Positions 1-64,000 of a DNA stretch of 64,000 bases are shown here, piece after piece. Position 1 is the stretch's first letter. Each line of letters starts with the position of its first letter. Location: contig CAWAUM010000001.1 in the NCBI GenBank assembly GCA_963785235.1, positions 672,001 to 736,000 on the forward strand, written 5' to 3'. A program made the translations under genes and the position numbers. Source of the DNA: an uncultured delta proteobacterium (lineage in GTDB: Bacteria > Desulfobacterota > Desulfomonilia > UBA1062). The notes below the pieces were generated by a model, which saw only the letters and a list, made by a program, of their open reading frames with translations, was not told the origin of the DNA and did no database searches.

Positions 1-262
1 TAACCATGGCGCCAGCAACCTTGGTTGCTGAAAAAGAAACGGCAGTGACAATCAGAGTATCATCAAGGACCCGTGTTCCATAGATCTCACCGGCAGTAGA
101 GCACCCGAAGATACACGCATTGGGGTATGCTGCCCGGATCATATCAATGAGGCCTTTTTCCTTGATCCTTTTTGTTGCACCGAAGAGTAGGACGAGAGCT
201 GCCTGTGACCCAAGATTTCCCTGTAAAAGACCTTTTGTTAAAATATATTGTTCTGTCTTCAT
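1..262 (-). CDS. FIST-domain signal transduction protein (5' part; runs off the window edge)
   Basis: Manual translation from ATG 262: MKTEQYILTKG...ALVLLFG...YPNACIFGCSTAGEIYG...VTAVSF; GCSTAGEI is the FIST_N motif. Confidence 0.8.
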   Translation of the reverse strand, partial: MKTEQYILTKGLLQGNLGSQAALVLLFGATKRIKEKGLIDMIRAAYPNACIFGCSTAGEIYGTRVLDDTLIVTAVSFSATKVAGAMV

Positions 263-383
263 ACAACCCTTTTCCAAGAGGACTTTTTCATCTACATGAT
301 CGGGTTTTTCCCTGTCAATCATGAGTTTCATGACTATGTCATCCTTCTTGTTTAAATACGCTTGGTAAGGAGAAAAAATATCC

Positions 384-416
384 TTGACTAGAACAATATT
401 CTAAAATATGATTCTA
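384..416 (+). promoter_or_regulatory. sigma70 promoter with overlapping TetR operator
   Basis: TTGACT(384-389)-17 nt-TATGAT(407-412); palindrome TAGAA-N5-TTCTA at 389-403 plus a second imperfect copy; predicted +1 at about ATG 419. Confidence 0.65.
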
Positions 417-418
417 AT

Positions 419-1049
419 ATGAAAGCCCGCAAAGGCACACACACAGGGACGGACTCACGACGCAGCACAATAATTCGGGCCGCCCTGGCTTGTTTTTCCG
501 AGATAGGGTTTTCCGAGACGAGCATGGCCGATATCCGTGAGCATTCAAAGGCAAGTACCGGGAGTATCTACCACCACTTCAAGAGTAAGGAGCAGCTTGC
601 TTCAAGGGTTTATCTCGAAGGAATACGTGATTACCAGGCCTGTCTGATGGCAGCATTAAAAGACAAGCAGGGGGCCAAGGAAGGCATCTGCGCCCTGGTA
701 GAGCACCACCTGAAATGGGTAAGGGACAATGGTGAATGGTCGCGATACCTGTTTCAGAAGCGCCACTTTGCATTCATGTCCGACACCGAAGAGGAGATCG
801 CTTCCCTCAACAGGGAGCTCATGCGACACACCGGTGGGTGGTTCAGCGAACACATCAAAACAGGGACTCTCCGAGACCTGCCGAGTGATATTTATATGTC
901 CATCATCTTGGGGCCATGCATGGAATTCACCAGGCAGTATCTTTCCGGCCATACCAGAACCACAATGGAGTCAGGCCATGGATCACCTTTGTGAGGCTGC
1001 CTGGCAGGCACTGAAAGCCCTCACGGGAGGCGTTAATGAAAACCCTTGA
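419..1049 (+). CDS. TetR/AcrR family regulator (frameshift near 973)
   Basis: HTH GFSETSMADIREHSKASTGSIYHHFKSKEQL; C-terminus continues in another frame (AMDHLCEAAWQALKA...) to stop 1049. Confidence 0.85.
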
Positions 1050-1557
1050 GCAGATTGGTACAAGTGCCATCAAGGAACACATACTCAAGAACTGGATGAC
1101 CCACGATGCCATGTGGTTTCTTCACTGTCTTCAGGCCTGTGGCATAGAAGAGACAAACCGGCTCAACAAGGCTGCCATCAGGTCACTTGCTGCCATCGAG
1201 CTCAGACGGGCCCGGGAGCTCTTCGGCCTTGATAAGGATACCATCGAGACCTTCGAAGGTCTCAAGGAAGTCATCCATGCGGCCTTTTGCGTGAGCAAGG
1301 GCGATTTCATGAGGTTCACCTACAGCTTCCCGGAAAAGAACGTTCTGCACTGGGAGTGGGCCGGAAGGGACTGCTTTGCCTATCAGGGCATGCAGCGCTT
1401 GGGTGTCATCGACCGCTATGAGTGCGGGGTACTCTTTCGAGTGCTCTGCTGGATCGAGAGCGCCGGCGTAAAGTATACCTTGGCTGCTGATGTGAATGGC
1501 TGCCTGATGCACACTACCGGGGAATGTTCCGGTGAAATCAAGTTCTCTTTAGCGTAA
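1036..1557 (+). CDS. DUF6125-like protein
   Basis: WMTHDAMWF motif and conserved-looking Cys residues (DCFAY, YEC, GC..GEC); SD GGAGG. Confidence 0.65.
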   Translation: MKTLEQIGTSAIKEHILKNWMTHDAMWFLHCLQACGIEETNRLNKAAIRSLAAIELRRARELFGLDKDTIETFEGLKEVIHAAFCVSKGDFMRFTYSFPEKNVLHWEWAGRDCFAYQGMQRLGVIDRYECGVLFRVLCWIESAGVKYTLAADVNGCLMHTTGECSGEIKFSLA

Positions 1558-1570
1558 AGGAGGAATAACC

Positions 1571-2653
1571 ATGGATGCATATGAAAAGCTTCGTGAGATA
1601 CTCGATGCCAGCCCTACCGGTGCGCCGGCCTCAAATGCCTTTGACGAGATCCTGAAGATCCTCTTCACGCCCGAAGAGGCTGACCTTGCCGTGCACATGA
1701 CCCTGTTCCCCAGGCCTGTAGAGGCAATAGCACTCGAAGCAGGCATTCCGTTGAAAGAGGCCATGGAAAGGCTGGAGGCCATGGCCGACAAGGCCATCAT
1801 CTTTGCGCGGGAAAAGGGCGGCACGAAGCTCTATGGTCTTCTGCCCACCATCCCGGGTCTATTTGAGTTCCCCCTCATGAGAGGGGCCACGACTCCGGCA
1901 CTGGCGCACCTGGGAAGGCTCTGGGATGAATACCACAGGGAAGCCCTGGGGGCATCCTTTTCAGGAAACCCGACCCCCCTTACCCGGGTTATCCCGGTAC
2001 ATCAATCCATAGATGCAGCCACGCAGGTCCACACCTATGAAGAGGTTGCCAGATTCATTGATGCAGTGGATTATATCGCCCTGGCCCAGTGTGCATGCAG
2101 GGTAAGCGTGGGTGCCTGCGATAAGCCTACCGAGATGTGCCTGGTCTTCGACAGCCCAGGTCGCTTTCTGGTGGAACGCGCCTTTGCGCGGAAAATTAGC
2201 CGGGAAGAGGCCATTGCCGTGCTTGACCGCGCACGGGAAGAAGGCCTGGTCCATACCAGCACCAACAGCGCCGACAAGCCGGCCCTGATCTGCAACTGCT
2301 GCACGTGCTGCTGTACGATCCTCACCTGTAAGACCCAGCTCGGTCTGCCCCATGCCTTTGCATCAAGCGGCTTTGTGGCGCAGATCAACGCAGATGACTG
2401 TACCGGGTGCGGCATCTGTGCGGATGATCGCTGCCCCATGGGGGCCATAGTAATTTCGGATAACACAGCCGTGCTGACCCATGAAAAATGCATCGGCTGC
2501 GGGCTGTGCGTCTCTGTCTGCCCTGGCGAAGCCATAACATTGACCAGAAGGGAAGACCCGCCCGAGGTGCCGGCCACGACCAGGGACCTTGGCGTGAAGG
2601 TGCTGGGCGAAAAGGGCAGACTGGAGGGCTTCCTTAAGCAGATGAAGCCTTAA
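1571..2653 (+). CDS. 4Fe-4S cluster-binding protein with N-terminal winged-helix-like region
   Basis: CACR, ICNCCTCCC, CTGCGICADDRCP and CIGCGLCVSVCP motifs; SD AGGAGG. Confidence 0.85.
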   Translation: MDAYEKLREILDASPTGAPASNAFDEILKILFTPEEADLAVHMTLFPRPVEAIALEAGIPLKEAMERLEAMADKAIIFAREKGGTKLYGLLPTIPGLFEFPLMRGATTPALAHLGRLWDEYHREALGASFSGNPTPLTRVIPVHQSIDAATQVHTYEEVARFIDAVDYIALAQCACRVSVGACDKPTEMCLVFDSPGRFLVERAFARKISREEAIAVLDRAREEGLVHTSTNSADKPALICNCCTCCCTILTCKTQLGLPHAFASSGFVAQINADDCTGCGICADDRCPMGAIVISDNTAVLTHEKCIGCGLCVSVCPGEAITLTRREDPPEVPATTRDLGVKVLGEKGRLEGFLKQMKP

Positions 2654-2659
2654 GGCGTC

Positions 2660-3380
2660 TTATAAGGCAGCTTGTAAGGGATGAGCATGGGCACCCTTTT
2701 CTGGTATTCTTGGTACTCCATCGCCGAACTCACTGACAAGGTCGCGCTCTTCCAGGACCGTGCCTGCAATGATCCAGATTGTCCACATGAGGTTGAAGAG
2801 CAGCCTGTCGGCAGTGAGTACGGGGCAGGACCAGAACATGATCAGTGAAAAGAAATAGAGGGGATGCCTCACCCATTGGTAGGCGCCCTGGACCTTCAGC
2901 GGCATCTGCACGGATATCCTTTTCCCTCATGTGTCGTCTTATGGCCTTGACCCCCAATGGATCGAATGACCCCAGCGACCTGGTCCCCCAGGAGAACCCT
3001 GCTATGCACAGGAAAAACAGCATGCGAAGGAGCCAGTAGGATGCACCCTCTGCTGTAAAAAGAGGTGCCGGGGTCTTCTGCCAGAAGAGCATCACTATGA
3101 GCAGGGCCATGCCTGATGTAAGGGCATAAAAGGCGCTATAGAATATATCAGGGATGATCCCTGCAAGCCGCTTCCGGACGGGCTGTCTGACCATGATGCT
3201 GTGCTGGAGAAAGAAGAGCAAAGACAGGCCTGCATCCAGAAGCAAGGACTGCCCAGTGTTCAATCCAAGGTCGAGTATGGTGAACGATCCCAGGAAGAGG
3301 AACAGGGAAAACAGCATCAGTGAACCGAGACCGAAAGACATGGTTGCATAGATCAAAATATTGGCTTTAATCCTGCTCAT
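2660..3380 (-). CDS. Nurim/MddA-like membrane methyltransferase (ICMT superfamily), frameshifted
   Basis: LFFLQHSIMVR...FWQ in one frame and GAYQWVRHPLYF...TADRLLF...GTVLEERDL in the next; frameshift near 2910 and probably a second near the 3' end. Confidence 0.75.
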
Positions 3381-3405
3381 AGTGACCTCGATGGCCATCG
3401 CTGCA

Positions 3406-3663
3406 TCAGGCCTTTGTATTTTCACTGCCTTGTGTGCCACAGCAGCCTTTCGTGAATTTAGAGAAGTCCGTTTGGCCGCAGCATGACTTGATTCCCTCGG
3501 GCATGCCTTTGCACATGTCCTTGAATTGAGACATCATGGATGCCATGTTTTTGCAGCATGCCTCCATCTGTTCCTTCATCTTCGACTTGTCTCCTTCGGG
3601 CATGCCCTTGCAGCACATGTCCATCATGAGGCCGAACATCTTTTCCTTGTTTCCTTTCATCAT
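3406..3663 (-). CDS. Small Cys/Met-rich protein
   Basis: 85 aa, four CC pairs, internal repeat DMC(C)KGMPEG; SD GGAGG. Confidence 0.7.
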   Translation of the reverse strand: MMKGNKEKMFGLMMDMCCKGMPEGDKSKMKEQMEACCKNMASMMSQFKDMCKGMPEGIKSCCGQTDFSKFTKGCCGTQGSENTKA

Positions 3664-3775
3664 AATACACCTCCGTGCTTGATTTGTAATTCGTATGGTC
3701 CTTCTGAATCCTATGGTGCCACTGTTTGTACAGGGAAAATGTCTGTTTCATTATTTTGGGCAAGCATTTTCATGG

Positions 3776-4048
3776 TTACTCCTTTCTCTGGTTCAAAGAG
3801 CGATTCGTCCGGAAATTTCTTCCCCTTGCCAGGGTGAGGGCAATAATGGCAAAGCCTGCAACCAGCAATGCAACCGGCCAGAACAGTTCCGGGTCGAACC
3901 AGCCGGCCCTTGTGGCCAGCCAGAGTGTCCCGGCCAGGATAAGCATGATCCCGAACCCCATCCCGCAATAGCGGGGGGCATGTCCCATTATGGGTCCGCA
4001 GCAGCCGTACACCGTACTTCCTTCTCTGGGTCTCTCGGCATGCACCAT
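3776..4048 (-). CDS. Small two-TM membrane protein (LiaF/DUF5668-like) with N-terminal GCCG
   Basis: FGIMLILAGTLWL...FWPVALLVAG pattern; SD AAAGGAG before ATG 4048. Confidence 0.65.
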   Translation of the reverse strand: MVHAERPREGSTVYGCCGPIMGHAPRYCGMGFGIMLILAGTLWLATRAGWFDPELFWPVALLVAGFAIIALTLARGRNFRTNRSLNQRKE

Positions 4049-4095
4049 AATTCTACTCCTTTCTGCCCGGGTGTCGGGCAATGAATATTAGTTAA

Positions 4096-4111
4096 TTCGA
4101 TATATATCGAA
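4096..4111. promoter_or_regulatory. Candidate ArsR operator 1
   Basis: Perfect palindrome TTCGATATATATCGAA just downstream of a minus-strand TTGACA (4139-4144). Confidence 0.6.
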
Positions 4112-4214
4112 ATATCTAATAAGCCCCCTGCACGTGATTGTCAATACCTTTTGTGAAAAAAATTCAGTGCAGGGCTAATTCAGAGTAAAATCTGTTAAGT
4201 GGTCTGGTCGCCGT

Positions 4215-4548
4215 TCAGGGTTTGTCCTTGCCGGTGAGGTATCGGACCATCGAACTGATGGTCTCTTCATTCGCTGTTCAGAGGATCGATTGGCCTTGCC
4301 TCTCGCAGCGGACCAGGTGGGCCCGTCTGAGTTCCTTGATATGGTGAGAAATGGTGGACGGGGCAATACAGACAGCGTTCGCAACCGCACATACGGCAAG
4401 CCGGTTGTCGCCGTCAAGTTGCGCCTTCCCGCAGCCTGCAGCGGATCTGCTCGAAGATGGACAGGCGGTTCTTGTTTGACAGTGCCTTGAAGGCCTCCGC
4501 AAGGGCTTCCATGTCAAGGGGCGTTTCCTCGTTCTTTGTTGTGGGCAT
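4215..4548 (-). CDS. ArsR/SmtB family regulator, candidate selenoprotein (1-nt frameshift near 4440; in-frame TGA at 4278-4280)
   Basis: AEAFKALSNKNRLSIF...AVCAVA...IAPSTISHHIKELRRAHLVRCERQGQSIL[TGA]TANEETISSMVRYLTGKDKP*; SD AAGGAG. Confidence 0.8.
4245..4263 (-). ncRNA. Candidate bacterial SECIS element
   Basis: GACCATC-AGTTC-GATGGTC hairpin starting 14 nt after the UGA; loop has G at position 2 followed by U. Confidence 0.6.
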
Positions 4549-4584
4549 GACATCTCCTTAAGCTGAGCAGGTTCGAACAAGCAT

Positions 4585-4600
4585 TTCGATTATTATCGAT
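4585..4600. promoter_or_regulatory. Candidate ArsR operator 2 (autoregulation)
   Basis: TTCGATTATTATCGAT, the same TCGA-N6-TCGA spacing as operator 1; minus-strand TTGACA at 4632-4637. Confidence 0.55.
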
Positions 4601-4800
4601 ATGTCGAAGATCTAAACTCTTTCTTTCGTTGTGTCAAGATACACATGTATTGTAACTACCCAATCTGTTGGATTAATTATTTTTCTCCATGAAATGATAC
4701 TGCAAATCGTTCTTGCCAGACCCTTTGCCTTATGTAATGAAGAGATAGCACCGATAACAATCTACACAGAGATCGGCATCAAGGAGAACACTGGCTAACA

Positions 4801-5590
4801 ATGGATCCACAATACACCTTTTCGTATCCTCAGCTTCAACACGCATGTGTGCATCAAGGCATCGAAATCATCTGAGCGCCTCAAGAACCTCTGGAAGCAC
4901 GTGCTGCCTTCGAGGTGCAAGATGGATAACCTCGAAGAGATATCAGAACTTGTCCGGCCGTTCGATATGGTGGGCATCCAGGAATCGGATGCCGGGAGCA
5001 TCAGGTCGGGCTTCATGAGCCAGATTACATCCCTTGCATGCCTGGGCGGTTTCGATTACTGGGCCGAACAGGTTAATCGCGACATGGTCTTTGCCAGGCA
5101 CAGCATCGGCTTCCTATCCCGGCGCCGCATCGTATCCGTCACCAGGCATCAGCTCCCGGGCAAGATCCCCGGCAGGGGATTGATGATTGCCAACCTGGAC
5201 TTTGAAGGCCAGCCCGTGGCCTTTGCCGTGTCACACCTGTCGCTGGGCCCGAGGGACAGGATCAAACAGGCAAGCTATATAGCCGACATCATTAGGGAGC
5301 TTAACTGCAAGACCATCCTCATGGGGGACTTCAACTGCACCTCAGACAGCCAGGAACTGAAGGTAATAGCCAAGAAGGCGGGTCTGCGGTCTGCCAGAAG
5401 GAATATAGCCACATATCCGAGCTGGAAACCCCGCCGGGATATCGACCATGTCCTGGTATCCGAAGGCATCGTGGTCAAAAAGGCCCAGACAATCAAGTTC
5501 GCCATGTCCGACCACCTCCCCCTGGCCATCGAGGTCCTCATAATGGGCTCCGGTGGGCTGCATGGATCTGTATTGCCTGAGGCGGCCTGA
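4801..5590 (+). CDS. Endonuclease/exonuclease/phosphatase family protein (probable frameshift near 4820)
   Basis: RILSFN, GIQE, SHLSL, MGDFN, IDHVL and SDHLP motifs. Confidence 0.85.
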
Positions 5591-5724
5591 TCAAACCTGG
5601 ATTTTGCAATTGAATGTACACATAAATACTCTATGTGCTTCAGGTGACCTTAAGCATAAAACTCAAAAGTTATCATGTTTTTACTCCTCTTCAACGCTAT
5701 ATCAGGATAAAATGCAGCTTAGTA

Positions 5725-7815
5725 TCACCTATTTGCCTTCCTGATGAAGCCCCTGTAGCGCGCATATTCCACCATGCGGCTGAAGGCGTAGATGGCTCGC
5801 TCCGGTGTTGGGTAGCCCGGCACGCCGAGTTTGATGAAACCTTCGCGCACATGCCTGATATCTCTTTCCGTACCGCCGTAGTAACTCATGAAGATGGGTT
5901 TGCTGCCGTGTTCTGCTATGATGGACCCGAAGGCCTCTTCAATGTCGAAGATGCTCTCGGGCATGAGGACGAAGATGACGAGCAGGGCATCGATGTCGGA
6001 CTGATCAAGGAGACAGCGCGCGATGTGGCCCATAGTCTTCTGGGAACCGTGCTGCTCGACCGCAGACCAGATGTCTATGGGGTTGCGTATGGGTGCCCAG
6101 GCAGGGACGACCTCACGGAGCCGCTTTATGGTGGAGCGTTTCAATGCGGGGAGCGACACCCCGTACTCGTCGCTGGCATCCGTACTGACTACGCACCCCA
6201 TGCCGCTTATGGAGAGGACCCCGAGGCGGTTGCTCCGCGGCAGGGGCAGCGACTCGAAGGCGGCCAGGCAATCGAAGAAGGCCTCGGAATCGTGGACACG
6301 TATCATACCGGTGCGGCGGCAGACCGCATCAAATACTGCGTCCGACCCTGCAAGCGATCCTGTGTGTGAGGCGATTGCCTGCGCACCTGCCTCGGTGCGG
6401 CCCGATTTCACAACCACCACGGGCTTGCTTGTGCTTGCCCTCTGGGCCGCCTTTGTAAAGCGCTCTCCGTCAATGATCCCTTCCAGGTACATGCCGATGG
6501 TGGTGGTTTCATCATCATCAGCCAGATACTCCAGCAGGTCCGATTCGTTCACATCCCCCTTGTTGCCGATACACGCCACCTTGGACACGCCGAACGGCCT
6601 GAAGTCGGCGATCCAGCGGCCCCATCCCGAGGAGAAGACGCCGGACTGTCCGATGAGGGAAACGCCACCCGGACCTATGGGCTCCAGCCCCACAATGGAG
6701 GTGGCGAGACCCGAACCTGTGTGGATGGTGCCGATGCTGTTGGGGCCCATGAGCCTGAGTCCCTGTTTGCGAACCGTTTCAACAAGTTCTTTTTGCTCCC
6801 TGGCGCCAACTGCGCCTATGTCCGAGTAACCACCGGTACTGAGGATCACGGCCTTGACTCCCTTGGCAGAACAGTCCTCAAGGGCTTCAGAAACTGCAGC
6901 CTTGGGGATGACTATCATGGCGAGGTCCACTGGGTCTGGGATGTCGCAGAGGTTCCTGTATGTCTTCATCCCGAGGATATCATGGCCTGAAGGATTTATT
7001 GGATAGAGTGTCCCTTTGAACCCGGCCTTCATGAGGTTTCTCAGGATAATATTGCCGCCTTTGCCATGGCTCCTGGATGCCCCGATGAGCGCGAGGGACT
7101 TTGGATTGAAGAAGGGGTCGCAAGTCTGGGGGTCAGGGTTTTTGCCCGATCCGGTTTTGGGGCTGTCTGCAAGCCTCACGAGCGCATCCACTGCCAGCGC
7201 ACCTTTAGTGCCCACAACAATGGGATTGATATCGATCTCGAGGATATCGCTGCGTATGACCATCAATCTCGATAAGGCCGTGACGGCTTCGGCTACAGCC
7301 TTGAGATCAGAAGGATCTTGGCCGCGGAAGCCCTTCAGGAGTGCAGCCCCGCGCAGGCGGTCGAGCATGGCAAGGGCCCTCGGGATGGACAGAGGGGCAA
7401 GTTCGAGGGCCGTATCACGGAAGACCTCGGTGAATACCCCGCCGATGCCTGCCAGAATAACTGGGCCGAAGACCGGGTCGCGCCGCGCCCCGAGGATGAG
7501 CTCGATACCCGGGGATGCCATCTTCTGGATGAGCAGGCGATGAGGTGTTCCCTTGAATCGGGATTGTATATCACGGACAGAACGTTTAAGGGTTCCGGCA
7601 TCTTTGATATCGAGGATTACCCCACCCTGGTCGGTCTTATGGAGGATCTCCTCCGAGCATACCTTCAGGGCAACGGGATAGCAGAGTTTGGCGGCATGTT
7701 TTATTGCCTCTTCTTCATAGTCTGCCACGGCCTCTTCAATGACCGGGATGCCCCATTTTTTGAGTAGGAGCTTACCCTCGTATTCGTTTAGTGTCCGAAT
7801 TACTTCCTGATGCAT
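5725..7815 (-). CDS. Acetate/acyl-CoA ligase (ADP-forming), ATP-grasp domain first
   Basis: HKTDQGGV, DPVFGP and EIDINP followed by CoA-binding IGAS, GPNSIG, QSG and the SHTG phospho-His motif. Confidence 0.9.
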   Translation of the reverse strand: MHQEVIRTLNEYEGKLLLKKWGIPVIEEAVADYEEEAIKHAAKLCYPVALKVCSEEILHKTDQGGVILDIKDAGTLKRSVRDIQSRFKGTPHRLLIQKMASPGIELILGARRDPVFGPVILAGIGGVFTEVFRDTALELAPLSIPRALAMLDRLRGAALLKGFRGQDPSDLKAVAEAVTALSRLMVIRSDILEIDINPIVVGTKGALAVDALVRLADSPKTGSGKNPDPQTCDPFFNPKSLALIGASRSHGKGGNIILRNLMKAGFKGTLYPINPSGHDILGMKTYRNLCDIPDPVDLAMIVIPKAAVSEALEDCSAKGVKAVILSTGGYSDIGAVGAREQKELVETVRKQGLRLMGPNSIGTIHTGSGLATSIVGLEPIGPGGVSLIGQSGVFSSGWGRWIADFRPFGVSKVACIGNKGDVNESDLLEYLADDDETTTIGMYLEGIIDGERFTKAAQRASTSKPVVVVKSGRTEAGAQAIASHTGSLAGSDAVFDAVCRRTGMIRVHDSEAFFDCLAAFESLPLPRSNRLGVLSISGMGCVVSTDASDEYGVSLPALKRSTIKRLREVVPAWAPIRNPIDIWSAVEQHGSQKTMGHIARCLLDQSDIDALLVIFVLMPESIFDIEEAFGSIIAEHGSKPIFMSYYGGTERDIRHVREGFIKLGVPGYPTPERAIYAFSRMVEYARYRGFIRKANR

Positions 7816-8118
7816 AGTGTCCTCCTGTTGCTGTGTCCTTCTGTATATTATTATAAAAATGAATGAGAACTTACTTTCTTGTGCTTGTTTTATTCTGTTG
7901 ATTACCAGTACTCATTGGGCATGCAACTGAGTCGTCTTTAATTTAGAGAGATCAACTATCACAATTCCTTTTTGGTATATTATCTATCTTCTCAGTTTTT
8001 TCCATAATCTCACTCTAGTCCAGCTTAATATTCAATTTGAGATTTTCTTATTCATAACTTATTAAAACTCATACTAATATCCCCAGCAATAGCAGTATGA
8101 CATTTAATAATACAGTGT

Positions 8119-9081
8119 TCATAATTCCTTCGAATGGATGAGGTGTATAAGAACCCTTGTAAGAAGATCTTTCTCCTCGGGCCTGCTCTCAGCAATAAGC
8201 AGGGTCATGGCCACAAGCGCATTGTCCGCGATCCGTTTGGCCCCGTCAGGTCGATAGAGGGCAGCGTTTTTCTGCATGAACCACAGGAACAGGGCAGCAG
8301 CAATACGCTTGTTGCCGTCAATAAAGGGGTGGTCTTTCACCAGGAAATACAGAAGGTGCGCAGCCTTTTCTTCCAGCCCGGGATAAAGATCCTGGCCCTC
8401 GAATGTTTGGAGAACTGCATGGAGTGCCCCGGACAGACTGCTGTCACGTTCAAGCCCGAAGAGCGATCCCGCACCGTAATGTTCCCTTAGTCGTTCAACG
8501 GTCTGCCTGGCTTCTTCTACGCTTATGCCTGCTACTGGCCCCGGAGTGCATCGGGGCGATCCAACAGATTGGTGATCATAGTCGTCCAGAAGGTCAAGTG
8601 CGAAGCTGTAATCCGCAACGACACGCAAAAGCGCTGCGGCTTCATCACCTGAGAGCACGCGGCGTTCTGCAACGTCAGCAATGAGGCGGATAGCCTTGTT
8701 GAGCTCTTTTAAGCGGCGCTCATTTACTGTATACCCACGCAGGAGATGCTCTCGCAGCACGCCCGTGGCCCAGATACGGAACTGGGTGCCACGTTTGGAA
8801 TTAACCCGGTAGCCTACTGAGATGATGGCATCAAGGTTATATAAGGCAATGGGCTTGTCGGAACTTGCAATGTGCATTTTTTGCACATTGCTTTTTTCGT
8901 CCAATTCTCCAGTACTGAAGATGTTACGAAGGTGTTTTGTAACGACACTGCGCTCAGTATCAAACAGGATGGACATCTGCTTCTGTGTGAGCCATACGGT
9001 TTCCCCTTTGAGCGTTACATCAAGTGCGATTGAGCCGTCCTGTGCTGTATACAGAACCACCTGATCAGAGATATTTGTCAT
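8119..9081 (-). CDS. RhuM/Fic/Doc family protein
   Basis: ETVWLTQKQM...YNLDAIISVGYRVNSKRGTQFRIWA (RhuM) plus HPFIDGNKR (Fic/Doc). Confidence 0.9.
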   Translation of the reverse strand: MTNISDQVVLYTAQDGSIALDVTLKGETVWLTQKQMSILFDTERSVVTKHLRNIFSTGELDEKSNVQKMHIASSDKPIALYNLDAIISVGYRVNSKRGTQFRIWATGVLREHLLRGYTVNERRLKELNKAIRLIADVAERRVLSGDEAAALLRVVADYSFALDLLDDYDHQSVGSPRCTPGPVAGISVEEARQTVERLREHYGAGSLFGLERDSSLSGALHAVLQTFEGQDLYPGLEEKAAHLLYFLVKDHPFIDGNKRIAAALFLWFMQKNAALYRPDGAKRIADNALVAMTLLIAESRPEEKDLLTRVLIHLIHSKEL

Positions 9082-9366
9082 GGGCTTCTTCAAGGAAGTT
9101 TTGATAGGCATCAATATCTCCACGATCCTGTGTTTGCGCTCAATAATAAATTCAAGCAGCTGATGAGTGTATGTCTCCTCTAAAACTTACAGTAAAGAAT
9201 TGAATATTTGATTCTTATCATCCTGTGATTATAGAAATAATATCATATTCTGGGTAATTACAAAACTATTCATATGGAGCCATTCCAGAGAATCGATATC
9301 CCGATAGTATTGGTTTTCCTGAGCACTTGAGGTTGACTTCATAAGGTGCAGGAAAAGAAAAATGAA

Positions 9367-9398
9367 AGGTAGGGGTGAGTTACCGCTCACCCCTACCT
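9367..9398 (-). terminator. GTAG-REP-like hairpin acting as the asd terminator
   Basis: AGGTAGGGGTGAGT-TACC-GCTCACCCCTACCT; T-rich tail on the minus strand. Confidence 0.65.
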
Positions 9399-9436
9399 AC
9401 TCTATGATCATGAATGGGTCGGGCCTGAAGCCGTCC

Positions 9437-10552
9437 CTACCCGATGAACTCCAGGGCTATCTTCAGCATCCTGCGTATGGGTTCGGCCGCACCCCACAGG
9501 AGCTGGTCGCCCACGGTGAAGCAGGTGAGGTATTTCTCGCCCAGGTTCATCTTGCGGATGCGGCCCACCGGGACCGTGAGCGTGCCGGTTACGGCAGCCG
9601 GCGTCAGGTGTGTGAGCGTTTCATCTTTGGTGTTGGGGACAACTTTGACCCAGTTATTTGCCCCTGCGATGATCTTCGTTATCTCCTTGATACTGACGTC
9701 CTTCTTGAGTTTGATGGTGAGCCCCTGGGAGTGGCATCGCATGGAGCTTACTCGCACGCAGAGGCCGTCCACCGGGATAGTCTTCTTGGTGCCCAGGATC
9801 TTGTTGGTCTCCACAATGCCCTTCCATTCCTCCCGGCTCTGGCCGTTTTCCATGGCCGAGTCGATCCATGGCAGCAGGTTGGCGGCCAGGGGATAACCGA
9901 ACACTTTCTTGGGGAAGGATTTATCGTGCAAGGAACTGAGAACGAGCTTGTCGAGTTCCAAGGCAGCAGTTGCAGGTTTGTCGAGCAGCTTCTTGGATGC
10001 CTTGCCTACATAAGCCATCTGCTCCACGAGCTCGCGCATGTTGTTCGCTCCTGCGCCTGATGCAGCCTGATAGGTCATGGAGGTGACCCATTCCACCAGG
10101 TTCGCCTTGAACAGGCCGCCGATGCCCATGAGCATGAGGCTCACCGTGCAGTTGCCGCCGATGTAGTCCTTTATGCCCTTTTTCAGACCCTTGTCGATGA
10201 CGTCCCTGTTCACCGGGTCCAGGATAATGATGCTGTCGTTGTTCATCCTCATGGCCGATGATGCATCGATCCAGTAGCCCTTCCATCCGGACTTGCGGAG
10301 CTTGGGATAGACCTCCTTGGTGTGGTCGCTTCCCTGGCATGTGACGATGATGTCGGCGGTCTTCAAGTCCTTGATGTCATAGGCATCCTTCAGCGGTGGT
10401 ATCTTCAGTCCGATCTTCGGGCCCTTCTGCCCCACCTGGGAAGTAGTGTAGAAGACAGGCTCGAAACCGTGGAAGTCGTCTTCCGCCATCATCCTGTCCA
10501 TGAGAACTGACCCGACCATCCCTCGCCAACCGATGAAAGCTACTCGCGCCAT
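9437..10552 (-). CDS. asd: Aspartate-semialdehyde dehydrogenase
   Basis: IGWRGMVGSVL, GGNCTVSLM, TYQAASGAG, RCHSQ, VGDQLLWGAAEP. Confidence 0.97.
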   Translation of the reverse strand: MARVAFIGWRGMVGSVLMDRMMAEDDFHGFEPVFYTTSQVGQKGPKIGLKIPPLKDAYDIKDLKTADIIVTCQGSDHTKEVYPKLRKSGWKGYWIDASSAMRMNNDSIIILDPVNRDVIDKGLKKGIKDYIGGNCTVSLMLMGIGGLFKANLVEWVTSMTYQAASGAGANNMRELVEQMAYVGKASKKLLDKPATAALELDKLVLSSLHDKSFPKKVFGYPLAANLLPWIDSAMENGQSREEWKGIVETNKILGTKKTIPVDGLCVRVSSMRCHSQGLTIKLKKDVSIKEITKIIAGANNWVKVVPNTKDETLTHLTPAAVTGTLTVPVGRIRKMNLGEKYLTCFTVGDQLLWGAAEPIRRMLKIALEFIG

Positions 10553-10626
10553 GTGAATATCCTTTCGCTTTTTGATGCCCTGCCTGGCAGGTCTTTTACA
10601 CACTTAATGGGAAATGCACTTCGGTG

Positions 10627-11904
10627 TCAATCGGGAGAAAAGTTTTCAGGTTTAGAGTTGATCTTATCAAGAACGATAACAAGCGCCAGCCCTAAGACCG
10701 CTAGCCCTGACTCCATGTACAAGGCGTACGTAAATCCGCCGGTAAGCTCTTTTACACGTGCGAAGACAAAGGGCCCTGCAAAGCCCGCAAATCCGCAGGC
10801 GGTAAATATTACACCATAGATCTTGCCGATATTCAAAGGGCCGAATTCATCGGCAGCCAGCGCGGGCATCGTTGCCATGGTACCACCGTAGCAGGCAAGG
10901 AGGTAGAAGCACAGGACAGCGAATATGAAAGTGGTGTTCACATGGGCAAGCAGGGCAAAACCGAGAGCAAAGGAGATGAATATGAGGGCAAAGACCGACT
11001 TTCTCCCGATGAAATCAGATAGCCCAGGCCCAGATGAGCCTGCCAAGGCCGTTGAATATGCCTGCAATGGCCACAATAGTACCGGAAACCAGTAACAATA
11101 GATTTCATCTTCTCATCGGATATTGCACCTCCATAAGCCCTGATCATGACATCCTGTGCTATGGGCGAGAGTTGGGATATCAGGCCGAGCCCGGCAGTGA
11201 TGCTGACAAAGAGCATCATCCACAGGACCCAGAACCGGGGCGTACGCACGGCCTCGGCAAAAGAAGATGAGGCTGGAAGGATCGTGGCACAGGCGGATGA
11301 AGCTGGAGTCCTTATCCGGGGACCACCCATCCGGTGGGTTTACAAGGGTCAGCGCGGCGGTCAGGACCACAGCTAGGCTCAGCAAACCCCACATATAAAA
11401 GGTATTGGCGACCCCATACTTCATTATGAGCACAGGGCCGATATTGCCCAGGGCGAAAGCCCCCAGGCCGTAGCCCATCACGGCAAGACCGGTAAGCTGG
11501 CCACGCTTGTCCGGGAACCACCTGATAAGCGTGGCGATGGGGGTCACATATCCGAATCCTCCCCCTAGCCCGGTTATGATCCCGTAGGCGATTATGAGCA
11601 GGGTGATACTCCTTATACTGTTCGCTACCCCTGCCAGAAGAATCCCCGTGCCGAACAAGATGCCGCCCAGAGAGCCGATGATCCGTGGTGCTATGCGGTC
11701 CACCAGTGTGCCGCCAAAGGCAACGGCCGCTGCGAACATGGCACTGTTTACCATGAAGGCGTACTGGGTCTGGGTCTCACTCCATCCATTAGCAGCCATC
11801 ATGGGTTTTTTAAATATGGACCAGGCATATACTGTTCCAAGACAGAACTGCATTACGATGGCTGAAGCTGCAACAGATCTCCGCCTTGAGGCAGGATCTT
11901 TCAT
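10627..11904 (-). CDS. OFA (oxalate:formate antiporter-like) MFS transporter, multiple frameshifts
   Basis: QFCLGTVYAWSIF, WFPDKRG..GLAVMGYG, RFWVLW and CYGG...FG...GKIYG spread over several frames. Confidence 0.85.
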
Positions 11905-12170
11905 GATGGATTTTCCATAAGAGAGGTAAAGACCATATTCATTATTCATTATTTTACCTTAAAGACCCTTTCCTGGCCTGTAAAGTTCTATATGTGCGTA
12001 TCCCAGTCCAGATCAGTCTGAACTTGACTTAAAAGATCCACGTAAAAAAAAGTAGCGGCAATTTCATAGGAAAGGATTGACTTTGCATGAGAATGCAATT
12101 ATCAAATAGATGTTAAGCAAATTAGTACCTGTATGAGGATATCGGAACTGAAGAACGAGGAGGAGGACCT

Positions 12171-13213
12171 ATGAAAAATCGAAGTATGTTTCGTACAATT
12201 GCAGTTATGGTGTTTCTTATAGTATGTTTTTGTGCATCCGGGGCTTTTGCTGAAAACCGGGAAGGGGCTATCAATATAACCCCGTTTATCGGCGGATTTA
12301 ATACTGATCCAGATTTGCTGTATAAGAATGGACCAGCGTTTGGAATCGGTCTCGGATATAACTTTTCTGAGAAGCTCGGGGCTGAATTCACCTTCCACTA
12401 TGTCAACTCGGAGACCGACGGAGATGTCGTTATAAACGGAAGTTCAATTGACTGGGGCAAGGGTGATGCAAAGGTGTTCATATACAAGCTTGACCTTATC
12501 TACCATCTGACTGGCATTCTCCCTGGCGACCTGATTGTCCCCTACCTCGCAGCCGGTCCCGGCATGATCACGTGGGATCCCGACCGTCGTGATCTTGATA
12601 AAGACGATGACTTCCTGCTCAACTACGGTGGAGGATTAAAGATATTCCTTACCAGGAATCTTGCCCTCAGGGCTGACTTACGGAACGTTATCAATTTCAA
12701 TCAAGGTGATGACAGAGGCAGCAACTTCCTCTACACAGCCGGTCTGACCTATGAGATCGGCGGCAAGGAAAAGGAAGAGGTAAGGGAAGAGGCCCCTGCC
12801 CCGAGCCAGAGCCAGCCCCGGCTCCTGCACCTGTAGTAACACCGCCTCCGCCACCTGCCCCTGCAGTAAAAGAACAGGGCTCCATCATCTTCAGGAACAT
12901 CCAGTTTGATTTAAACAAGTCGAATATCAAACCCGAATCCTACCCGGTTCTCGACGAGGTTGTGGATTACCTGAAGGCCAATCCCAATGTGAAGATGGAG
13001 GTTCAGGGCCATACTTGCAACTTGGGGACAGCAGCGTACAACCTGAAGCTTTCCGACAGGCGGGCCGCTTCCGTGAAGACCTACCTTGTCGGCAAAGGAG
13101 TAGCGGCTGACAGGCTCGAGACAAAGGGTTACGGCCTTACCATGCCTGTGGCACCGAATGACAAGGAAGAGAACAGGGCAAGAAACAGAAGGGTCGAGTT
13201 CAAGCCTATCTAA
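12171..13213 (+). CDS. OmpA/OprF-like outer-membrane protein (frameshift in the Pro-Ala linker near 12815)
   Basis: Signal peptide, beta-barrel, then IQFDLNKS...VQGHTCNLG..YNLKLSDRRA...NRRVEF. Confidence 0.9.
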
Positions 13214-13241
13214 TAGCGGTTGTCTTACAATCTTGCATAGC

Positions 13242-13278
13242 AAGGGAAGTACGGGCTCAAGCCCGTCCTTCCCTTTTT
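13242..13278 (+). terminator. Intrinsic terminator
   Basis: AAGGGAAGTACGGGC-TCAA-GCCCGTCCTTCCCTTTTT. Confidence 0.75.
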
Positions 13279-13502
13279 ACGTTCCGATGACATGACCGGT
13301 GATAGTGGACTTCAGTCATGGAGTCAAAGAAGTATGTTGCCTCCTCTCAGTACCCAGCAATGAGTGACATGTATCCTTTATAGAATATGCTTCATTGACT
13401 CTTTGAGAGTGCATCCTATTATTATGCTAAGATAAATCATAGTCGATGCTGCAAAGAAGGCTTTTTCGACTTTAAAAATATGAGAGCTTTAGGGGAGGGA
13501 AC

Positions 13503-14024
13503 ATGGATGAAAAACAGCGCATTGCAGCGCTAGAGGTAGCACTTCAAAATGAGATAAACGAAAGAGAATTCTATCTCAAGAACGCCGGGCGAACAAGTAA
13601 CGCAATAGGAAAAGCCATGTTTCAAAGGATTGCAGATGATGAACTGGAGCATTACGAGAGGTTAAAAGAGCTTCATGAAAAATGGCTGAAGAAAGATAAA
13701 TGGCCGGAATCACTACCGCTGACAATAAGGATTTCTGATATCCAATCCGTCATGAAGAAACTGGTCAGGAAAGTGGAAGAGTCTCCTGTGGCTGACATTG
13801 ATGACTTGGAGGCAATAGGAATTGCAACTGCATTTGAGGCTAAGGGTTCCGAGGCTTACATGAAACTGAGTAGAAGTGTTATTGATGAAAAAGAAAAGGC
13901 CTTTTTCGAGCTGCTTGCATCCATCGAAAGGGAGCACTACCTCTCCCTGAAGGACGCCGAGGAATACATGAGAGACCCTTCTTCGTGGTTTACCAAAAGG
14001 GAGCATCATGGGCTTGACGGGTGA
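13503..14024 (+). CDS. Rubrerythrin/ferritin-like di-iron protein
   Basis: NE...FY...DELEH and FE...Y...IEREH repeats. Confidence 0.85.
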   Translation: MDEKQRIAALEVALQNEINEREFYLKNAGRTSNAIGKAMFQRIADDELEHYERLKELHEKWLKKDKWPESLPLTIRISDIQSVMKKLVRKVEESPVADIDDLEAIGIATAFEAKGSEAYMKLSRSVIDEKEKAFFELLASIEREHYLSLKDAEEYMRDPSSWFTKREHHGLDG

Positions 14025-14258
14025 TAGGGCTTCCGAGAGTATCCAGTAATATCAACAGAAATCCTTCCAAGAAGGGAGCATGAAATATAGTCCCATTTAA
14101 ACTGTTAATAAAGATAGTTGCTATCCTCATATCATGGAAAGGCCTAAAAAATCCTAATCATTCTGTTGACATGGAAGAGGTGCAGTGATATGTCCTCGTC
14201 CAAGTGATGGATTCGTTTTAAAAGGGCCTTTCTCCAAGACATATGCCTTAATCTGTGG

Positions 14259-14341
14259 CCCCGAAATGGTAAAACACCACGAAACGTAAAGCATGGTTGC
14301 AGTGTCCTGACGTTTGCAATCAGGAATGCTTCATGCCGAAA
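14259..14341 (+). ncRNA. c-di-GMP-I (GEMM)-like riboswitch variant
   Basis: CCGAAATGGTAAA...ACGTAAA-GCATG...TCCTGA/TCAGGA...CATGC-CGAA follows GEMM landmark order, but P2 is truncated. Confidence 0.45.
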
Positions 14342-14390
14342 CAGCAGCTTTTCGAGGTGTATAACTTAATTTTAGGGGAGGATAACTCAG

Positions 14391-15467
14391 ATGAGAATTA
14401 TTGCAATCATCAATCAAAAGGGGGGGTGCGGCAAGACTACAACTGCCATAAACCTCGGTGCATGCCTTGCGCACCTCAGGAAAAGGGTGCTGGTTGTAGA
14501 TCTTGACCCACAGGCGCATGCCACACTTGCCTTCGGCATCAATCCCGGAGAACATGCGAAAAGCATTTATGATCTGCTTACAGAGACCGGAACAGGGATA
14601 GGACAGGCAAATGATGTCATCATGAACCTGTCCGCCAACCTTGACCTGATCCCTTCGGACATCATGGTCAGCGCTGCCGAGCCCATCCTGCTCCAGAGGG
14701 ATAAGCGGGAATATTATCTATCAAATATCCTCAATCCCCTCTCAGAAAAGTATGATTTTATCATAATCGATTGCCCGCCGAACATAGGTATTCTTACTTT
14801 CAATGCATTGCATGCTTGTACCGAGGCAGTTATCCCCATGGAGAGCGGCCTGTTTGCCCTGCATGGCCTGGCAAAACTCCTTGAGACCATCCACCTCATA
14901 AATCTGAAAAAACCTGCCGGGATTACTGCCTATGCCCTTTCCACCATGTATGACCGCAGGACAAGAATAGCCTATGAGTCCCTTGAAGAGCTTCACAAAC
15001 ATATGAATGGGCATGTGTTTAAGACCGTCATCAACCTCAATGTAAAGCTCAAGGAGGCCGCAGGGTATGGCCAGTCCATCATCATGTATGACCCAAACTC
15101 GTCCGGTTCCAAGGATTATCTGAGCCTTGCAAAAGAGATCATGGCTATCAAGAAGCTCAAGAAGGTCAAGACCGATGAAGAGGCCAAATTCCTCAAGCCG
15201 GTTATAACAAAGGACGGTGTAGTGTTCACCTATTATTCACCCAAGGCCTCACAGGTATATGTAGTGGCGGATTTCAATGACTGGGAGGTGGGCAAACTCC
15301 CCATGGTCAACATTGAAGGCACGGGTATGTGGCAGAGGATTGTACCGCTTGGCAAGGGGAGGTACGAATATAAATTCTACGTTGATGGCCAGTGGGTGAG
15401 CGACCCCAATAACCCGGATAAGTCTGTAAACGAGTTCGGCGAAAATTCAAAGATCGAGATTAACTGA
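14391..15467 (+). CDS. ParA/Soj ATPase fused to a C-terminal AMPK-beta-type CBM48 glycogen-binding domain
   Basis: NQKGGCGKTT, DLDPQ, IDCPP, MYDRRT; C-terminal ADFNDW...GMW...GRYEYKFYVDGQWVSDPNNP. Confidence 0.9.
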   Translation: MRIIAIINQKGGCGKTTTAINLGACLAHLRKRVLVVDLDPQAHATLAFGINPGEHAKSIYDLLTETGTGIGQANDVIMNLSANLDLIPSDIMVSAAEPILLQRDKREYYLSNILNPLSEKYDFIIIDCPPNIGILTFNALHACTEAVIPMESGLFALHGLAKLLETIHLINLKKPAGITAYALSTMYDRRTRIAYESLEELHKHMNGHVFKTVINLNVKLKEAAGYGQSIIMYDPNSSGSKDYLSLAKEIMAIKKLKKVKTDEEAKFLKPVITKDGVVFTYYSPKASQVYVVADFNDWEVGKLPMVNIEGTGMWQRIVPLGKGRYEYKFYVDGQWVSDPNNPDKSVNEFGENSKIEIN

Positions 15468-15469
15468 CC

Positions 15470-16312
15470 ATGAAGGAGCGGCCCAAGCTTGGGAGGGGAT
15501 TGCAGGACGTATCGAAATTTTTCCTGACCGGGACCCCGCAGCAAGAACCGGATCAAACCCAGGCCTTGTCTGTTCATGTTGGTAATAAATCCATATGTGT
15601 CTGCTGCCCTTCATCGCCTCTGGTCCAGGCATCCTTTGTGGCAAACATAGCCCTGGAGATGGCAAGGCACCGCTTAGCAGTCATCATTAGAGATTTCTCC
15701 GTCATTGAAGAGGCCCATCTTTCAACCCTCATGCGTAGCGTTATTTCAGAGGATGAAAGGATAAAGGACAAGGCCTTTGTGAAGCTTTATGGACTGCCTC
15801 ACATCGTAATACAGAACAGCGGTAACCAGGGGCTCACAAAAGAAAGGGAAACCTCCGGGTCTGATGCATCTCCTGTGGGGGATATAGACTCAGCAGGCGT
15901 CATGCTGGTAAACCCGCTGCCTCGCTGGATTTCATCCGTGAAGAAAAGCCGTGTGATGAGTATGTTGTCATCACCAGGATGGATGAGAGTGTCCCTTCTT
16001 CAATGCTATGCATATATCAAGGTCATTCATGAGCGCTCTTTTTCAAGCAGGATTCATGTTGTCTTCGACGATGCGGATGCAGGGTTGAACAATGAAGTTT
16101 TTTTCAAAAAACTATCCCGGTTTATCCATGACCACCTGGATTTCGCAATAGATTTTTTCGGCAGCGTGCCAAGAGATGAGCACTTTGAGCGCTCCATCAC
16201 CGATCAAAAGCCATTGGTGCTCTTGGGTGCGGCCTCTGTTACAAAAGATGCCCTTACCAGGATCTGCTCCTGCTTACTTGAAGATTACAAAAGGCAGGAG
16301 GGAAATATATAA
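15470..16312 (+). CDS. Degenerate MinD/FlhG-like protein with N-terminal LGRGL peptide
   Basis: MKERPKLGRGLQDVS; ANIALEMAR..AVIIRDF; SLLQCYAYIK; FFGSVPRDEHFERSITDQKPLV; no Walker A. Confidence 0.65.
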   Translation: MKERPKLGRGLQDVSKFFLTGTPQQEPDQTQALSVHVGNKSICVCCPSSPLVQASFVANIALEMARHRLAVIIRDFSVIEEAHLSTLMRSVISEDERIKDKAFVKLYGLPHIVIQNSGNQGLTKERETSGSDASPVGDIDSAGVMLVNPLPRWISSVKKSRVMSMLSSPGWMRVSLLQCYAYIKVIHERSFSSRIHVVFDDADAGLNNEVFFKKLSRFIHDHLDFAIDFFGSVPRDEHFERSITDQKPLVLLGAASVTKDALTRICSCLLEDYKRQEGNI

Positions 16313-16315
16313 ATC

Positions 16316-16882
16316 ATGATGCGGTTTCTCAAACCTGTAAACATCACTGACTCGGTCCATATTATCAGGATATGTGCGCAGTGGCTTAGCCAGGGGCTTG
16401 GTTTAAGGATCGTGGAGTATCGTATTGGAAACTCCTTTACCGGGAGCATTGATGTCCTGGCCGTTGACAAGGACAAGATCTATCTTGTTACCATCAACAC
16501 AGGCAAGCTCAGCGATGCATTGCTCGGGGCCCTGACCGGTTACCGGTGGTATCTGGAGAACCGGGAGTTTCTCGCCAGGGTCTACCAGCCAGGTGAGGTC
16601 GACTTCACCTTGCCCACGATGCTCATGATCCTCTCCCCATCATTTCCTCCTGAGATTAATTCTATCCTCCAATATAGCCTGAAGGCTGATGTGAGGCTGT
16701 TTCAGTATGTCATCCTCGGTTCGGAAAGTGACCCGGACATCTATGTGGAAGAGATATGCACATCCCAGGCGCTGCAGGAGCTGACACAGGATTTTGCAGG
16801 CCTTACGAAGGAACTCGGGATAGAGAAAGCAGGGCTGACCGACAAGGAGATAAGCGAATTTCTCATGGCCATGCGGGCATGA
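16316..16882 (+). CDS. Degenerate PD-(D/E)XK/NucS-like fold protein
   Basis: GSIDVLAVD...YLVTIN (ExK absent)...ALTGYRWY...LMILSPSF...VRLFQY. Confidence 0.5.
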   Translation: MMRFLKPVNITDSVHIIRICAQWLSQGLGLRIVEYRIGNSFTGSIDVLAVDKDKIYLVTINTGKLSDALLGALTGYRWYLENREFLARVYQPGEVDFTLPTMLMILSPSFPPEINSILQYSLKADVRLFQYVILGSESDPDIYVEEICTSQALQELTQDFAGLTKELGIEKAGLTDKEISEFLMAMRA

Positions 16883-16896
16883 GGAGGCAATCGGAT

Positions 16897-17892
16897 TCAG
16901 TGCGCCGTAGGTTCATCTAGGGTAGGTACCTGCACCGCAGGTTGCTGTACTATGGGCTCCTGTACCGCGGTTGTAGGTTTCTGTACCACTGGTTGCTGTA
17001 CTGCAGGTTGTTGAACAGCAGGAACCTGCACCGTGGGTTGCTGTGCGATGGGCTCCTGTACTGCGGTTGTAGGTTTCTGCAAAGATGGGCTGTCTTTGCT
17101 GGGCAGACTGGAATATGTGACGATTTCAGTAGATTTTATCCACTTTGTCCGTATCTCACTATCAATGCCCTTTTCTTTCACTGCCTGGAGGCCCTGGTTG
17201 ATCAGATTGAGGACCTCTGTATTGCCCTTCCTGACCGCGATCCCATAATACTCTTTGGGTATCTGAACCCCATCGGGCAATATGCAGGTAGTGAGAGAGA
17301 ACTTATCCTTATAACTGTTGTTGCATGTGGCATAATCCAAAGCCATGGGTGAATCGCAAAGTATGCCATCGATAAAGCCTTTTGACAGATCCTTGAATGC
17401 CTTGTCGGTTTCTTCAACCGTATAGAAGGCAATGTTGACCTTCTGGTACAACCTGATCGCCTCTGCCCCGGTTGTTAATTTGAAGGCAGCAATACTCTTT
17501 TCCCGTAATGGTTCTTCTCTCTTGGCCTTGGGGACGACAAAAAGCTGTTCTGTAGTATAATAGGGCTCGGAGAAATCGTACTTGTCTTTTCTGGCCTCCG
17601 TTATACTCACCGAGGCCATCACGGCATCATATTTGCCTTTTTCGAGACCAGTGAATATAGTTTTCCACGGCACCTCTACAAATTTTACCCGAAAACCTGC
17701 AGCCTCTCCCATGGCCTTAATGAGGTCGATCTCATAGCCGATTATCTTCCCCTTCTTGTCTTTCATCTCCATGGGCGGCCAGTTGGGATTTATTGCCACA
17801 ACAAGCGTTTTACCTGCGAGTGCCGGTGTGCTCAGGAACACACATAACAAAATGCCTGACAGCAAATAATGGATCCAGCGTTTCAATACCAT
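16897..17892 (-). CDS. Polar amino-acid ABC substrate-binding protein with Gln/Pro/Val-rich tail
   Basis: PPME..GYEIDL..W..GKYD..SITEARKDKYDFSEPY, EYYGIAVRKG. Confidence 0.9.
   Translation of the reverse strand: MVLKRWIHYLLSGILLCVFLSTPALAGKTLVVAINPNWPPMEMKDKKGKIIGYEIDLIKAMGEAAGFRVKFVEVPWKTIFTGLEKGKYDAVMASVSITEARKDKYDFSEPYYTTEQLFVVPKAKREEPLREKSIAAFKLTTGAEAIRLYQKVNIAFYTVEETDKAFKDLSKGFIDGILCDSPMALDYATCNNSYKDKFSLTTCILPDGVQIPKEYYGIAVRKGNTEVLNLINQGLQAVKEKGIDSEIRTKWIKSTEIVTYSSLPSKDSPSLQKPTTAVQEPIAQQPTVQVPAVQQPAVQQPVVQKPTTAVQEPIVQQPAVQVPTLDEPTAH
16924..17079 (-). repeat. Coding repeat (QKPTTAVQEPIxQQPxVQVP x2 with AVQQP units between)
   Basis: Two similar 60-bp units 96 bp apart. Confidence 0.8.
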
Positions 17893-18042
17893 TCAGTATC
17901 CTCCAAGTAGTGAAATTAGATAATATCCAGAGAAGAACTGCAAGGCAATTTTATTTTTAAAAAAGTATGCTTCACACAGAAGAACCAAAGGCATACAATA
18001 GATCAAGAGCAAATAAGTCGAATTATCATGGGAGGGCGTCCT

Positions 18043-19017
18043 ATGAGCAGATGGATGATGGAGCTGTTCTTGGCATGGATGGAAAAGAACAGCCATATAC
18101 CCATTAACAGACGGCAGTTCATGAAGTATCAGGTAAAAGGGGCGCTCCTTCTCACAACCGTTTCCTCAGGCCTTATCATACCACGGATGCTCCACGGCGC
18201 ATCAGTCCCTGATATCGGGATCGCACAAGGTGACCCTGCAGCAGCAACGCGTGCAGCGGTAAACCTCTTAGGCGGCATGAAGGCCTTTGTCAAGTCAGGC
18301 CAAAAGGTGGTGATAAAGCCCAACATGAGCTTTGACGGTCCTGTATCAGATGCCGTCAATACCCATCCGGAAGTCATCCGTGAGCTCGCCCTCATGTGCA
18401 AAGAGGCCGGTGCCTCCAGGATCAGGGTGCTCGACCATACGCTCCGTCCGTCCGAGCAGTGCATCCAGGGAGCCAGAGATGCATGCCGTGTCTTTGGCAA
18501 TGACATCGTCCATGCCCTTGACAAGGAAGAATTCTACCAGGAGGTTGCGATCAGCAAAGGGGTTTCGTTGAGTCAGACAGATGTCATGAAAGATGTCCTG
18601 GAATCAGATGTCCTCATAGCCGCTCCAGTGGCCAAATCCCATGGCAGTACGGGTGTGAGCCTGTCCATGAAGGGCATGATGGGGCTTGTACTCAACAGAT
18701 CAATAATGCACTGGCGTTACAACCTCCATTCATCCATCGCGGACCTGTGTACCATCCTCAAGCCCAAGCTCGTGGTCATAGACGCCACCAGGGTGCTGAC
18801 CACCAATGGCCCCGGGGGGCCGGGCAAGGTGATTACGCCTAAAACAGTCATTGCCTCCCGCGACATGGTGGCTGCAGACGCAACGGCTGTAGCCATGTTT
18901 GAGTGGTACGGTAAAAAAATGGAACCCCGCCAGGTAAAACATATCAAACTCGCACATGAACGGGGCCTTGGCCGCATGGACATCCAGAACCTCAATACCA
19001 AGAAAGTCATTGCCTAG
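18043..19017 (+). CDS. DUF362 family protein with Tat motif
   Basis: RRQFMK, VVIKPN, THPEV, PVAKSH, SMKGMMG. Confidence 0.85.
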   Translation: MSRWMMELFLAWMEKNSHIPINRRQFMKYQVKGALLLTTVSSGLIIPRMLHGASVPDIGIAQGDPAAATRAAVNLLGGMKAFVKSGQKVVIKPNMSFDGPVSDAVNTHPEVIRELALMCKEAGASRIRVLDHTLRPSEQCIQGARDACRVFGNDIVHALDKEEFYQEVAISKGVSLSQTDVMKDVLESDVLIAAPVAKSHGSTGVSLSMKGMMGLVLNRSIMHWRYNLHSSIADLCTILKPKLVVIDATRVLTTNGPGGPGKVITPKTVIASRDMVAADATAVAMFEWYGKKMEPRQVKHIKLAHERGLGRMDIQNLNTKKVIA

Positions 19018-20652
19018 ATGACGTTAAGGAGAGTTATTCAGGCTGCAAGCTTTGTATTTTTCCTGGTTCTTCTGTGGTATGCGGCCTTTCCCCTGGTATT
19101 GCCGGTGCCGGTGGATCTCTTTCTCAGGATGGACCCGCTCATTTTATTTACCTTCATCATTACTACCTGGGGGTTTATAGCCCTGCTACTGCCTGGTGTT
19201 GCAGTCGTAGTACTTACCCTTGTTTTCGGAAGGTTCTTCTGCTCCATGGTATGCCCGCTCGGAACCTCTATTGATATATCGGACAGATTAATCAGGGGTA
19301 CAAAGACAATTGAGAGGGAAAGCACATCACATAAGGAGAGATGGAAGCTCATTAAATACCTTGTCTTCCTGTTTATCCTGGGTGCCGCCCTTCTCAGGGT
19401 ATCACTGGCTGCTTATGGCGCCCCCATACCCATCATTACGCGGTTTTACGCCCTGCTGGTCTATCCCGTATTCACCCTCATTGCAGATGCAGGTTTCACG
19501 ATTATCAGGCCTATTGCTGACAAGGCTGGTATCGCATCGCTCGCTTATGCCGACCTTTTAAACCCGGTGTTTGCCATGCAGTGGTTTATCATTGTCCTGC
19601 CGGGGGTGATAGTTGCATCAGCCTTCTGGGCGCCACGCTTCTGGTGCCGCTACCTGTGCCCGTCAGGGGCGATATTCGCGCTCTTTTCCATGCGGCCCCT
19701 TCTCATCAGGCGACGCGTAAGCAGGCAATGCACATCCTGCGGGCTGTGCAGGAAAGGGTGTCCCATGGATGCAATTGCCGAGGACCCACATGCCACAGAT
19801 TTTGCCGAGTGCATTGTCTGCAGGAGATGTTCTGATATCTGCCCCGAAGATGCTGTGCGTTTTACTTCCAATAAAGGGGATATGGCTCAGCGTGTTATAC
19901 GGTTTTCCGCGAACAGAAGGGCGCTCATCGGCTCAGCCCTGTCAGGTCTTCTGGCAGCATTGATTGTCCGAGCCGGGCTCAAGGGCATGGCATGCGAAGG
20001 CGGCCCGGGCCGGATCATGGATTCAATGCTGATCAGGCCGCCCGGCGCTGTCCCTGAGTGTTTTTTTCTGGATAAATGTGTCGGGTGCGGCGAGTGCATG
20101 AAGGCATGCCCAACAAACACGCTGCAGCCTTCAGGTATGGCAGCAGGGCTTGCCGGGTTCTTCAGCCCGGTCGTTATTCCCCGCAGAGGCCCGTGCGATC
20201 CCACCTGTAACGCCTGCGGGCATGTGTGTCCGACAGAGGCCATCCGGCCGCTGTCCATGGAAGAAAAGAGATATGCCAAGATCGGCACGGCATCCATTAT
20301 GCGTCAGAGGTGCATTGCCTGGGAATATGGCAGGCCATGCCTGATCTGCGACGAGGTCTGCCCTTACGGCGCCATCAGCCTGCAACAGGTAAGCGGCTTA
20401 GAGGTAGGAGTACCCTATGTGGAAGAGAGCAGGTGCAATGGATGCGGATTCTGTGAATACTACTGTCCTGTGCAGGCAAAGGCCGCCATTGTGGTGGAGC
20501 CCATGGATGCCATACGACTGGATAAGGGATCGTACCGCGACAAGGGCAAGCAAATCGGGCTTGCTATCGAACCCAAGCAGCAGGGTAAGCCTGAATCGCC
20601 TGAGAAGCCCAAGGAGCCTGAAGATGTACTGCCACCCGGGTTCACTGAGTGA
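19018..20652 (+). CDS. Membrane polyferredoxin (NapH/MauN-like fused to NapG/MauM-like)
   Basis: GRFFCSMVCPLG, RFWCRYLCPSG, IRPPGA, many CxxCxxCxxxCP motifs. Confidence 0.88.
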   Translation: MTLRRVIQAASFVFFLVLLWYAAFPLVLPVPVDLFLRMDPLILFTFIITTWGFIALLLPGVAVVVLTLVFGRFFCSMVCPLGTSIDISDRLIRGTKTIERESTSHKERWKLIKYLVFLFILGAALLRVSLAAYGAPIPIITRFYALLVYPVFTLIADAGFTIIRPIADKAGIASLAYADLLNPVFAMQWFIIVLPGVIVASAFWAPRFWCRYLCPSGAIFALFSMRPLLIRRRVSRQCTSCGLCRKGCPMDAIAEDPHATDFAECIVCRRCSDICPEDAVRFTSNKGDMAQRVIRFSANRRALIGSALSGLLAALIVRAGLKGMACEGGPGRIMDSMLIRPPGAVPECFFLDKCVGCGECMKACPTNTLQPSGMAAGLAGFFSPVVIPRRGPCDPTCNACGHVCPTEAIRPLSMEEKRYAKIGTASIMRQRCIAWEYGRPCLICDEVCPYGAISLQQVSGLEVGVPYVEESRCNGCGFCEYYCPVQAKAAIVVEPMDAIRLDKGSYRDKGKQIGLAIEPKQQGKPESPEKPKEPEDVLPPGFTE

Positions 20653-20663
20653 GGATAGGGCAC

Positions 20664-20718
20664 GAAGGATTTGAACGGATCAGGTTTTACGCTTCTTAAA
20701 CGTAAAAATCAGGGTCAT
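20664..20718 (+). repeat. Partial copy (A) of long-hairpin intergenic repeat
   Basis: GAAGGATTTGAACGGATCAGGTTTTACGC...AAACGTAAAAATC matches the right end of the copies at 45961, 48361 and 54241. Confidence 0.65.
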
Positions 20719-20771
20719 ACGAGTTATATGATAGTTCCCAAGATGAGCCCAATGCCGTATAATAGCGAATA

Positions 20772-22184
20772 ATGGAAGCGACAAGAGAATCTATCCATTT
20801 TCGCATACTGTACAGCATTACTTTTGTCTTTGTCATCGTACTCACGCAACTGAGTGCATGCCAGCCGAAGATCATATATAAGTATAATTACTACAGTGTA
20901 CCTGCACTCGCCCCTGGGACGAGTCCTGAGATGAATACCGCCGGGTTCTGGATCGGCCGTCATCCTGATCCTGATGATGTTATCATGGCAGAGCAGGATA
21001 TTACCGACTTTAATGCATATATCGTAAAGAAGACAAAGGCTGTTCGTGATGTACTCCAACTCTCGCTGTCTCGTGACGGTAGGGCACTGGGCGGGTCGTT
21101 ACGGAACATGCTTGCCCAGAATCAGGGCTATATGGACAGCAGCGGGGTTGTCATGACCAAGGACTTCATCAGTCACATGGAGGTCCTCATGGGTATTGAT
21201 CAGATCCCGCCATCCATCACTGCACGTTTTGCATATGTGGTCCGGCCTACCGACCAGAGGCTGCTGCCTACGGCAAAGCCGTTTTACAAGAGCGCCACTG
21301 ACACTGCAATCGACAGGCTCCAGAATAATGCCCTTGATGCTGCAACACCTGTTCTTGTACTTACGGAGAGCACCGACCGTGCATGGGTTTATGTCATATC
21401 ACCCAACTCCGAAGGATGGGTACCCTCGGCTAATGTTGCCTTGTGCCCCAAAGAGGAGATGGAGCGATATGAGGCGAGCTCGGACTTTGTCGTGAGTACT
21501 GATGCCAAGACCGACATCTATAAAGACCCCTGGCTCAGACAACACCTTGCCTACATTCACATGGGTATCAGGCTCCCTCTTGTCCGGCAATGGGATAACG
21601 GTATCATCCAGGTCCTTGTCCCGGTCCGCACCCAAGAAGGGGGGTGTACGTTTGAAGCCGCTTATGTCGCAGCTTCACAGGTCCACCGGGGCTTTCTTTC
21701 CTACACCCCGCGCAACGCCATAAGCCAGGCCTTCAAGCTGCTTAATGCCCCTTACGGGTGGGGCGGCATGTACGGTGAGCAGGATTGCTCCCGTTTTATC
21801 CAGGAGGTCTTCGCCACTATGGGCATAACGCTGCCCAGGAATTCCTCCCAGCAGGGCAAGGTGGGTAAGCTCATGGCGAATTTCACCAAGGCAAACCCTC
21901 AAAACGACCGCCTGGGTATACTCGAAGGCTCCGTGGTGGCAGGCATTACAACACTCCAGTTCCCAGGACATATCATGCTTTTTATCGGCTCATTCGATGG
22001 GATGCCGTATGCCATACATGACCTCTACGCATACACCGAGCCTGCCCAGCCTGACGAAAGGCTTGTCCCTATCAATCGTGTGGTGGTGAGCAGCCTGGCC
22101 ATCGGGGATGGTACGAAAAAAGGCTCGCTCCTCATGCGCCTTGGAGCGGTGAGAGAGGTATCTGCTGAGCCCCCGCCGAACTGA
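20772..22184 (+). CDS. SH3 plus NlpC/P60 peptidoglycan endopeptidase lipoprotein
   Basis: LSAC lipobox-like; PYGWGG..QDCSRF; LPRNS; GHIML. Confidence 0.88.
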   Translation: MEATRESIHFRILYSITFVFVIVLTQLSACQPKIIYKYNYYSVPALAPGTSPEMNTAGFWIGRHPDPDDVIMAEQDITDFNAYIVKKTKAVRDVLQLSLSRDGRALGGSLRNMLAQNQGYMDSSGVVMTKDFISHMEVLMGIDQIPPSITARFAYVVRPTDQRLLPTAKPFYKSATDTAIDRLQNNALDAATPVLVLTESTDRAWVYVISPNSEGWVPSANVALCPKEEMERYEASSDFVVSTDAKTDIYKDPWLRQHLAYIHMGIRLPLVRQWDNGIIQVLVPVRTQEGGCTFEAAYVAASQVHRGFLSYTPRNAISQAFKLLNAPYGWGGMYGEQDCSRFIQEVFATMGITLPRNSSQQGKVGKLMANFTKANPQNDRLGILEGSVVAGITTLQFPGHIMLFIGSFDGMPYAIHDLYAYTEPAQPDERLVPINRVVVSSLAIGDGTKKGSLLMRLGAVREVSAEPPPN

Positions 22185-22274
22185 TTGATTTTTGCCGGTC
22201 TTTATATCCCCACTGGTTTTATTGCTGCCCGGACTTATACTAATAAGCAACACATGCATTGATGGAGAGGGCTT

Positions 22275-22856
22275 GTGAACAACCTTATCGTATATGTACA
22301 TCCGAACCCGGCGAGCTTTAACCATGCCATTATGGAGACATATGCCGCGGAATTGAGGGCGTACGGCCATGAGGTGCGCATACGTGACCTGTATGCTTTA
22401 GGTTTCAATCCGGTAATAACGCTGGCGGACTATGACATGGTCGACCGGGGAGAGCCCCCTGAAGACATCAGGCAGGAGCAGGATCACATCCAATGGGCCG
22501 ATATTGTGTCCTTTATCTCCCCTATCTTCTGGGCAGGCATGCCTGCGATGCTCAAGGGATACGTGGACAAGGTATTTTCACTGGGCTTTGCCTATTCCTT
22601 CCAGGGGGACAGGCCCAAGGGACTGCTTCGGGGCAAGAAGGCCGTCATCCTCAATTCCACAGGCGGCAGCCTCATGTATCACAGGAAGTCAGGCATGCTC
22701 GACAGCATCAGAACGACAATCGACGGCGGGATATTCAGGTTTTGCGGCATTGAGGTGCTGGAACACCGGTTTTTCATGGGGGTTCCCATTGCCACCCCTG
22801 CCGAGAGGGAAAGGATGCTGGCCGAGGTGAGGGATATCGTCCGGTCCCTGCGTTAA
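22275..22856 (+). CDS. NAD(P)H:quinone oxidoreductase (flavodoxin_2 fold)
   Basis: HPNPASFN, RDLY, PIFWAGMPAMLKGYVDKV. Confidence 0.9.
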   Translation: MNNLIVYVHPNPASFNHAIMETYAAELRAYGHEVRIRDLYALGFNPVITLADYDMVDRGEPPEDIRQEQDHIQWADIVSFISPIFWAGMPAMLKGYVDKVFSLGFAYSFQGDRPKGLLRGKKAVILNSTGGSLMYHRKSGMLDSIRTTIDGGIFRFCGIEVLEHRFFMGVPIATPAERERMLAEVRDIVRSLR

Positions 22857-22975
22857 GGAGCTCATGGAACGGGCTGCTGTGGGCATTGACTGTTTAGCAA
22901 TACAGGCTTATTATTCTTATAGAATCTGGATCCATTCATTTGCCTGAACAACGAAGTTTTGGGAGGCGGCCCTCA

Positions 22976-25900
22976 ATGAGCGGGAAAAAGGGGGAATCAA
23001 CGCAGGATATCAAGAAAGGCACCCAAGGGCTTCAGGATGAAATCAAGGCAATGCATTCAGAGATTAAGTCGTTGAAAAAGGATCTTGCCGGCCACGAGAA
23101 ACTGAGCACGAATCTGAAGGAAACCCGGGAACTCTTTGATACCCTCACCTCGAACATGCTCGACGGCCTGATTGTAATTGACTGGGACGGCAATATCCTG
23201 TTTGCCAATAAGGCTGTGTATCGGATCGTAGGTCTCAAGCCCAAGAGATCATCAAGAGGCTTAAACATAGTCCAATTCCTTCACCCTGATGACCTTCAGA
23301 AGGCACTCGAAATCCAAATGCTTGTCAAGGCCGGAAAGGCAGGTTCTCTCAATCAATACAGGATCATAACGCATAAGCAAGACCAGAAGTGGATTGAAGC
23401 CATCGGACAACGTGTATCTTTTGGCGGCCAGGATGCAAGCCTGGTAACATTCCGTGACATCACCGAGCGAAAAAAATGGAAGAACTGCTCCAACTGTCTG
23501 AGAAAAAATTCTCTGAGGCCTTCCTCTCAAGCCCTGACTCCATGGTGATATCCGACCCTGCTACAGGAAGGATTATCGATGCCAACAAGGCCATAGAAAA
23601 ATGGTCAGGGTATAAACGCAACGAGCTTATCGGGAAGACTACCCTGGATATCAAGCTATGGGCAAACCAGAGTGACCGGGAGCAATTCATAAAGAGTCTT
23701 TCTGCCAGAGACTCAATCGGGAGCTCTCAGGTGAAACTTGCCAGGAAAGACGGCCAGGAAAGGGATGTTTTCCTCTCGGCACGTCTTATTGAGATCGGGG
23801 ACAAGACGTACATTCTCTCCCTGGCCCGCGACATCACCGAACAGAAGAAGGTGGAAAAGGACCTTAAAGAGAGCGAAGAGCGTTTCCGGGCCCTCCACGA
23901 AGCGTCATTCGGCGGCATAGGCATTCATGACAAGGGTATTATTCTGGACTGCAACCATGGCCTTGTCCATATCACCGGCTACTCAATGGATGAGCTTATC
24001 GGTATGAACGGGCTTGATCTCATCGCACCCAAATGGCGCGAGCTTGTAATGCAAAATATCGTTTCAGGGTATGAAAAAACCTACGATGTGGAAGGTGTGC
24101 GAAAAGACGGTACGACCTATCCATTGGAGATCATTGGCAAGAGCATTCCCTATCATGGCCGGACTGTAAGGGTGACCGAATTCAGGGACTTCACCGGGCG
24201 CGTACAGGAGCAAGAGGCCTTGCGTGAGAGCGAGGACCGCTACCGGAAGATCGTTGCGGCAATTACGGATTATATCTACACCGTCCATGTTGAAGGAGGC
24301 CGTGCGGTCTCTACGGAGCACAGCCCTGCATGCGAGGCCGTGACAGGATACAGGGTGGATGAATTCAATGCTGATCCGTTTCTCTGGTTAACTATGGTTG
24401 TGGAGGATGACCGGGAGCAGGTGCGGGAATATTTCAACCAGGTCCTTATGGATAGGCATGTCGGGCCTATCGAGCACCGCATTTATCACAAGGATGGCTC
24501 AGTGCGCTGGGTTTCCAATATGCCTGTGGTCCACCGGGACGAAGCAGGGGCCATTATTTCATACGATGGGGTGTTGAGTGATATCACCCAGCGGAAAAAG
24601 GCAGAAGAGGCCATCAGGCAGCGGCAGGCCAAGCTGGACAGTATCTTCCGGGCTGCACCCACAGGCATCGGGGTTGTGGCTGACCGGATCCTCTTGGAGG
24701 TCAATGACCGCATCTGTGAGATGACAGGCTATTCACGCGAAGAACTGGTGGGAAAACCGGCCCGCATCTTCTATCCGACCCAGGAAGACTCGGATTATGT
24801 GGGTTCTGAGAAATATCGACAGATAAGGGACAAGGGCACCGGCACTGTAGAGACACACTGGAAAAAAAAGGACGGCACCATCATCGACATCCTGTTGAGT
24901 TCTACCCCCATCATGCCGGGGGACCTCCTGGCAGGGGTAACGTTCACTGCCCTGGACATCACTGAGCGAAAACGTGCAGAAGAGGCCCTGCGCGAATCAC
25001 AGCAGATGCTGCGCCTGGTGCTGGACACTATTCCGGTGCGGGTTTTCTGGAAAGACAAAGATTCGAACTACCTGGGCTGTAACCGTCAATTTGCCGGTGA
25101 TGCCGGACTGGCATCCACTGAAGAGGTCATAGGCAAGAACGATTTTGATTTAAGCTGGTCGGAACAGGCTGATCTCTATCGCGGGTATGACCATGAGGTT
25201 ATCAGCACCGGGGAACCGAAACTCAATTATGTCCAGCCTGAAACACGCTCGGACGGTTCTCTGGTTTGGCAGCGGACGAGTAAAGTCCCTCTCCTTGATG
25301 CAAGGGGAGAAACCAAAGGTGTACTGGGTATCTATGAAGATATCACCCAGAGTAAACGCATTGATGAGGCCCTGAAAGAAAGCGAGGAACGCTACCGCCT
25401 CATGGCCGAGCTGACAGGTAAGCTCGTGTATGACTTAGATGTCCCAACAGGTCACATCACCTGGCATGGGGCCATATCGCAGATTACCGGCTATAGCCCT
25501 GAGGAGTTTGGGGCAGTGGATATAAAGGCGTTCAACGAGATGATCCATCCTGAGGACCGCACTGAGGTGATTGTAATTCTTGAGGCGGCCCTGAAGGAGT
25601 GTGGCCCATATAATGCCGAGTACTGTCTGCGGAGAAAGGACGGCTCGAATATTTTTGTGGAGGACCGCGGCGTTTTCCTCCCTGATGACAAAGGCAGGGC
25701 AATCCGCATGCTGGGCAGCCTGGGCGACATCTCTGTGCGCAAGCAGGCTGAAGAGGCGATACGCGAGGCAGAGAAGCGATACCGCACCCTTTTCGAGAGT
25801 GCCAATGATGCAATCTTTATTATGAGTGAGGACAGGTTCATCGAGTGCAACCAGATGACGCTGAACATGTTCGGGTGTGACAGCAAGGATGACATCTTCG

Positions 25901-28072
25901 GTTGCAGGCCGTGGGAATTCAGCCCCATTGAGCAGCCTGATGGAAGGGCTTCCACGGAAAAAGCACTGGAATTCATCAACGCCGCCTTTGATGGAACGCC
26001 CCAGCATTTTTACTGGAAACATGCCCGAAAGGACGGGACACCTTTTGACGCCGAGGTCACTTTGAACCGGATTGAACTGGGGGACCAGCCGTACCTCCAG
26101 GCCCTGGTAAGGGATATCACCGAGCGAATGAAGGCCGAGGAGGCGTTACGCCAAAAAACAGAGGAACTGGACCGCTTCTTCAACATCACCTTGGATCTGC
26201 TCTGCATAGCGGATACCGAAGGCAATTTCCGGCATTTGAATAAGGCCTGGGAAAAGACGCTGGACTATACACTTGATGAGCTTAAGACCAGGCGTTTCTT
26301 TGATTTCATCCATCCTGACGATATCCAGAGCACCAAAGATGTAGTGGCGACACTGGCCTCCCAGAAAGAGGTGGTCAATTTCGTCAATCGCTACCGGCAC
26401 AAGGATGGTACCTATCGGTTTCTCGAATGGCGATCTGCGCCCTCAGGCAACTTGATCTATGCTGCAGCCCGTGACATTACCGAACGCAAGGAAGCGGAAG
26501 AGGCACTGAGAGAGAGCGAGGAGCGTTTCCGCTCATTGATCCAGAGCTCCACGGACATCATCGTTATCCTGGATGAGAATGGATTAATCACCTATGAGTC
26601 CCCGTCCATGGAACAGGTCCTGAAATATCCGGCCGGGGAAATGATCGGCAAGAGCCCCCTTGATTATATACATCCTGAGGATGTCGGGACAGTGGTAACC
26701 GCATTGGCCGAGGTCTTTGAGGAACTCAACCCTGGTATTCCTACGGAATTCCGCTTTCAAAGGGCAGACGGCACCTGGGTGCACCTGGAGGCTATCGGGA
26801 ATAACCTTATAAATTATCCCGGCATCAACGGTGTCGTCATTACTGCCCGTGATATAACCGAGCGCAAGAAGGCAGAAGAACAGAAGCTCGATATGGAGCG
26901 CCGCATGCTCCATGCCCAGAAACTTGAAAGCTTAGGGGTCATGGCAGGCGGCATTGCACACGACTTCAACAATCTCCTCATGGCGATTCTCGGCAACTTG
27001 GATCTTGCCCGGCTTGACCTCTCGCCGGTTTCACGTTCCAGGCCCTTCATCGATCAGGCCCTGAAGGCCGGCCGGAGGGCTGCAGACCTCACGAACCAGA
27101 TGCTTGCGTATTCAGGTAAGGGCAGGTTCGATCTGAAGCCGTTCGACCTGAGCGAGCTTGTACAGGAGATGGCGCACCTGCTTAAGGCTTCCATCTCCAA
27201 GACCGTTACCCTTAACCTCCAGATGGAGGGTAACCTCCCGTCCATTGTGGCCGATCCGAGCCAGATCCAGCAGATCATCATGAACCTTATCGTGAATGCA
27301 TCAGAGGCCGTTGGCGACCATCCCGGAGTCGTAACCATTACTACAGGCGCCTTGGAATGCGACCAGGATTACCTGCAGGACAGCCGTCTCAAGGAGAAGC
27401 CGAATCCCGGCACCTATGTATTCTTCGAGGTCAGGGATACGGGGTGCGGTATGGACGAAGAAACCAAAGATCGCCTCTTTGATCCGTTCTTCACTACCAA
27501 ATTTACGGGCCGCGGCCTGGGCATGGCCGCAGTCCTGGGTATTGTGAGCGGGCACAAGGGCGCCATTATGGTGGAGTCCGAACCCGGCGAAGGAGCAACC
27601 ATCAGGGTAATGTTTCCGGCATTGCAGGGCAAGGGAACCCTTAAAGGGGTAAGAACCAGTGTATCCATAAAGGAGCCTGAGAAGGCGGCAGAAGCACTTG
27701 CCTCAGGCATGGTCCTCATAGCAGACGATGAGGATATGGTGCTGGACCTCTGCCGGTCCATGGTTGAGCGGCTGGGGTACAAGGTGATCACGGCCAAAGA
27801 TGGAGAAGAAGCAGTCAAGATCTTCCATGAGCAGGCTGATGGAGATCGTCTGCGTTATCTTGGACCTCACCATGCCTAAATTGGATGGTCTGGCGGCCTA
27901 TGATGAGCTCCGGCGCATCAAGCCGGATGTAAAGGTGATCATCAGCAGCGGCTATGACGAACAGGAGACTATCGATCGCTTTGCCGGCAAGGGCCTTGCA
28001 GGAATCATCAAGAAGCCTTACGAGTTTTCAAGTCTCGGTGCTGAGTTGACCAGGGTGCTGAAGGATCTTTAG
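22976..28072 (+). CDS. Cytoplasmic hybrid histidine kinase with 10 PAS domains and a receiver (frameshifts near 23475 and 27840)
   Basis: Repeated PAS/DITERK blocks; AGGIAHDFNN H-box; PFFTTK, GRGLG; receiver DDE...LDLTMP..SSGY..KP. Confidence 0.9.
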
Positions 28073-28118
28073 AAAACAAGGCATAATACCTTTCGCATGA
28101 CTCTTCCTTACAATCAAT

Positions 28119-28258
28119 GGATTTTGTACTTGAGATGCGTAAAATACTTGATCCGTTAAAAACCTGCATCTTGCAGCATTTGCTCTATGCTTATTCTGTG
28201 AACCTGAAAGCTGCAAGATGCAGGTTTTGAACGGACCTAATTTTAAAACAATCTCATG
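28119..28258 (-). repeat. Long-hairpin intergenic repeat, copy B
   Basis: Arms 28152-28177 and 28210-28235 (25 of 26 complementary); small hairpin on the left. Confidence 0.8.
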
Positions 28259-28426
28259 CTCACTAGGAGTGTTATCCTTGATACACACTGAAAGGCATGC
28301 GGGACAAAGTACATATAGGTGCATACAGGGGCATTGACTCCATGCCATGGGTGCTTATTATTCCTACTAAGGAATCAAGCTTCCCTTGCCCGGCAAAGGC
28401 AACACGCCTCATCAGGAGGGAGACTA

Positions 28427-28906
28427 ATGGATTTTGAGCTTAGAGAGGTCAAGGTTGTTGACCCCCAGCAAATATCATTGCAGTTAAAAGCACTTTTTGC
28501 GAGTCAGGGTCTTGCCGTTGTTTCCACGCATGAGCATGGCCAGCCCTACTGCAACCTCGTGGCGTTCGCATCATCAGAAGACCTGAATCACCTGGTCTTC
28601 GCCACGACCCGCGCCACCAGGAAATTCGCTAACATAGACGAGGACCCCAGGATTTCGCTGCTTATTGATAACCGGAGCAACCGGGTCTCGGATTTTCACG
28701 AGGCTATGGCGGTAAGTGCCATCGGCGTTGCGGAAGAGATCCTGGGTTCTGAAAAAGACAACCTGCTCAAGGTCTATCTCACAAAGCATCCCCATCTGGA
28801 AGACTTTGTCATGTCGCCCACCTGTGCACTCATGCAGGTGGAGGTGAAAAGGTATTATGTTGTGAGCAGATTCCAGCATGTCCTGGTGCTCCATATGAAG
28901 GAATGA
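28427..28906 (+). CDS. Pyridoxamine 5'-phosphate oxidase-like flavin-binding protein
   Basis: GQPYCNLVAF..FATTRATRKFAN..PRISLLIDNR. Confidence 0.85.
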   Translation: MDFELREVKVVDPQQISLQLKALFASQGLAVVSTHEHGQPYCNLVAFASSEDLNHLVFATTRATRKFANIDEDPRISLLIDNRSNRVSDFHEAMAVSAIGVAEEILGSEKDNLLKVYLTKHPHLEDFVMSPTCALMQVEVKRYYVVSRFQHVLVLHMKE

Positions 28907-31072
28907 GCCTGATCATCCCCTTAAGCAGCCTGGCGGATGTAGATCCTGCTCAGGTCGGCAGCAAGGCCTTCAGCCTGGGTGTCATCTTTCGTAACGGCAT
29001 GAGGGTGCCTGATGCCCTGTGCATTACCCATGATGCCTATGAAACCTATGTGCATTCCACGGGTCTCATGGAGCGCATATCCCTGGAACTGGGACGCAAG
29101 GATTTCCGTGATATGCGATGGGAAGAATTATGGGATGCGTCCTTGCGTATAAGGGGCATGTTCTTGAATACCGCAATGCCCGCTGCGCTGGTGAAAAAGG
29201 TGCGGGGGCCCATTGAAGATTTTTTCGGTGACAGGCCTGTTGCCGTCAGGTCTTCTGCGCCTGGAGAGGACCCCTCAACTGCATCATTTGCAGGGCTCCA
29301 TGATTCATACGTCAATGTTAAGGGCATCTACTCCATCCTTGATCATATCCGTCTCGTTTGGGCTTCTTTATGGTCTGACTCAGCCCTGCTCTACCGGAAA
29401 GAGCTTGATCTTGATGTTCATCATAGCACCATGGCGGTCATAATTCAGGAATTCATTGCAGGCCAAAAATCCGGGGTGATCTTCAGTCAGGCCCCTGCAG
29501 ATGAAGGCCATGCAATCATCGAGGCTATCTACGGCCTCAACCAGGGGTTTGTGGATGGCATAGTGGAGCCTGACAGGTGGATCATTGACCGCACCTCAGG
29601 CAGGATCATCTGCCATGAGGGCGCCTTGCGGGATAAATTAGTGAGTCCTTCGGCATCCGGGGTTTCCCTTGATGACCTGGCCCCGGAGTTCAGACAGATC
29701 CCTCCCCTCAATGAAGGAGAGATCCAGAAGATATACCATCTGGCAATGATCATGGAAGAACTTTTCGGATCGCCCCAGGATATGGAGTGGACCTTTGACG
29801 GTATGGATCTCTATACCCTCCAGTCCAGACCTATTGCAGCCTCTTTGAGCAAGACCAAAAGGGACACTAGGAACTGGTACCGAAGCATCAGCAGGAGCTT
29901 TGAGAACCTCAAGCAGCTTAAATCCAGGATAGAAGAGGAACTCATCCCCGAGATGATTGAGGCAGTAAAATCTCTTTCGAACGTTGATCACAGTAGCCTG
30001 AGCGACCATGAACTCTCCGGTGTAATCCTCGAAATGACAGCAACTTACCAGGCCTGGGAGAGGACATATTGGAAGTATTTCATTCCCGTTGCCCATGGCA
30101 TCCGCCTTTTCGGCAGGGTCTATAACGATACCGTCAGGCCCCATGACCCATACGAGTTCATGGATCTCATGAGGTCTTCGAACATGCTCAGCATTCAGAG
30201 GAATTCAGGGCTTGAGCACCTTGCCTCACTGGTAAGGCAATCCCCTGCGTTGGCTTCTGCCTTGAGATATGGCAAGGATACTTCTGCTTTTCCCCAATTT
30301 GAAAATGAGATGAAGCGCTTTATCATTACATTCGGCGATCTCTCGTGGTACTATTCTCAATACCGAGGGGAGGGAGAGGTTCTGCGGGGGCTGGTTTTAA
30401 AGCTTGCCTCCAAGCCTGTTACCGCTGAGCAGCCACGTTCCCCTTCCATGGAAGACCTTGAGGAGTATTATCTCAGCTTTTTCCCTGATGAGCGCAAAAC
30501 CTTTGCCCGGGACCTGCTCTCTCTGGCGCGTGCGAGCTATCGCCTGAGGGATGATGACAACATCTACCTCGGAAGGATAAAGGGGCGCCTTATGTCAGTA
30601 CTCGATGACGGAAGGAGACGGCTGAGAGGACGGCTGCCTGATGTGAGGGATGCAGATATTCCAAAGGCCTTGCAAGACCCGCTGTATAAACCTTCTCAAA
30701 AAGGGGAATTGAGAGATGAAACACCCAGTGCAAGTTTTACGCTGCACGTGCGGCAGCTTGTGGGGCAGCCTTCGGGCAGCGGAATTGCCATCGGTACGGC
30801 AAGGGTCATCCTGCAAGAGAGTGACCTGGCCCTGTTCAATGCTGGCGAGGTTATCGTGTGCGATGCACTGGAACCCAACATGACCTTCATCATGCCTCTG
30901 GCCTCGGGCATTGTGGAGTGCAGGGGGGGTATGCTCATCAATGGGGCCATCATCGCCAGAGAGTACGGCTCTGCCATGCGTCACCGGTGTCCCTGATGCG
31001 GTGAGCCTCATAAAAACAGGTAATACGGTAACTGTTGATGGGTATTTGGGAATTGTGATCATCAGGGACTAG
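28903..31072 (+). CDS. PEP synthase/rifampin-phosphotransferase-like protein (frameshift near 30970)
   Basis: VGSKA, AVRSSA..ED..SFAG, QDMEW, LQSRP; C-terminal swivel domain GGMLINGAIIAREYG..PCVTGV..VTVDGYLG. Confidence 0.85.
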
Positions 31073-31147
31073 TACAGAGAATAAACTGGATCCCTTGAAC
31101 GTAAAAATAATTTGAAAACAACAATTTCACCCGGTTTTGAGTTTATA

Positions 31148-31176
31148 TTGTATCACAAGGACACTAGGTGTATAAT
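31148..31176 (+). promoter_or_regulatory. sigma70 promoter
   Basis: TTGTAT-17 nt-TATAAT, about 100 nt upstream of the RRM gene. Confidence 0.65.
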
Positions 31177-31282
31177 GCTTGGAAGGTGACTTCTTCGGAG
31201 GCCTAAACGCGTCTTAGGTCAGGAACGATCAGTAGACTCCCGGTGAAGTTCAAAAGATCCACAAAAAACAGTTGGAGGTTGC

Positions 31283-31630
31283 ATGAATATCTTTGTAGGA
31301 AATTTATCGAGAGAAGTTACCAATGAGGATCTGCTGCAGGCATTTCAGGCATTTGGTGAGGTAACAACAGCCAATGTCATCCGTGATAAATTCAGCGGTG
31401 ATTCACGAGGGTTCGGCTTTGTTGAAATGCCGGCCAAGGCCGCTGCACAGACTGCCATTGCCGAGATGAACGGCAAGGAATTGAAAGGACGCGCAATCAA
31501 TGTCAATGAAGCCCGCCCGCGTGCTGATAACCGCGGTGGCGGTGGAGGCGGTGGCGGCGACAGAGGCAGAAGGCCTGGCGGAGGCGGAGGCGGTGGCGGC
31601 GGTGGTGGCGGAGGCAGACGCCGATTCTAA
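31283..31630 (+). CDS. RRM RNA-binding protein with Gly-rich tail
   Basis: IFVGNL (RNP2), RGFGFVEM (RNP1), VNEARPR. Confidence 0.95.
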   Translation: MNIFVGNLSREVTNEDLLQAFQAFGEVTTANVIRDKFSGDSRGFGFVEMPAKAAAQTAIAEMNGKELKGRAINVNEARPRADNRGGGGGGGGDRGRRPGGGGGGGGGGGGGRRRF

Positions 31631-31725
31631 TCACGCCGGACTTTAACGAGAAAGTTTAAAGAGCGGCTTAGGTCGCAGCTGCTTAGTTGGGATGAACGTG
31701 AGCGAACCCCGACAAATAGATGGAG

Positions 31726-31750
31726 AGGCGGGCCTTGTGCCCGCCTTTTT
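31726..31750 (+). terminator. Intrinsic terminator
   Basis: AGGCGGGC-CTTGT-GCCCGCCT-TTTT. Confidence 0.7.
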
Positions 31751-31865
31751 GCAGGCAGAGCTTTTGCCTTGGAGTAGCCCTCCTGAACAGCAAAAGTGGC
31801 CCAGGCCGTGATAAGACCATATATGGGAAAGTAGGGGCGGCACAAATGGTCGCCCCATATTCTTA

Positions 31866-32603
31866 TTAGCTCAACAGCACCTTATACCCTGCTATCATGA
31901 GGACCAGAGACAGGATCTTCTGCACGCCCAGGATAGGGAGTTGCCTGCTGCCGAGATAAGACCCCACAAGGCCTCCGGCCACGGCGGTAAGGGCAAAATT
32001 AAAGGCATAGGCAGGCACCGTATGGCTGCCGTGCACATAACCCAGCAGACCGGAACACGAGTTGGCCAGAATGAAGAAGGCCGATACCGCAGCCGTCTCC
32101 TTGTTTCCTGCCCAGCCCATGAGAATGAGCAGTGGGCTCAAGAAGATACCCCCACCCACGCCGATGAGGCCGGAGAATAAGCCCAGTACTGCCCCAATAA
32201 GCAGTGAAAGGGCGGTAGAAGGCAGGCGTATCCCGCTGATAAGCATTGCCGGCCTTACAAAGAGCTGAACTGCTGAAAACCACAAGATGAGCACCACGAT
32301 GTACTTATAGAAATATGCAGGCAGGACAAAATAGCCCCCGATAAAGGCACAGGGGATGGATGTGGCGGCAAAACGCCAGAAGGCTGACCAGCGGAAATAA
32401 CCTGCCCGGTAAAACTGGACCGAGGCGATGAGCGATACCAGGATGTTCAGCACCAGGGCAGTGGGTTTGATGGCGAGAGGAGTAAGCCCGAAGAGTGTCA
32501 TGATGGCTATGTATCCCGATGCGCCCCCATGCCCGACGCAGGAATACAACACCGCGATGGTAAAGATGCAGATGAGCAGAAATGTTAAGGTCGACGGGTC
32601 CAT
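31866..32603 (-). CDS. TauE/SafE family sulfite exporter
   Basis: YSCVGHGGASGY, SGLIGVGGGIFLSP. Confidence 0.9.
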   Translation of the reverse strand: MDPSTLTFLLICIFTIAVLYSCVGHGGASGYIAIMTLFGLTPLAIKPTALVLNILVSLIASVQFYRAGYFRWSAFWRFAATSIPCAFIGGYFVLPAYFYKYIVVLILWFSAVQLFVRPAMLISGIRLPSTALSLLIGAVLGLFSGLIGVGGGIFLSPLLILMGWAGNKETAAVSAFFILANSCSGLLGYVHGSHTVPAYAFNFALTAVAGGLVGSYLGSRQLPILGVQKILSLVLMIAGYKVLLS

Positions 32604-32646
32604 CTGTTGCTCCATGAGTAAGGACTGATCATAATCGTTTCCAGTC

Positions 32647-33217
32647 CTACAGGTATGGCCCTTGTCCCCGGCAGGCCGGGCAGGTCTCACCTAGATCTCT
32701 CCGATAGGCCTCTTTGCAGGAAGGGCACAGCGCTATTGCAGACCTCTTCTTTTTCGAATCGGTGATGTATGAGAGGCTTTACCGTGACTTTTTCTGTGCT
32801 GTAGATACCTGTCCCAGCCCTTTTGAACTCGTCTAAGATCAGCTCCAAGACCTGTTCTTTCTTGGGTCTTTCCTTCAGGAACCAGGCCCTGATTGCAGGC
32901 CAGTCCATAAGTTTTGCCGCATCGAGGTATACCCTGATGCCTGCGCCGGTGTACTTGTTGTAGAAGGTGAGGCTGTAGCGGCTGGTATCTGCGATCTTGA
33001 GCCACCGGTTGCCGATGGTGCAGGGCGTGAGCAGCTGCACTGCGTCCGGCAGGCAGTGCTGGCTCTCGCAGATGACATCGAAGAACTCTCCCTCGGGGAG
33101 ATTTGCCCTGGCAATGTCAACCATTATTCCGCCCGCGACAATGCCCGGGGCGATGCTCCCGTGGAAGGACTTTATCTTTTCAATGAATTCTTCAAAACTG
33201 TATGGTCCTATGTTCAT
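32647..33217 (-). CDS. FmdE-family protein with C-terminal Zn ribbon (frameshift near 32770)
   Basis: FHGSIAPG, CESQHCLPDAVQLLTPCTIGN; CPSCKEAY...CPAC in the shifted frame. Confidence 0.8.
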
Positions 33218-33296
33218 GCTGAACTCCTTTTTCTGTGACCACTCACTCGCCAACTCCCTCTCCCACGAGGGGCGAGGGAGCTAAGTCAGGTATGAA

Positions 33297-35547
33297 TCAG
33301 ACAGCCTCGACCCTGCACCTCACATATCGGTGCAGTGGCGTGCCTGCGAATTTGTCCCGATAGGTATTCTTGGTGAGCCGGTTGGCATTTGCGCCGTGAG
33401 GCCTTACCCTCATACACCATGCCGAACCCGTGGGGGATGATCACCTGGCCTTTGCGGGTGGACTCGGTCAGTCTCGGCCTCGATCTCCACCTGACCTGCA
33501 TCGGTTATGACGCGGACCATCTGACCGTCAGTGATGTGGAGTCTGTGCCGCATCATCGGGGTGCATGGCCAGGGTGCATGCCCGTTTGCCTGCATTCCAT
33601 GCAGGGTCGCGCATGAGGGTGTTGGCGTTCATGCTCATGTGGCGGCCTGCCTGGAGGATGAGGGGGTAGGCTGGATCGGGCTGCAGGGCCTTTTCTTCTG
33701 ATTCGGGCATCGATGCTGTTCACCCAGTCGGCCATCTCGGGGATGTGGACGTGGATCTTTCCATCCTCGTGGGTGATCATATGAGAAGTTTTCGGCCGGA
33801 TCGACCCGGCCGATGATGATCCCTTCCGGGTGGTCGAGGATGGCCTGGAATACCTCCTCGCCGAGCATGATGCCCGGGGTGAACCCGGCCCGGAGCCGCT
33901 GCCTTGCGGAATGCTTTCGGTGCGGCCTGGAGCAGTGCCCCATATGGCAGCCAGGTTGGGCGAGCCGAGCGTGACGCCCAGGGTCTTGGCCAGGACGTAG
34001 GGCATGTCTGGAATGGCCTTGGGGTTTTCCTGGATGAACTTCATGAGCTCCATGCCGAAGGTCATGCGGTCCTTTGATGCTGCATCCATCAGCGATTGCG
34101 GTATGGCAGGGATGAGGCCCAGGGCATCGGCGAGCCTGACCAGGATCTCGCTCAAATGGAGCTGCTCCCCTAGAGGTTCCACCACCGGACGGCGCATCTG
34201 GAAGTAGATCTCCGGGAAGGTCCAGGTGAAAAAGGTGCCGTCCCATGATTCGTAGCCCGAGCAGAGCCGGGCAGTACGTAGTGGGACAGGGCCGCTGTCT
34301 CGGTCATGGCAAGCTCGCAGGTCACCAGCAGATCGAGCTTCTTGAAGGCCTCCTCGTAGGCTGGTGGTGTCTGCATACGAGCGCAGGGGGTTTGACTGGC
34401 AGCACATCACTGATCCTGGTCCTGTCCTTGTGGTCGCTCAGGATTTCCTCAGGCAGCACATTGGGAGGAAACACGCCCATGAGCGCCGGGAAGTCCGTGG
34501 TCACGGTGCGCCAGGTCTTGGGGTCGCGCTCGTCCGTGTGGGCGCCCAGCGGCATGAGGCTCCCGGGGATCGGGTTGCCTCCGGGGACGCAGAGCCTGCC
34601 GCAGATGGCGGCCAGGAGCAGGTGGAGGTAGGATGCAACCGTGCTGTGGCGGTTCATATAGATGCCGAGGTCCGTGTGCATGCACCACTTCCTGGTGGCG
34701 AGTAGCCTGCACACCTCGCGGACCTGCTCGTAGTCGAGCTCGCAGACCGCGACAGGCCGCCTTTGCATCGAAGCCTGAAAACCAGGGCTCGATCTCTTCA
34801 AATCCGGTCAACATGCTGCTCGATATATTCCTTGTTCTGCCAGCCCTCCTCAAGGATGATGGCGATCATGGCCCGGGTGAGCAGGGCATCGGTGCCGGGC
34901 CGGACGGCCAGGTGGATGTCTGCGATCTCGGCGGTCTCGGATTTTCTGGGGTCGATGACCACCAGAAGCTTGTCCGGGTTCTTTGAGAATTCCTTGAGCA
35001 CGAGCGGGGCCCGCGGCATCTGGTGGCTCTGCATGCCGTTCCAGCCGATGGCCAGGATCATGTCGGAAGCATGCTCGTCCGGGATGCCGAAGAGGTACTG
35101 CTTGCCCGCGAATCTGCCTGAGGCCCAGAAGATGCCCGTGAGCTCCTGGGCAAGGGGGCTGTAGTGGTAGCGGGAGCCGAGCGCGCGCATGAGCCTCACC
35201 CCGAAGGCGGCATCGAAGTGGCAGCCCTGGCCTCCTCCGCCCATGTAGGCATAGGATTTCGGACCATGCTCAGAGATGATTTCCTTGATCCTGAGCGCGA
35301 TCTCGCTGATGGCCTGCTCCCAGGAGATACGTTCGAATTTGTCCCCCACGCGCTTCAGCGGGTGGGTGAGCCGGTCTTTGTGGTGCTGGTGAAAGGCGAT
35401 GTTGGCCCCCTTGCGGCAGACATAGCCCTTGGAGCGGGGATTGTCCTTGTCGCCCCTGGTCTTTACAATCCGGTTATCCTCGACATACACCTCAAGCCCG
35501 CAGTTCTGTGCGCAGAGCACGCAGCCGGTCTTCTTCCATTCACCCAT
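33297..35547 (-). CDS. Molybdopterin-dependent oxidoreductase (many frameshifts)
   Basis: CVLCAQNCG..C Fe-S motif, VIDPRKSETA, RPGTD, NPLRSY, C-terminal GR...MHP...PHGFG. Confidence 0.85.
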
Positions 35548-36164
35548 GTGTTGTCCTCCTCTTTCCCGAGCCGGATTGGCTGATTTTCAGGATATGATCA
35601 AAAACCATGTGCTTGAATATAATAAGCGGCTCGATATTCTTGACGAGTTTCATGTGCATGATGGCGCCCTCCCAGCTGTTCAGGATGAACTGGGCGGTAG
35701 TGGCCGGGTCCATCCCGGCAGGGAGTTCTCCCAGGTCTTTCGCCTCCATGAGCATCTGTGGCAATATGGCCGTGCATGCGTGCGTAGATATCGCCCACCT
35801 TTTCCCTGAACGGCTCGCTTAAATCACTCATCTCCTGCATGAGATTGCCGATGGGGCACCCGCATCGCATCTCCATATTTTCGAACATCTCCTGGTAGGC
35901 ATCCATGAAGCCCGAGAGCCTCTCCATGGGGGGGATGCTGCTGTCGCTCAGGTATTTTTCACCCATGGCCTCGATGAACTTCCAGTAGTAGTCCACAAGC
36001 TCCAGGCCGAAGTCATCCTTGCTCTTGAAATAGAAGTAGAACGAGCCCTTGGGTATCTGGGCAGCATTCAGGATCTCCTGGAGGCCGGTTTTGTTGAATC
36101 CCTTGGCGTGAATGAGGCGCGCCCCTTCCCGGAGGATGGTTTTCTTTGAGGTATCGCGTGCCAT
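35540..36164 (-). CDS. TetR family regulator, NemR-like (frameshift near 35760)
   Basis: KGFNKTGLQEIL...PKGSFYFYFKSK; GCPIGNL; NSWEGA. Confidence 0.88.
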
Positions 36165-36171
36165 GCCGCTG

Positions 36172-36201
36172 ATAATAGACCAGTCGTCTAGTGCCTGTCA
36201 A
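36172..36201 (-). promoter_or_regulatory. sigma70 promoter with TAGAC-N5-GTCTA operator
   Basis: TTGACA-18 nt-TATTAT; palindrome at 36176-36190; predicted +1 at about ATG 36164. Confidence 0.65.
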
Positions 36202-36364
36202 CCCCGGTTTCCCTCTGTCCGGCTGCAAAGGTTTTTTTGAATCATCTTTTCCTTGTGCGATCAAAGACTTCCCCCTAACATCAATATCAGTTATTATTAA
36301 AAAAAATTTAGCCCACGATAGATCAATACTTCATTAAAGCATGGGAAGAGGGGAGAATCCTAGA

Positions 36365-38025
36365 ATGGGAGTCCATCATCTGGCAGGTAAACCGGCACCA
36401 AAAGAGATGCTTGTAAATGTGCAGGCACTTATGGATGCCTACTATTCGTTGCATCCCGATATGAATGTCGCTTCCCACAGGGTATCATTCGGTACCTCCG
36501 GCCATCGCGGGTCTTCTTTTTCTTACAGTTTCAATGAGGACCACATCCTTGCCATCACCCAGGCCATCTGCGACTATAAGAAGGAGCTCGCCATTGACGG
36601 GCCGCTGTTCATGGGCAAGGATACCCATGCGCTTTCCGAGCCGGCATTCCGGACAGCCCTGGAGGTCCTTGCAGCCAATGCCGTAACGGTCATGATCCAG
36701 GAAGGCGGCGGGTTTACACCCACACCGGTGATCTCGCACGCAATACTCGATTATAACAGGGGCAGGCAAGGCTCGCTCTCAGACGGCATTGTGGTGACGC
36801 CGTCTCACAATCCACCCGAGGACGGGGGTTTCAAGTATAACCCGCCTGAAGGGGGGCCTGCGGATACGAATATTACGGCATGGATCGCAACGAGAGCCAA
36901 CAAGATCCTTGAAAGTCGCAATGCCTCAGTAAGGCGCATCCCCTTTGAGCGGGCAATCAAGGCGCCTACCACGACCCTGTATGATTACATCGGTCCGTAT
37001 GTGGAAGGGCTCTCCAGCATTGTGAACATGGATGCCATCTCTTCTGCAGGGCTTAAGCTCGGCGCCGATGCCTTAGGCGGTGCAGGCTTTGCCTTCTGGC
37101 CCCATATAGCCCAGCGTTACGGGCTTGATATCGAGCTTATGCACGGCAAGGCCGACCCTACCTTCTCCTTCATGACCGTGGATCACGACGGCAAGATCAG
37201 GATGGACTGCTCTTCGCCCTACGCCATGGCAGGCCTCATCAGCCTGAGAGACCGTTTCGACCTTGCCTTCGGCAATGATCCTGATTTTGACCGGCATGGT
37301 ATCGTAACCAAGACAGGCGGGCTCATGAATCCTAACCACTACCTGGCCGTTGCCATCGAATATCTCTTCTACAACAAGGGATGCAGTGGAGGAAAGACAC
37401 CGGCATAGGCAAGACTCTGGTGAGCAGCTCCATGATCGATAGGGTTGCCCATTCTCGGGGCAGGCAGCTTGTTGAGGTGCCGGTGGGGTTCAAGTGGTTC
37501 GTCAAGGGGCTTATGGACGGCTCGCTGGGCTTCGGAGGCGAAGAGAGCGCCGGTGCATCGTTCCTGCGTACGGACGGTGCGGTGTGGACAACGGACAAGG
37601 ATGGCATTATTATGGACCTCCTTGCTGCAGAGATGATGGCAGTGTGGGGCAAGGACCCATCCGAGATATATCACGGGCTTGAATTGCAGTTCGGCGCGTT
37701 TGCCTATGAACGTATGGATGTCCCGGCAAGCGCTGCCCAGAAGGCAGTGCTTGGCAAGATCTCTCCGGAACTTATTGCCAAAGGGGACCTGGCAGGTGAT
37801 GCAATCCAATCTGTCCTCACCGAGGCCCCGGCCAACCAGGCCCCCATAGGCGGGATCAAGGTAATCACCGGCGGCGGCTGGTTCGCAGCGCGTCCCTCGG
37901 GTACGGAGGATATCTACAAGATCTATGCGGAAAGCTTCAAAGGTGACGAACACCTGAAGCAGCTGCAGGAAGGGGCCCGTGACCTTATTAACCAGGCGTT
38001 TGTCAATGCAGGGCTCGGCAGGTAG
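36365..38025 (+). CDS. pgm: Phosphoglucomutase (frameshift near 37380)
   Basis: [36 protein letters not shown]. Confidence 0.95.
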
Positions 38026-38177
38026 TTGTTGCTGCTTACCCCTTGACCGCTGATATACAATCTTAATCTCTCAAGGAGAGAGGGGGCAGGAGGAAAATAG
38101 CCTTATGGAAAAAAGGAACACCCATGCGCAGCTCTCACCCGGACGCATAAGCATGGGCAGGGTGTTCGTTAGATCTC

Positions 38178-38930
38178 ATGAAGTACATCATACTCATGAC
38201 CCTGCTCGTGTTGCTTATGGCCAAAGGCACAGCAACGCTGGGCTATAACTGGCAATGGTACAGGATTCCAAAATATCTCTTCACCATTACGGATGCCGGC
38301 TTTGCTGCAGGGCCGCTTTTGAAAGGGCTCATGGTAACACTGCGTATCACAGTAGTAAGCATGGTACTGGCATTCGCCATTGGCCTTGTAACAGTGCTGT
38401 TCCGGCTTTCCAACTCGTTTTCCGCCCGGGCCCTTGCCAGGGCATACCTGGAACTGATCCGGAACACCCCACTGCTCATCCAGCTGTTTTTGATCTACTT
38501 TGTCATCTCACCCATAGCAGGTATCGGGGCCTTTACCTCTGCGGTGCTCGCTTTGAGCCTTTTTGAAGGGGCCTATATCTCAGAGATCTTCCGGTCAGGG
38601 ATCGAGTCCATCTCCAAAGGGCAATGGGAGGCGAGCCTGAGCTCGGGCCTTTCCACCTTTGAGGCCTACAGGTTCGTGATACTCCCGCAGGCCATCCGCC
38701 GTATCCTGCCGCCGCTTACCAGTCAGGCAGTATCACTCATCAAAGACTCGGCCCTGGTGAGTACCATTGCAATCTATGACCTGGCCATGCAGGGCCAGGC
38801 TATCGTTGCCGAGACATTTCTGGTTTTTGAGGTCTGGTTTACCATAGCGGCCATATACCTGGTTATAACCATAAGCCTCTCAACGCTTGTGTATGAGATG
38901 GAAAAACATATGAAGAGAACCCTTGCATGA
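38178..38930 (+). CDS. Polar amino-acid ABC permease (may start at 38105 if frameshifted)
   Basis: RNTPLLIQL, GAYISEIFRSG, GQWEA, VILPQA, LIKDSAL. Confidence 0.9.
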   Translation: MKYIILMTLLVLLMAKGTATLGYNWQWYRIPKYLFTITDAGFAAGPLLKGLMVTLRITVVSMVLAFAIGLVTVLFRLSNSFSARALARAYLELIRNTPLLIQLFLIYFVISPIAGIGAFTSAVLALSLFEGAYISEIFRSGIESISKGQWEASLSSGLSTFEAYRFVILPQAIRRILPPLTSQAVSLIKDSALVSTIAIYDLAMQGQAIVAETFLVFEVWFTIAAIYLVITISLSTLVYEMEKHMKRTLA

Positions 38931-39116
38931 ATGGTGATTTATATATGAATCATCCCGTTTCAGGGCAATTATCGCGACTTTCACCAATGCTCACCCCCCC
39001 TGCCGTAAGGGTGTGGAAAAGTATGGCACGCTACATAACTCACCATTTCTCTGGTTCCGGAAGATGAATTACTCTACAAATCCTTTTTAATGAATCAATA
39101 TGGTGTCTCCTGCTTT

Positions 39117-41288
39117 TTACTCCTTGGATTTAACTCGCTTATCCGGATTTGGCGGCTTCACGCCTTCAGATCCCACCTGCACGGGCTGAACCGGCAGCTT
39201 CTGTGGCCTGCTGATTTTACCGGGCTTTCCAGTTTGGCCGGGTTTTTGCGGAGCAATCCGTTCCTGCGCCCTTGCTTTGCCGGGTTTTTCCTGCAGGGGC
39301 TGTGGTGACGGCTTCACACGTTCAGTGCTCACCTGCTCGGGCTGTATCGGCGGCTTGTGTGGTTTGCGAATTTGACCGGGTTTTTCAGGTTGTCCGGATA
39401 TTTGCGGAGCGACCTGTTCCGGCGCTCTGGCTTTGACCGGTTTTTCCTGCAGGGCTTGTGGAGTCGGCTTCACACGTTCAGATCCCACCTGCACGGGCTG
39501 AACCGGTGGCTTCTGTTGTTTGCTAATTTTACCGGGTTTTTCAGGTTGGTCGGGTATTTGCGGAGCGATCCGTTCCGGCGCTCTGGCTTTGCCGGGTTTT
39601 TCCTGCAGGGCCGGTGGTGCCGGCTTCACGCGTTCTGATCCCACCTGCTCGGGTCGTACCGGCTGCTTCTGTGGTCTGCCGATTTGACCTGGACGTGTTT
39701 CTGTTGCTCCCTCTCCGCGCCTTTTGATTTCTTTCTTCTGGAACTTCACTTCAGATTCCGGCCGGTTTACCTCTTTAGCTGGAACGATACGGTTCGTTAT
39801 CTTGGGTGCCTCGACCCGGGATTCCCGGTTGATCCTGCCTTCCGGTGTTCGCTTCACTTGCTGCTGGAGCACGGCGGCGTTTTCTCTCCTGTCCTTATCC
39901 TTGTGTATGATCGTTTCATTTTGCTCTATACGTTTGATTACGCTCTTGTGCGGCTTCTGATTTACAGTTTTGTTCGTGTAGTTGTAACGCTGTTTGTTCG
40001 TTTCGTAATTGTTAATAACCGTATTATTGACTACCGGCGCGGCGCGGTAGTTATTGATGATGGTGGTGTTATTTATGTTGGTCACCCGGACATTTCTGTA
40101 ATTGTTCACATTATAAAAATTGTTCTGGTTGACCACGATGGCACGATTTGCATAGGCATAATTCCGGACATTGATGTTGATCCGGGTGATGTTGACATTG
40201 TTCACAACCACCGCATGCGGGTCTCCCCAGTGGCGGTGACTGTAATAGGTCTCGCGCGGGGCCAGAGGCACCCATCCTACATAAGCCCCGCTGTAAATCC
40301 ATGAAACCCTGCCGGGATTCCAGAAAAAACCCACGTTGAGCAGGGGAAGACCGATCTGCACCCTTGCTACAGGCGGAGCCCAGTACCAGTTATTGCTTAC
40401 ATAAACCCAGTTACCGTAATGGTGGGTGATATAACCGAATGACTCTGCAGGGATCCATGTTTGGTCCCCGTCCCAATCGGTCCATCGGCCCATGGTAAAA
40501 GGTGACCAGCCTATGACTACGGTGGTGGGCCGCCAGAACCAGCGAGGGCTTCCCTCATAGGGAACCCTCTCCCATCTTCCATTCTCTTCAAGGGTATATG
40601 CCTCGTCCCGGAGGCTGGGCGGGAGATAATTTGCCGAACGCCCCCTATGCCTCGCCTTTTCCGCCCAAAATTTATCACGCTTCGAGTTCCACCTGTCCCA
40701 GTCCGGATCGACGGTTCCGTCACCTGATGACACCTGGTTATAGTCGGCGAGTAATCGACGGAGAACCGGCCGCCACGTCGTATCTGGCCTCATTTGCCGA
40801 CTGGACGAAACTCACTTTCCCCCTCACCGCAACCACTTCGACAGAGTCTTCGCCCACATAGAAGTCAAAGACCGTACCCGGATAGGCCAAGACGTACCCG
40901 TAGGGACTTGTGCCTTTAATGGCGGTACCGGAGCTTTTATTGTAGAACCTGGCTACGCCAGAAGCTACGTCCATTTCAGACAGGTCAGTGTCAAGGGCGA
41001 TGAACTGGATCTGCGTGTTGTTCCCGGTCCTGATCCAGGTCCCGTTGGGAACGATCAACTCTGCCATCTCCCCGTGCTTCCTGAATAGAGGGTGTCCCCT
41101 GCACCGAACGGCGCGTCCTTGACTAAAGCCACCCAGTCCTTTTCATCAGGAACATAACGGAGCAGATCCCCTTCGATCTGGTAGACTCGACCAACCACCA
41201 CGGACGGGTCCGCTGCAGCAAGAGAGGGGAGAACCAGAATACTCATTGCAAGAATCAAAAAGACCAGCGATTTAAACCATTTATTCAT
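39117..41288 (-). CDS. Secreted FecR/DUF6600-type protein with repetitive tail (two frameshifts)
   Basis: Signal peptide; GDTLY..AEL..NGTWIR; W/P-rich WSPFTMGRW..HYGNW..VGWVPLAPRE; Asn/Val-rich then Pro/Gln/Lys-rich repeats. Confidence 0.8.
39152..39672 (-). repeat. 156-bp (52-aa) coding tandem repeat, about 3.3 copies
   Basis: GGCTTCAC anchors at 39154, 39310, 39466 and 39622. Confidence 0.9.
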
Positions 41289-41467
41289 TTTTCTCTCCCT
41301 CATGCAAAACAATACGAAGACCTTTTTATTGGAACCTTACATATAATAGTCATGAATTTGTTCCAGACAAGGGTATGGGTACATCCAAACGGAAAATCTG
41401 GGATTAATGGTGATTCTGACCCTTCAGGAACAGAGGAACAATCCGGCCAAACATTTCCCCTGGTTAT

Positions 41468-42412
41468 TCACATGCTCATTACGCCCCTGCTTTTTGCTCT
41501 TTGATAATACCATGACCCATGGATGTTCTGGTAGGTCCATACCAGCCGGAACAAGGACGGCAGCCTGGGGATCCAGAAGGAGGTGGTGGGCCCCAGACTT
41601 GGGGCAGTGCGTCCAATGGTGATCTTGGATATGAGCACACCTTCACCCTCCTCCCTGCTCATTCGTGCCAGGACCACCCCAGCCCCGTCTACGATCTGGG
41701 TTTCTCCCAGATAATACGATTCATAGGGCACCCCGGGCAGCCACGGCATGAATGCCCTGAAATTCCCTGCATGGGCTGCGTGGATCACCGGGACACCGAG
41801 GAGTCGAGAGAAGGTTGCCGGGGTTGAAGCCATGACATTCAGGTTTCTGCAGTGGTGCCAGTCCCAGAAAGACTTGGGCGGCCAACCTTGAGGCATTGTC
41901 CACCAGCAAGATCCGCCCACCACGAGGTCGACCTTGCCCAGGAGACGCCTTACCGTACGGGTTCTCACGAACTCCCAGCACAAAGCGGATCCCATCTCGC
42001 CCAGCGGGGTGGAAATGATGCCGTCATCATGGCCCCCCACATAGTAGCAGTTCTCCCACATGGTGGGCTGGTCCTTGTCGTGGAACTCCGTTGAGCCGTC
42101 CGGCATGGCAAGGACAAAGGTGTTGTAGCGTTCGCTGGATCTTGATGCGATGAATGAACCGCCCACATAGAGCTGGTGCTTTTTTGCCTTGGATACAAGG
42201 AATTCGGTTGCCTTGCCGTTTAGGGGGAGAACAGCATCGAGCAGGCTTGGGTGAAAGGCGGCAGCGCTCGTGAAGAACTCAGGCAAGATGATTATCTGTG
42301 CACCTTTTCCGGCAGCCTCCTCCACAAGCCTGTCTGCCTTTTCAAGATTGGCTGGGACATTTCCCAGAACCGCTTTCATCTGCACTGCTGCTGCCTTTAA
42401 TGTCTTCGCCAT
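41468..42412 (-). CDS. Carbon-nitrogen hydrolase (nitrilase superfamily)
   Basis: Triad LPEFF / HDK / LCWE. Confidence 0.88.
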   Translation of the reverse strand: MAKTLKAAAVQMKAVLGNVPANLEKADRLVEEAAGKGAQIIILPEFFTSAAAFHPSLLDAVLPLNGKATEFLVSKAKKHQLYVGGSFIASRSSERYNTFVLAMPDGSTEFHDKDQPTMWENCYYVGGHDDGIISTPLGEMGSALCWEFVRTRTVRRLLGKVDLVVGGSCWWTMPQGWPPKSFWDWHHCRNLNVMASTPATFSRLLGVPVIHAAHAGNFRAFMPWLPGVPYESYYLGETQIVDGAGVVLARMSREEGEGVLISKITIGRTAPSLGPTTSFWIPRLPSLFRLVWTYQNIHGSWYYQRAKSRGVMSM

Positions 42413-42510
42413 GTCTTCTCCTGTAACTGATGATAGGAAAGAATAAGGCCCTCCTTCCATGCCCTAAAAGGGGAAATTCCGGAAATGGAGGGCCCGTTTA
42501 TCTAGTCGTT

Positions 42511-42882
42511 TCAGGCTATCTTTCTGCTCAACTTTTTTAACCTACTGATGCGCCGGCGCAGGATGGCAACCCTGGTTTCTTCCTTATTCTCATGTGCAAC
42601 GGCTTTTGCCTTTTTGATTTCCCTGATCTTGGCCTTGATATCGGGCTTGGACAATATAACCTTTGCTTTAGGCTTTTTCTTCTTCTTGTCATGATGCACA
42701 GGCCCCTCGTCCTTGATGCCTTTTGCCTGCTTGATAAAAATAATGAGCTGCTCTTTGGTCATGTCCCGGACAGCGACTTCGGTGTGCTCGTGGGGGATCT
42801 CCAGAGCGACTTCCCTGAGTTCCTTGATGGTCATCTTGTCAACGGGTTTTTCATGGTTATGCTTCTTGGTTTCTTCTGACAT
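42511..42882 (-). CDS. Basic protein with Rho_N-like helical domain
   Basis: DKMTIKELRE...DMTKEQLI; Lys-rich C-terminus; SD GGAGG. Confidence 0.6.
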   Translation of the reverse strand: MSEETKKHNHEKPVDKMTIKELREVALEIPHEHTEVAVRDMTKEQLIIFIKQAKGIKDEGPVHHDKKKKKPKAKVILSKPDIKAKIREIKKAKAVAHENKEETRVAILRRRISRLKKLSRKIA

Positions 42883-43107
42883 AGTTTTGATTATCCTCCT
42901 TTGTCAATAGTTTCAAGATATTTGGGCCATATGATCAAAGAGGCTCTGAGGAATGTTTTTCGTGGCGTTTGTCTGCATCCTAAGGAGCTTCTTGGATGAT
43001 GCGGCCGATGAAACATTGTAACGGACTGGACATTTTCAGACAACAGGAAAATCTTTGTCTTTATGAACAGGAATGTTGATGATATGCAAAAGGGGCAGAG
43101 ACAATGT

Positions 43108-44028
43108 ATGGAAGAAGATACTATCAAGATCATGAATGAACATATTCCCCATTCTCCCTTAGGCTTGGTCAAGGCCAATGGAATCGAAATTGCTTATGAT
43201 ACCTTCGGCAACAAGGATGATGAACCGATCCTACTTATCATGGGATTAAGTTGCCAGATGATCATATGGGAGGACGAATTCTGTTTCAGGCTTGCTGAAA
43301 AAGGTTTTTATGTAATCCGTTTCGACAACCGTGATGTAGGCATGTCCACGAAAATGACCGCATTGGGAATGCCCCATATCCAAGGACTGTTATTAGGAAA
43401 GTTCTCTGTCGGTCCGTATACGATTTCTGACATGGCAAAGGATACGGTCGGTCTGCTCGATGCGCTCCGGATTGAAAAGGCCCATGTTGTCGGGGTATCC
43501 ATGGGGGGTATGATCGGCCAGGAGATTGCCATTTCTTATCCGGAGAGCCTCATGACATTAATATCCATCATGTCCACTACAGGGAGTCCTCTGCTGCCAC
43601 CACCTTCTTCAGAGGTAATCGAGCTGCTCTTCAGGCCTATTCCCACAACCCAGGACACCTTTGTGTCATATTTCAGGGATGTCTGGAGGGTCTTGAGCGG
43701 ACGACGTTTCCCAATGGATGATACCACAGCAGTCAGGCTTGGAAGGGAGACGTATCGAAGGGGGGTTGACCCGGCTGGAAATGCCCGGCAGCTCGCAGCG
43801 ATCATTGTCTCGGGCAGCAGGAAGGAGAGGCTGGCAACAGTGAAGTGCCCCACGCTCGTGATACACGGCACCCAAGATCCGCTGGTATCTGTAGAAGGTG
43901 GTGTAGATACGGCAGAGTCAATACCGAGGGCGGATTTGAAGATCTTCGATGGCATGGGCCACTGGCTTGCACCTGGATTATGGCCCGAGATCATCGGGGC
44001 AATTGCTGGTCATGTGCAGAGATATTGA
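43108..44028 (+). CDS. Alpha/beta hydrolase
   Basis: FDNRDVG, GVSMGG, HGTQDPL, GMGH; start uncertain. Confidence 0.9.
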   Translation: MEEDTIKIMNEHIPHSPLGLVKANGIEIAYDTFGNKDDEPILLIMGLSCQMIIWEDEFCFRLAEKGFYVIRFDNRDVGMSTKMTALGMPHIQGLLLGKFSVGPYTISDMAKDTVGLLDALRIEKAHVVGVSMGGMIGQEIAISYPESLMTLISIMSTTGSPLLPPPSSEVIELLFRPIPTTQDTFVSYFRDVWRVLSGRRFPMDDTTAVRLGRETYRRGVDPAGNARQLAAIIVSGSRKERLATVKCPTLVIHGTQDPLVSVEGGVDTAESIPRADLKIFDGMGHWLAPGLWPEIIGAIAGHVQRY

Positions 44029-44056
44029 CCCGGATAAAAGGTATGAGGATAAAACG

Positions 44057-44563
44057 ATGGCTAAGATAAAGAGTACGCTGGATCTGGTCATGGAGAGGAC
44101 TAAGAACCTCGCCCTGAGCCCTGAGGATAGAGATGCCCAGCAGCGAAAGGAATGGGAAGACAAGGCCAGGGGATGGGTTCGGATGCTTATAGATCAGAAT
44201 ATCACCATTGATGGGCTCATGAAAGAGTTTACTGTTGAGTCATCCCGCTACAGCGCATTAGCTGAAATCCTCCATGCTGAGTTAACCCGCCATATTGAGC
44301 CCGATGGGGACAACAGCATAATCCTTAAGGCCCTTACAGAGGTTCTCGGGTTTGAAATGAAGCCGTTTGTCGATTTTATTAATGATAGCCATGCTCAGTA
44401 TGAGCTGTACAGGCAAGAACACCAGGTGCGCCTGTTGTCCGAATTCAAGGCAAAAGGGATCTCAGGCACAGCCCTGGTGCCTAATATGGATAATGATGAG
44501 GTCTGGCTGAACTTTGCAAAAGGCCTCAGGGATGAATTTAAGCAAAAGATCCAGGCTCTCTAA
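44057..44563 (+). CDS. Hypothetical protein
   Basis: MAKIKSTLDLVMERTK start with SD; helical protein. Confidence 0.7.
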   Translation: MAKIKSTLDLVMERTKNLALSPEDRDAQQRKEWEDKARGWVRMLIDQNITIDGLMKEFTVESSRYSALAEILHAELTRHIEPDGDNSIILKALTEVLGFEMKPFVDFINDSHAQYELYRQEHQVRLLSEFKAKGISGTALVPNMDNDEVWLNFAKGLRDEFKQKIQAL

Positions 44564-45207
44564 AGATATCTGAACCAGTACTCCTTGATCTGCTTGAAGT
44601 TGTCTTTTACCGCCCTTGCTCCACTGATTACATTGCCATGGCCAGGGAAAAGGTATTGAGCCGGTAAAGATTCCACCTTAAGGATGCTGTCCTTAAGCTG
44701 ACTGCCGCTGCCTCCGGGGAGATCCGTCCGTCCTATGCCCTGCTCGAAGATGAGATCCCCGGTGAAGAGCGCCCCATGCTTGGGCCAGTAAAGGCAGATG
44801 GACCCGGGCGTGTGGCCGGGCGTATCCATGACCTCGAACTGGAGGCTTCCGACTTCCAGCTCCCCTGGTGCTAAAAAGAAATCCGGTTCCGGTACCTTGT
44901 AATACTCCCCTGCCAGTTCCTTGATGTATCGGAACTCGGTAGCTCCCATGGTTAGTTGGCAGGGTTTCTTGAAGAGCTGGGCGGCCTCCATGTGATCGGG
45001 ATGTGCATGGGTAATGATGATGAGGTCAATGGAGGCCGTGTCTATTTTAAGTGATGCTAAACCCTGTTCTACATGGCTGAACAGGTGGCTGTGTCCCGGG
45101 TCGATGAGGATGCGTTTCCCGTCGTCGATGAGGTAGCTGTTGCAGTTGTTCTGCCGGTTATCCTGCCAGATGAATGCATACAATCCTTCAAAGACCTTCC
45201 TGACCAT
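44560..45207 (-). CDS. MBL-fold metallo-hydrolase
   Basis: THAHPDH, PGHTPG, TGD, PGHG. Confidence 0.92.
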   Translation of the reverse strand: MVRKVFEGLYAFIWQDNRQNNCNSYLIDDGKRILIDPGHSHLFSHVEQGLASLKIDTASIDLIIITHAHPDHMEAAQLFKKPCQLTMGATEFRYIKELAGEYYKVPEPDFFLAPGELEVGSLQFEVMDTPGHTPGSICLYWPKHGALFTGDLIFEQGIGRTDLPGGSGSQLKDSILKVESLPAQYLFPGHGNVISGARAVKDNFKQIKEYWFRYL

Positions 45208-45280
45208 AGTTTTAAGTCCTTTCTCTTCGCAGTGTGAAAGATGCTAACCCAAAGAAAAGAATTTTATGGGTTGCTCTCCT

Positions 45281-45874
45281 TTAAGATGTTGAATCCTGGG
45301 GTTCTCCCTTCAGGCCGATTGTTTCTGCCACCTCGCGCATGCCCATGATGGTGTCCTCGATGAGCTGGTCTAAGGTAATACCAAGCATTTCCGCTCCTTT
45401 GGTTATAATCGACCGGTTCACCCCAGCGGCGAATGCGCTCGTCTTCCACTTCTTTTTAACCGAGCTCACGGAGAGGTCAAGGACACTCTTGGAAGGCCTT
45501 ACTAATGCACTTGCAGCAACAAGACCTGTGAGTTCATCTATGGTATAGAGCGTCTTCTCAAGATCGGTCAGCGGTTCCACTTCCGAGCAGATACCCCACC
45601 CGTGAGAGGCTACTGCCCGGACATACTCCTCAGGCCAGCCGTTCTCCTCAAGGATCTGCCTGGTCTTGGCGCAGTGCTGCTCCGGGAACTGCTCATAGTC
45701 GAGGTCATGAATCAGGCCGACGATACCCCATTTATCTTCATCCTGCCCTCGTTTCCGGGCGATATAGCGCATAACAGCCTCCACGCAATATGCGTGACTG
45801 CGCAGGTTGTCCGTCTGGTTGTAGGAATGGAGTAGGTCAAGAGCCTCTTTGCGAGTGGGAACATGCTCGGGCAT
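45281..45874 (-). CDS. HD-domain phosphohydrolase
   Basis: LIHDLDYE, ASH, DELTGL. Confidence 0.88.
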   Translation of the reverse strand: MPEHVPTRKEALDLLHSYNQTDNLRSHAYCVEAVMRYIARKRGQDEDKWGIVGLIHDLDYEQFPEQHCAKTRQILEENGWPEEYVRAVASHGWGICSEVEPLTDLEKTLYTIDELTGLVAASALVRPSKSVLDLSVSSVKKKWKTSAFAAGVNRSIITKGAEMLGITLDQLIEDTIMGMREVAETIGLKGEPQDSTS

Positions 45875-45947
45875 GGTAGGCCTCCTCTCTTGTTTTCGTA
45901 AGAGTATTACTTTTTGCGGGTAAGAGGCAACCCCTAGGTTGCTTCTT

Positions 45948-46116
45948 TTTTAAAATAGCGTCCGTTCAAAGTCTCAATCTTGCAGCCTTCGTGGAACGTT
46001 AATTTTATTGGTCCTTCAAGGCTGCAAGATTGAGACTTTGAACGGATCAGGTTTTTACTCTTCTTCGTTATGACCGTCCCCGGGCATGGGGGTTAAACGC
46101 AAAATCTGGATTTAAG
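45948..46116 (+). repeat. Long-hairpin intergenic repeat, copy C
   Basis: Perfect 29-bp arms 45961-45989 and 46018-46046; following small hairpin interrupted by about 30 nt. Confidence 0.85.
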
Positions 46117-46309
46117 AGGGCACTGGGAGCAAACAAGAAATGACAGGATAGATACAATGGGGAGATCCGTCATGAAACATGGAATTCCAAAAAAATGGGA
46201 AAAAATAAGAAATAATTTACATAATAATTGAGAGATCACAGGAGGTTTGGATTGGGGCACATATAGATAATAGCTTAACAATATTATAAAAATAAACAAT
46301 ACTATACTT

Positions 46310-46324
46310 TGGCACAACTCTTGA
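46310..46324 (+). promoter_or_regulatory. Candidate sigma54 promoter
   Basis: TGGCAC-AACTC-TTGA (consensus TGGCAC-N5-TTGC) after an AT-rich tract. Confidence 0.45.
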
Positions 46325-46335
46325 ATATATTGTTT

Positions 46336-46482
46336 ATTCGCCCTTGAGCGAGGCTGATGCAAGGTATGGCCACCTAAGTATGCTGGGCGAAATGAATTAC
46401 GGTTAACTTAAAGAACCCTTAGGATAGACATATCCTATTCCTCCTCAGGCCGCATCCGGCATAGTGTCGGATGCGGCCTGCT
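46336..46482 (+). ncRNA. Candidate structured sRNA
   Basis: Stems TTCGCCC/GGGCGAA, TAGGATA/TATCCTA and CAGGCCGCATCCGGCA/TGTCGGATGCGGCCTG; no credible ORF. Confidence 0.35.
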
Positions 46483-46517
46483 CCCTCAAATTGCTCATGG
46501 GTGAAGTAACTTCATGT

Positions 46518-47744
46518 CTATTCTATCACCTCAATGCGAAGCCCGAATTTAGACATGGCTTCACATTTATTCGTCAGGATAAGGATAGGATTCTCATACC
46601 GGAACCCGATCTTTTCATCAGGGCATGCATACTGCATTGCACAGATGAGGACTTCATTTTCCTGATAGATATGGTCGGGGTCCGTCCAGTAGGGGAAGGG
46701 CCCTTCACCTGTTCCTATGCGCCATTCATCGCCCAACATCCCAATCCCGTGTTCGAAGCCTGGGACCATGAATTCTGCAAAACCCCTTTCCTCGGCAAAG
46801 GCCATCATCTCTTCTGCTATGGACAAGGGGCTGGCGCCAACCTTATACGCCTTCAATGTCTTGGATACGATGTCGATGAAGTTGTGGGCATGCCAAAGTT
46901 GGCGTTTTGTAGCATGGCCGATAAAATAGTTGTGGGCATGGTCACCCAGGGCCAGCTTGAACATGGCGTGGATGTCCACCATAAGGGGCTCACCCTTTTT
47001 CAGCTTCTTGGTGGTGGCAGGGGTGCATGCACAGCCTGCCATGCCGGTGCGGTAGCCGCATGCGATTTCGTTACCGCCGGTGAAGGACCACTCCCACACA
47101 CTACCTGCCTTGCGCATGGCAAGGGCTGCAATGCCCGCGACCTCGGTTTCGGTCATGCCCTGCCATCCGCCGTTGGAAATAGCCTCTTTGACCGCCTTAT
47201 GGCCTTCATCAACGATGCGCGATGCCTTTCTGAAGCGGTTGATAGTTCCCTCATCCTTAATTACAGAGAGCCTGTCGATAATCGCATGGGCATTTACGAG
47301 TTTTGAGCCTGCAAGCGCATCTTCAAAACCTTCGTACTCGAAGTGTGTCAGGTTTCCCTCGGGCAGGTAGTTGGATACCCCTGTCTCATATCCGATGCGG
47401 CCTTTTTTGCCCTTAAGGATATCCTTTATAAAATCCGCAATGATGGTGATCTGGTCCATGCCGCCCATGGGTGCATAGCCCAGCACATGGTCTTCGTCCA
47501 GCCAGGATTCGTCGATGATCCTGGCTGCATCTATGACAAAGGTAAAGACCGTGGGCAGGCCCTCGGGCGGGATTACCACATAACTCCTCCATGGACAGAA
47601 GGCATCTGATATCCACGAGATGGTCCGTAATCGGGAACCCAGGTATACATCAATCTTTTCTGTTGCCATCTGCTGCTGTATCTGTTCCACCCGTTTGGGA
47701 AAATCGATGTAACAAGGGTCTTTCTTGTTGAATATCTTGGGCAT
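46518..47744 (-). CDS. M24 (Xaa-Pro peptidase/creatinase fold) hydrolase
   Basis: IKDEG, TETEV, MVD..GD, EHGIG, GFRYEN. Confidence 0.85.
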   Translation of the reverse strand: MPKIFNKKDPCYIDFPKRVEQIQQQMATEKIDVYLGSRLRTISWISDAFCPWRSYVVIPPEGLPTVFTFVIDAARIIDESWLDEDHVLGYAPMGGMDQITIIADFIKDILKGKKGRIGYETGVSNYLPEGNLTHFEYEGFEDALAGSKLVNAHAIIDRLSVIKDEGTINRFRKASRIVDEGHKAVKEAISNGGWQGMTETEVAGIAALAMRKAGSVWEWSFTGGNEIACGYRTGMAGCACTPATTKKLKKGEPLMVDIHAMFKLALGDHAHNYFIGHATKRQLWHAHNFIDIVSKTLKAYKVGASPLSIAEEMMAFAEERGFAEFMVPGFEHGIGMLGDEWRIGTGEGPFPYWTDPDHIYQENEVLICAMQYACPDEKIGFRYENPILILTNKCEAMSKFGLRIEVIE

Positions 47745-47759
47745 ATCAGCACCTCCTCA

Positions 47760-48161
47760 TCAGTATTGGGTAGGGATCTTTGCAAGGACCTTGTTGATCC
47801 GGTCGGCGAGTGATGCAAGCTTGAGGGCCTTGACCATGTTACCTTTGAGTTTAAGTTTTCCGCTCATGAGGGCACGCTGGGATGATACCTTTCCCTGGCT
47901 GAGATCTGCAAAGAGAATGTACGGCCCGGTAACCCTGAACTCGGCTATGGGCGGCTCGCCATCGCCCACCAGGACCTGGGCGAACGCACCGTTTTCGGTC
48001 TTGAAGTAGAGGTACTTGTCTTTTCCGCCCGGGCAGCCGACATACACATAGGCCACAGATGTGGTGAGGCTCTTCATCTTATCGGTCGTGATCTCTGCGT
48101 TCAGCCTCTTTTCGACCTCATCGCGCCATTCATGGCTCAGGTAGGCGACAGTCTTCTCCAT
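47760..48161 (-). CDS. SCP2 sterol/lipid-binding domain protein
   Basis: YLSHEW...RALMSGKLKLKGNMVKALKL. Confidence 0.85.
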   Translation of the reverse strand: MEKTVAYLSHEWRDEVEKRLNAEITTDKMKSLTTSVAYVYVGCPGGKDKYLYFKTENGAFAQVLVGDGEPPIAEFRVTGPYILFADLSQGKVSSQRALMSGKLKLKGNMVKALKLASLADRINKVLAKIPTQY

Positions 48162-48344
48162 AACAATCCTCCTATCATTGATTTACTTAAAATATATTGT
48201 TGGTGTATTGGTGATGGTATAGATGAAATAATGAACAATGAATTCATATATTCAGTATAGATAAATCATTGATCATGTCAATACTCAATCCCTGTAGTTT
48301 CTTTGCTGGACTGTGGGCCTGAATAATACTGGATGACGTGTTAA

Positions 48345-48482
48345 GCTGCGAAAAAAAACTTGGTCCGTTAAAATCCTTCACCAAAGCAGCCATTACGGAA
48401 TGCTCATTTTCCTGGTTCGGTAGGCTGCTTTGGTGAAGGATTTTAATGGATCAGATTTTGCGTTTCATAAACGCAAAATCTG
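48345..48482 (+). repeat. Long-hairpin intergenic repeat, copy D
   Basis: 31-bp arms 48361-48391 and 48423-48453 (two G-T pairs) plus a perfect 14-bp hairpin at 48452-48482. Confidence 0.85.
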
Positions 48483-48588
48483 CGGTTATGGACACATGCA
48501 ATTATAGAATACTGGTTTATACGGGTCCCCATGTGTGAGAGCCTTTAAGGGTTTTCTCTTCTGAAACAAGCAGCCATAACGTGACAGG

Positions 48589-49533
48589 TTAATCAGGCGA
48601 AGGTATCTTCGCATGCTCCTTGAGAAAGGTGACATAATCCACAGCTGCCTCCTTGGGCCTTTCCAGCATGGGCATATGTCCGCAGTCGGGCATGATAACT
48701 GTTTTTGAGTTCGGCAGGTAGCGTTCCAGCACCTGCACCGAAGAGACGTGGGTAATCCGGTCCCGGGAGCCCCAGAGGATAAGCACCGGCAGCCTCAGGT
48801 CGGGCAGCACGCTTGCTACGTCCTTATAGGTGCTCCGGATATCATTCCACATCTTCTGCTTGAAAGGGGCATCAGCAACTGACTTTCTGGCAAGTACCGA
48901 AGGTGCAGGCCAGGGGATGAAAGGTTCTTTGTAGAATGCATATCCCATGAGTTCTGTAAAGGCATCTTCAGAGGTCGGGATAAGAATGTTCTGACCTTTT
49001 TCAATGGCCTTGAGGAGATCGCTTGGCTCAGGTGAGTTGATGCCTGCTGTATCAAAGAGGCCCAGCGTGATGACCCGTTCAGGGTTCCGGTTTGTGTAGA
49101 GTATGCCCACCCAACCGCCCATGGAGTTTCCCGCGATATGGAAACGATCCAGTTTGAGGGCATCTGCAGCATCGGCAAATCCAAGTGTTATGAAGTCGAT
49201 CGTATAGGTCTTGTCATTCTCTCTTGAATTGTCTCCATGTCCCGGCAGGTCAAAGGCAATTACGCGGTATTCCTTGGGAAGAGACCTGGTGAAACGGATC
49301 CAGTTGTCCTTGTTTGCACCGAAACCATGGAGAAGCACAATAGTCTCGCCACTGCCCTGGCGCTCGAGATATGCGATCTTTTGCCCCTGCACGGAAACAT
49401 AGGCTTCATCCATCCCAGAGAGCAAACGTTCTGCAGAGATGCCGGCATCAAATATGGACTCCTGGACCGAAGCGCAGCTGTTAAGGAAGGTTAATAACAG
49501 GATTAAAAACAGGATATAAGTAACTTTTTTCAT
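48589..49533 (-). CDS. Alpha/beta hydrolase lipoprotein (lipase-like)
   Basis: LNSC lipobox; HGFG, DLPGHG, GNSMGG, CGH. Confidence 0.9.
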   Translation of the reverse strand: MKKVTYILFLILLLTFLNSCASVQESIFDAGISAERLLSGMDEAYVSVQGQKIAYLERQGSGETIVLLHGFGANKDNWIRFTRSLPKEYRVIAFDLPGHGDNSRENDKTYTIDFITLGFADAADALKLDRFHIAGNSMGGWVGILYTNRNPERVITLGLFDTAGINSPEPSDLLKAIEKGQNILIPTSEDAFTELMGYAFYKEPFIPWPAPSVLARKSVADAPFKQKMWNDIRSTYKDVASVLPDLRLPVLILWGSRDRITHVSSVQVLERYLPNSKTVIMPDCGHMPMLERPKEAAVDYVTFLKEHAKIPSPD

Positions 49534-49559
49534 AGAAACCCCTTTTTATTTTATGAGCA

Positions 49560-50186
49560 TCACGAGTTCGTTATCACCCATGACAAATATGGCCTGATTT
49601 CCGCAAGAGTAGCCTTCATCTTGTTTCCATAGGAGTGGCCGGGCCAGATGATGGTGTTGTCCGGCAGGTCCATAATCCGGGTAATACTCTTTTTCAGGTG
49701 TGCCATGTTGCCGCCCGGAATGTCTGTCCTGCCTATTCCATCTGCAAAAATCGTATCGCCTGAGATGAGATTTCCTCCCCAGTATAAACAGATAGAGCCG
49801 GGAGAGTGTCCGGGTGTATGGAACACTTCGATATTTGTGTCTCCCAGGATGATCCGCGTATTTTCGGAAAGGGTAAAGGAGATCCTCGGATGGATACGTC
49901 CTGTAAGGAGAAAGGTGAACAGGGTATTGTACAATCTGAGAAACCAAGTGTTTTCTGCCGGATGGGCAAGAGCTGGCGCCATGTCGGCCAGACTCCGATT
50001 CCCCATGGTGTGGTCAGGGTGGATGTGGGTGTTGATGATTGCCTTGATTCTCAATGCATCAAGACCATGCCGACGGGCAATATGGAGTGGGGGATCTATG
50101 ATGAGGCCCTCACCGGCAGCATCATCACGGATGATGTAGCTCAGGAGGTTGAAGCCCTGGGTTGCGATCTGCTCAATAGTGAGCAT
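49560..50186 (-). CDS. MBL-fold metallo-hydrolase
   Basis: THIHPDH, PGHSPG, SGD, PGH. Confidence 0.9.
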   Translation of the reverse strand: MLTIEQIATQGFNLLSYIIRDDAAGEGLIIDPPLHIARRHGLDALRIKAIINTHIHPDHTMGNRSLADMAPALAHPAENTWFLRLYNTLFTFLLTGRIHPRISFTLSENTRIILGDTNIEVFHTPGHSPGSICLYWGGNLISGDTIFADGIGRTDIPGGNMAHLKKSITRIMDLPDNTIIWPGHSYGNKMKATLAEIRPYLSWVITNS

Positions 50187-50198
50187 GGTAATCCTTTA

Positions 50199-50714
50199 TT
50201 AGTTCATTTCAGGTCGTGTTGTCCTGATGATCCTGCCGAATACAGGAAGCAGCAGTGTAGCCAATATGACGCTGCCCCCGGCCTGGAGGAGGTTCGCAGG
50301 CACCTCGGCAAGGGCGGCCTTCTGGTCGTACATGAAAACTTCGGTTGCATAATAGCCGAGTACCATCCAGGCAGTTGATGCGATGAAGCATAGAATGATA
50401 AATAGGGTGATCCTCTCAGTGTTGATCTTCAGATACTTTACGCTAAGGCCCATGAGCATCGCCTCGATTCCTTTGATGAACAATGTCCAGGGGGCCCACT
50501 GGTAGTAGCCCCCAAAGATGTCGGCCAGGGCCGATCCGATACCCCCGGCCATGAAGCCCAGGCTGGGCCCGAAAAACAGGCCACTGAGCAGTACCATGCT
50601 GTCGCCCAGGTTCATGTACCCATTGGTCTGGGGTATGGGGATGCGCACGACCATTGTGGCAACGGCCACCAGGGCCATGAAGAGTGCTACCAGGGCGAGT
50701 TGCTTCACGTTCAT
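50199..50714 (-). CDS. ECF transporter S component
   Basis: ALFMALV, GYMNLGD, GIGSALAD, WAPWTLFIKG. Confidence 0.88.
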   Translation of the reverse strand: MNVKQLALVALFMALVAVATMVVRIPIPQTNGYMNLGDSMVLLSGLFFGPSLGFMAGGIGSALADIFGGYYQWAPWTLFIKGIEAMLMGLSVKYLKINTERITLFIILCFIASTAWMVLGYYATEVFMYDQKAALAEVPANLLQAGGSVILATLLLPVFGRIIRTTRPEMN

Positions 50715-50742
50715 GTCTATCTCCGTAGGCGGATTTTAAAAA

Positions 50743-52140
50743 TTATGTCTGCATGGAGGAAAGGGCCTTTTCAAGCCTGGAAAGAACCGTTTTTTTCCCG
50801 AGGGTCAGCATGATCTCGAACAGGCCTGGAGAAACCGTTTTGCCGGTCAGTGCTATCCTTATGGGCTGCGCGATGGTCTTGAACTTCAGGTTGAATTCCT
50901 CGAGGATGGCTTTAACGGCGTCTTCCATGTGCTCCTTGTCCCACAGGTCAAGCTGCTCGAAACGGCCTTTGATGGCTTTGAATACCGGCTCTATGTCCGG
51001 GGTATAAAATTGTTTCTTGAGATCTTCCATAGGGTCTATGTCCTGGAAGTAGAAGCCACCGAAGTCCGTTATCTCTTCGACGGTCTTGGTGCGGTCCCTC
51101 ACGTCAATGACTACCTTCGTGATGTATTCCTTTTCGGGCAGTTCATACCCTTTTTTCGTTATGAAATCCGCGACGAGCCCGGCAAGCCTCTGTGGATCGC
51201 CGTTTTTGATATAGTGGTGGTTGAGCCACAGGAGTTTTTCAGGATTGAATACGGCAGCAGCCCTTCCCACGTCGTGGATGTCGAAATACTTTTTGAGCTC
51301 ATCAAGGGTGAAGATCTCCTGGTCTCCGTGTGACCATGAAAGCCTTACCAGGTAGTTTACAAGGGCTTCAGGAAGGTACCCCATTTCCTGGTATGCCATG
51401 GCCGATGTAGCGCCGTGCCTCTTGGAAAGTTTGGTCTTGTCAGGTCCCAGAATCATGGGGACATGGGCAAACAGGGGCAGTTCGAACCCTAGGGCCTCAT
51501 AAATCTTCACCTGTCTTGGGGTGTTGTTTACATGGTCATCACCCCGTATGACATGGGTCATGTTCATGGTGGCATCATCTATGACCACGGTGAAATTGTA
51601 GGTCGGCATTTCATCGGAACGGAGCAGGATGAGATCGTCCAATTCGGCGTTGTCCATAGTGATCCTGCCCTTGATCATGTCATCGAAGGAGGTGACACCT
51701 GCATCGGGCATGAGGAAGCGCACCACCCTTCCCGGGCCGGGACCCAACCCTTTGTTTCTGCACGTGCCGTCATATTTGGGCTTTTTCCCTTCTGCAAGGG
51801 CCTGGCTGCGTTTCTTTTCCAGGTTGTCGGGGGTGCACTCGCACCAGTAGGCCTTGCCTTCATCGACGAGCTTCAAGATATAAGACTTGTAGATATCGAG
51901 CCGGTCTGACTGGAAGAAAGGGCCCTCATCCCAGTCAAGGCCGAGCCATTCCATGGATGCCAGGATCTGTTTGGTGTTGTCATCCGTGGAGCGTTCGGCA
52001 TCCGTGTCTTCTATCCGCAGTATGAACTTCCCGCCTGAGTGCCTGGCATGAAGCCACGAGAACAATGCCGTCCTTACTCCACCGATGTGGAGCTGGCCTG
52101 TTGGTGATGGTGCAAACCGAGTTCTTATCTCTTGGGACAT
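50743..52140 (-). CDS. gltX: Glutamate--tRNA ligase
   Basis: RFAPSPTG, HIGG, LRIEDTD, KLSKR. Confidence 0.97.
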   Translation of the reverse strand: MSQEIRTRFAPSPTGQLHIGGVRTALFSWLHARHSGGKFILRIEDTDAERSTDDNTKQILASMEWLGLDWDEGPFFQSDRLDIYKSYILKLVDEGKAYWCECTPDNLEKKRSQALAEGKKPKYDGTCRNKGLGPGPGRVVRFLMPDAGVTSFDDMIKGRITMDNAELDDLILLRSDEMPTYNFTVVIDDATMNMTHVIRGDDHVNNTPRQVKIYEALGFELPLFAHVPMILGPDKTKLSKRHGATSAMAYQEMGYLPEALVNYLVRLSWSHGDQEIFTLDELKKYFDIHDVGRAAAVFNPEKLLWLNHHYIKNGDPQRLAGLVADFITKKGYELPEKEYITKVVIDVRDRTKTVEEITDFGGFYFQDIDPMEDLKKQFYTPDIEPVFKAIKGRFEQLDLWDKEHMEDAVKAILEEFNLKFKTIAQPIRIALTGKTVSPGLFEIMLTLGKKTVLSRLEKALSSMQT

Positions 52141-52141
52141 A

Positions 52142-54061
52142 TCAGCCTCGTACCTTTTTATTGATAAAGTTTAGCAGCCCGCCTTCTCTAAGGATCTCGC
52201 TTTCGCGTTCGGAAAGGGTCAGGGTGCAGTTCAGGTGCTTGTCAGCATTTATCATGGATACCTCTATGGGTGACGATTTTGAAAGGGCAGCATGGATGTT
52301 CTTTATTGACACCGCTGTGCCCTTTTCGATCGCCCTGTATCCTTTTTCATCAACTCCTATGGGCAGGATCCCAAAGTTGATGAGGTTGGATCTGTGGATG
52401 CGCGCAAAGGATTTGGCGAACACGGCCTTTATGCCCAGGTGCATGGGGGCCAGCGCTGCATGCTCCCGGGAAGAACCCTGGCCGTAGTTGTCGCCTGCCA
52501 GTATGAAGCCGGCCTGGGAGGCCTTTGCATGTTCTGCAAAGTCCTTGTCTATACCGGAGAACACATAGCGCGAGATGGCATCGATATTGGAGCGTAGCGG
52601 CAGGATTTTGGAGCCCGCCGGCATGATGTCATCGGTGGTGATGTTGTCCTTGAGCTTCAGGACGGCTGTAAGTTTCAGGGTGTCCTCCATGGGTCCACGT
52701 TTGGGCAGGGGACGGATGTTGGGGCCCCTTCGGACTTCAATGTTTGCGGATTTTTTCACAGGCCTTATGATCATGGAGTCATCAATATGGAAAGACTCGG
52801 GCAGTTTTATTGCGGGGTAAGCACCCAGTTCCCTTGGGTCAATAAAGCTCCCGGTAAGGGCGCATGCCACTGCCACCTCGGGGGATGCAAGATAGACCTC
52901 GGCGTCTTCAGTACCGGAGCGGCCTTTGAAGTTGCGGTTGAATGTGCGCACTGACACGGCGCCGGAGGAAGGCGCCTGACCCATGCCGATGCACGGACCG
53001 CAAGCCGTCTCCAGTATCCTAGCGCCCGAGGCGATAATATCTGTAAACCCCCCGTTTGACGCAAGCATCTCCATGACCTGGCGGGAGCCCGGGGCAATGG
53101 CGAGGCTCACGTCCGGGTGGAGCTTTTTGCCTTTGAGGACGGCAGCCACCATCATAAGGTCTTTCAGCGACGAGTTTGTGCATGACCCGATAAGCACCTG
53201 GTCCACCTTAATGCCGGCGAGCTGGCGTATTGTCCTAATGTTGTCAGGGCTGTGCGGGCAAGAGGCAAGGGGCTCGATTGTTGAAAGGTCGATCTCCATG
53301 GTCTCGTCATAGGCTGCCCCTTCATCGGCGCAGAGTTCTATCCAGGCCTCCTCGCGGTCCTGGGCCTTCAGGAAGGCACGCGTCACCTCGTCGCTGGGGA
53401 AGATGGAGGAAGTGGCCCCCAGCTCTGCCCCCATGTTGGTTATGGTGGCGCGCTCCGGGACGCTCAATGTCTTCACGCCGGGTCCGTAGTACTCGAATAT
53501 CCTACCCAGGCCTCCCTTGACCGTGAGCCGGCGCAGGACCTCCAGGATGATGTCCTTGGCGCTTACCCAGGGTTTAAGGCTTGCACTCAAATGGACACCT
53601 ACCACCTTGGGCGTTGGGATGTTAAAGGGCATGCCTGCCATGGCCGCAGCAACGTCCAGCCCGCCTGCACCGATGGCCAGCATCCCCATTCCGCCTCCCG
53701 TGGGTGTATGGCTGTCAGAGCCCAGCAGGGTCTTGCCGGGAACGCTGAAGCGTTCAAGGTGCACCTGGTGGCAGATGCCGTTGCCCGGTCTGGAAAAGTA
53801 TATACCGTACTTGTTGGCCACATCCTGGAGAAAGCGGTGGTCATCGGCATTTTCAAATCCGGTCTGGAGGGTATTATGGTCCACATAGCTAACGGAGAGC
53901 TCTGTCTTGACACGGTCAAGCCCGATGGCCTCGAACTCGAGATATGCCATGGTTCCCGTAGCGTCCTGAGTCAGAGTCTGGTCGATCTTCAGGGTATATT
54001 CCGTATCCGTGGCCTCCATAAGGTGGCTTTCAATAATCTTGGCGGTAAGGGTCTGGGCCAT
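52142..54061 (-). CDS. Aconitate hydratase (short type)
   Basis: QDATGTMA, GICHQ, DSHT, GSCTNSS, CGPCIG, NRNF, GSSREHA. Confidence 0.93.
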   Translation of the reverse strand: MAQTLTAKIIESHLMEATDTEYTLKIDQTLTQDATGTMAYLEFEAIGLDRVKTELSVSYVDHNTLQTGFENADDHRFLQDVANKYGIYFSRPGNGICHQVHLERFSVPGKTLLGSDSHTPTGGGMGMLAIGAGGLDVAAAMAGMPFNIPTPKVVGVHLSASLKPWVSAKDIILEVLRRLTVKGGLGRIFEYYGPGVKTLSVPERATITNMGAELGATSSIFPSDEVTRAFLKAQDREEAWIELCADEGAAYDETMEIDLSTIEPLASCPHSPDNIRTIRQLAGIKVDQVLIGSCTNSSLKDLMMVAAVLKGKKLHPDVSLAIAPGSRQVMEMLASNGGFTDIIASGARILETACGPCIGMGQAPSSGAVSVRTFNRNFKGRSGTEDAEVYLASPEVAVACALTGSFIDPRELGAYPAIKLPESFHIDDSMIIRPVKKSANIEVRRGPNIRPLPKRGPMEDTLKLTAVLKLKDNITTDDIMPAGSKILPLRSNIDAISRYVFSGIDKDFAEHAKASQAGFILAGDNYGQGSSREHAALAPMHLGIKAVFAKSFARIHRSNLINFGILPIGVDEKGYRAIEKGTAVSIKNIHAALSKSSPIEVSMINADKHLNCTLTLSERESEILREGGLLNFINKKVRG

Positions 54062-54220
54062 GGTATCTCCTTAAAAATGTCCATTCATCTCTAATGGAAG
54101 AGGGGCTCCTCGTCAAGGATGTTGGTTTTAGGATTTATTTTAACCCGGATATAGAAATTGGATGTATCCATAATTTTTTCATGCATCTCTGTTGGCCTTA
54201 AGCATAGTAATCATAGTGAT

Positions 54221-54367
54221 CATGGAATTGTTTTAAATAAGTTCGTTAAAATCCTTCATCTTGAAGCCTTTATGGAATGTTCATCTTCCCGGTTCGGGAG
54301 GCTGCAAGATGAAGGATCTTAACGGAACAAGTTTTTACTCTTCAAAACGTAAAATTTGGGATTAAGG
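54221..54367 (+). repeat. Long-hairpin intergenic repeat, copy E
   Basis: Arms about 54242-54270 and 54298-54326 plus an imperfect small hairpin. Confidence 0.8.
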
Positions 54368-54407
54368 ATGCAGGGGGCGAGCCTTGTGCCCACCCTTTTT
54401 CATAATC

Positions 54408-55442
54408 CTAGAATATTCTCCCCAGTGCAAACGACAGCAGATATGCCAGGCCACCGGAGGCAGGGATGGTAAAGAGCCAGGTTAGCAGCAGATCCTTGGC
54501 AAGCCCCCAACGGACAATGCCCAGGCGCTGCGCCGCCCCTCCTCCTACAATACCCGAGGAGGCGATATGCGTGGTGCTCACGGGAAACCCGAAAAGTGAG
54601 CAGATGAACACGACAATGGCAGTGGACAGCATGGCCCCGAAGCCATGGACCGGTCTTATCTTGAAGAGCTTCATGCCCATGGTCTTTATGATCCGTTTTC
54701 CACCTGTGAGCATGCCCAGCGACAAGGCCAGCGAGCATGCAAGGATGACCCAGTCGGGGACCATGAAGGTCCCGCCGGGGCCAGGGGTATAAAAATGTGC
54801 CATGGTTACAGGGTCGTATCGGAACAGGATAAGCAAGCTCAGGGTAATGAGCCCCATGGCCTTCTGTGCGTCATTCGTCCCATGGGAGATGGCGAGCATG
54901 GCTGCGGAAAAGATCTGGAGTCTTTTGAGAATGAGCGTTGCCGCCACCGGTTGGACATGCCGGAAGAGGCGGAAGTTCATCTTGGTGAGATGGAATGCGC
55001 TTATGAAGCCAAGGAGTGGAGAAATCAGGATCACCCCGAATATGAGCAGGACGCTCTTCCATTGAATGGAATTCACCCCTGAAATCTGTAGTGCCGCCCC
55101 CATGAGCCCTCCGATAATGGCATGGGAAGAGGACGAAGGGAGTCCGATGACCCAGGTGAGGATATTCCAGAGCGTGGCGGCCGTAATGGCTGCAATGATA
55201 CCCCTGATGGTCATGGAGTCGATGCCGACGATACCCTGCCCAATGGTTTTTGCAACAGCGGTGCCAAAGATGAGAGATCCTAGGAATACGAGCAGGGCAG
55301 TCATGATGAGTGCCCTTTGCATGCTCATGGCCCTGGATGAAACAATGGTGCTCACAATGTTGGATGCATCGTGAAATCCGTTACTGAAGTTGAAGAACAA
55401 CCCCAGCACTATGGTTAAATATGCCACTTCCAGGATGCCCAT
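54408..55442 (-). CDS. PiT family inorganic phosphate transporter
   Basis: NGFHDASN, PSSSSHA, HGTNDAQK, PVSTTH. Confidence 0.92.
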   Translation of the reverse strand: MGILEVAYLTIVLGLFFNFSNGFHDASNIVSTIVSSRAMSMQRALIMTALLVFLGSLIFGTAVAKTIGQGIVGIDSMTIRGIIAAITAATLWNILTWVIGLPSSSSHAIIGGLMGAALQISGVNSIQWKSVLLIFGVILISPLLGFISAFHLTKMNFRLFRHVQPVAATLILKRLQIFSAAMLAISHGTNDAQKAMGLITLSLLILFRYDPVTMAHFYTPGPGGTFMVPDWVILACSLALSLGMLTGGKRIIKTMGMKLFKIRPVHGFGAMLSTAIVVFICSLFGFPVSTTHIASSGIVGGGAAQRLGIVRWGLAKDLLLTWLFTIPASGGLAYLLSFALGRIF

Positions 55443-55592
55443 GCAGGCATGATACCTGAAAATGAAATCATAAGGCTACCCCTTAAGGGCAACAATCTTT
55501 GCAAGGTCCGGTGAGGTTAAGGAAAAAAAGGGCTCTGACCGATAACATGATCCTGATGGATAGGTGTGACCTGAACACGATCGGGAGGTTGC

Positions 55593-57140
55593 GTGGCCGA
55601 TAAACAGATGATGGGCGAAGTCCTGGTGGAGCTTGGACTTATCGATGAACACAGGCTCAGGCATGCCCTGGAAGTTTCCAAGAAAGAACGGCTAAAGCTC
55701 GGTGAGATGCTCATCCGCCTGGGGTATCTCAGTGAAGACCAGGTCCTGGATATCCTCAGGAATTTAACCGGGGTTGTGACCTTGAACATGAGGGCATGGA
55801 CCATTAAAAAACATGCCCAGGTCATGCTGCCGCCTGAGCGCATGAGGGAAATGAAGGCCATCCCCCTGGATGCAAATAACAAGAGGGCGGCTGTAGCCTT
55901 TGCCGATCCTTTTAACTATAAGGTGGTTGAGAACATCAAATTTCTCATCAACAAGAGCGTAACCCCTGTGTTCGCCTCCCTTGCTCAGATCAATGACATA
56001 CTGGCTCATCTCGATAATGTAGGGTACGGCATAAGGAACCTGCCTCTGAATGAAGTGAAGCGAAGCATTATGAACCTTGTCGCCCTGGATATGGATGCCA
56101 CTGCAGTGCTGAAACTTCTGGAAGAGCCTGGGTGCACGGGTCTCCATATCTCCATTGGGACAACACCGGCGATCCGGTTGGGTGGGCGTTTCAGGCGATG
56201 CAACCTCCCCATCATAACTGAAATCATTATGGATAAGATCCTTAAGGAAATGTTGTCTGAACAGGATTTTGAGATCCTTAAGGAAAAGAAAGAGGTCGAG
56301 TGTACGTATATCAAGTCCGGGCATGGAAGATACCGTCTTAACATCTATCTCCAGAAAGGTGGTGAGATAACTATCGCTGCAAAAAAGCTTGTAGAGGTGA
56401 TCCCTTCCGTTACTTCACTGGGGTTGCCTGGAATGCTCACCTCCCTGCTTGACAGGCGTGGGCTCCTGCTCGTTAGCAGTGCCAGGGGGCAGGGTAAGGA
56501 TACGACAATAGCCGCATTGATCAACCATATAAACAACACGCAAAGCTGCAACATAATCACCTTCGAAGATCCTATCGATTATATTCATCACCACAGACGC
56601 TCCAATGTGAATCAGCGTGAGATAGGCCATGATACCGACAAGGACCTGTCCGAGGTCTTTGATAAGGTCATCAAGCTGGACCCCGATGTCCTGGTGATAA
56701 CAAATCTCAAGGATATGTTCATGATGGACACTGCCGTGCGTGCCGCACACAAGGGCATCCTTGTGATTGCGGGCATGAATGCCCTGGATGTCTTCAGTTC
56801 CATAGAACAGTTCATGTCTTCGCTGTCGAGCGATTACATGAGGGGACTCTTCTCCCGTTCCATTCTGGGTGCTTACTCGCAGCGGCTGATATGGTCGAAA
56901 AATCATAGAAAGATGGTATCAGCCTGGGAAGGACTGCTTGCCACACCAAGGATCCAGAAATATATAAGAGATGAAAAGGTGTATTATATAAAAGGACAGG
57001 GGGCTTCCTTGCGGGGAGAGTATTTCCCCATTGAAGAGAGTATCGCTGAAGCTATAAAGGCAAACCGCATCGATTATGAATCAGTGATCACTGAAACTTG
57101 GGTTAACCCGGACACCTTAAAGGCTCTCTTGGAGCGGTGA
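55593..57140 (+). CDS. MshEN/T2SSE_N domain fused to a degenerate PilT-like ATPase
   Basis: MGEVLVELGLI..KLGEMLIRLGYL; RYRLNIY, ARGQGKDTT, EDPID, VNQREIG, DPDVL. Confidence 0.8.
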   Translation: MADKQMMGEVLVELGLIDEHRLRHALEVSKKERLKLGEMLIRLGYLSEDQVLDILRNLTGVVTLNMRAWTIKKHAQVMLPPERMREMKAIPLDANNKRAAVAFADPFNYKVVENIKFLINKSVTPVFASLAQINDILAHLDNVGYGIRNLPLNEVKRSIMNLVALDMDATAVLKLLEEPGCTGLHISIGTTPAIRLGGRFRRCNLPIITEIIMDKILKEMLSEQDFEILKEKKEVECTYIKSGHGRYRLNIYLQKGGEITIAAKKLVEVIPSVTSLGLPGMLTSLLDRRGLLLVSSARGQGKDTTIAALINHINNTQSCNIITFEDPIDYIHHHRRSNVNQREIGHDTDKDLSEVFDKVIKLDPDVLVITNLKDMFMMDTAVRAAHKGILVIAGMNALDVFSSIEQFMSSLSSDYMRGLFSRSILGAYSQRLIWSKNHRKMVSAWEGLLATPRIQKYIRDEKVYYIKGQGASLRGEYFPIEESIAEAIKANRIDYESVITETWVNPDTLKALLER

Positions 57141-57291
57141 TACAAACGAAAACGCACCTCGTTTTTTCATGAACGAGGAGTCATTCAGTTCAACTTTTTG
57201 CTTGCATAGACACTCCCAATAGTGTATTAAATGAACCATGATTCAGAATAATTCTCTGAATTCATGAATAAAAAACTCTAAGGAGTGTGCG

Positions 57292-57660
57292 ATGAGCAGA
57301 TTAATGACCTTTGTATTTGTTGCAATGATGACCTTAGTTGTATCCAGTATGGCTTTTGCTGCGGACGCAGCACAGGCACAGCCGGTTTTTGTTGATTGGG
57401 CCAAGGTTATCTTTGTGGCTGCATCCATCATTGCCGCAGGTCTTTGCATGGGTATCGGTGCTACAGGAGCCGGTTCAGGAATGGGTGCCGCATTGGCAGG
57501 AGCAACCGAGGCAGTTGGTCGCAACCCTGATGCACAGGGCAAGATCATGCTCACCCTCATGGTCGGTCTTGCTATGATTGAATCCATTGCAATCTACGCA
57601 CTGGTTATTTCGCTCATCATCCTGTACGCCAATCCGTTCAAAGCAGTCATTCTCGGATAG
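57292..57660 (+). CDS. atpE: ATP synthase F0 subunit c with N-terminal extension
   Basis: GxGxGxG repeat, RNP loop, GLAMIESIAIY. Confidence 0.93.
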   Translation: MSRLMTFVFVAMMTLVVSSMAFAADAAQAQPVFVDWAKVIFVAASIIAAGLCMGIGATGAGSGMGAALAGATEAVGRNPDAQGKIMLTLMVGLAMIESIAIYALVISLIILYANPFKAVILG

Positions 57661-57847
57661 CTTGTGAAAGGTTGAACCCTTTGGAAGAATCCAGGCAATC
57701 GGAATCGGCCCATTCTTTTTTCAGCATATTGTGGGTTGACCATGCCTGGTATGCAGGGGGCGGGCGGAATTCGTTTTGTGAACCGTGAGGTTGCAGTGTT
57801 ATCGAGACGCTTTTTTTAAGTTCGCATAACACGATCAGGAGATTGAT

Positions 57848-59143
57848 ATGGAACAGGGAGCAAAAAAGAATTTCAGTTTTGCCAGTATTGCAATTAGTTT
57901 CTTTATTCTCATTGTGCTTCCCCTTACCATAACCGGCGTTATCATCAGCAAGGGAGTTATTAAGGTAGGGGAGGAGGCAACGCAGGCAAACTTGCGAATT
58001 CTCGATGATAATCAGAAGCTATCCATTGCGGGTAGGGCTCAGAATGTGGGTGATGCGGTAGCTCAGTTTCTCACAGATCGGGAGAAGGATATAAGGATAG
58101 CAACTATCCTTCCGAGAGACGATCAGTCATATAACACATTTCTGAAATCCAATACCAGGGGTGTTATCCAGTCCTCGAATGTGGGCATTGTGAAGATCCC
58201 CGTGCCTGTCTATAAAGAGATCGCCTTCCTTGATAAGACCGGAAAAGAGATTTTGAAGGTCACCGCCCAAGGTGTGGTGCCTAAAGACAAGCTAAAGGAT
58301 ATGTCTGATCCGGCCAATGGCGATTTTGGTGCTGAAGATTATTTTCAGAAGGCGAAGCAACTGTCCCCAGGTGATATATACATGGGCAATGTTGTTGGTT
58401 ACCACGTGACGAAGCAGGAGTTTGAGGCAGGAAAACAGTTCAATGGAATCATCCGTATAGCAGCGCCGGTCTTTGATTCCACCGGTTTTGCAGGGGTGGT
58501 GGAACTTGCCTTGGACTTCAGCCATATCATGGAGTTCACAGGACATATTGTGCCCACAGAGCCGGGTATGGTCTTTTCCAAGGTGAACCCTGATGATGTT
58601 AACTATACCTTCCTTATAGGCCGGGACGGCTCAACCCTTGCTCATCCGGCGCAATACCTTATCGGCGGCCTTGGGGCTGACAATAAGGCCGTGCCCACGA
58701 TGGATGACAAGAGTTATAATGAGTTGATCAAGACCGGTTCAGGCGGCATGAATGTACTGAATATGGGTTTTTTGGATGAGAATCTCCCCAAGATTCATGC
58801 ACTGGCTGTCTCCGGGAAGTCCGGATCATTCACCTATACTGTGGATAATAAAAGGGTCTTCATCTCCTATGCGCACATCCCTTATTACGGCTCTATCTAC
58901 AGCAAGCCAGAAGGGTTCGGCTGGGTCGGCATGATGGTCGATATTGACAAGTATCACAAGCTGAGCGAGGAAAAGGTTAAGGATATTCAGCTCAAGGTTG
59001 AACGGTGGCAGAAATCGAGCATTGTTGTGGTGTTCGTATCGCTCATCCTCCTATTCATCATTGCATTGATCCTTGCACGAGGTCTGTACAGGTCAATCCA
59101 GAAGCGTGACGGCGCCATAGCGCACCTTGATGATGAGGACTAG
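57848..59143 (+). CDS. Cache-domain membrane protein without cytoplasmic output domain
   Basis: TM1, YKEIAFLDKTGKE, IRIAAPVF..FAGVV, LAHP, ISYAHIPYY..FGWVG, TM2, short tail. Confidence 0.7.
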   Translation: MEQGAKKNFSFASIAISFFILIVLPLTITGVIISKGVIKVGEEATQANLRILDDNQKLSIAGRAQNVGDAVAQFLTDREKDIRIATILPRDDQSYNTFLKSNTRGVIQSSNVGIVKIPVPVYKEIAFLDKTGKEILKVTAQGVVPKDKLKDMSDPANGDFGAEDYFQKAKQLSPGDIYMGNVVGYHVTKQEFEAGKQFNGIIRIAAPVFDSTGFAGVVELALDFSHIMEFTGHIVPTEPGMVFSKVNPDDVNYTFLIGRDGSTLAHPAQYLIGGLGADNKAVPTMDDKSYNELIKTGSGGMNVLNMGFLDENLPKIHALAVSGKSGSFTYTVDNKRVFISYAHIPYYGSIYSKPEGFGWVGMMVDIDKYHKLSEEKVKDIQLKVERWQKSSIVVVFVSLILLFIIALILARGLYRSIQKRDGAIAHLDDED

Positions 59144-59177
59144 GCGCATACACCTATAAAATAGGAGCAAACAGACA

Positions 59178-59229
59178 AGTTGCAGGAGGCGATGCTGGGG
59201 CACCATCATCAGTCTCCTGCAACTTTTTT
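59178..59229 (+). terminator. Long-stem intrinsic terminator
   Basis: AAGTTGCAGGAG...CTCCTGCAACTT-TTTT. Confidence 0.7.
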
Positions 59230-59285
59230 ATTAGAGAATGAACGAAAAAAGGCTAGCTCAAAGAGTTAGGGATAATGGAGGGAGT

Positions 59286-60137
59286 ATGTCAGCCAAGATT
59301 CTTGAGAAACAGCAGTTATCCGAAAACGTGTTTAAGATGGTGCTCGATGGCCCGAAGATAGCCAAGAGACGTAAGGCCGGACAGTTCGTGGTTATAAGGA
59401 TCCACGAAGAGGGCGAAAGGGTCCCCCTGACCATTGCCGATGCCGACCCGGTAAAGGGGACCGTTACGATCATCTTCCAGGTGGTCGGGAAGTCTACGGG
59501 GATTCTTGCGGACATGAATGTCGGCGATATGCTGATGGATCTCGTAGGTCCGCTCGGTAAGCCCACCCATATTGAGAAGGTGGGAACCATTGCCTGTATC
59601 GGCGGCGGTGTTGGGATCGCACCTGTTTTTCCTATCACCCAGGCCTTGAAGAACGCGGGCAACCACATCATTTCCATCATCGGGGCTCGCACCAAGGACC
59701 TCATCATTATGGAAGAGGACATGAAGGCTGTATCTGATGAGTTCATTGTGGCAACAGATGACGGCACATACGGCTATAAGGGTTTTGTAAGCCAGGCCCT
59801 GGAGAATAAATACCTCCTGCCGGGTAAGAAGATCGATATGGTTGTAGCCATCGGCCCGGTGCCCATGATGAGGGCGGTCTGTGACACCACAAAAAAATAT
59901 AACGTGAAGACGGTCGTATCATTGAATTCCATTATGGTCGATGCAACAGGCATGTGCGGCGCGTGCCGGGTAAGTGTCGGCGGCAAGACGCAGTTCGTAT
60001 GCGTGGACGGGCCCGAGTTTGACGGCCATCAGGTTGACTTCCGGGAACTCATAGACAGGCAGAGGATTTACCTCACCGAAGAGAAGGAATGCTACGACCA
60101 CTACTGCTCATGCAAACTTGGGAAGGGAGGCAAGTAA
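59286..60137 (+). CDS. nfnA: Electron-bifurcating transhydrogenase small subunit (NfnA/SudB)
   Basis: GERVPLTIAD, GPLG, GGGVG, MVDATGMCGACR, CVDGPEF. Confidence 0.88.
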   Translation: MSAKILEKQQLSENVFKMVLDGPKIAKRRKAGQFVVIRIHEEGERVPLTIADADPVKGTVTIIFQVVGKSTGILADMNVGDMLMDLVGPLGKPTHIEKVGTIACIGGGVGIAPVFPITQALKNAGNHIISIIGARTKDLIIMEEDMKAVSDEFIVATDDGTYGYKGFVSQALENKYLLPGKKIDMVVAIGPVPMMRAVCDTTKKYNVKTVVSLNSIMVDATGMCGACRVSVGGKTQFVCVDGPEFDGHQVDFRELIDRQRIYLTEEKECYDHYCSCKLGKGGK

Positions 60138-60138
60138 C

Positions 60139-61545
60139 ATGGATATGAAAGACAGACTCAAGATCCCCCGTCAACCGATGCCGGAGCAGGACCCCAAGGT
60201 ACGGGCACGGAATTTCGATGAGGTCCCGCTCGGATATACCCCTGAAATGGCCAAGACAGAGGCGCTTCGGTGCATCACGTGCAAGAGCCCCGCTTGCGTC
60301 CAGGGATGCCCTGTGGAAGTCGATATCCCTGGTTTCATCGCATTGGTTATGGAAGGTGATTTTATCGGTGCAGCGAAAAAGATAAAGACAACCAACGCAC
60401 TGCCCGCTGTATGTGGAAGGGTATGTCCTCAGGAAGTGCAGTGTGAGGCCCAGTGTGTGCGCGGGAAGAAGGCTGAGCCGGTGGCCATTGGCAGGCTCGA
60501 ACGGTTTGTGGCAGACTATGAACGGGGAACAGGCGAGGTCTCCATACCTGAGAAACCAACCCCCACAGGCAAAAAGGTTGCAGTTGTCGGCTCAGGCCCT
60601 TCAGGCCTGACTGTTGCCGGTGATCTGGTTCAGCTTGGCCATGAGGTCACCATCTTTGAGGCCCTTCACAAAACAGGCGGGGTTCTGGTCTATGGCATCC
60701 CGGAGTTCAGACTCCCCAAGGCCATTGTGGCTGCTGAGGTGGATTACCTCGAGAAGCTGGGCGCGAAAATCGAAACATCGAGCGTCATCGGTAAGGTCGC
60801 CACTGTCGATGAGCTTTTTGAGGAAGGATACGATGCCGTCTATCTCGGGACCGGCGCGGGTCTGCCCACCTTTATGAATATCCCCGGCGAGAACCTCAAT
60901 GGTGTCTATTCCGCCAATGAGTACCTTACCCGGAGCAATCTCATGAAGGCATACAAGTTCCCTGAATATGACACCCCCATTGTAAAGGGTAAGAATGTGG
61001 CAGTCGTGGGTGGCGGGAATGTGGCTATGGATTCAGCACGCACGGCCATGAGACTCGGCGCAGACCATGTCTACCTCGTTTATCGCCGGTCCAGGGATGA
61101 AATGCCTGCCAGAATCGAGGAGATCCACCATGCCGAGCAGGAGGGCATAGAACTGCATCTCCTGACCAACCCAATACGTTATATAGGCAATGACAAGGGA
61201 TGGGTGGTAGGTGTAGAGTGTCTGAAGATGGAACTGGGCGAACCTGACGAATCCGGTAGGAGAAGGCCGGTACCCATGAAGGGCAGTGAGTTTGTCATTG
61301 ATATCGACACTGCCGTTATTGCCATAGGTGCAGGCGCGAACCCGCTGGTCCAGAGCACTACCCCGGGGCTTAAGACGAACAAATGGAACTACATAGTTGC
61401 TGATGAAGAGACTGGACAAACATCACGGGAAGGTGTATTTGCAGGCGGCGACATTGTTACCGGGGCTGCCACGGTCATCCTTGCAATGGGTGCCGGAAGG
61501 AAGGCAGCCAATGCAATTCATCAGTACCTGATGACGAAGAAATAA
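60139..61545 (+). CDS. nfnB: Electron-bifurcating transhydrogenase large subunit (NfnB/SudA, GltD-like)
   Basis: RCITC..CVQGCP, CGRVCPQE.QCE, GSGPSG, YGIPEFRL, GGGNVAMD, GGDIVTG. Confidence 0.88.
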   Translation: MDMKDRLKIPRQPMPEQDPKVRARNFDEVPLGYTPEMAKTEALRCITCKSPACVQGCPVEVDIPGFIALVMEGDFIGAAKKIKTTNALPAVCGRVCPQEVQCEAQCVRGKKAEPVAIGRLERFVADYERGTGEVSIPEKPTPTGKKVAVVGSGPSGLTVAGDLVQLGHEVTIFEALHKTGGVLVYGIPEFRLPKAIVAAEVDYLEKLGAKIETSSVIGKVATVDELFEEGYDAVYLGTGAGLPTFMNIPGENLNGVYSANEYLTRSNLMKAYKFPEYDTPIVKGKNVAVVGGGNVAMDSARTAMRLGADHVYLVYRRSRDEMPARIEEIHHAEQEGIELHLLTNPIRYIGNDKGWVVGVECLKMELGEPDESGRRRPVPMKGSEFVIDIDTAVIAIGAGANPLVQSTTPGLKTNKWNYIVADEETGQTSREGVFAGGDIVTGAATVILAMGAGRKAANAIHQYLMTKK

Positions 61546-61569
61546 CGTTTCTGAGAGAGGAGAGGGTGT

Positions 61570-61939
61570 ATGACCCTTGCGGAGGTAAAAAAGATCCTCG
61601 ATGCTGATGTGATTGTTGGTGAGGACAGGCTGGATATGGAGGTCGGGAAGGGATTTGCCGCTGACCTCATGAGCGATGTTCTTGCTTTTGCAAAAGAAGG
61701 ATCTATGCTTCTCACCGGCCTCACGAACCCCTTGGTGGTCCGTACGGCCGATACGCTGGACCTCAAGGTCATCATCTTCGTTACGGGGAAAACGCCCGGC
61801 TCCTGATGCCATCAAACTGGCCAAGGAGAAGAACATCCCCCTGCTCGCCACCCGTTACATCCTGTTTGAATCATGTGGCAGACTCTTCGAGGCGGGCATG
61901 CGCGGATCAGTACAGAAAGTGGGAGAGTCGCAGGATTAG
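61570..61939 (+). CDS. DRTGG domain protein (frameshift near 61790)
   Basis: ADLMSDVL, LLTGLTN, GKRP, FESCGRL. Confidence 0.85.
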
Positions 61940-62079
61940 GCGCCTCTCCCACTATGTTTTTCTCGACGTTTTTTTCTTAAGTAATTAACTCTACGACTCC
62001 TGAGGTTTCTGCAGGTTACTCTTTACAATTTCAAGTATAAGTGGATATATGTCGATAAAGGTTATGAGAGGGAAAGGCA

Positions 62080-62385
62080 ATGGCAGGACCGTCTGACATT
62101 TCTACTATACTCTCCCAGGCAGGGAGGATTGAGAAGATCAATCAGAACACCTTTGCCCAATCGGAGTTCGCACGTCAGATTCTCACCGAACAAGAGGCAA
62201 AGGCAAGGCTGCTCAGAAGCAGGGAAGTGGCCCAAACCAAGAAGGCCCAGGAAATATCGGTGAGTGACAAGGCAAAAGAGGAACACCGAAAAGAGAATCC
62301 CAAGGAAGACAAGTCCAAGGCCCTGATCGATTCAGAAGAGGAAAACCCCCAAGGGGAGAAACACATCATCGATGTGGTGGTGTAA
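62080..62385 (+). CDS. Hypothetical protein, possibly flagellum-associated
   Basis: Charged helical ORF ending HIIDVVV, first gene of the cluster. Confidence 0.65.
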   Translation: MAGPSDISTILSQAGRIEKINQNTFAQSEFARQILTEQEAKARLLRSREVAQTKKAQEISVSDKAKEEHRKENPKEDKSKALIDSEEENPQGEKHIIDVVV

Positions 62386-62387
62386 TC

Positions 62388-62828
62388 TTGCAGCTTCCTG
62401 GTGTTGATCCTACAAGACTCCTCCTTATTGCACAAGTCATCATCCAGATAATCCTGATTGCTTTCGTGGTGTTTCTCCTTGTCCTGGAAAAAAAGAGAAA
62501 GGTTAAGCCTGACGCCCTTGAAGAGCTCAAGGCGGTAGTGAAGCAAACACAGGATCTCTCGAATGCCTTCCACACTAATGTCCAGCAGAGAATCGACCTG
62601 GTCTCCAAGGTCATGAGTGACCTTGACAGTAAAATTCGAAACGCCGAGGGCCTCATGAAGGCATTGGAAGAGACATCGCTGAAGGTGAAGAAGGCCAGGC
62701 AGTTCAATTCATCGGATGTCCTGAAACTGCACAGTGGAGGTTTCGATGCCCTTGAGATCTCCCAGATCACCGGGGTACCTGTGGGTGAGATTGAGCTCAT
62801 GATCAAGGTAAGTAATCCCCAGGGCTAA
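62388..62828 (+). CDS. Single-TM coiled-coil protein with C-terminal HTH-like (DUF2802-like) motif
   Basis: TM, coiled coil, EISQITGVPVGEIELM. Confidence 0.65.
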   Translation: MQLPGVDPTRLLLIAQVIIQIILIAFVVFLLVLEKKRKVKPDALEELKAVVKQTQDLSNAFHTNVQQRIDLVSKVMSDLDSKIRNAEGLMKALEETSLKVKKARQFNSSDVLKLHSGGFDALEISQITGVPVGEIELMIKVSNPQG

Positions 62829-62842
62829 ATCAAAAAGAAGTT

Positions 62843-63610
62843 ATGCGTATTATCCCTGCCCAGATCACTGCCGGCGATATTATTGTAAAAGACAAGATGC
62901 CAGCGCTGGTTATCGGGCGGCAGGTTATCGCCACCGTGCTCGCCAGTGCGAAAGACGGACTTGTCCTGATCTCCATGTTCGGGAAGCAATTCTTTGTGGA
63001 GACGACCCTTGACCTGCAAAAGGATCAGATACTCAACCTCAAGGTGTATGCCACCACCCCTAAGGTTATCATGAAACCTGTTGAGTCGAATCCTGAAGTG
63101 AGATCTTCAATCAAGCTGATGGATAACCTTGTGGAGCAGCTTGTGGGAAAATTCGGCAGTACCCAAATACAGGCCTTTGATCTTAAAGAGATCCTGAAGA
63201 AGCTTATATCCGATGCCCCTGACGAGAAGATGGCTGTACAGCTTGCCCAGAAGTTTATCCAAGACTTTTCGCAGTTACCGATCAATACAATTGCTTATCT
63301 CCTGATCCCTCTTGTGGGTGAAGATACCCGTGGCAGGGCCCAGGTAACAATTGAAAAGGATGGGCAGGATTACCGGTTGCATTTTGATATGGAGACCGAT
63401 GCCCTGGGTCTTATTGAAAGCACTGTCTTAAAGACAAAAGCAGGGATATCTGTTGAAATCTCTTCTGCGCTCGGAGAGGTTGTGGATTTTTTGAAGGCGA
63501 ATGTGAAAGATCTTGGTGCAAGCCTTGAGCCTTTTGGGATTATGGGTATTGAGATTGTGCAGAAGAAACCAACTGCAGCGCAGCGTACTCCGGTGGATGT
63601 GGTGGTATGA
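62843..63610 (+). CDS. FliK-like (hook-length-control C-terminal domain) protein
   Basis: LHFDMETDALGLI...L...VDVVV; directly upstream of an FlhB_C-like gene. Confidence 0.55.
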   Translation: MRIIPAQITAGDIIVKDKMPALVIGRQVIATVLASAKDGLVLISMFGKQFFVETTLDLQKDQILNLKVYATTPKVIMKPVESNPEVRSSIKLMDNLVEQLVGKFGSTQIQAFDLKEILKKLISDAPDEKMAVQLAQKFIQDFSQLPINTIAYLLIPLVGEDTRGRAQVTIEKDGQDYRLHFDMETDALGLIESTVLKTKAGISVEISSALGEVVDFLKANVKDLGASLEPFGIMGIEIVQKKPTAAQRTPVDVVV

Positions 63611-63888
63611 AGAAAGAGGACAGGATAAAAAAGGCTGTTGCCTTGAAATACGAAAGGGGAAAAGATGCCGCCCCGAAGGTTACGGCAAAGGGCAGAGGCG
63701 CCATAGCAGATAAGATCCTTGCCTTGGCCAAAGAGCACAAGATCCCTATCGAAAAGGATTCAACCCTGATGGAGGCGCTCTACCGTCTGGATATCAATGA
63801 GGGGATCCCTGAAGAGCTCTACAAGGTTGTTGCTGAGCTCCTGGCGTTTATTTATCGTATGAATGCCCTCAAGAAGGGCAGATCTTAA
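63607..63888 (+). CDS. Stand-alone FlhB C-terminal-like protein (EscU/YscU/HrcU family, YlqH-like)
   Basis: KAVALKY..APKVTAKGRG..IPEELYKVVAELLAF. Confidence 0.9.
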   Translation: MKKEDRIKKAVALKYERGKDAAPKVTAKGRGAIADKILALAKEHKIPIEKDSTLMEALYRLDINEGIPEELYKVVAELLAFIYRMNALKKGRS

Positions 63889-64000
63889 ATTCTCTGTAGA
63901 ATATCTTGTAACCATCTTGACTGATGTTCCCATCCTTTTATATATAGTTCCGTGCCGTTTGAGCAGCTTTTTTATGTGAAAATACATATTGTTATTATAC

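Follow-up and report, generated by a model that had tools for sequence, protein, structure and literature searches.

The stretch of DNA analysed here (the window, 64,000 nucleotides) carries on its minus strand a gene for an ArsR-type repressor which is interrupted by an in-frame TGA, and the question raised by this locus is whether the codon terminates a shortened protein or is decoded as selenocysteine (Sec). The best explanation overall, to which we assign a probability of roughly 0.85, is that the gene encodes a Sec-containing ArsR repressor, whereby a hairpin downstream of the TGA would serve as SECIS element, the wing of the protein would provide the sensing site and derepression of the adjoining operon would be the outcome. 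Underlying this reading are a column occupied by either Sec or Cys among the homologues, coding past the TGA, a conserved hairpin, the presence of the Sec machinery, the ArsR fold and an operon which is conserved together with its boxes.

The ArsR-U gene and its TGA/Cys column

The gene, termed ArsR-U, comprises the following elements:

4548-4215, minus strand: ArsR-U gene (whole), ArsR-type repressor with an in-frame TGA at 4280-4278
4441..4548, minus strand: 5' part, Met1 to ...IFEQIR36, translated in the frame of ATG 4548 and matching the N-termini of relatives (MPTTK...)
4437..4440, minus strand: TGCA, four bases in place of a single codon in relatives, an assembly-specific +1 frameshift (DNA alignment)
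4281..4436, minus strand: middle part with a loop containing GCG, alpha3 (Cys53), the recognition helix (STISHHIKELRR), wing beta1 (Cys81) and beta2 to Leu89 (translations, Pfam HTH_5 and NCBIfam NF033788 matches, AlphaFold2 secondary structure)
4278..4280, minus strand: in-frame TGA, proposed to be read as Sec, residue 90 as counted in L017, an intact relative (TGA/Cys column in relatives)
4245..4263, minus strand: bSECIS-like hairpin with a 7-bp stem and the 5-nt loop AGUUC, conserved in relatives and within all four published bSECIS criteria
4215..4277, minus strand: post-Sec coding region TANEETISSMVRYLTGKDKP, helix alpha5 and tail, with the real stop TGA at 4217-4215 (codon-position entropy, pN/pS, predicted helix 94-105)

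As described in the initial annotation, one minus-strand frame leads from ERQGQSIL through the TGA (4280-4278) and TANEETISSMVRYLTGKDKP to the second TGA (4217-4215), with every element found at its place, and the first 36 residues, starting from ATG 4548, lie in a different frame from the remainder. The product of intact relatives has about 110 residues and belongs to the ArsR/SmtB-family winged-helix proteins: L017 scored 61.3 bits with NF033788 (cut-off 55) and 26.8 bits with PF01022 (cut-off 22), the 75-residue piece of the window alone reaching 46.9 bits with NF033788, which is under the cut-off of 55. An AlphaFold2 model (mean pLDDT 74) displayed the order alpha1-alpha2-alpha3-alpha4-beta1(79-84)-beta2(87-92)-alpha5(94-105), and a Foldseek search of the PDB returned 26 matches at E <= 0.001, all those listed being of the ArsR/SmtB type and the best ones being AfArsR (6J05), CzrA, NolR, HlyU and CadC. 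In ArsR/SmtB proteins alpha5 is the helix located in the dimer interface. As this helix is predicted to fall after the TGA, the earlier assertion that stopping there would cost the protein its last helix agrees with the model.

Homologues with Cys or TGA at this column, which the initial annotation had proposed to search for, make up the complete set of 80 loci retained out of 359 confirmed relatives, whereby 37 loci possess TGA and 43 possess Cys (TGC in 34, TGT in 9), with no other stop codon and with neither Trp nor Gly. Among 71 aligned proteins the residue-90 column is the sole invariant Cys/Sec column (71/71). The statement that related ArsRs often have Cys at this wing position holds for the subfamily, but not for ArsRs generally, as documented by CzrA, which has Tyr.

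In the relatives the frame past the TGA stays open for 20-25 codons up to the real stop. Judged from its substitution pattern, this frame is under purifying selection, with codon-position entropies of 0.54/0.39/1.04 in the post-TGA region and a pN/pS of 0.39 in frame, as compared to 0.27 upstream of the TGA and to 0.91 and 1.85 in the wrong frames. Aligned with the Cys-type relatives, the region furthermore matches their alpha5 free of gaps, and one locus nested inside the Sec clade (L050) possesses TGC at the column and a single uninterrupted frame. The Sec forms constitute one clade (support 100/100) of 33 Sec rows and one Cys row, every outgroup having Cys; by this topology the Sec family arose once, from Cys-bearing relatives located beside arsenic genes (arsM, acr3). 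It was seen in Desulfomonilia, in Syntrophales/Smithella and in a few other anaerobes, and within the genus the gene occurs in only 6 of 14 other genomes and is thus dispensable. Every database entry seen for the Sec clade is truncated to 87-103 residues and bears the label of an ordinary ArsR, meaning that annotation pipelines miss the family; all 32 close database proteins of this length end right before the residue-90 column.

The hairpin, the Sec machinery and other readings of the TGA

The TGA is followed by 14 nt (4277-4264), the stem GACCATC (4263-4257), the loop AGTTC (4256-4252) and the complementary stem GATGGTC (4251-4245), whereby the loop starts 21 nt past the UGA and has G and U at its positions 2 and 3. 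The perfect 7-bp hairpin reported in the initial annotation, with GU near the start of its loop, was thereby recovered base by base, and its resemblance to the bacterial SECIS consensus likewise stood. According to the bSECIS model as given in a figure legend (PMC13188914, Fig. 2), the loop has 3-9 nt, the stem 4-16 bp, a G resides within the first two loop positions, the UGA-to-loop distance is 16-37 nt and the MFE is <= -7.5 kcal/mol; the window shows the loop AGUUC, a stem of 7-8 bp, a spacing of 21 nt and an MFE of -10.5 kcal/mol (24-nt cut), and hence lies within all four bSECIS criteria. The same applies to 28 of 34 sequences, the other six departing from the energy limit alone (24-nt cut), and with 40-nt cuts all 30 distinct ones fold at -7.7 kcal/mol or better.

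Conservation of the hairpin among homologues, another point which was to be checked, was seen in all of the 34 distinct sequences: 92.4% of cells are paired, which none of 500 shuffles attained, and six core pairs are retained in 31-34 of the sequences. The G at the second loop base is invariant, and the stem codons are frozen, Thr being encoded by ACC (34/34) and Ile by ATC (31/31), while elsewhere in the alignment the same amino acids use three to four codons. Since compensatory change is nearly absent (one of seven pairs changes on both sides; covariation term 0.02 kcal/mol across 34 sequences), the RNA argument rests on these frozen synonymous sites; the covarying pair is the outermost one only and is unpaired in 15 of 34 sequences, and the conservation of the hairpin overlaps conserved residues (E-T-I...M-V). 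Over a 71-nt stretch the single sequence was not set apart from its shuffles by folding (z = -0.25), an equal or better fold being obtained with 78 of 200 of them, so that the significance of the hairpin comes from the comparison across relatives. In hairpin energy the TGA group and the Cys group overlap, and the p-value of their Mann-Whitney comparison overstates the difference, as the loci are related. A search of Rfam with positions 4100-4650 of the window gave no match at E <= 1, which says little, as no Rfam family for bacterial SECIS elements in general is known to us.

The genome furthermore encodes the Sec machinery which the initial annotation had suggested looking for, namely tRNA-Sec (on C4), selD (382.9 bits), selB (335.2 bits) and selA (520.7 bits), all three genes scoring above their cut-offs and selD itself carrying one TGA. 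selA was found in 7 of 8 genomes holding the TGA form, a co-occurrence which is uninformative, as selA is present in 36 of 41 relatives. Taken as a comparison of sequences, these data strongly support the TGA at 4280-4278 as a Sec codon.

If the TGA were a true stop, the locus would encode ArsR-like proteins of 87-94 residues devoid of alpha5, and the 3' conservation would have to be assigned to a second small ORF, an attenuator or a terminator. Precisely this truncated form is what gene callers and databases annotate (32 of 32 entries), and the location of the hairpin immediately 3' of the TGA as well as its weak covariation would fit such a view. However, the next 15 codons evolve as protein in frame and align gap-free to alpha5 of the Cys-type relatives, L050 possesses TGC and a continuous ORF within the Sec clade, and each of the 43 non-TGA loci has Cys and none another stop. 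A conserved start codon past the TGA is absent, the next residue being T, Q, M, V, K, N or L, and so is a T-run after the hairpin in the window. The product would moreover be deprived of the ArsR/SmtB dimer-interface helix, as given by established family knowledge and the predicted fold, and termination at this TGA is considered very improbable. Ranked marginally below it is the idea that the TGA is read through without Sec, whereby a near-cognate tRNA or an altered code would give Trp, Cys or Gly: the evidence cited for the Sec reading supports read-through itself, the residue inserted being predicted from sequence comparison. Yet the real stop of the same gene is a TGA, both in the window and in many relatives, which implies that TGA is not generally reassigned, and the homologues have Cys, the usual partner of Sec, but never Trp or Gly. 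The bSECIS-fitting hairpin at a fixed distance and the complete Sec machinery of the genome likewise speak against this idea.

The frameshift in the window's copy

The 1-nt frameshift near 4440, which had been pointed out as a caveat, corresponds to one extra base at 4437-4440 as compared to the relatives, whose contigs are without one base at either 4437 (run X3) or 4440 (run X2). In G000 residues 36-109 alone match in one frame; six genomes of the same genus match unbroken over 1-95 to 1-109. The extra base is probably an assembly error, for which the following observations are of relevance. The essential rpoC gene is also broken in the assembly, as is a carB paralogue, and within the same 13 kb an MFS transporter is split into three ORFs and an OmpA-family gene into two, both being intact in G002; the breaks of rpoC, the MFS transporter and the OmpA-family gene suggest that indel errors are common in this assembly. 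A common methylation motif at the extra bases (e.g., CTGCAG) was considered and rejected, as the sites 2720, 2916 and 4437 share no motif.

That the family is real and the window's copy a genuine pseudogene, the extra base being a true recent mutation in an operon decaying in this lineage, is in our view unlikely, though it draws on several observations. Three +1 frameshifts reside within one operon (arsR at about 4437, the MddA-like gene described below at about 2917 and about 2720), the flanking ORFs of 696, 360 and 247 aa are open, the frameshift rate is far above that of about 28 kb of conserved genes (four frame breaks), and the gene is patchy in the genus, as its presence in 6 of 14 other genomes documents. 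However, the very same assembly breaks rpoC together with the MFS transporter and the OmpA-family gene in the same 13 kb, and bar one base the gene is undamaged, with TGA, hairpin and stop in place and 84-96% identity to the relatives. Source reads were not found, the best sequencing run holding 0.24 of the sampled words and none a higher share; runs X1, X2, X3 and X18 represent relatives which are 85-99% alike and cannot decide whether the frameshift is real.

RNA-library contigs of X18 cover 4215-4538; they are no proof of transcription.

The candidate sensing site, the operon and related systems

Cys53, Cys81 and Sec90 are all invariant in the Sec clade (the two Cys in 32/32), and by strand register residues 81 and 90 oppose each other in the model (mean pLDDT 74). 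Sec90, at the end of beta2, is hence predicted to pair across the wing hairpin with Cys81 of beta1, and the site at which the modelled protein senses its inducer is most likely made up of these two residues and of Cys53 (start of alpha3). It could bind a thiophilic As(III)-type metalloid or metal through three ligands (S2Se), or act as a selenylsulfide/polychalcogenide switch; in line with the initial annotation, we infer a sensor for a metal(loid) or redox signal.

The genes and candidate operator boxes accompanying ArsR-U are:

4586..4599, unstranded: palindrome TCGAT-N4-ATCGA resembling an operator and sharing bases with the -10-like hexamer of the arsR promoter (promoter-like site 4616-4589)
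4094..4144, minus strand: second promoter-like region ahead of the next gene, TTGACA (4144-4139), 17 nt, TATTAG, then the 16-bp perfect palindrome TTCGATATATATCGAA (4111-4096), read from sequence
3776..4081, minus strand: small 101-aa membrane protein carrying a CCGP motif at its N-terminus and a pair of LiaI/LiaF-like TM helices (PF18917, 27.1 bits)
3406..3663, minus strand: Met/Cys-rich small protein, 85 aa, with several CC pairs (reading frame and family in relatives)
2650..3440, minus strand: MddA-like membrane S-methyltransferase gene with two +1 insertions (about 2917 and 2720; NF045656 match of an intact relative)

With the strict pattern, 10 of 38 loci show the TCGAT-N4-ATCGA palindrome upstream of arsR; the succession of TTGACA, -10 and box has the same layout in relatives, with the box located downstream of arsR in 14 of 38 loci. 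The small membrane protein adjoins the Sec-type arsR in 33 of 38 loci, the Met/Cys-rich family is present in 21, a second Cys-rich family in 10 and the MddA-like gene in 26 of the 38. An intact MddA-like relative of 262 aa matched NF045656 with 131.1 bits over positions 7-238 of 238; by this score the third operon gene is MddA-like and not MddA, as it stays under 270, the cut-off of the equivalog, despite a match over the full length. In the portions of the MddA/MddH-family literature covered by a search for terms, neither ArsR nor selenium is mentioned. Cys-type relatives are located beside arsM in 26 of 42 loci and beside acr3 in 10 of 42. The Sec-type operon contains no ars genes, so that an arsenic role does not follow from its context.

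The mechanism proposed assumes that the hairpin 14 nt past the TGA would act as bacterial SECIS, whereupon the TGA would be decoded as Sec. Binding of an inducer at Cys53/Cys81/Sec90 would then cause the dimer to leave the TCGAT-N4-ATCGA boxes at its own promoter and at that of the next genes, and release of the repressor would derepress the CC-motif membrane protein, the Met/Cys-rich protein and the MddA-like thiol S-methyltransferase. Selenium insertion, the sensing site, its inducer and the logic of repression are the parts of the best explanation that we infer.

The statement of the initial annotation that no characterised Sec-containing ArsR is known was borne out by a literature search for a Sec-containing ArsR or regulator, which found no such report, and by the prokaryotic selenoprotein catalogues of 2022 and 2026, which list no ArsR/HTH regulator as far as the table of the former and the main text of the latter are concerned, selenoproteins under ArsR, SmtB, HTH or PF01022/PF12840 being absent from both. 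It is tentatively suggested, at somewhat less than even odds, that the protein is the first recognised ArsR/SmtB-type DNA-binding selenoprotein, that its wing Sec opposite an invariant Cys constitutes a fourth, independently evolved ArsR site (an S2Se set or a cross-strand Se-S switch), that it controls a chalcogen-handling operon (an MddA-like H2S/MeSH-type methyltransferase and Cys-rich proteins) and that its synthesis reports selenium supply, the latter because the repressor would be completed only when selenium is available. If this holds true, gene control would be coupled directly to the selenium status of the cell, and the use of Sec would extend to gene regulation, the bacterial selenoproteins in the catalogue parts named above being enzymes, redox carriers and transporters. 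It would also provide a natural Sec-for-Cys swap at a ligand position, with Cys-type sisters for direct comparison, which would test the benefit of selenium to a sensor, be it affinity, a lower pKa or resistance to over-oxidation. As the operon links the sensor to an MddA-like family known for volatile methylated sulfur compounds, this would be of relevance to how sulfur, selenium and arsenic are cycled in wetlands and sediments.

Among known systems, the As(III)-responsive ArsRs (R773 ArsR, AfArsR 6J05, CgArsR 6J0E) share family and fold with the Sec family, 6J05 being the top Foldseek match (E 3.6e-05, TM 0.69-0.84). Common to both are a small autoregulated repressor (predicted here), palindromic boxes (candidates here) and three conserved chalcogen ligands (putative here), and the Cys-type sister groups of the Sec family adjoin arsM and acr3; in a comparison with R773 ArsR, Cys53 presumably corresponds to the Cys region in alpha3 of the classical ArsRs. 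Unlike these proteins, the Sec family has Sec in place of Cys as one of its putative ligands, a conserved trio at alpha3, beta1 and beta2 (wing), some 10 extra residues between alpha2 and alpha3, and putative regulated genes which are not ars genes. To our knowledge, the alpha3/beta1/beta2 trio differs from each of the three types of As(III) site that have been described in ArsRs. Of the alpha5-site Zn sensors CzrA and SmtB, CzrA comes closest among the solved sequences (1R1U/4GGG, E 2-3e-07) and shares the RQGQS-hydrophobic wing, but has Tyr at column 90 where the Sec family has Sec or Cys; the His/Asp alpha5 ligands of CzrA/SmtB are presumably missing from the Sec family, whose C-terminus we take to be much shorter.

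The two-Cys persulfide/redox sensors SqrR, BigR and HlyU likewise possess a conserved chalcogen pair in an ArsR fold, HlyU being among the fold matches, and the operon of the Sec family is tied to volatile sulfur chemistry via the MddA-like H2S/MeSH methyltransferase family. Their Cys pair is located in alpha2 and alpha5, not across the wing, none of them is known with Sec, and the BigR equivalog model gave the Sec family 16.2-20.9 bits (cut-off 155). Selenoproteins with Sec replacing a metal(loid)-handling Cys are known as well (ArsM, MerT-like, CopZ-like, P-type ATPase, arsenate reductase), and resemble ArsR-U in having an in-frame UGA with a downstream hairpin, Cys homologues and an occurrence in anaerobic selenoprotein-rich deltaproteobacterial lineages. 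These belong to arsenic, mercury or copper systems (2022 table), and the families listed in the catalogue parts considered are enzymes, carriers and transporters, with no DNA-binding regulator among them, unlike the Sec ArsR. A transcription regulator tied to selenium is given by the selenium-responsive LysR_Se/HrsM, which, according to the part of the source considered, is of the LysR type and itself no selenoprotein, whereas the Sec ArsR is predicted to carry the selenium itself.

The in-frame TGA and the coding frame behind it

The initial annotation had described an ArsR-type gene interrupted by an in-frame TGA and followed by a hairpin, and translation and folding placed the frame, the hairpin and its spacing exactly as it had reported, whereby this sequence observation is confirmed.

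4548 (ATG) to 4217-4215 (final TGA), minus strand: ArsR-type gene, from translation
4263-4257 (stem), 4256-4252 (loop AGTTC), 4251-4245 (stem), minus strand: perfect 7-bp hairpin, 14 nt 3' of the first TGA

On the minus strand, the N-terminal frame starting with ATG 4548 reads MPTTKNEETPLDMEALAEAFKALSNKNRLSIFEQIR and then encounters a stop, and the second frame of the gene reads ...GCGKAQLDGDNRLAVCAVANAVCIAPSTISHHIKELRRAHLVRCERQGQSIL, TGA 4280-4278, TANEETISSMVRYLTGKDKP and finally TGA 4217-4215. When the read-through piece was used as protein query, 40 matches were obtained, the 32 closest of which (64-96% identical, 87-103 aa) without exception (32/32) end exactly before the TGA column, and the remaining eight, distant and full-length, possess Cys at this position. 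Scanning a single genome from each species led to 359 confirmed relatives, and among the best 80 of these 359, which were retained, the Sec column is occupied by TGA (37), TGC (34) or TGT (9) and by no other codon, so that the Cys or TGA foreseen for homologues was found in 80/80. In every sufficiently long TGA locus the frame stays open for 20-25 codons past the TGA up to the true stop, and the protein sequence encoded there is conserved (...EETI(R/S/G)(M/S/L)MV.YLTG...). Further analysis involved 34 distinct TGA-type sequences (33 loci and the window, after removal of three duplicates and of one locus at a contig end), for which the variability within the 15 codons following the TGA amounts to 0.54/0.39/1.04 bits per codon position. 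Here, pN/pS is 0.39 as compared to 0.27 over the 50 codons that precede the TGA; the two wrong frames, which carry stops in most of the 34 sequences, give 0.91 and 1.85. At the level of the family, these comparative data were taken to show that translation runs past the UGA, and they strongly support the reading of this codon as selenocysteine. In addition, two more distant ArsR-like proteins in the databases (P0046, P0054; 88 aa) were seen to stop at this column, with a Cys nine residues before their end, and a partial match with one TGA was found in another family of the class (G028:C191:1528-1671); all three may represent further Sec-type subclades.

For the maximum-likelihood tree, 73 distinct proteins were used with the Sec/Cys column masked, leaving out three short rows and four duplicates. 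A single clade with 100/100 support takes in all Sec forms, consisting of 33 Sec rows and one Cys row (L050), and each outgroup row carries Cys. L050 is deeply nested within the Sec clade, its gene is uninterrupted and TGC is found at the Sec column. According to database labels, the clade covers Desulfomonilia, Syntrophales/Smithella and a few Spirochaetota bins.

The hairpin as putative bacterial SECIS and the host machinery

Considered on its own and without comparison, the window hairpin is not remarkable, as the 71-nt stretch of this single sequence folds no better than its shuffles (z = -0.25; 78/200 shuffles fold as well); no Rfam match was obtained at the hairpin region. The bacterial SECIS model (PMC13188914, legend of Fig. 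2) allows for a loop of 3-9 nt with a G within its first two positions, a stem of 4-16 bp, a UGA-to-loop distance of 16-37 nt and an MFE of <= -7.5 kcal/mol, and the proposed agreement with this geometry holds for the window on all four counts (loop AGUUC, 21 nt, -10.5 kcal/mol). The same is true for 28/34 sequences; the other six fall short of the energy limit only, on a 24-nt cut, and 40-nt cuts of the 30 distinct TGA sequences all reach -7.7 kcal/mol or better. The hairpin is also conserved among TGA-type homologues, with each of the six core stem pairs being of a standard type in 31-34 of the 34 and loop position 2 being an invariant G. Stem pairing across the alignment extends to 92.4% of cells, a value reached by 0/500 column shuffles of the 34 sequences, and falls to 2-60% when the partner strand is slid by 1-3 columns. 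Compensatory change is nearly nil, with the outer pair alone varying on both sides (GC 10, AU 7, CG 1, GU 1, unpaired 15). The in-stem codons are frozen (Thr = ACC in 34/34, Ile = ATC in 31/31), and outside the stem three or four codons are used for Thr and Ile in the same alignment; judged from the alignment, these synonymous sites are a better argument for the putative hairpin than covariation. No hairpin common to Cys-type loci was found. Mean fold energies are -7.1 for Cys-type and -9.8 for TGA-type loci with overlapping distributions, and since the loci are kin the p-value of this comparison is only indicative.

The Sec machinery anticipated for the host is present in the assembly holding the window (G000; 3.9 Mb, 13 contigs, 93% complete), which encodes tRNA-Sec, selA, selB and selD. 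The selD gene (L001, G000:C7:36484-40404) possesses a single in-frame TGA of its own, and the organism therefore already makes at least one selenoprotein. The TGA-form ArsR was identified in 8/41 related genomes, each match with one internal TGA, and selA in seven of these eight (the eighth is 71% complete), a co-occurrence which does not discriminate since selA is found in 36/41 genomes overall.

Operon context and broken reading frames

Three kinds of same-strand genes were identified 3' of the Sec-type arsR, which in the window are accompanied by two candidate palindromes.

3776-4081, minus strand: membrane protein with two helices and a CCGP motif on the cytoplasmic side; borderline PF18917 (27.1 bits vs 27)
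3406-3663, minus strand: Met/Cys-rich small protein with four CC pairs; no model above curated cut-off
2650-3440, minus strand: MddA-like membrane methyltransferase gene, broken in the window, intact at 262 aa in relatives
4586-4599: candidate palindrome TCGAT-N4-ATCGA, covering the arsR promoter's -10-like hexamer
4094-4113: candidate palindrome TCGAT-N4-ATCGA just behind a TTGACA/-10 pair, 5' of the next gene

Among 38 Sec-type loci (37 and the window), many of which end at contig ends, the small two-helix membrane protein with its N-terminal CC motif occurs in 33, the Met/Cys-rich small proteins, forming two families, in 21 and 10, and the membrane methyltransferase (~262 aa) in 26. The latter matches the model of MddA (methanethiol S-methyltransferase) over its whole length with 131 bits, under the equivalog cut-off of 270; MddA itself was described as an H2S and MeSH S-methyltransferase (PMC11445057). 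The layout of promoter-like pair and palindrome recurs in relatives, the strict pattern being found upstream of arsR in 10/38 and downstream in 14/38 Sec-type loci. Beside the Cys-type outgroup arsR, arsM is found in 26/42 loci (349.7 bits against a cut-off of 263) and acr3 in 10/42 (454.5 bits), which therefore ties the wider family to arsenic. The Cys-type relatives L051-L093 possess SCC..PG and C.C motifs together with an invariant wing Cys. This subfamily is likely arsenic-sensing; to our knowledge, none of its members has been characterised.

The 1-nt frameshift noted near 4440 was recovered, with TGCA being present where the DNA alignment of relatives shows one codon.

10627-11949, minus strand: MFS transporter gene split into three ORFs; additional bases at ~11022, ~11092 and ~11310 vs the same-genus genome G002
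12171-13210, plus strand: OmpA-family gene in two ORFs, split at ~12800

Contigs of relatives from two other metagenomes have one base fewer, at 4437 or 4440, and six same-genus genomes match the ArsR unbroken, G000 matching from residue 36 only. A real, recent inactivation of the window's arsR would fit the clustering of three frameshift events in one dispensable operon, as the MddA-like gene holds two more +1 insertions (~2917 and ~2720), both absent from relatives' contigs. However, other genes of the assembly are likewise broken: outside the window, rpoC is divided between two frames near a lysine-rich stretch (G000:C3:149300-150300) and a second carB copy falls into four pieces alternating between two frames (G000:C7:223889-227033); the MFS transporter and OmpA-family genes, both within the same 13 kb, are intact in G002, which points to indel errors of this assembly. 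Unbroken in G000 are rpoB, uvrA, dnaE, secA, carB-1, selA and selB. Inactivation is regarded as the less likely reading, and the window's arsR copy is probably broken by artefact, assembly error being assigned a probability of roughly 0.7.

Proposed sensing mechanism and relation to known regulators

The intact Sec-type relative L017, which serves as numbering reference, lies above the ArsR/SmtB cut-offs (NF033788, 61.3 bits vs 55; PF01022, 26.8 bits vs 22). An AlphaFold2 model computed from an alignment of 71 sequences, with a mean pLDDT of 74, predicts a1 (13-23), a2 (26-36), a loop that is poorly defined, a3 (53-59), a4 (63-75), the wing strands b1 (79-84) and b2 (87-92) and a5 (94-105), the latter being the helix which, as initially reasoned, would be lost if translation ended at the TGA. 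Throughout the Sec clade, Cys53 and Cys81 do not vary, and Cys-type outgroups mostly have Met or Lys at position 81. Given a two-residue turn at 85-86, Cys81 would by strand register of the predicted secondary structure face Sec90 across the modelled wing. The invariant Cys or Sec at position 90 would most simply be a ligand of the sensory site. The Sec-type ArsR is proposed to act as a dimeric autorepressor, for which two sensing modes may be considered: either a thiophilic metalloid or metal would be bound in an S2Se site made up of Cys53, Cys81 and Sec90, for which the arsenic ancestry speaks, or Cys81 and Sec90 would join in a Se-S or polychalcogenide bridge, the MddA-like gene speaking for reactive sulfur or selenium species as signal. 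Either event, taking place in the DNA-contacting wing, would cause the repressor to let go of its boxes.

The initial statement that no characterised Sec-containing ArsR is known agrees with the literature covered: the table headed as complete list of reported prokaryotic selenoprotein families (PMC9312934, 2022; 87 entries) holds no ArsR or HTH regulator, and the main text of a 2026 review (PMC13188914) makes no mention of ArsR, SmtB, helix-turn-helix or DNA-binding regulators. Neither ArsR nor transcription regulator nor helix-turn-helix is mentioned in the BSepDB paper, NCBIfam holds no Sec-ArsR model and no report was found in the open full-text literature; large selenoprotein surveys may include unnamed cases. 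The Sec-type ArsR is regarded as a new selenoprotein family inside a well-known regulator family. The top PDB fold matches of the model are AfArsR (6J05), CzrA, NolR, SrnR, HlyU and CadC, and CzrA, the nearest solved sequence, differs in possessing Tyr at the Sec column.
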